Assembly (NCBI RefSeq): GCF_037042905.1
Contig: NC_087251.1
Coordinates: forward strand, 26,042,001-26,106,000
DNA from: Lytechinus pictus
Taxonomy: Eukaryota
Direction: 5' to 3'
DNA: 64,000 nt
A model generated the notes under the pieces. It had not been told where the DNA came from, ran no database searches, and worked only from the letters and a program-made list of their open reading frames with translations. Positions 1-64,000 of the stretch are shown piece by piece. The translations under genes and the position numbers were made by a program. The stretch's first letter is position 1. Every line of letters starts with the position of its first letter.

Positions 1-1214
1 AAAATTAAAAAAAACGGGGGAAAAAGAAAAGGAAGGGGGAAGGAAAGGGGAAAGGGAAGGGGAAAGGGAAGGAGGAAAGGGAAAAATCAAAAGAAAACGA
101 AGAAATTATCATTTTTTTTAATGGAAAAGGAAGGAAAGCGGGAAAAGGAACGAAAGAAGAACATTTGAGAAAGAATAAATCATTCCGAAATAGGCCTATG
201 GAAAGCAATAGCATGATGGGAAATAAATTTAAAGATAACAAAATGGCAAACAATAGCGGGAAATGAAGGTAGAATGGAATTAGTCAAAAGCTAACTTGGA
301 ATACAAAGAAGAACAAGAAAAAAAAACTCTTAAAAACACGACAGGGCTGCCGAGGATTGAAGATAAAGAGCGGGAAGAAAGATGGATTGCATGCATACAA
401 CATTGTGCTATAAGCTTGCTAAATTTTATGCAAAAAAGCTACCAGGGCTTTGCCCCAGACCCGACGCAGTAGGGGCTCTTCATCTATAGGCCTAACATTC
501 AAATGGCTCTATAACGCCCCCCCTCCCCCTGTAGGGACCCTTCCTACATTAAGCTTTTCATTTAATCATCACTGGCGTACAGGCATGGGGGGGTCTTGGT
601 TCCACACCCAATGGGAAATAAAAGAAATTATAGGAGACAAAGTAATGAAACGAATGGAAACAATGAAATGTGTTATTTGCTGAATATAATGGAAAATCTA
701 TCACATAATTAGAATTTGATTTCAATAGGCAATTAATTTTTTACCAGCTCGCTTTGCTCGCTGGCGACTTTTTACAAATTTTCCCACATCGCTATGTTTT
801 GCCTTCTCAAAATATTTGGTTCATTACGCAACTGGGTTGAATAAATGTGTTGTGTAAAAGCTATATCCTGTATATACCCGCGATTTGATTAAAAATAGCG
901 ACAATCTGCGAGGTTTAAATGGCTCTGATATAAAAAAGTTCCGGGGGCTCCGCCTAGGACCCCAACCGCATAGCACTGCCGTATGTGAGTATGGTAGGGT
1001 TGGGCCATTGCCCCAAAAAGTTCTGCAAACAAGAAAAAGGAGGAAAGAAAAGCAAAGGAAAAGTGTAGGACTATGATTTTATTTACTGAATATAAAGTCA
1101 AAAATATCTCAAAGTTAGATTTTCTAGAAAAGGTGATTTTTCTCTCGCTCGCTTTGCTCGCTCGGGATTTATATTAAGTGGCTTTTTAGCACATGCGCCA
1201 TACTGCACCCCTCG

Positions 1215-2217
1215 TTTTTGTCTCACCTGCATAGCAGAGTGAGACTATAGGCGCCGCTTTTCCGACGGCGACGGCGGCGGCGGCGGCGACGGCGGCGACG
1301 GCGGCGGCGGCGGCGACGGCGACGGCGGCGTCAACACCAAATCTTAACCTGAGGTTAAGTTTTTGAAATGACAGCATAACTTAGAAAGTATATGGACCTA
1401 GTTCATGAAACTTGGCCATAAGGTTAATCAAGTATTACTGAACATCCTGCCTGAGTTTCATGTCACATGACCAAGGTCAAAGGTCATTTAGGGTCAATGA
1501 ACTTAGACCATGTTGGGGGAATCAACATCAAAATCTTAACCTAAGGTTAAGTTTTTGAAATGTCATCATAACTTAGAAAATATATGGACCTAGTTCATGA
1601 AACTTATACATAAGGTTAATCAAGTATCACTGAACATCCTGCATGAGTTTCACATCACATGACCAAGGTCAAAGGTCATTTAGGGTCAATGAACTTTGGC
1701 CGAATTGGGGGTATCTGTTGAATTACCATCATAACTTTGAAAGTTTATGGATCTGATTCATGAAACTTGGACATAATAGTAATCAAGTATTACTGAACAT
1801 CCTGTGCAAGTTTCAGGTCACATGATCAAGGTCAAAGGTCATTTAGGGTCAATGAACTTTGGCCAAATTGGGGTATTTGTTGAATTACAGCCATAAATTT
1901 GAAAGTGTGTTGGTCTAGTTCATAAAACTTGGACATAATAGTAATCAAGTATCAGTGAACATCCTGTGCGAGTTTCAGGTCACATGATCAAGGTCAAAGG
2001 TCATGTAAGGTCAAAGAACTTTGGCCACGTTGGGGGTATTTGTTGAATTGCCATCATATCTCTATAAGTGTATTGGTCTAGTTCATAAAACATGGAAATA
2101 AGAGTAACCAAGTATCACTGGACATCTTGTGCGAGTTATAGTAGTTTTCAAAATCAGCACTGCTGCTATATTGAATCGCGTGATGCAGGTGAGACGGCCA
2201 GAGGCATTCCACTTGTT
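1215..2217 (+). mobile_element. Helentron-associated/DINE-1-like non-autonomous element with central tandem repeats
   Basis: Subterminal inverted repeats GTCTCACCTGCA (1220) and TGCAGGTGAGAC (2184), an adjacent partial IR, a GGC/GAC microsatellite, four central repeats of about 162 bp and T-rich flanks. A second copy lies at 10.7-11.6 kb. Confidence 0.7.
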
Positions 2218-3044
2218 TGTTTTTTGTTTTACTCTTCACGCTACTGCCACAAAAAATCCTGTTCACAGTGGCATACAGACCACAAAAAAAGGAATGGAAA
2301 GAGAGAAGATTGAAATATATTATCTGGATATCATGTCAAAATCTATCACAAAATTGAATGTTTGTATTACAAATGTCAAAATTTTTGCTCGCTCGCTCGC
2401 AACATTTTTTTTAGAAAGATAAATTCTGCCCGATACGCAATATCTAGCCCTCTCAAAATCGTCGCCTCATTACACCATCACGCCTGTTCATACCATGATA
2501 TGACCCACTCTCACTAGTACAAGGTTAGTATGCTATATGACCGGGAAATTTTTGGCTCTTGCTTCCCCTGGCCTCCGACCCCTGTTACGCTGCTGAGCCA
2601 AGTGTGTGTCTCCATATGCACAGCTGAAGTTGAAATTTGCAGATTTTGATTAGCATTTTCAGTATCAAGACAAATCAAAACGTAGTATGTTTTCTCTTAA
2701 TTTTTTTTAATGCAATTTATTCATTAATTACTTTCATAGTATGTTGATACATGTATGGTATCAGCTCACATTTTGGAACTTCGCTCTCCAGTTATTTATA
2801 AATTCTTGCATCTATAGTTTTATAAACAACTTTATGAAACATATATGCCCAGAAATGTTATATCTCCAGTAAACCAAATGAAAATGGGACTATTGTACAA
2901 CTGTCCTTGCATTGGCAAATGATGTTCTAAGAATTACAATTAATTTGGATATTAATTTAAACCTATTATTTTACTTCCATCTTTTCATCATGTAGAAGAT
3001 GTATATGCTGTAAAATAGTGCTTAACAAAAATAATGATACATGT

Positions 3045-3310
3045 ATATAGCATTTATGAGGTGCTGATTTTCTAGTTGCCTATTCAATGGCGCACAATAT
3101 ACATGTATTACCCCGGCTTTAGCTCCAGCTGCTAAAGGTGGTTGGTGCATTCAAGGAATCAGTTCTGCTAGGTACCCATTCACCTTACCTGGGTCGAGTG
3201 CAGCACGATGTGGGTAAATTTATTACTGAAGGAAAACACGCCATGGCTGGGATTCGAACTCACGTCTCTCTGATTGATAGACGAGAGTCATAACCACTAG
3301 ACCACAACGC
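3045..3310 (-). mobile_element. tRNA-derived SINE
   Basis: Minus strand begins with Pol III A box TGGTCTAGTGG and B box GTTCGAATCC, followed by a non-tRNA body (ctcgacccagg...aatgggtacc) and an AT-rich tail. Confidence 0.75.
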
Positions 3311-5261
3311 TTCTCCTCTAATGATAGAGGATGGTTGCTTGTGGATGCATCATCAATTTCACATAAGAAGTATGCTATTTAATTTCTGAACATTCAAATA
3401 TTTTTCTTTCAAATTTCAAATTTTAATTGGTAGATTCTATTTCTTTGAGAAATCTCTGTCTTCTGCAATGCAAGCACAGCAAGCAAGACCTTCATTCCAT
3501 GTAGAATGTTTGGCTGCATTTTTTATGCACAGTGCTTATTTTAACATTCAATAATCCAAATGTGAAGGCAATTTGGTTTTCTTTTTTTTTTTTTTTTTTT
3601 TTATGTCTGTAAAAAAATGACCTCCTGATTTCGAATTTGACATTGCTTCACTATTTTTTCTTTTATTCTTTGTCACTTCCCATCTGCCGTAGTATCACAA
3701 GCTGATGTCAGTGAGCCAGAAAGCATGTGACAAGGTATTCGATTTCTACCGAGAAGCGATGACAAGGACATTATCCAAACCTTGATGAATGCACAGGATA
3801 ACTGAAATAGTTCATTGCCAGTCCTAAGACATTTTCTGACAAGAATCAAGGATTTGTGAATCTACAAGATTTGGATAAGAAAGCTTTTATGTGATCAGTT
3901 TCTGCATCCGGAAAACTTTTCCAACCTAGTTTGTATCATGTATCTTGACTTTGCTAGAGAGCATGATTGTGCCAAGACAAAGATCGGTAATATCCAGATT
4001 TTTTTTAATTTTATTGGATTAATCAAGACGGATTCATTGGAGAGCATTGTCAGAGATTCATCAAGGCTGTTCTCGAGGTCAAAATTTTCTCACCGTCTTG
4101 TCCATCTTTATCACAGCATTTCTCAAAATAGTTTTGGGAATCATTTTTATGCAAAAGTGCGTTTTTAAATCACAGTCTAAGTCTGAGCAGTTCCTCAGGT
4201 TAAGATTAAGTCCACAATAAGTCATCAGGCAAGTATCTCTGTCATAGGTATGTTTCTTTTTTAATAAAGCTAGATATTATGGTTATGGAATGGTATTGTA
4301 CCTTGGTCTTCATGTATGAAGTCAATGACTATTTTAACAATTACTTCCTTACATATGAAAAAAAATTGATGTTTTCTGCTTTGCAAATGCCTACACGTTG
4401 TTTTTATGTTAATTTTTTTTCTTTAATACCATTTCTCGTGGTTAAATTGGATTGTAATAGTCCCTTTAAATGTACATCACACACACAGCCATCAACGTTT
4501 ATTTCTCTTTTAAACTCATACTGCCCCCCAGTCCCCCGCCCTTCTTTTTTTTTCTCTCAACTTCTTCATGCAGTTTGAAAGGGTCTTTTAGCTGACCAAA
4601 CTAGAATGAAAACAGATTAGGTTGAGACCAATGTGTATATTGAAGTATTTACATTTATTATCTGTTGAACATCAGTTCCTATGAATTTCTCAAGGAATCA
4701 ATGATAAATACATTTATAAATCTAACTTAATAATTCCATTTGTATTGTTTCTTTAATGTGTGCAGTGATTGGTTAGATCTACACCACATCGCAATGTGTA
4801 GCTGCACAATAGAATGCTACCATGAGAGTGAAAACTGTGTTTATTTCTTCATGCTTTAATTGGGAATCCTAAATGACAAGATGTACCTGTTTTTGTTATG
4901 GAATTCTGCATTTTGGAGAAAACATCATTTTCATATAATTAAATTGTGAGGTTTACCAATGATTCTTTCCCATTTGGTGACCATTCCGTTTGCTAAATGA
5001 GATAAGCCCTTGGCATACCAAGGAATGGAGTGTCTAAATCCATATCAAATTTTGAAAAAAAGTAGAATTTTCTGTTTAGATGTTTGTTAGAATTGACAAT
5101 TTTAATCAACCAAAGAATGATTGCAACTTTATAGAAATCAAAATGATTGAGGGTCTGATTAAGCACTTAAGAAAGGGTCACCAATTGTTTTGTGTAACAT
5201 TACAAATAGCCTTATAAGGCACCACCACTCATAGCACCATGGCCAATCAAGTTCATTGTTG

Positions 5262-6014
5262 CATGTGGGTCTATCTCATACAGTTGGGGCATGAATTGTG
5301 TCATTTCAGCATAACTCAAGACTGATCGTACTGTAGGCCTATATTTATTGTTTGTAGGCTTTACATTTGTATTTAAGGCGTATAGTTTACTGGAAATTAG
5401 GTGCCATTTAGACTAATTTTCCATGAAGTTATTGAGCAAAACATAGAATGATGCTTTTACAGGTACACGGTGTCCATGTAGCTTTGGGATATTTTCTTTT
5501 GGTCCTGAAAGTCAAATTTTTGCAATTAGGTTGACCAACATTTGATACAATATGCACATTTACTTGTTAAATCAGGTAGCTAAACACTGCAGATTTTCTT
5601 TGCATATAATTATATTTTCAAGAGAAAATTTCAAAATTGTCACTACATGGACATCATGACAATTTTAAAATTTTCATTTGAAACTACACTGAATGCATAG
5701 GAAATCTGAGGTATTTAGCTAACTGACTTAACAAGTAAAATGTACGTATTGTTTCAAGTTTTAGTCAGCCTAATGAATTTTTAGGACAAAATGTAAATAT
5801 CCTGATGCTACATGGACTCTGTGTACACTACACAGCATTATATACTCTTTGCTTAATAACTTCATGGAAAATTAGTCTAAATGGCCCCAAATTTCCAGTA
5901 AAATGTATGGTCTTTACAAATGTAAAGCCTACAAACAAACATATAGTATAATAAGTATTGAGTTATGCTGAAATGTCACAATTTGTGCCTCAACTTCATG
6001 GAAAGACCCATGTG
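5262..6014. mobile_element. Foldback/MITE-like long inverted repeat
   Basis: Arms at about 5262-5605 and 5693-6014 are diverged reverse complements, e.g. ccatttagactaattttccatgaagttatt / aataacttcatggaaaattagtctaaatgg. Confidence 0.8.
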
Positions 6015-6629
6015 TAATTTGTTGAAAACACTGACTGGAACCATTCAGAATTATTCTTACATACCTATATGAAATTCAAAGCAATTAAACCTTTGTGTCA
6101 AGGGGCTCATGGAGGACCATGGGCAAGTCTGTCATTTATTTCACTGATAAGCAAAGTGCATACATGTTAATGTTAAACTGAATCACACCCCACTTCACCT
6201 TTGCCCAACCTAGAGAATTCAACCTAAACCCACCCTCCTTACCCTCTACTTGTTTCAAGTCTTCTTCTGCTAGCCCACAATGTTGAGCTACCCAGTATGA
6301 TCTCAAAACTTAGTTTTAGTCATCTTCAGCCCTATCATCACACTCAGACTATACTATTGTTACACCACTGCAATTGCTTGCCAGTGCACTTCTTTTCCAA
6401 ACTTGGCATATATGAAACGTCCACAGTCTTCTTCCAGTGCATTAAATGAATTAGCACCATGTATCATTCTCACCGTTGCTTTGTCTTGCATCTACATACA
6501 CAATAGTCTTTTGCTTGGGTAATGATAAAGCAACACATTTGTGTTATGTTTATTGTTGTTTGGAATCATTGAATTTGAATCGAAATTGAAGAAGAAAACT
6601 ACATAAGTACATGTAAAATGAAATTTATA

Positions 6630-12600
<5,971 letters not shown>

Positions 12601-12703
12601 GTTCAATCATCACCACATTAATAATAAATTAAATATAAATCCTGGAATAGACATAGAATGGACTTGATATGGCATGTAATGATGTATTTCAGGGATCGTC
12701 AGC

Positions 12704-12776
12704 CTTTTATAGCTCATTAGGTTACATAATGATAAACAGTGTTGACATTGTGGAGGGGAGTATCCCGAGTAAACAT
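12704..12776 (-). promoter_or_regulatory. GH1 A proximal promoter: TATA box plus block conserved with paralogue B
   Basis: TATAAAAG on the minus strand at 12704-12711. Block 12725-12776 aligns with 25821-25873 and carries WGATAA and RTAAACA sites. Confidence 0.55.
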
Positions 12777-13759
12777 CTACCTTGATCATACCTAGCCGAC
12801 ATCTTCAAAACAAACAGGCATTCTAGAATGCCGTCAAATAGCAACTCATATGATATGCAAGCAGTATTTGTGACATAATCTTGAAAACGACAATTGTTTT
12901 TGTTGTTGTAATTTAGTTGAACGTATATAAGTCTTGTCACAAAAAAGTTGATGCGCTATCCGCTCTATCGAGCTTTAATTCTTCCATGCGCTTATCGGCT
13001 ACGTTTGTGTTGGTTATTTTTTCCATAGTACAACATAAATTTAAAATACCAAAACAAAAAAACTGGACAAGAAGAAGCTTAATCCAAACGCAAACTTTCA
13101 AACTAAAGTGACCACCATATGCTTTAATTTCAATTTAATAAGAAACTACTCTCGCGATCAGCTATATTGCCTGGCTCACTCTCTTGTAGACCTGTAACAT
13201 TTCACTAATTCGCCTCCCCAAGAAGAAATCCATGTAAACCGGCAAAATAGATTTCCCGCAAAATACATAAAACGTACCATGATTTATTTAGGCCTATTGC
13301 TCTTTCCCCCTCGTTCTCGTAAGTTTATAAAGATTTAGCCTACGTATTCACACACACCCTCTCACACACACTAGAAGACCTGCTCCTGTGTGCGTGATAT
13401 AGGTTTCACCAATGCCATATTTCGATTTTCTCACAGGGACGGGGATAAACGATTGGTAATAATTCAGAAGTAATCATAGCATGGGAAAACACGTGAGATC
13501 TTCCTACATTACATAAATCCAATGATAATAAAGTTTGTCTTTCTTTTCTAAACAAGCCGCGAGGATTCAACGCGCTTGTTTGTTTGGTTTGTTTACTGAT
13601 TAGAATAAAATCCCGTAGATCTGATCAATACTTTGTTATTTACACCAATGTACTACATTTTATTTATCGTCATCATATAAAATATAAAAAATTCACAATA
13701 ACGTGGAAATCGATAAATTTACTATGTTTAGGTTGTAGCAGATGTGTAACATTCTTGGA

Positions 13760-13940
13760 TAGTGTTTCATAAAGCTGTTCGTAAGTTTAAAGCGACTTTA
13801 AGAACGACTGATGAACCTTCCTTATGTGCTTTATAATCACCAACGAACATTTAATGGTGAATATCATTTACCACAAGAAAGGATCAACAGTCGTTGCTAA
13901 AGTCGTTCTTAGCGTACGAACAGCTTTATGAAATGTCCCC
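13760..13940. mobile_element. MITE
   Basis: TIR tttcataaagctgttcgta ... tacgaacagctttatgaaa, with arms extending about 60 bp. Confidence 0.75.
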
Positions 13941-14209
13941 CTGAACTGTCAGAATTCGCTGTAGAAAACGCCCATGCACGTATTCTTTGGGTGCTTTTTC
14001 CGAGTCATGGCCCCCTGGTAGGGGAAAGGGGTGCCAAAAAGGGGAGAGAAAATAGAAAAGGTCAATGGAGGGGGTATTGAAAAAAGGAATGGAGAAAATG
14101 AAAAAGAAGAAGAAAGGGAGGAGAGGGGGAAAATTTGGAGAGAAAGAATATGAGAAAGAAAAATTAGGAAAGGAGAGAGAGGGGGGGAATCGGAGGTAAC
14201 CCTTAAATC

Positions 14210-15075
14210 GAGAGGGGCGCAAAATGTGGTCTTTTAATTAGGGGCGCTATATATTGATCATAAACTTGAGGGGTGCCATATTCACCCGAAAGTAAAGGAA
14301 CGATGAATTGCATGGTTTTGAAATAAGTGGCTCCAAATAAACTTAATATAGGAGGAACCAATTTGTTGTTAAACTCGGGGGCACCATGGACTTAAAATTA
14401 CGGGGCGCCAAAATGATCCGTAAGTATAAGGAGGCGCCAAAATGAAGGTGCTAAAATTGACCTAAAACTCGGGGCGCCAAATTTGTCTTAAACTATCGCC
14501 ATGTTGATTTTTAACTAGACGGGGCCAACATGATCCCAAATTAAGGAGGCGCCAAATTGTTTTCAAAATCTTAAAGGGGAGCCCAAATAGGGGGCGTCAA
14601 GTTGAACTTAAGTTAGGGGACGCCAATTCAATCTTAAACTCGAGAGGGTGTCAAAGTGGTCTTAAACTTAGGGGGAGCCAAATTGATCTTAAACCCGGGG
14701 GCGCCTTATTGATTTAAAGTAAAAGTGCGCCAAATTTGTTCTAAAATTGTGTGCGCCAAATTAAACTTAAGTAAGGGGGCATCAAATTTACCTCAAATCT
14801 GGGTTGCCAAATTTACCTTAAGTTAGGGACGCCAATTCGTCCTTAAACTCGGAGAGGGCGCCAAAATTTTCTTAAATTACCGGGGGCACATTATCAACCT
14901 TCACGTTATTTGCGCGATATTTATCTTGAATTTGGGACATTCAAATTTACCCATAAGTGAGTAGGTACCTTATTGCTTAAAATTAGGGGCCCTAATTTGA
15001 CCTAAAATAGGCGCCAAATTGACCTTAAGTCAAGGGGTGCCATTGTCTTAGAATTCGGGGCGCCAACTTATCCTA
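14210..15075. repeat. Degenerate minisatellite of about 28-30 bp (ggggcgccaaattgaccttaaact-like)
   Basis: GGCGCC-type core recurs about every 30 bp; preceded by a purine-rich tract at 14030-14200. Confidence 0.8.
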
Positions 15076-15500
15076 AACACGACGCCACCTACTCTTGTAT
15101 TCCGACACCCTCTGACTGCACATTTCGGGCACCCAATTTTCCCCTTCACATTTGTACAGACAGCATTTTCATTTGGTGATTGGTCTTTTTTAAATGTATT
15201 TTCATCTCTGTATGTATTTTTCGTTATAGGAGAGGTGTGTTCGAATTCCGCTTATTCTATCGAATATTCGTTAGTGGCAATCTTTCATCGCGCAAATAAC
15301 GACAATTTTTCTTATAAAAAATATATAAATGTCTTTAACGGGATAATTCTAAAATAAGCAAAAGTTAAGTTTGTGATCTCTGATAATCTGTGGTGTTTAT
15401 TTTGATTGAAGGATAGTGAAAAGTTCTCAATATTGAAGTGACGTTCAAATTGTCTTGGTACCAATGCTTGTGGATTAACAGCGTTGAACTTTTTTATCCT

Positions 15501-16255
15501 TATGGAAGCGTAAAGTGCCAAACTACAGAAGCCTTTAAGTGCCAACCACATCACGAGATAAGACAAGAAAACAGATTAAGTGACGAGAAGACGGGTTGTT
15601 GGAACTCGACAGGTTGACTTGTTTGGGCTAGAAGACAATGTTATGAGTTGTTGAAACTTAGCAACTCGACTTGTTTGAGGAAAGATGACAAAAATACAAG
15701 TTGATGAATTTCTTCAAGTCGACTTGCCTAGTTCTAACTATTCGTCACCTAGTCTTCTTTCCCAAACAATCGACTTTTCAAGTTTCAATAACTCGTCATT
15801 TTGTCTTCTTTTCCAAAAACAAGTTGACTTGGCGATTTCCAACAGCTCGTCGTATCGTCATTAAACTCGTTTTCTAGTTTTCTTATCTCGTCATCTGGCT
15901 GGCAGTTATAAGCTTCCGTACAAACAGATGACGATATGAGGAGAAAAAAGAAGGGTTAAAAGACAAAAAAGGCTAGTTGATGGAACTCGGCAGATCGACT
16001 TGTTTCGGACAAGATGAAGAGTTGTTGAAACTGACAAAGTAGACTGGTTTGGAACAAGAGGACGAGTTGTTGACATGTAATGGCATTATTTAGTCGATTT
16101 GTCTTCATTTCACAAACAAATTCACTCTCCCAGTTCCAACGTGTTGTCATTTTATCTTCTTGTCCCAAACAAGTGACAAGTCGACCTGCCGAATTCCAAC
16201 AGATCGCCTAGCTTTTATTCTTGCCTCATCTGGTTGACACTGATACGCTTCCGTA
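15501..16255. mobile_element. Nested pair of foldback elements with TACGGAAGC...GCTTCCGTA-type ends
   Basis: Inner copy 15524-15920 is flanked by direct repeat CAAAC and interrupts the left TIR of the outer copy; internal repeats of aactcgac..gtcgacttgttt. Confidence 0.7.
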
Positions 16256-17391
16256 AATGATGGTTAAGACCGACGGGGATGGGTACAATCGATGATGAAT
16301 TAAAATATTTTTATAATACCTATGTTCGTGGAAAACTCAATGAAATCTATTTGAACGGGCGCTTCGAATAGCTCAATTATAGCACTTGTATTCTTTAAAC
16401 AATAATATCATGTGAATGAGCCCGCTATATTGCCAACTCTGTTGATTCAAATGACACTATCCCCAATTTGCATTCTTTTACATGTTGAGCTCAATCTTCA
16501 TCTATTTCGTTATCCACCCCCTCCTCTTTCTCTCTGTCTCCCTCTCCTACAATATTGGTTTAGTTTCTCCTCAAACAATCACAAAATATCTTTTAATTGA
16601 CCAACAGATCTGTAAGGAACATGACCAGTCAAACGTATAGTATATAGTTATTTGTAGTGACATTTTTATGCATTTTCTTACGAAATTGATGATAGATACC
16701 AAGTGATCATTGTATTTTATCATGAAACTTATCTTGCTATGGTAATCATAGTTTACTTGCATCATTTCCAGACTTACCAAATATACTTGTAGCTTATTAA
16801 ATCATTTACCATGCTCACAGCCAGTGGGATATGACAAACCCCTCCCCATCTTTAGATTAATGTTATCAATCGAAAGAATATTTGAAAAATTAAAGGTGAA
16901 CGCACAGCTCATAGCTTCGTAAACAACAAGTCCAGTTTAAGAGGCATTCTCATTGACTAACAGCAGGACTGGTATATTGGTATTTGAGGGCTCACCCTAT
17001 CCCCAAACGAAAATCAATTAAATCGGTGAGACTACATCATGTTAACATTATGCCATCGTCTAAACTGTACTAGTTGTGAATCCGAAAGCCTTTCAAAAAA
17101 GCATATCGAGTACTACTCATCATAAGAGTAATTAGGCCTAATCAGCATTTTCAACAACAAAATGTCCTCGAGTTTACTTTGAATGGACTTTAAATCTACA
17201 CAGAGCTCTATTAATGATATGGCTGCATGACAATGAATCCATTGTGCATTATTATGATGGATGTGTATTATGTCGAGGAGGAAGAAAATCCCAGATTCTT
17301 GATATTTCATAATCACATAATGTGACATAAATTTTATGAACAGAAGGTGGCGATTTACTCCAAATGTACCTTGTCTACAGTTACCCAGTGG

Positions 17392-17615
17392 GGTGACACG
17401 ACGTCATTTCCTCCTGTGAGAAATGCCCCGGGCTAGCTTAATTTCGTCTAAGATGCAGGGTTGGGGTTAGGGCTGCATGCAATATGGTTTTATTTTAGGT
17501 TTAGTGTTAGGTTCAGGGTAGAGTATATTGTTAAACCCAGGGTTGAAGTTGGTCGTTTGATTAGTGTGAGGAATTTACAGCAGAGCAATTATTGCCAGAG
17601 CAAATGTCATGGAAT
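17392..17615 (+). repeat. Interspersed repeat with TTAGGG-like core
   Basis: Reverse-complement homologue at about 63768-63970 (shared ttcgtctaagatg, aaacccagg.ttgaagttggtc, tgattagtgtg, aatgtcatggaa). Confidence 0.7.
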
Positions 17616-18202
17616 CAAGTGGTGGGTGATGCGGCACGAATGCGTACGAATTCATGAATTCCATTTTCAAAGACCCGACTATTGTTTCATGTGATGAAGC
17701 AACAAGTCAGTTATATTCTCTGACTATATATATTTCTGCGCCAATCAGATGTGTAGATTTCAGTAGATTACAAGAGTTGTCGGTGAAAATTAGCGACTAT
17801 TTGTTTCTTGAAAAGCTCCCCGGTGGCAGGAACGCCGGGTCGTTGTTGCCCTAGCTGTTTCGTATATAACATCATTTGCTACTTCTTGACAATAAGTGGA
17901 ATAAAGTGTGATCTATCTTCTAAATAATGAATATCATCATTTCATGATCAACGATCGATTCCTATCGGGCGAATGTCGTTATAGGTGCCACAATCGCTTT
18001 CGAAATCAGGACTGAACGTACGTTCGGACAGTAAGAAAATGTAATCACTACAAATTATAGACTCAATCCACCCTGCCAGTTATATTTATACCATTATACC
18101 TATAGTTTTCTACCTATTGTCTCAGTTCGTTAGTTCCTTTCCCCCTTTTATAAATAAGTGTGGAAACAGTGGAAAAATTACAGAGAAACTCGATTAAAAT
18201 TA

Positions 18203-18465
18203 TCACAAAAACAATTTATAAATCAAGGCAGAAAGACAGATGACGAGCGGTGTAGCTTGAAGGTGTTGCGCTGATGAAAATCCATTGTACGCTACGATTC
18301 CTGTCAGCCACTCTGCAGATTTTTTCTGCGTTCGGCGTCGATCAGGATCCTCAAAATCAACGTAATGAAGTCCGAAGCGCTGACTGTAACCGGAAGTCCA
18401 CTCAAAGTTGTCCATGAGTGACCAAGCAAAATAGCCAACGAGGTTCACACCATCATACATTTGAG
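18203..18465 (-). CDS. GH1 paralogue B exon 5 (terminal)
   Basis: aag|[24 protein letters not shown]...LIYKLFL-stop. Confidence 0.93.
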
Positions 18466-21400
18466 CTTTATAGGGCAGAAAAGGATAAAGAGTGTTATTC
18501 AAATATAGCAAAATGATCAAGAAAATGAGTGTGTACGTGACTATAAAAAAAGAATATTGATGATACAACAGATTTAGTTTATATGCTAAAGAAAAGATCA
18601 GTTGACACAATCTACTTCTCCAAATCAACATACATGTAGAACATATCAGATCCTGAAGTGAAATACCGATGTCCCATATTGATGTATACTCCCTTTCTTT
18701 AGACAATGATTTCAAGTTCGGTGTTGACCTTTTGGTGTTTGTGTTAGGTCAATTTTAACATGATTATAACGCCAAACATAACATGAAGATGGTCCCGAAA
18801 AGTCACTCACTAGTTATTGAGAAGTCAATAATGTGATCTGGATCAGTTTTACAAAATCTGAATAAGTTTTAGAGCTGGGGGAAGCAATACAAATTTCAAC
18901 ACCAACACCAAGGCCAACACCGGACTTGAATTCCCCCAATGGATTCAAATAATTATTAAGGGTCAATCTAAAAATGAGACTGGAGGAACGCTTGATTTGG
19001 CCGATTTGATTACTTTCAGCTGGGTCCCTTATTTACACTTGGGAATTTTGAGAGTAGGGGAATGCCATGCAGAGACTTATTGGTTAAATAAGTGCATAAA
19101 GGGGGGTCAAATAAAGGGGTAGTTTTTAAAGACTGGTCAATGGTCAATCGCAGGGTCAAACGTATTTAGGATATGCTTTTTTCTAAAGCTTTTTTTTTTA
19201 AGACTAGCCAAACGTGTTTAGGGTATTTTTTTCCCCCAAAGCTTTTTCCCGGGGTCATATGGCGACAACTTGTTTAGGGGCCAAAATGTGTAAATAAAGC
19301 CCGCGAAAAACTTGTTTAGGTGGTTATTTTGCACACAGGGGATGTTTGAAAAATAATTTGGCTACGCGTGTGTACAGTAATACATTTGACTGCCCCCCCC
19401 CCCCCTCCGGGGGATAGAATGATGGTTGATATCGCCAACTTCTATTATAGTTGAGACTGCAATCAGTCGTAATCACCACAATACAGGACCATGGAGTAAA
19501 TAATTGAAATAAGTTATTTTACTTTCCACAAGCTCTACATTTGATGGTCAGAAATTTATGTGATCTCATATGAAATCGATATTATCTAATTGCCACTGAT
19601 GAATCACAAGTAGAACTCAATAAACCTACCTTTAAGGGCTTCATTAAGGTAAGCTTGGTAGAATGTGACCCTTGCATCGTCTTCAAGGTTGAACTCATCC
19701 GGGGTAGAAACACCATTCTCAGTGATGTAGATGTCGATATCATCATACTCATTCTTGACCCAGTTTAGGAGACCTCTCAAACCCCAAGGAACTGGTCGGA
19801 GCCATTCAGAAGCAGACGTCGGCCAATTTTCCGGTTGGTTTCGCTCCACATCCTGCAGAGGTAATACATTGTAATATAAATGAATTGACTTTCATGACGA
19901 AGTGATGTGCGCTGGGTTTCTAGCTGAATTCAGAACGTAGTAGGCCTATGATTTATGTTAAAATGATCCTTGAGTCACACTTTGGCCCGAATTCACAACA
20001 ACGGTGGTTTTTAAAACCATCGGTTGAACCTATGGTTTATGCAGATTGTCTGTATAATACAATCGTATCATCTGCATAAAGAAGTGTAAATAAATCTAAA
20101 CATATTCTCTTCGTCAGTAAAAACAAGTTCATTAACAGCTAAAGAAAGAGAATCAAGGCTTGGGTACCTCTGAGATAAAAAAAAAAAAAAGTCATTTAAA
20201 AACAACGAAAACAATTTAGGCGACAAATTTTCACCCTGTTTTACAACTATTTTTGTTTTGAAAAAAATCTGATTTAAATTGTCACATGAAACGTAGGACT
20301 TCGACTTTTTATAAATGTCTTTAATTACACGCAGCAATTTCCATTAATTCCATGTTGAATTAATTTCAACCATAATGATGATCTATCATCAAATCATTTT
20401 TTTATAATCAACAAAAGCTGTGTACACTCTTTTCCTTCTCTAAAAATACCAGTCAATAATGGCGTGTAATGAAAATTTTTTATCCATGGTGGAATAACTA
20501 CTCTTAAAATCAGTTTGTTCTTCACCGAGCAAGCTTTGAGAATAATGAAAATGGTTATTCAATCATTTAACACCGCTGTGAATAGCTTTCCAACGCAACT
20601 TAATAATGCGATCCCCCTATAAATGTCTACACCAGCGAGTCTCAACCGGTGGGCCGCGAATTAGCTCTCTCCGGTGGGCCGCGAAAAGTTCCAGAGGAAT
20701 AAAAAAAATAGGGAAAATGTATTATTTCATGTCCGAAAATGTTTTGTTTGATCGGTCTTTGTGTGTCAAACAAAGCTGGGGCACGCTTTGATCATGCAAT
20801 GCATGTTTCGATAAACATGCACATGATGGTTTCGATCTAACTTTGATGTGAACCTCTCAGGCCTCATGTGCATGCATATTTTGTTTGCAGTTAATTGTCG
20901 CCCTCTGCGAATGCAGTCAGTTCTCAAACTCTCTATTTCGAATGTGCTTGAGCTTTATATTCAAATTTCACGAAACATCAAATAGACGACCGTGTTTTAG
21001 AGCGAAAGGGTGAGGGAGGAAACACATCTACTGTTGGAAAGTCTCAGAAGGAAACTGTAAGAAAATATTACCCTGAATACATTAAGTTTGAATTCATCAT
21101 GACTGGCAGTCATGATGCTGTTTCAATTGCTTAATTACTTCCGATATATCAATCACCCTGTCCAATTCCTATGTTGAAAAATCTTTATACAGATATGTTA
21201 CAGAATCATTATTGCTTGATGTTACGTTACCACTACCTAAACTTTTGAAATGAACAAAAAAAATTGTCTATTCATGATGCATAGACTGTACTTTACAATG
21301 ATGACCAATCATAATGTTACGGTGTGAAAAAAGAGAAAATTTAAATAGGTTGAAATGTACAAAACTATGTATGGCTACTTTCACAGTCATAATCTAAAGC

Positions 21401-24400
21401 TTAAAGCATAACTCCACAACCTCCACGGTGATACCTTATACTTGGGCCTCTAAAATCAAACACAAAGTCATGAAGGAATTAATGTTTAATTATTGAATTT
21501 CATTTTTATGCTAGTTTTTCTGATTTCTTTGGTAAAAGTCCCTTCTAACATGGATCAATACAAGAAATCTACAAAACCTGACATCCGAATCTCACCTGGT
21601 CACCCTCATAATTGGGATCTCCTGATGTAACTTTATGTTTGCACACGGTCGTAGTGTAGCTGTTCAGCCCAAAGAAGTCTCCTGTACCCTTGATGTACTG
21701 TTTCTCCTCCTCAGTGAACTCTGGAAGACGAGACTCGGGAAGACCTTGCTCCTGACTCTTGTTACCGACCTGCCACTTCATCACATCTGGATAGTCACCG
21801 TTCTTCAATATTGGGTGCGCGAACCTTCAAAATGACATAAAAAGGTATCATTAAGTCTTCAAGGAGACAAAATTTTGAAATTGAATATTGAGAATGGTTT
21901 ATGAATTATTTACCAAGACTTAACTCTTTACGAATAATATTGATGTATCAAATAAGCTAGTGCTAAGACAAGCTTTGATTAGAAGAGGAAAGCGGAAGAT
22001 GGAGAGAATATTAAAAATCGTAAGATTAATAAAACAACCGTTTCCACATTCTAACAAACACTGATTGGATGTGTTTCATCGGGCAATTTACGCCTCAAGA
22101 TATTGCATCTCGTAATTACCACCGCACTCTAAAAAATATTGGGTAAAAATGCTCCATGAGGGTAATTGTGTATCCAACCAACATTGGGCATTTCTTTTGG
22201 GCATTTTTATTTATCCAGTGTGATGACAATTTTGCTAATTTTAAAATAATTGCTGCTTATTTTTTAACCTTATTGGACAATATGCTTCCCGCATTGGGTA
22301 AAACACTGCCCCAAATTGGTTTGATACGTAATTACCCTCGTGCTGGTAAAAATTTTGCCCAATATTTTTAACAGTGCGTGAATGCTAATTCATGAAGGCT
22401 ATAGCGCCATGTGATCCAAATAAAGGAATGTGTATACGGGTCTGAGGATAGAAACTCCACCTAATAGTTCAAACAGGCAAAATTGTGGACTGTGACTGGA
22501 TACATACCATCCTGCTGTGAACTGCATGTATCTTACAGCAGCTCCGATGTCCTCTTCATTCTCAGGGTCTTTTGGTTGTCCAAAGTCGGTACTAAGGGTG
22601 ATGGAGACCTTGCCACCATATTGAGAAAAGTAGTTATTTTTGTAGGTGTTGTATGCTTTTGCATGGGCCTTGATGATAGTATGGGCTGCACGGTATGGAG
22701 CGTATCCAGGGCTGACTATACCAGGGGCGAAGACGCCTATCCCATAACCGAGCCATGTCACCACATAGGGTTCGTTGAACGTAATCCAGATATTAACCTA
22801 ATAAAAAAGATAATTAGTTGGATTAATTATTAAGAGTATGATGAGCTGAAAATGTACAATTCCTGCCAAATGCATTATCAAGTCTATTTTATTTTTATTT
22901 GTTTTATCAAGAAGATTGAGATTTTCTACCGGCGCCCGCCTCAAGCATCCGGGGGTTCTCCAGATTGTTCCTCTGGAATCTCTCGATCTAGAAGCTCTCG
23001 GTGAGCACTCTTGGAAATCTCTGGAATTTCCCTAGAAGCTATCTGAGAGCTCTCTGTGAGCACGTTTGGAGATCTCTGGAATCTCTTTAGAAGCTCCCTG
23101 AGAGCTCTCTGTGAGAACTCTTGGAGATCTCTGGAATTTCTCTAGAAGCTCTCTGAGAGCTCTATAATAGGGGCTCTGTGTGAGCAATTTTTGAGATATC
23201 TGAAATTTCTCTAGAAGCTCTCTGAGAGCTCTGTGAGCACTCTTAGAGATCTCTGCAATCTTCCTAGAAGCTATCTGATATTTCTACAAGAGCTCTCTGT
23301 AAACTCTGTGAGTACTCTTGGAGATCTGTGGAATCCCTCTAGAAGCTCCCTACAATTCCTGCCAAATGCATTATCAAGTCTATTTTATTTTTATTTGTTT
23401 TATCAAGAAGATTGAGATTTTCTATACCGGCGCCAGCCTCAAGCATCCACGGTTTCTCCAGAGTGTTCCTCTACGAGCTCACTGGAAGCTTTCTAGAATC
23501 TCTCGATCTAGAAGCTCTGTGAGCACACTTGGAAATTTCTGGAACTTCCCTAGAAGCTCTCTGAGAGCTATCTGTGAGCACGTTTGGAGATCTCTGGAAT
23601 TTCCCTAGAAGCTCTCTGAGAGCTCTCTGTGAGCACGTTTGGAGGTCTCTGGAATCTCTCTAGAAGCTCTCTGAGAGTTCTCTGTGAGAACTCTTGGAGA
23701 TCTCTGGAATTTCTCTAGAAGCTCCCTGAGAGCTCTGGGAGCACTCTTGGGAATCTCTGGAATAGAGGCTCCCTGAGTGCTCTATAGGAACTATTTTTGA
23801 GCACTCTTGGAGATCTCTGAAATCTTCCTAGAAGCTATCTGATATTTCTACAAGACCTCTCTGTAAACTCCGTGTGACTACTCTTGGAGATCTGTGGAAT
23901 ATCTCTAGAAGCTCCCTTGGAGCTCTATGAGAGTTCTCTGGAAGATCTCCCCGGAATCTCACCGGAAGAATAAGTTACCACGACGTGAGACCGTGACGAA
24001 AGACAAGAATTTAATCAAATAAATGAATAAAATGGGGTAAATATGAAGAAGAGTAAAGAAGGAGGACATGGGTCACTGCTATATACGGTAGGCTGTTTTA
24101 AGAACATTATTTTAGCACAACTTAATAGGATTTAGTTGTGCTAAAATAATGTTCTAAATTAGTAGGGGAAAAATATAATTGAGGAAGGTGTTGGAAGGAG
24201 GAGAACCCTGTGATGTCGGCAACTTACATGGAGAGGGGTGAAAGATCCGGGAAGGGCACTCTGGAGAAGGCTTTATTGCCTGATTGTAACAATAATTAAT
24301 TTAAAAATTGACAGATGAAGATTATCGGTCAAAGAGTAAGAGGAAAATAGTACAGAAGGGTTTTAATTTTTTTTTTAAAGGAAAAATATAACATCTTTAT

Positions 24401-25681
24401 CACTGAAGCAGAGGCGGGGAAATGTGGCTAGCAATATATAAGTTGAACCGACTGATTTAGTCGGGATATAGCCTATATCTTCAGTCAGTGTTTTACCAAT
24501 TTTATGAGGCCTATAAATTCAGAGCCTGATAAATCTCGACATGAACTTTATAGGCCTATAATATGTGGCGTAGTGGCACAAATGCATTTCTCCTGATCAA
24601 ACCACGGATATTTTTTTTTACTTTGACCAGCGTTTCTCTCCCTTCTATCGAATTCAATTACACTCCCTATATTCCTTCCACTTAATTACTTTTTATTTCT
24701 TATTTTTTATCACTTCTACAAAACCATGGGCGGATGCCCACAATGCTCCATTTCTTATGTCATGTGTGGAGTGCCGCCTTGTTTCTTATGAATATATTTT
24801 TAAATTCTGGTATTTTACTTTGGGAAAAACTATTTTAGCTCTGGTGACATTGCTTCTTTTTGTGGCGTACTTGCGTTTGGAGGTAGAGCTCTCTTTATAG
24901 TGCAACATTATAGAGAATTTATTTCTGTCATATCAAAACAACCAGATGTTAAAGCAAATTTGATAAAACATATTACGTTATAATCGATTGTCTATCTACT
25001 GAAGCTTCTTGGTATTTTGTGGGGGGGGGGGTAGGAACAAAGTTTTGTTTTTCTTTCTATCACAGCCCTCGTATATAATATTCTTACCTTAGAAGCATAT
25101 TCAGCGAAGCACAAATTGGCATAGTCGTTGAACAAGTCGGCCAGAGTGTCATTCTCCCATCCACCGTAATCATCCTGGAGTACCTGAGGAAGGTCCCAGT
25201 GGTAGAGGGTGACCACGGGTTCGATGTCGTTGGCAATGAGCTCGTCGATCAGATCGGTATAGTAATCTAAGCCAGCCTGGTTAATGCCGCCAGCAAGCGT
25301 GCCCTGGGGCAAGATCCTTGGCCACGAGATGGAGAAGCGGTAATGGGTCAGTCCGATGGCTTTAACCAGCTGGACGTCTTCGGTGTACTTATGGTAACTG
25401 TCGCAGGCGACGTCGCCGGTTTGGTTATTATAGATCCGGCCTTCGTGAGAGAAGGTATCCCAGATGCTCTCGCCTTTGCCGTCCTCGTTCCAACCTCCTT
25501 CGACCTGATAGGCGGAGGTGGCCGAACCCCAGGCAAAGCCATCCGGAAACTGCCCAGAGATTAAAGTGTCGCGTTCAGGATCGTCGAAGACATCAGGGTA
25601 CGAGAACTCCCCGCTGGTTAGATGCAGATATACTGTCAATATGATGAAAACGCTATTGATTTCTTTCTTATGGACAGCCAT
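18203..25681 (-). CDS. GH1 beta-glucosidase, lactase-phlorizin hydrolase-like, single domain; paralogue B (5 exons, about 532 aa)
   Basis: Exons 25681-25088, 22797-22508, 21824-21596, 19852-19630 and 18465-18203 join in frame (1599 nt). Intron positions and phases match paralogue A, and all GH1 motifs are intact. Confidence 0.95.
18711..18930. mobile_element. MITE
   Basis: TIR ttcaagttcggtgttgacctt ... aaggccaacaccggacttgaa. Confidence 0.65.
19630..19852 (-). CDS. GH1 paralogue B exon 4
   Basis: cag|[11 protein letters not shown]...YITENG...NEALK-G|gtaggt. Confidence 0.92.
20061..20570 (-). mobile_element. Degenerate non-LTR retrotransposon reverse-transcriptase fragment
   Basis: Frameshifted motifs [42 protein letters not shown] and LLYADDT. 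Confidence 0.85.
21596..21824 (-). CDS. GH1 paralogue B exon 3
   Basis: aag|[13 protein letters not shown]...YEGDQ|gtgaga. Confidence 0.92.
22125..22376. mobile_element. CACTA/EnSpm-like MITE
   Basis: Ends CACTCTAAAAAATATTGGG ... CCCAATATTTTTAACAGTG with a 2-bp duplication CG on both sides. Confidence 0.75.
22508..22797 (-). CDS. GH1 paralogue B exon 2
   Basis: tag|[15 protein letters not shown]...MQFTAG-TG|gtatgt. Confidence 0.93.
22856..23965. repeat. Tandem array of about 56 bp with a higher-order duplication of about 496 bp
   Basis: Unit ctctgtgagcactcttggagatctctggaatttctctagaagctctctgagagct. The unique lead-in acaattcctgccaaatgcattatcaag occurs at both 22856 and 23352. Confidence 0.9.
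25088..25681 (-). CDS. GH1 paralogue B exon 1
   Basis: MAVHKKEIN...FAEYASK|gtaaga. Confidence 0.93.
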
Positions 25682-25820
25682 GATTATAAGACGAAATTGA
25701 CCACAAATCTGTTAAAGCATATATATGCCCTATGGTGAAATATGCCCCGAGCGGACTTAGTATTGGATATGAATGTCTTTCAGAGATCTTTGGACTTTTG
25801 TAACTCTTGGGGTTGCAAAT

Positions 25821-25873
25821 CATAAGATAAAATAGTATTGACATTGAGGAGGGGGAGTATCCCGAATAAACAT
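25821..25873 (-). promoter_or_regulatory. GH1 B proximal upstream block conserved with paralogue A
   Basis: cataagataaaatagtattgacattgaggagggggagtatcccgaataaacat aligns with 12725-12776. Confidence 0.5.
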
Positions 25874-26188
25874 AATCCATCAACTTGTATGCCTATCAAA
25901 CAAAATCTATTCTGAGGGAGTATCTACTTTGTATATAGACTCGGTATTTCTGAACATGAAGGGGGAGTGAATACGTCTTTGAAAATATCCTTTTAAACAA
26001 ATGAAGTCAGTGTGAAATAAATGGACCGGTGTATATGCAAGACCGGAAATCTCTCCCCGAAGGTAGGGGGGACCAGGGCCGGATCCAGCTCACGCCAATA
26101 GCCGGGGGGCCGAAATTTTTTTTCACCCATATTCTCCCCGATCGGCCGCTCAAAGTTGATTTTTGTTTGTTTCTTTGAAGGGGTTGTC

Positions 26189-27900
26189 CCAGTGGCGTAA
26201 TGAGCCAAAAAAATTTGAGGGTGCTCGATGCGGTGTATGACGTAAAATCAATAAGTTGCGAGCGTGCGAAGCGAGTGAGCAAAAATTTCAACATTTTTAT
26301 TACAAAATCCAAAGTTTGTGATAGATTTTGACATGACGTTTGGAAAATAATAGACCTATATTTCACCCTTATCCCTATCCTTTTCTCTTTTTTTGGTCGT
26401 AAAAAATTGGGGGGGGGGGCAAAACGCCGATGTCCTAACAGTAATTTCTTAGCTTTATTCTTATCAAACAACATAAAAAAGTGTAATAATCTCATAAGCC
26501 CTATTTAAATAGTGCGAGCGCGAAGCGCGAGCTGAAAAATTTTGACATTCCGGTCCAAAAAAATCTAAGCACTTTTTGTAATCATTATCGGTATAGCTAG
26601 GTATAAAACTAAACAATTTATGCGAGCGCGAAGCGCGAGCGGAAAAATTGAGATTTCAGACCTAAGAAAGGGACACTCTATTCATGTTTTGTAAATCATG
26701 AAAAAAGATGGGAAATTTGGTATTTTCCTACATTGCGAGTAGAAAATTTTTGATATTCTGATCTGAAACTGGATAATTTTAGCACGTTTTTTGAATAAAG
26801 ATCAAGCTGCGTATCTTAATAAACATGTGCGCGCGTGTTTTATAGTTAGGCAGAATCTGGGCATTCTAAATACATTTCATTTTTTTTTATGAAAATCAAT
26901 AATGCGAGCGCGAAGCGCGAGCGGAAAATACTTGATATTCCGGTTTGGAAAGGGTGAATTTAAGCACCATCTAAAGCACTGTGTAGGGAAATTGTGAAGT
27001 GGATATGGATAGCACTTAATAAATGATGCGAGTGCGAAGCGCGAGCTGATATTTTTTTTACTATTTTGACCTGAGACCTGGACATTCTATAGGCCTAAGG
27101 ACATTTTGTCATCATATGAAAATGATGACTATCCTATTTCTCTTCCTAAGCGCGAAATGAAACTTGTCGATATTCCTTTCTGAAAAGGGGACAATTTTGT
27201 TATTAGGAATTCATGAAAATTTTATCTATCGTATTTATTAATGTTATAAGCATAATGAGTGAGTGAAATTTGTTGACATTGAGGCCTGAAAACTGGATAT
27301 TTTAAGCACCTTTGTAATCATGAATAAGATTTATGAGTTGATATATTTTCAACAATAATGCTAGCGCAAATCGCGAGACGAAATTCTTGATAAACTGTCA
27401 TAAAAGGGGGATTTTAAGTAATTTGTTATAGAATTAATATATAAAGAATCTTATGGAATAAACAAAGACAACATGTAGGCCTACTTGGCAAATCAAATCA
27501 TGCGAGCGCACAGCGCAAAAAGCTGCAAATTATATATACACAATAAACAGACATTTTACAGAGCACTTAAAAAAAATCAATGTGTAAATTAAAGAAAATA
27601 ATGAAAGCTCGATGTCCGAGCTAAAATATGCATTGTAAATTTTAAAAACTGATATTTAAGCTACATATCAGCCTATTGAGCAAGATATGTATTTCATCGA
27701 ACAGGCTATGCGAGCGCAAAGCGCGAGCAAAAATTTAATATAATGACATGAAATATATTTTCAAATCATTTTCCAAGTCTTCCCTTAACCTCATTTTATT
27801 TACTCGTCTCCCTCTTATTTTTCCTCTTTTTTCCCTCTTTTTCCCCTTCTTTTTCTTTTTTCTCTCTTTCCCCCTTTTTTCCATTTTTGTTTTGCTATAC
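26189..27900 (+). repeat. Degenerate array carrying TGCGAGCGCGAAGCGCGAGC motifs
   Basis: Motif at about 26257, 26514, 26621, 26903, 27027, 27360, 27501 and 27709; begins with cagtggcgtaatgagccaaaa. Related pieces lie near 750, 1145, 2390, 33860 and 35860-35960. Confidence 0.7.
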
Positions 27901-28971
27901 GCCAATAGGAGGGGGGGCCAAAAGGTAAGGTCATCTCCTCCAAAATACTTGTATTATTTCGATTTTTAATGATGTATTTCTTTCCATCATAAAATACCAA
28001 AAATAGTAGGGGGACAATTGATATTGTGTCCCCCTTACTATTTTGGGTAGGGGGACGCGTCCCCCTGTCCCCCCTGGGATTTCCGCCCATGGGTGTATGA
28101 AGAGCAAATAAAAAAGATAATGAAATGCATCTGCTCTTTCTAGTCTAAACGAAGGAGTAAAAGGAGTAGTTTTCTTGTTATGAAGGGACAAAGTAAACTG
28201 ATGAAACTTTAAGTGCCCTATTCTTTAGACCCATCTTTCTGTTCTGAGTCCTCTCTAATAGGTCCTCTGGGAAAGAGAAAGAATCATATTCCATATAGTT
28301 TTTTTTTATATCATAGAGCAGAAGCCTATAAAAAACTAGCAAAGTGAAAAGGTTGTCTGGTCGGCAAGATAATCAAGGGTAATCCTAAAGAAAAATAAAG
28401 TTAAAAAAAATATAGTTGGAATCATGTCTCTTTGGGGATCACCCCCTTTCAGTCATCACTTTTAACCCAAATGGTGTGTCTTTTTCTAAGAATAATATAT
28501 GTAGAGGTTGAATAATAGTTATTTGATGTTAGCACTATAGGGTTTACATGTACGTAATGCCATAAATTCAATAATAATAAAGTTTGTCTTTCAGTCTTTC
28601 GTAAAACCTAGTACGAGGAGTTGATATGGTTGGTTTGTTACTGGTCAGAGTCAATCCCTGATAGCGTAAGGATTGTTCTGTGATCGTCCTAAATGCAATT
28701 CGGGACCCTAATCTCAGTAGAAGGTGGACAACAGGGGCTGCAACAGTATACTCTGAAAGGTGGTGGGCAAGACGAATCCCCTCCTCCAGATAGAGTTATA
28801 CATCACAGGGGTAACACGATCAATACCTTTCTTTTATGTTCTTTTCCTTCTATCTTTCCTTTTCATCCTCTTTTTCTTCCTTCCCTTCATTTTTTCTACT
28901 ATATAATACTTGAGAAAAAAATTATAATAACAGGATCGGTCGCCGCCCTGTCACCTCTTGTAGCACCGCCC

Positions 28972-30216
28972 CACAGTGGGCCGGGGCGAAACAAAAGTGC
29001 GCCAAAAGTCATTTTGGGCAATTTCAGTTTTTTTATTTTTGTCAAGCCCAGCTGAAAGACAACACTTTGAAGAATACTTCAGCAAAATATTTCATTCTGG
29101 AATTTGCATGAAGGTTGTTAATTTCCTACCTCAAATCGTAAAATGTCACATTTTGCGAAATGCCGCGTATATGACAACTTAGTTAAAAAACGAGTCATTT
29201 CACAGGAGGTTTTTCATGTAGGAATCTGAAATGGCACCCACATAATTCTGATATATTCTTTTTTTTTCGTGTGAAAGGGTTCAAAGTAGATAAAAGACAC
29301 ATTTCAGGAGGTTTATAGGATAATCATTCCTCGAAATAGGCTGATAATCCATGTTTTTTGCAATTACATTAGAAACGTTTGGATTTCCGTGGATTTCAGT
29401 TTAGATTCTATCATCATTATTTTGCCAGATGTCTAAGCTTTAAGTCGATACCAAATTTAGCTGCCCGATTTTGTCCGTTTTCATGTTAGAGCTGATTTTA
29501 CTTGACACAACACCCCCAAAACATGTTAAAAACGGTCATTTTTATACCGCGCAGTCATCGCATGCAGCGCACAGTGTGGGGTGTACATTGCCGTTTATTT
29601 GTGCATGGCGAGGACGATTCCCCTTCCATTCCATGAAAATTACATGAATTCCGGGCATAATGCAAACAAAATAAAGGTTGATAACGCATAAGGGCTACCC
29701 GCCCCTCTTCCAGAGATAAAAGTTACTTGTAGAATAATTTCAGCAAAAAACCCTCCTCATAGTAAAACATTTGTGGTGTTATATACTCTGCGTTTTACCC
29801 AAGTCTACACCGCTTGATAAAGACCGGTTAGTAATATTTTTCAAATTATTAATTTTCTTTTTAATCTAATGATCATTTTGATGCCATACAATTATTTTCA
29901 GGATCTCATACACACTTTTAAGGCATGTGAGAAGCATAAACCAACATTCACTCTGGTCAAATCTTAAAGTAACACATAACACAAAGTTTATTTTTTATAC
30001 TGCACATTGTTTAGCGTAATTTGTATTTTCACAGATAGGTTTTAAGTAGCCAATCATAATTTGGTATCAAAGTGACGTCATATCGGCTTTAAATTATAAT
30101 TATGTTCAGTCGATTCTACGCCCAAAATTACCCTGAATCAACATGTTAAAGTAAAAACATAACACGGAATATTATAATTATTGTGGCGCACTTTCAACTC
30201 ATTCTGGCCCACTGTG
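28972..30216. mobile_element. Non-autonomous Transib/RAG-transposon-like element
   Basis: Both ends read CACAGTGGGCC-N11-AAAGTGCGCCA; perfect 5-bp duplication CGCCC at 28967-28971 and 30217-30221; no transposase ORF. Confidence 0.85.
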
Positions 30217-31928
30217 CGCCCCTGATGGATTCTCGGAAGAGGTTTGAATGGTACCATGGCATAAACACCATGGACTATGCATACTTTTGTAAATAATAAT
30301 GCTTATTTTATCCCGTACACTATAGAAAAATCAAATTAAATGAAAAGTAGGCTTACATATACTTTTTATGACGAAATCAGGGCGAAGGGGTAGTATATTC
30401 AGAGTGTATGCATTTTGAAATAGAATATTTGGTGCATTATTTTAGGGAAAACTTGAACAAATACATGTTTAGGGTTTCTGAATTATAAAGATGATTAGGG
30501 TCCATTTTGAAAGCCAGTGGGTGTCCAATTCGTGACAGCCCCCCCACACACACACACACACTCCGTCATAACGTATACAATCGGAACCAAACAAACCAAG
30601 AACTTGAAAACGGGTCTAAGAAGAATGGAAACCATAAAGCATGCGCAATATTGGAAACATTAATATGTACACAAAAGGGCGTTGGCGTTATAAGTAAAAT
30701 ATTGACGGGTCAGAACATGGCGAATGGGTGCATTCACTTATTTTCTTTACAGCCCCTTTACTCTGCCGACTGTCTAGTAATTATATTTAGTGAATTTAAA
30801 TAAATAGGGAGGGTGGGCTTTTATAAGCACGAGAGCCTAGCTGACACTGCTCGTCGGACCTTCATTTACATAATTTCAATGTATAACCAAATATACTTCA
30901 CTTGACACTAAAATGTACTTTCACGATATTGTAAAGTACTTGATTGGTATACATAATTAAGCGTTTTTGTTTTCGTTTTTTTTATAGATTTTTCAGTTTA
31001 GTTACTGTTCAATTCATAGTGCTCTTTAATTGTTTATAAAATAATTATTTTACACACCCTTTAAAAAAAAAAATCTCGAACAGAAAGATATGACATACTT
31101 TTCTTCTTATTTTAACGTTACTTGTTCTTAAGAAATATTCATGATGTACTTTCGACTTAGTTGAAGAATATTCTAACTCCATTCAACAATTGAAATAATT
31201 TCTTACTCTCGTGCAATATCTTAACTTGAATTAAAATTACTAAATTGAAGCAAGTCATAAAATTAATATTATACTTCAAAAATCAAGCAATATCAAATAC
31301 ACTTAATTTGTTAAATTAGTAAGACTTTATTATGTAACAATCTTTCTTTCCTTCCATGGTTTAACGGAAATATTTCGTTTAAAAAGTGAAATTTACATAA
31401 AAAGGCAAGGGAAATTACAATCGGTGTCCACATAATTCATATTTCCCCCTTTTCCTGTCGTTTATCGGTCGTAGATTATTTTAGGGGCAACTACCCCCCA
31501 AGACCCCTCCCCCACCCATTGTGTATGTCAGCTGGTTTTCGGGAAACGTTGTTCCCTGTGAATTTGTTGCCCCGCAACGTTCAGTGCTTGAATTATGTCA
31601 TGGAAATCGGTAGACTTTAAACCGTCAAATTGTGATAAGTGGTACTTATTATTCCTGATTGCTAAGACAGCATGTTCGTGAGCATTCATGTAATAGGTCC
31701 GATGCCCTCTCCGATAGAACATGTTGAGCTAGGGTAAATGCCATTAATGCCTTACCAAAGGGCACTTGCGCACTGATGAAACAAAATAATCGAGACCCTC
31801 TCTCTTCCAATATTGAACTTTTTAGAGAGGGGAGTGTTTACCTTTTCTATCGAAAAGCTATCATTCCAGGATGAAAGAGGTTGTGCCTTTTCGTTGTGAG
31901 GGCAATACTCTAAAAACAAAATTATGTG

Positions 31929-31999
31929 GTTGGGCGGGGTCCTTTCGACTTCCCATGTCGCAAACAGCTTCATGGGCACAGGTTTGCCCGTAGCATTCC
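31929..31999 (-). pseudogene. Inverted partial duplicate of PACS exon 1
   Basis: Reverse complement matches 36960-37030 at 68 of 71 nt; lacks the PACS start codon and splice donor. Confidence 0.88.
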
Positions 32000-32864
32000 A
32001 TGCTTTCTATTAGCAATCCGGTTTTAAAAAAAAAATCACCACCATGGTTACAGTCGTCAGCTGGGTATGCAACCGTTGTCTGTTCAATATAGTCAGAATT
32101 TGATTTGATTTAGATTTGAATTTTGATCTGATTTCTGCATTCATGATGAATATGCAACATAACATATACAAGGGTGATACATATTTAACAAAACAATAAT
32201 TTAATCGTCATGATATAAGCAAATGAAACATAAAATTAACAATGGTGCATTATTCACTTGACAGGAAAAAACTGACTTCAGAATACGGGCCTGATAGTTT
32301 AAAAACGAGCATATGGACCCCATATTTTAACACCCCTACACCTTCGCAATGCATTCCTCTACAATTTTGCCGAATTTGATGAAAATGACATGGATTTTGA
32401 ATAAAGTGCAGCTTTAACTCTACTTTTTTTCACGTCTTTTGAAGATTTTTTTTAAAGTTTATGCACCATTCTCGTCAACTCTAAATAGATATAGTTTGCC
32501 AACTAAAAGATATTCTCCTACTTTGGTATCTACTTAGTTACATATCCTGAAAGTTTGATGCGATATCGACAGAGTAAAGATGATTTAAAGTCATTTGGTG
32601 AATTCGTGAGGTCTAAGAGAGGCATAATTCAATTGCGCAACATTCCATATCATACAAATACAGTGACTTTGAAGTCCCGGAGAAAAAAATTAAGCACATG
32701 AACCTATATTATTTTTTGCATTTTCATAATGCATAGATACCAAAATAACTCTCTGCAAAATTTTGTGAAAATGACATGGACTTCATTTTAACTGCGGAAC
32801 GTCCTATGCGGTTTTTTTTTTTGGTCACGCATGTGTACAGCAGTATATTTGACTGCCCCCCGGG

Positions 32865-33800
32865 TTTAAAGATAGAATTGAGTTTAACAGAACCATAATT
32901 TGCCCAGACGACATAACAATATAATATATAAGGGAGGACTAACAAATTGTATGATAAGAATAAAGTTTTATGAGGAAGAATGAATTTTAACTTTGATCCC
33001 AATACTTTTTGAAACGCACATTGTAACATGAAATGTGTTGATTCCAAGTCAAATACTCATCTTTGATAACATCTACAAATTAAGAATGATTTTTCTGTTC
33101 TAGTGGGGTACCGTCAATATTAATGTAAATCGGTGTGTTAGTGTTATGGGAATGGTGTCTGAAATATATAAAATGTGTATTTATTTGTATTTAGGGAAAG
33201 TTTATTGGCTTTAAACCAGTTTGATACTTTATTAATTTCACGATTTACGATATTGTCTAATGAATGAAGGTCTTTATGAGCGTAAAATATATTGGTGTCG
33301 TCGGCAAATAAAACGTACAAAATAGAGGGGGTCTTAATAATGTCTTTAACAAAGAGTGAAAATTAAAGTGGACCTAAAATGGAACCTTGAGGGGCATCTC
33401 ACCGAACTAAAAAAAGAAAAGTGACATAGTGCCTCTGATTATTTTAGTAGTCTTTGAACTATTAGAGAGATTGACTTCGTAGTCCATAATGGTTTAGTTT
33501 GGAGAGTAAAATATCGTGGTTAAGTGTGTCAAATGCTTTACTAAGATCGCAAAAATGTAAATTACGTGTTCTTTGTTTGCTATGGCATTTGTTATTTTGT
33601 CATAATTTGAAGTGATGCTAAGTCTGTTGAATATTTTTTCCTGAAACCATATTTATTAGAATTTAGAATATTGTATTTGTTGGTAAATTTATAAAGCCTT
33701 GTGGAAACTATTTATTCTTGAACTTTGAATATTGTTGGAAATAGTAAGGAAATGGGACGGTAATTTTTTTTTTTTAACATTGACTAGAGAACGAGACATT
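32865..33800 (-). mobile_element. Degenerate CR1/L2-type LINE ORF2 (reverse transcriptase) relic
   Basis: Minus-strand motifs YRPISLL, PQGSILGPL, LFADDTNIF and LKFILPHKTLFLSYNLLVLPYILYCYVVW, interrupted by stops and frameshifts. Confidence 0.85.
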
Positions 33801-35196
33801 TCAAGCGCCAAGTACTAGAATCCTCATGAGTATGATATGTACCTGATGACACGGGCAGTGCGTGCGCGAAGCGCGAGTGGAATTTTATTTAGATTAAGTG
33901 ACCTGGAAGGTTTAAAATATTGCCAATCCTCCTCTTCTCATTTTCTTCAGTTTTCTTCCTCTTCTTTTTTGTATTTCGCTCTTTCCTTTTTCTTCTTTCC
34001 TCCTTTTTTCTCTCTTGTTTCCCCATTTCGACAGGGGCGCTTTGCCCCACTGAATCCGCCTATGTCTTTATATTACCCTTCCCTCGCTATATGTGTTACT
34101 GGATGACACTACAGCTCTTAGGCTCCCATGTTGAATATTGCTACCCCCCTCCCCCCCCCCCTCCACAAATGCATGTTAATTCTCTCCTTTCACGCCCATG
34201 CACCCTTTCAGTCCATCTTTTCCTTTTCTTTTCTTTCTTTCTTTCTCTCTCTCTCTCTTTCTTTCTTTTCTTCTTTGCGTCCTTCCTTCCTCCCCCTTTT
34301 GATAGCTCTTTTGTTTTAATTCTGAAACTTTCATGTAGGGGTGAGCTAGCCTCTTAATTATGTTCATATCTGTGTTAGAATTTTGTCAACGATTAGGATA
34401 TCAGGAATTTTATTTTTCATTGAGTAAAAGGTTGATTTCTTTTTTTGGACCGAATGTTTTAAATTCACCAAAAGTTTAATCTCTTAATTTGTCTTTGTCT
34501 TCAAGTAATATTTTTCGTCACCAATGCTATTTTAGATTTTCTAAAAAATAAAAAAAAATTAAAAAAAATCCCCAAATTTCCAAAATGTGGTGACGGAGAT
34601 TATCAAACGGAACGCCGGCTTATTTGCCTGTTGGTAACGTGAGATGGCGACATTGCATTTAGATCCATATTATGTTCAGATATTCTCATAATATGTTTTG
34701 TGGATTTTTAAATTTTCATTCACTAACTTGTGTGATTCTGAGTTTTGTCGCCCTGATATGAAGATGATTTCATTAATTTTGTTTTATATTACTTTGTATT
34801 TTGTTTGAATGGAAATGAAATAAGGAACGAAATTTAACTGAATTGCAGTAAATAACAAAATGGTGATATTTCTTTTATATGATTAGAAACAACAAATAGT
34901 GGAATTACATGTACTGAATTAAAAAAAATGGGGTAAGAGGGGAAGGCAAAAGATAATTTTTGTGGGGGAGAGGCGCATTTACTAGGCTTCAGATTTCAAT
35001 TTTTGGGGGCAACTAAGGGGGTGGGGTGGCCACGCTCCTGACTGGGGCCGGGACAAGTGACGCCCATGCTCTCTCCCCGACTCTGGTGATGTGCATTATG
35101 AGCTGATGATGTCATAAGCCATAAACTCATATATATTTATTTTTCTTTATTTTTATAATTTCTGAAGACATAAGAACAGGACATTCTGAGCACTCT

Positions 35197-35199
<3 letters not shown>

Positions 35200-35244
<45 letters not shown>

Positions 35245-35288
35245 TTTATATATATATATATGTATATATATATAATATATATATATAA
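35200..35288. repeat. (TA)n microsatellite
   Basis: Directly visible, with short interruptions. Confidence 0.95.
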
Positions 35289-36357
35289 CTGAATAATTAA
35301 TGCGAACTGGAAATTGTTATATAAAACCTGAAAAGTTTTGAAAACAGGACATTTAAGAATTTTTTGTTTTCTTAAAAAACATGATCTGCTGTACATCTCA
35401 CTTAATAAAAATAGGAGCGCAAAGTGCAAGCTTAATTTTGTTAGGGTGCTGGCTCGAACGGAATCTTATTACCCTAGCACTATTTGTAATCATAAACATT
35501 ATGTATAATCCACTAAACAATATCATGAAAATAATCTCGAAGCGCTAGCAGAACTAAATTGACTTGAAAATTAAATATTTTAAGCGCTTTTAAAGCGTTG
35601 AAAACTCAGTATGTTCCTCAATATGATCTAAACAGGCAATGAGAGTGCAATAAAGCACGAGTGGGTTTTTTTTTCCAAATATGGTAACTCATAAATGTTT
35701 GTATTTGACAATGCTTCCCCCGCCCTGCACTTTTGCCCTCCTTCTTCTTCATTTCTCTCATCTCCTCCCACTTTTCTTCTTCATTTCATTTGTGCCGCGA
35801 AAGAAGGGGGCAGCCGCTTCGCCCCTGGATCTGTCTGGATAAAATATGAGTATGAAGATCAGTGGTGTAATGAGCCAAATTTGAGCGGGCTAGATATGGT
35901 GTATTGCATAAAATTTATAAAAAGTTGGGAGCGAGTGATGCGAGCGAGCAAAAAATTTTACATTCACATATAAGAATCAAACTTTATGATATAGATTTAG
36001 ACACGATATTCAGAAGATACTAATTTTGTCCTTCTTTCTTTCATTTTTTCTTTTTGTTTCTTGGTCGTGATTTTTTTTTTTGGGGGGGGGCAAGAGCCCC
36101 CAAGCCACCCCCCCCCCCCCCACATCTGCATGCCACTGGTGGAGATGCATGAATCAGAGCAGTGGGGTACCAGAGCCTCGATCGTGGGGCAGCCTCATAA
36201 AAGAACGCTATTTGGGAATACAAACTAAAAAAAACGTATCTATATAGGTTTTACCCATGGAGATTAGTATATAATTGAAATTTGGGGCTAGAATAGATCC
36301 TCCCCCCCCCCCTCCCGCGGAAAAAAAAAGAAGTCTGCTCGAGCTCGAGGAAAACTG

Positions 36358-36667
36358 GGGCCGATTGCACGAAAGGGTCTTTGGAAGGACCGTCTTTCGT
36401 GTAGCCCATTTTATATGATGCGCCATGTGAAACGCATTTCAAATAAATTATCTGCAAACATATTTTATTTGTCCGTTAAAATAAACAAAATATTTGTTTA
36501 TAAAATGATGTATAACTCATGAAATTGTATAAAATTTGATTTAAAAGCAAGCTTATGAATTTTATTTGTTTATCATAAATTTCAGGAACACCCCGCTTAT
36601 AGCGCATCATAAAAGATGGGCGACACGAAAGACGGTCCTTTGAAAGACCCTTTCGTGCAATCGGCCC
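36358..36667. mobile_element. PIF/Harbinger-like MITE
   Basis: TIRs of about 65 bp starting GGGCCGATTGCACGAAAGGGTC; 3-bp duplication CTG on both sides. Confidence 0.85.
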
Positions 36668-36689
36668 CTGAACGTTTTTTTTTTCTCCA

Positions 36690-36934
36690 AATGACTCGTA
36701 CTCACGTTAGCGCTACGGATATCTATCTCTACGTACCGTACGTGCGTGGAGTTAATGCGTGCTGCACTAGCACTGATGTAGCGGCCGCGCATAGATTTCC
36801 AGAAGCGGGACGTTCCTGATTCCGGGACGTTTCACCCGTTTTTGCGACTTTATTGTTTTCCTAAGGACTTTATACTACCATGAAGCCCTGAGAAGTTAGC
36901 TGGAATATATTACAATCGATTAGTCGGATTTAAA

Positions 36935-36945
<11 letters not shown>
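36690..36945 (+). promoter_or_regulatory. Probable CpG-rich promoter/5' UTR of PACS
   Basis: Locally CpG-rich directly upstream of the ATG; AAAATGGCGG (YY1-like motif overlapping the start codon) at 36932-36941. Confidence 0.45.
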
Positions 36946-57199
<20,254 letters not shown>

Positions 57200-58547
57200 G
57201 TAGGACACAATTAATCCATTCTGCCACACAGTACTATCGGGGTCTGTTTCACAAAACCATCATAATTCTTAATAACTTCATGGTTCTCTCATGAATTCTC
57301 TAAAATGGTTTATGGATTTTCCAAGAAGTTGGATTTGTGATGGTTATACAGAACAGATCTCAGGACCAAAATTACACAATTCACTCTACCCATAAGGTCA
57401 GTAAAAGAAATCACACAATCATGCACCTAGACATGTGAACACGTATGTCATAGACCATAGCTGTCTACAGCAGTAACAGCACCCAAGAAATCATCAGGAA
57501 ATCATATATCAAGTTTTTGTACAACATTGGCATTCATATATACGACCTAAGCATAACGATCCCATGCAATTTCAAAATATGCATGGGACTGCCAAGATGC
57601 AGTGCAGGCATGCAATCTCAATATAGGTCTGCATTCCTTATTATTTATGGCTACTTGTTATCCTTGGCCAAGAGATGCCATGCAACTGCCGCTGTTAGGG
57701 CAATCCTAAGCAGGCAATATATATTCCTGTCCATCCACGATATGGGTCATCACTGATTGAACGAACCATGCTGTGATTGAATGCAATTTTCAAACCACAT
57801 TAAGTGACATTTTATTTTAAAAATTTGTACTGGTTTAAAATTGACCACTTAAACCTATAGGTGCTGACACTTGGTATGACTATGAGTACACTTTCTTGAT
57901 GTGAAAGTTGTACTTCTGGCAGCTAAATGCCATCAAATTAAAATCCAATTTGTGTTTTTCTTTATTTTCCTTTGAATTAGTCCCACTTATTTTCTTTTTA
58001 TTTCTAAAAGAAATTGGGAGAGAAACATAGTCTTTGATTTTTTTGGGGCAGTTTTTGTTTGTTTTAATTGCTACATTATCCCCTAGATTTTAAACTTTAT
58101 GTAAAAAAAAAATGTCTTTATTAGGTTTTTTTAGTTTTCATTATGCATGGAAATTTTTGTTTCATCATTCTGGGAATTTTAAGTGAATGTTTTAGTTTAA
58201 ACATCTTTTTAGCATTGAACAAAATAAACTGATGCAAAAAAGATAGCCACAGTGTATAAAGATTTTTTTTACCCTTTGTTCCTCATGTATTTTGAATATT
58301 TTAATTTTATTTATTTATTTTTTTTTTTTTTGGGGGGGGGGGGAGCAAAGCTGCAAAATTTTGTCACTTTGTCCCGAAAGGACTTTCATAAGTGTTCTTT
58401 CTTGTGCTGGAGATAGTAATTGGAAAAGGAGGTTTTCCCTTGGATCAATTAAGATGAAATTTGTAGTTGCAGGTGTGCTTGATGATGCAGTGAACTTGAT
58501 ACCAAAGTACAAGCTACTTGAAATGCCATCTCGGTTTCATTTCACAG

Positions 58548-58571
58548 ATTTAGTCGGTATGGATGGCTCAG
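58548..58571 (+). CDS. Candidate 24-nt PACS microexon
   Basis: Pyrimidine tract then cacag|ATTTAGTCGGTATGGATGGCTCAG|gtaatg; phase 1-1 and open in the frame left by exon 5 (DLVGMDGS). Confidence 0.45.
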
Positions 58572-61500
58572 GTAATGGACACCTGCGCTATTCAAGGTTA
58601 AAAGATATGGTTGCGGTGTCTTGCTGAAAAAAATGGGAGGTACTTCCCTTTAAAAGTGTTTCGCTAAAAGTCTTGCAATTATTTTACTGTTTTTTTTTTC
58701 GGGGGGAGTGGGCAATTCGCCCAAAGCCCCTGTGAATCTTTTCATTAATGGAGGTAGATATGTGTAGATGTGGATGGCTTTGTACAAAAGAAGAAAATGC
58801 ATTTGTATTTCTTTTAAATAAGATGAGTGGTGCAGATAGCTATTCATTTAACATCTTGTAAACTCTTGCATATAGAAGAGATTCTTAAAATAAGGAAAAA
58901 TTGAACAATATTAAATAATTGCTTCTATGAGTGATTTATTTTTTGCTTTCATGCACTTCCAAATGTCACTTTTTCCTAACAAACAATATTCACTTATCAT
59001 TAAATTCAAGATGAAGCCGCTCTCATGAACATGAACGAAACTGTTTAATTGTATTAGCCTTTAAAAGGAAAATCTGTACTTTCATTTACTCAATTGAGGT
59101 TTACATGCGGGGCTGTTGCCTCTGATTTTGTATGCATGCATTTCTTTTTAATGATACTTATAATTTATGAGTGCAAACCTATCCTTGGGGTATGAATATT
59201 ATTTTCCATTTATAGTACTTTATCATCACTTGATATCAGTGAAGACTACCGTACCAGCAGGATAACATGCATGGATGGGTGATCAGATTATACCTCGTGT
59301 AATAGTCAGTAAATAGTTTAATGGGGTAGTTCACCATGACATCAAGTTTATTTTACTATTAATACAGCACATGTGCTTAAACATCTTTGGATTAGTTCAT
59401 ACACAACTGTATATGACCAAAATCTTCTCAGCCATCTGATCTAAGATTTTCATTTATGTCCGACACTTCTTTCACTATTTCCCCATTTCTGTTAGCTCTT
59501 TCACCAACTAATGCATATTTCTCTAATTCTTGTTTGGTTCAGTTTACTTCAAAGTTATTTAAAAAAAACACCTAGAAATGAGTAAAATACTAAATACTTC
59601 AGATTTGTTTATAAGGAAGAATAATTTATGTTTAAAAGTGGATCAATACATGTATTTGATGTCAGAAGGAGGCTAAATATAGACAATTAGATCTAATTTA
59701 GTTACACATCAATTCTTTTACAGGATACCATGGTATAGTAGTGTAGTGGCCCACATAAACTTTTTATTTCCTTTTATTCTAGGAACTGGATTATAAAAAT
59801 TACAAAAGCTAGCTGGTATGAAATACTAGTATTTGGGGGAAACTAGAAAAAAAATTGTTATTGCAGTTACACATGAATAGCATTGGAGTTAGATTATTTG
59901 TAAGAGGAACTCCTGCCTGAATTAAAGCTACATGTACATGTAAAATATACATGTAATAGGCATTACCATGGTATTCTATCATATCAGGAAAATAAACCTC
60001 CGTAGTGCAAATCCTAATTTTGAAACAAGCTGTATAATGTGTATTGGCTTTGCTCATCCCCTTCATCTGCTCCTTCGGCTTGTATTTATTGATCTTATTT
60101 CTCAAAGGAAACTTCCCCTTTAAACAGCAACAAGGCATAAACTCTTCACATAAGTGCTATGTTTGATGTAGAATGTCCGTCATAAATATTTGAAACATTA
60201 ATTTTCACTTCTAGCAAATGAAACCATCCAAAAAATAATGTAAGTAAAAACTGCAGCTGCACTGGCCTGGCTGTCTGGCCTCTCTGCAGGTTTGGATGGG
60301 AGACTGGACGGGCGCGGACGGTAGCAATTTTCATGTTGGGAGTCGCTCGGTACTTGGCAGTTTTAGGCAGTCGCGAGAGCGATCCGAAAGCACACGAGAG
60401 CAGAATCGCTCTTCGCTCCCATCTAATTTCAACGCTGACTCACAAAATAATATACATACATGAAGTTCATTTCTGATGTTTTTGGTGATAATAATCATTT
60501 AACACATTGTTCATTAATTATTCAGTGCATTGACTCCATTGTATAATTCCAATCACTTTGAAACAACGTCTTCTACAACTCAATTTCCATGATCAGGGCC
60601 TCCCATAGGTGATAACAAAGCTTAGCAATGAATAGCAAATATGAAAGAACACTCCTGATTGGTTCCTGGTCAGTTTTTTTCGCCAAATTTGCATGTAAAA
60701 TTGATCTTGATAGGTCAGTTCATTTAGCGTTTGATCGCTTATCTTTGTGTTATGGAGCCCTGAACATATATTTCTTCAACAGTGAATATACATGTGTATG
60801 GTCTCCCGAAATTAAATTACAGTAAAATGAGACCTTACTCGGAGCCAGGAGCTGTTATCCAGCTCACCAGTTTTTTTATTTTGAGACAGTGCCGCAACCT
60901 TACAAGATGTGTCCCAAAAAAGAATTCACACGCTCCTTTTCTGCGCTGATTACTTCTGCCATAGGGCTCAACATATGCGGAAGCGTTTGCCGAGAGATTT
61001 ATATTACCTTCTGAGGGCTCTTTGCAAAGTTGAAAATGGATCTGGTGCAGTTATTAATGTTTCTTTTCACTTGAGATGAGAGCTTACTTGATCAAATCTG
61101 TGTAGATATAGAGGGGTGATTAATTCTGGATTATTTTTTTTGCATACAGAGATATTTATTCACTGCCTTATTAAACACTGATGGATGAATTACTCATTAA
61201 CAAACGTTTGCTTAATAGAGGAAGAGTAGTCAGAAATTATTTGGACAAACACAATACAAAATGGTACCCATGGACTGTTGCTTTATCAGCAAGGAAATCA
61301 TTTTGAGATGGGTTTTGAATTCAATTATCTTCATTTAATATACTGTAATTGCAGTAATGCCTATCCCATCCTCTACCTTATTAAAGGTTCTTGTAATTTA
61401 GCGATTTAAACTAATCGCATTTTGCAAATTAGTTGAGCAGAAGAACAAGGAACCTGCTCTAACAAAATTTGCAATCCTTATTAGTGCTTATTTTTATTGT

Positions 61501-63767
61501 ATTTCCTGTTCCTACTTTTCTAGTATTTTGACAGAATTTTAGTTGATAAAGTCATTCATTTCATATTGTGACTTCAGACATACATGTGATGCAATACAAT
61601 ACCATATCTAAATTTGATACATATGTTTGAGAGAAAGAATGCATTTCCTTTACTGGTTTCAAAGTGTTTAAATAGTTCCCTATTTATGTACCGGTATTTA
61701 AAAAAAGGAGTTTCCGTCTTTTTCTTTCTACATTTCTTGTTCCTCTCTTATTTTGATATTAAAAAGAAAAATTGTGAGAATTACTATAAAACAAATGTCA
61801 GCCCTTCTTCATTCTTAACTACAGGACAGTCCTGCAAGCCACCTCACAGAAATTATAATCCACCTCAGACAATTATAATGAACTCTTCTTAGTCTCTCTA
61901 AATGGCAGAGTTGAAACCTGAATTGATGTCCTGTTCTAGCATTCTAGCAATACATCGTACAGCTTATTCTGAAGATGATATATGACCCTGAGCGGCCGTT
62001 ATGACCCGTTCCTGTTTAGCTAAAGGTTTCTTCAAATGATCACTGTTTACATATCCAGCTGACATTTCTTCAGTGTGCCATGTATCATTCAGACATTCTC
62101 TTCCTGGGGGGAGTATATTCACACCTGCACAGTAAGGAAAAATAACCATCAATAACAAGAATTCATTCAGGCCCTGATAATTTCAGACATACATACCAAT
62201 CTAAAACAGATCAAGGATGCACTATATCTTTGCCCCACCTCCCATTCGGTATTTAACAGATTTTGTAATTTGCTTTCACGTTGCAAATGTCTCCGCATCC
62301 TTGGCTAATTCCCTGAGAAAGTTCTACTTGAAAAGGTACCTGTTTACCAAGTACTAACATATATTTCTCATGGAGATATTATAAGTCTTCACTTCCACTC
62401 TTGGAAGTAATTGGGGTCCATTTCAGTTACAACTATTTATAGTAACTTTACCGTTATGGAAACTACCTTGGTTTAATACAGGACTCAGCAGCCTGTCACA
62501 ATCAAGATTTCCATGGTAGATTCAATAATGACCAAGTTACTGAAGTTGAAAGTTTTTATGAGACAGGGCCTTGGTTTTCCAATCATAGTACGTTTCTGAT
62601 TTGGCAGGTGTGAATATGCCTCAAGTGTGTGTATTTTATCATTGTCCCACATTTCCACACTACCTTTCAAGAATATCTTAATATGCACAGACCTCATTGT
62701 TATGCATTCTTGATAAGTTTCACAAACGTTCTATTTGTGAATATATATACCTGTACTGATCAAGTGCTCCTAGGGTAAACTGTTTCCTCATCAGGAATCT
62801 GGAAATAAAAAAATATATTAGCAAAGGGAAAATAAATTGATTTTTGAAGAAAAAAATGTGGACACTCTCCAAAAATCATTACTTACATTACAGCAATTTA
62901 TGTGAACACTATGTTCAACAGAATTTTAACAAATCTCGAGCAATCTTTAGCTCCATGAACGTTCATGTACATGTAAACAAATAAAATCATAATCATTCAA
63001 CTCTTCAATAGTGTTCTGTCATTCAGCCCTCTAAATCAACTTCACATTACACTGAATATGTGGGTAAACACTAGACAACAAGCTTGCCTAGATCATATTC
63101 ATTAGCAAAAACTTCTTAATAAATATTGATCCAGATCTATGCCACCTTCTTATTATAATAACCATCGGAGGTCATCCCTGTCCATTCTTCTTGCTTCCTG
63201 ATCCATCAAATTACACAGGTCCTCCAAGTGAATTAGTCCGACCAATTTCCTCAAATTAATGTTAGAGCACGCTACAATGCATCCATACCCATGCATGGGG
63301 ATGCAGTCAGCTCGAGATCCTAATTACTATAGAAGGTAGGATTGATTGCTGGGAGAATCGACCGCGGCCATTAGATCTCCATTGACAGAGACCTCTCTGT
63401 GCTAATTGACGTCAATTGTTTTCACCGCAATCAGATGGATAAGGATTCCATGTAGATCTGTGAGCAAATATGGAAGTATTTGTTTCTCGGCATAGTTATA
63501 AGGTTTTATAACTTGCATGCAGATTTGTTTGCAAAGCCCTCTCAGAGATCCCTTGAATTGCATTCCTCTATTCTCTATCTTAAAGAAGAAGCATCGGTGA
63601 TGGAAAGTCAGTCTGCATTCTCACTTCTAGAATAACCTCTGCATTTTAACACTATGTAACCCCCTTTTTCTATTGTCTGATTCAATTTTAGATGTAATGG
63701 TGCATAGGAGCAAAGGTTCATTTGCCATCAATATTTATGAAAAAGAAATTGTTTACAACTTAAGAGC

Positions 63768-63970
63768 GGTTCCATGACATTAGCTCCGGCCACAATTACT
63801 CCGCTCTAAATTTCACACACTAATCAAATGACCAACTTCAATCCTGGGTTTAACACTATTCCCTACCCTAACCCTAAACCTGATGTAAAACCCTATTTGA
63901 AACCCAAACCCTACATCTTAGACGAAATAAAGCCTGAAGCAATTGTTGCAGGAACAAATGTTGTGTCACC
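63768..63970 (-). repeat. Second copy of the TTAGGG-like interspersed repeat
   Basis: Reverse complement of 17392-17615; contains ccctaccctaaccctaaacc. Confidence 0.7.
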
Positions 63971-64000
63971 TACAGAACACTCCGGGACCAAATATCATTG

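Follow-up and report, generated by a model that had tools for sequence, protein, structure and literature searches.

The 1245-bp segment at 28972-30216 is very probably a copy of a high-copy, non-autonomous Transib family that is related to Transib-N1_SP of the purple sea urchin and was moved in trans. It lies without genes of its own in the window, by which we mean the whole 64,000-nucleotide stretch of DNA that was analysed. A perfect 5-bp duplication, CGCCC, flanks it at 28967-28971 on the left and at 30217-30221 on the right. Each terminus is built of a first 11-base block, CACAGTGGGCC, followed by 11 variable bases and a second 11-base block, AAAGTGCGCCA, and the two termini are inverted relative to each other. 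In the left terminal inverted repeat (28972-29007, plus strand), block 1 occupies 28972-28982 and block 2 occupies 28994-29004, with the 11-base spacer between them and an A-run that extends to 29007. In the right terminal inverted repeat (30181-30216, minus strand), block 1 is read from 30216 to 30206 and block 2 from 30194 to 30184, again with a spacer of 11 bases. Coordinates and letters were checked in the window, those of the right-hand duplication included, and they agree with the preliminary description, which had reported a 1245-bp element with bipartite ends, an 11-base gap and CGCCC flanks.

The two termini are identical in both 11-base blocks, whereas their spacers agree at only 3 of 11 positions; over the first 36 bases, the termini agree at 27. 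When up to three mismatches are allowed, the two-block pattern is found at exactly two sites in the window, and these are the element termini. No two-block match was obtained in any of 100 dinucleotide shuffles. Among the pairs of CACWRTG and CAYWGTG that lie less than 8 kb apart in the window, the element is the sole one with a perfect 5-bp duplication. The heptamer CACAGTG alone occurs 10 times when both strands of the window are counted, and 8 of these occurrences are away from the element termini. Positions 8-11 read GGCC in both termini, and positions 34 and 35 are both A in the left terminus and C and A, respectively, in the right one. The target 15-mer is 67% GC, a level that is reached by 4.2% of the 15-mers in the window. 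Past the ends, the left and right subterminal regions are unrelated (z -0.6), and no second copy of the element was found in the window, either by blastn or by pattern. We also considered whether the target might itself be a terminus of some small, older element with inverted repeats and rejected this, since the arms match at only 10 of 14 positions and no other copy is present in the window. Elsewhere in the window, a degenerate 25-26-bp tandem array (14588-14876) includes, at 14722, an exact copy of the second end block that is not accompanied by the heptamer block; this is probably a coincidence.

The element encodes nothing. Its longest stop-free frame is 69 codons. Frames with a length of at least 35 codons overlap it 25 times, and none gave a Pfam match above the cut-off; two weak matches fell below it, with E values of 0.05 and 0.13. 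Rfam returned no matches in the window.

The depth over the element relative to its flanks was assessed with contigs of four public runs (representing at most three samples), which were aligned to 27800-31400. In each of the four runs, every one of the 11 bins that cover the element reaches a summed contig depth of 3,500-51,000. In the 15 flanking bins (28163-28888 and 30341-31400) this depth is 0-110, and in the bin with the right boundary it is 56-196. Single flank contigs have depths of 17-107, which places the excess over the element at roughly hundreds-fold, with the caveat that summed depth is not equivalent to copy number. One 588-base contig from run X1 aligns up to 30218, two bases beyond the right end, and then stops. 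Joints inside the element reveal internally deleted forms, such as one from 28991 to 29987 that is present in two runs. Since the pile-up covers the whole element, including the full length of the non-coding interior (29008-30180), and drops at the termini, the element belongs to a dispersed, multi-copy family. The depth step is present at both ends in all four runs, although the loose ends listed include no individual flanks at the termini of the element. A separate short repeat at about 27975-28092 shows a summed depth of 55,000-258,000 (bin 27921-28041), far above that of the Transib copy. Loose ends are numerous in it at 27975-27981 and at 28091-28092, and it has an internal 19-base inverted repeat at 27995-28049. 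It is probably a very abundant miniature element.

Divergence was read from the 32 longest matches listed. Among these are 27 element pieces, whose divergence from the window copy is 6-12% of bases, and 5 flank pieces, which differ from the window at 5-8%; long contig pieces favour diverged copies. The recent movement that the preliminary description had thought probable is not supported: the divergence of the element pieces speaks against it, but that of the flank pieces and the bias of long pieces weaken this argument. Five element sites differ from the window copy in nearly all contigs. The runs found share just 5-12% of the words (9 of 16 runs). This low word sharing, together with the 5-8% divergence of the flanks, indicates that the runs come from a divergent relative and are therefore unable to date the window copy. 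A clean empty site, in which 28971 would be joined to about 30222, was not found among the matches listed (15 joints and 12 rows), and contigs cannot prove its absence. One contig from run X6 joins 28742 to 30504 with two letters between, and it lacks the element along with about 230 and 290 flanking bases. It represents a deletion allele or else a join derived from a repeat, and not a clean empty site.

Related ends were found in metagenome contigs, in which an exact-pattern scan identified two loci, L001 and L002, with one end each. Both of these ends carry the two blocks, separated by an 11-base spacer of different sequence, and their flanks end in CGGCC and CGACG. Past the end, L001 and L002 are 84% alike (290/345). 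By blastn, L002 is colinear with element positions 1-187 (62%, E 3e-8) and 375-527 (65%, E 8e-11). Beyond the end repeat, the two loci show modest similarity to the left side of the element (z 3.4 and 3.7) and no similarity to its right side. No matches to the end pattern were observed in viral contigs and prokaryote genomes, and no autonomous partner with such ends was found there. A second copy with both ends and a duplication of its own was not found in the window, and L001 and L002 are single-ended. L001 also contains palindromic repeated units at about 420-1240, in or beside the related Transib end, that neither L002 nor the window element has.

Transib elements are defined by GC-rich 5-bp duplications and RSS-like ends (PMC1131882). 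According to the same source, these ends start with CAC, carry a heptamer resembling CACAATG or CACAGTG, and have A at about positions 34-35, with position 34 being 85% conserved. Here, we observed a 5-bp duplication (at one insertion, L001 and L002 being single-ended), a GC-rich target in an AT-rich genome, with relatives beside GC-rich flanks, inverted repeats that start with CAC and contain the heptamer and A at about 34-35, and, by the depth step at both ends, dispersed multiple copies. Transib-N1_SP (TransibN1_SP) is a non-autonomous Transib from the purple sea urchin (Kapitonov and Jurka 2005, Fig. S4g, PMC1131882). As given there, it has perfect 36-bp end repeats and copies of 558-992 bp, with CGNCG on the left of 10 of 11 copies and a perfect 5-bp duplication at 8 of the 11. 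By hand count, the termini of the element match the Transib-N1_SP end at 32 of 36 positions on the left and 27 of 36 on the right. Both 11-base blocks are the same, as are the 11-base length of the spacer, the A-run at positions 33-36 (at the left end of the element), the CG-rich 5-bp duplication and the size of about 1 kb. In contrast, the spacers of the element are unlike between its ends, whereas the published repeats are perfect; the element is longer, at 1245 bp versus 558-992 bp; and its CGCCC duplication ends in C and not in G, as opposed to the mostly CGNCG of Transib-N1_SP. With the two compared by their ends alone, the element is filed as a putative relative of Transib-N1_SP and is not assigned to the same family.

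Membership of the superfamily and a CG-rich 5-bp duplication are also shared with Transib1_SP, an autonomous sea-urchin element of 4132 bp with a CGGCG duplication (PMC1131882). Transib1_SP differs in that it encodes a 676-aa transposase, and a partnership between such an element and the one described here may be supposed. When literature main texts were searched for the 11-base end motif, 14 papers matched, and the 13 that were listed were all unrelated by title. The preliminary description had proposed a non-autonomous Transib element. Because the element shares both blocks of the published Transib-N1_SP and is multi-copy, this assignment is now firmer than it was when first argued.

One of the original arguments for Transib did not survive, namely that the symmetric spacers favour it over a RAG-type transposon. 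Symmetry alone does not separate the two, since the ends of BbeRAGL-B are almost symmetric (PMC10462144), those of a pearl-oyster RAGL are symmetric (PMC8355894), and some Transibs are asymmetric (PMC1131882). Among Transibs, Subgroup I elements are described as all asymmetric and Subgroup II elements as mixed (PMC9435367), so the equal spacing seen here would fit Subgroup II. It is unlikely that the element was moved by a RAG1L/RAG2L transposase, of the kind found in RAGL and TransibSU elements, and not by a single-gene Transib enzyme. Such an origin would account for the CAC-starting heptamer and the 5-bp duplication, which RAGL, ProtoRAG and TransibSU elements have as well, but those elements possess genes for RAG1L and RAG2L as well as an A-rich region behind the heptamer, and the element has neither. 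In RAGL ends, the A-rich region (TR2) typically comes right after the heptamer (PMC7204232, PMC10462144), the protostome RAGL consensus has AAA at positions 8-10 (PMC7204232), and the ends of bat-star TransibSU are likewise A-rich after the heptamer (PMC4411706), whereas both ends of the element have GGCC in this place. Moreover, a search of the supplement text of PMC4411706, PMC7204232, PMC10629977 and PMC9435367 did not find the end motifs of the element. For an echinoid RAG-like enzyme, no terminal repeats are reported in the available text of PMC10462144 and PMC9885083. What do separate a Transib from a RAG-like origin, as judged from the letters of the ends, are the identity with Transib-N1_SP and the missing A-rich region.

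Taken together, all origins other than a Transib or a RAG1L/RAG2L enzyme are highly unlikely. It is barely plausible that the element comes from a different group with CAC ends, whether of the Chapaev type or unclassified, and that elements with Transib-N1_SP-like ends have been misfiled. The assignment of non-autonomous families is based on ends and duplication length alone, which leaves room for such an error, but the duplication here is exactly 5 bp and GC-rich. Chapaev duplications, by comparison, are 3-4 bp. Those of hAT elements are 8 bp, and most Transib-N1_SP copies have the perfect 5-bp form (PMC1131882). Chapaev groups have been put within a broad Transib superfamily (PMC4411706), which speaks for the misfiled group. 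That the arrangement arose by chance, or that the element is a functional recombination cassette of the host instead of a transposon, has a probability close to nil. The left end does read as a heptamer followed by 12 bases and a 6/9 nonamer, as such a cassette might, but this idea is largely refuted by the Transib-N1_SP ends, by a depth profile that shows a dispersed repeat with its limits at the ends, and by the absence of the end pattern from all shuffles; the nonamer match, moreover, is not conserved.

The likeness to recombination signals was followed at both ends and in the relatives. At a spacer of 12, the left terminus gives ACAAAAGTG, which matches the nonamer at 6/9, and the right terminus scores 3/9; the two related metagenome ends score 5/9 and 4/9. 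At a spacer of 23, the scores are 6/9 for the left terminus and 4/9 for the right. Of all window positions, 1.6% score at least 6/9. Given two ends and several spacers to pick from, the left-end match is weak and unremarkable, and the conserved second block overlaps the supposed nonamer in part only. Because the match is conserved neither at the right end nor in the relatives, the reading of the left end as a meaningful 12-RSS is not supported. The heptamer, the 12-base gap and the 6/9 match that had been pointed out are indeed present. The ends do not form a 12/23 pair, with a nonamer at 12 on one end and at 23 on the other. The element thus has in common with V(D)J 12/23 RSSs the exact heptamer CACAGTG at both ends, and it differs from them in this missing pair, in a nonamer likeness that is 6/9 at one end and 3/9 at the other, and in a conserved second block that is another sequence at equal spacing on both ends. 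The internal CACAGTG that had also been singled out (29570-29576, plus strand) does exist, but both conserved blocks are missing from it, and no role for it is supported. The expectation for this heptamer within the element is 0.09, and no end that would pair with it and give a 5-bp duplication was found in the window. It is probably there by chance.

For a non-autonomous Transib copy moved in trans, the transposase would be supplied by an autonomous Transib elsewhere, perhaps of the Transib1_SP kind. HzTransib, RAG and BbeRAGL cut by nicking and hairpin formation and give 5-bp duplications (PMC10462144). By analogy, the enzyme would bind both ends and excise the element by nick and hairpin. 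Insertion at a CG-rich site, with the two strands joined 5 bases apart, and subsequent repair would then generate the CGCCC duplication. The two blocks lie 22 bases apart from start to start, or about two helical turns. Their conservation suggests that they are probably transposase contact sites, since the spacer keeps its length alone across the four ends seen here and in Transib-N1_SP; the spacer itself appears to be free in sequence and fixed in length.

It was published as early as 2005 that Transib ends resemble V(D)J signals, these sea-urchin end blocks included, and the element itself matters little, being another example of a kind described in that year. Its small added value lies in the constancy of the blocks and of the spacer length across four ends and Transib-N1_SP, against a spacer sequence that varies. 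This shows where a deuterostome Transib transposase probably makes contact and provides a ready design for substrates. The importance of the element would rise only if a RAG1L/RAG2L pair proved to be what mobilises it. It is improbable that the family owes its mobility to a RAG1L/RAG2L transposase that is still active in a sea urchin. If it were so, hundreds of elements with exact heptamers would be natural substrates of an echinoid RAG-like enzyme, and the way in which such an enzyme reads symmetric signals would be evident from their two-block ends.

The surrounding DNA is animal-like, with a GC content of about 37% across the window, and 7 of the 39 long frames in the window match PF00232. 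The sequence of the element's ends points to a sea urchin as the most likely host. Two glycoside hydrolase family 1 genes, which contain introns and lie in tandem, occupy the minus strand of the window (6630-12606 and 18203-25711); they have signal-peptide-like starts and exons that are 79-88% identical in DNA. The element sits upstream of the nearer gene, about 3.3 kb from its likely start codon, and nothing was found in the window that ties the two together. Two related tandem arrays with units of 161-192 bp are present at 1331-2137 and 10777-11429, and a compound 55-bp/11-bp tandem array lies within the second hydrolase gene at 22855-23949.
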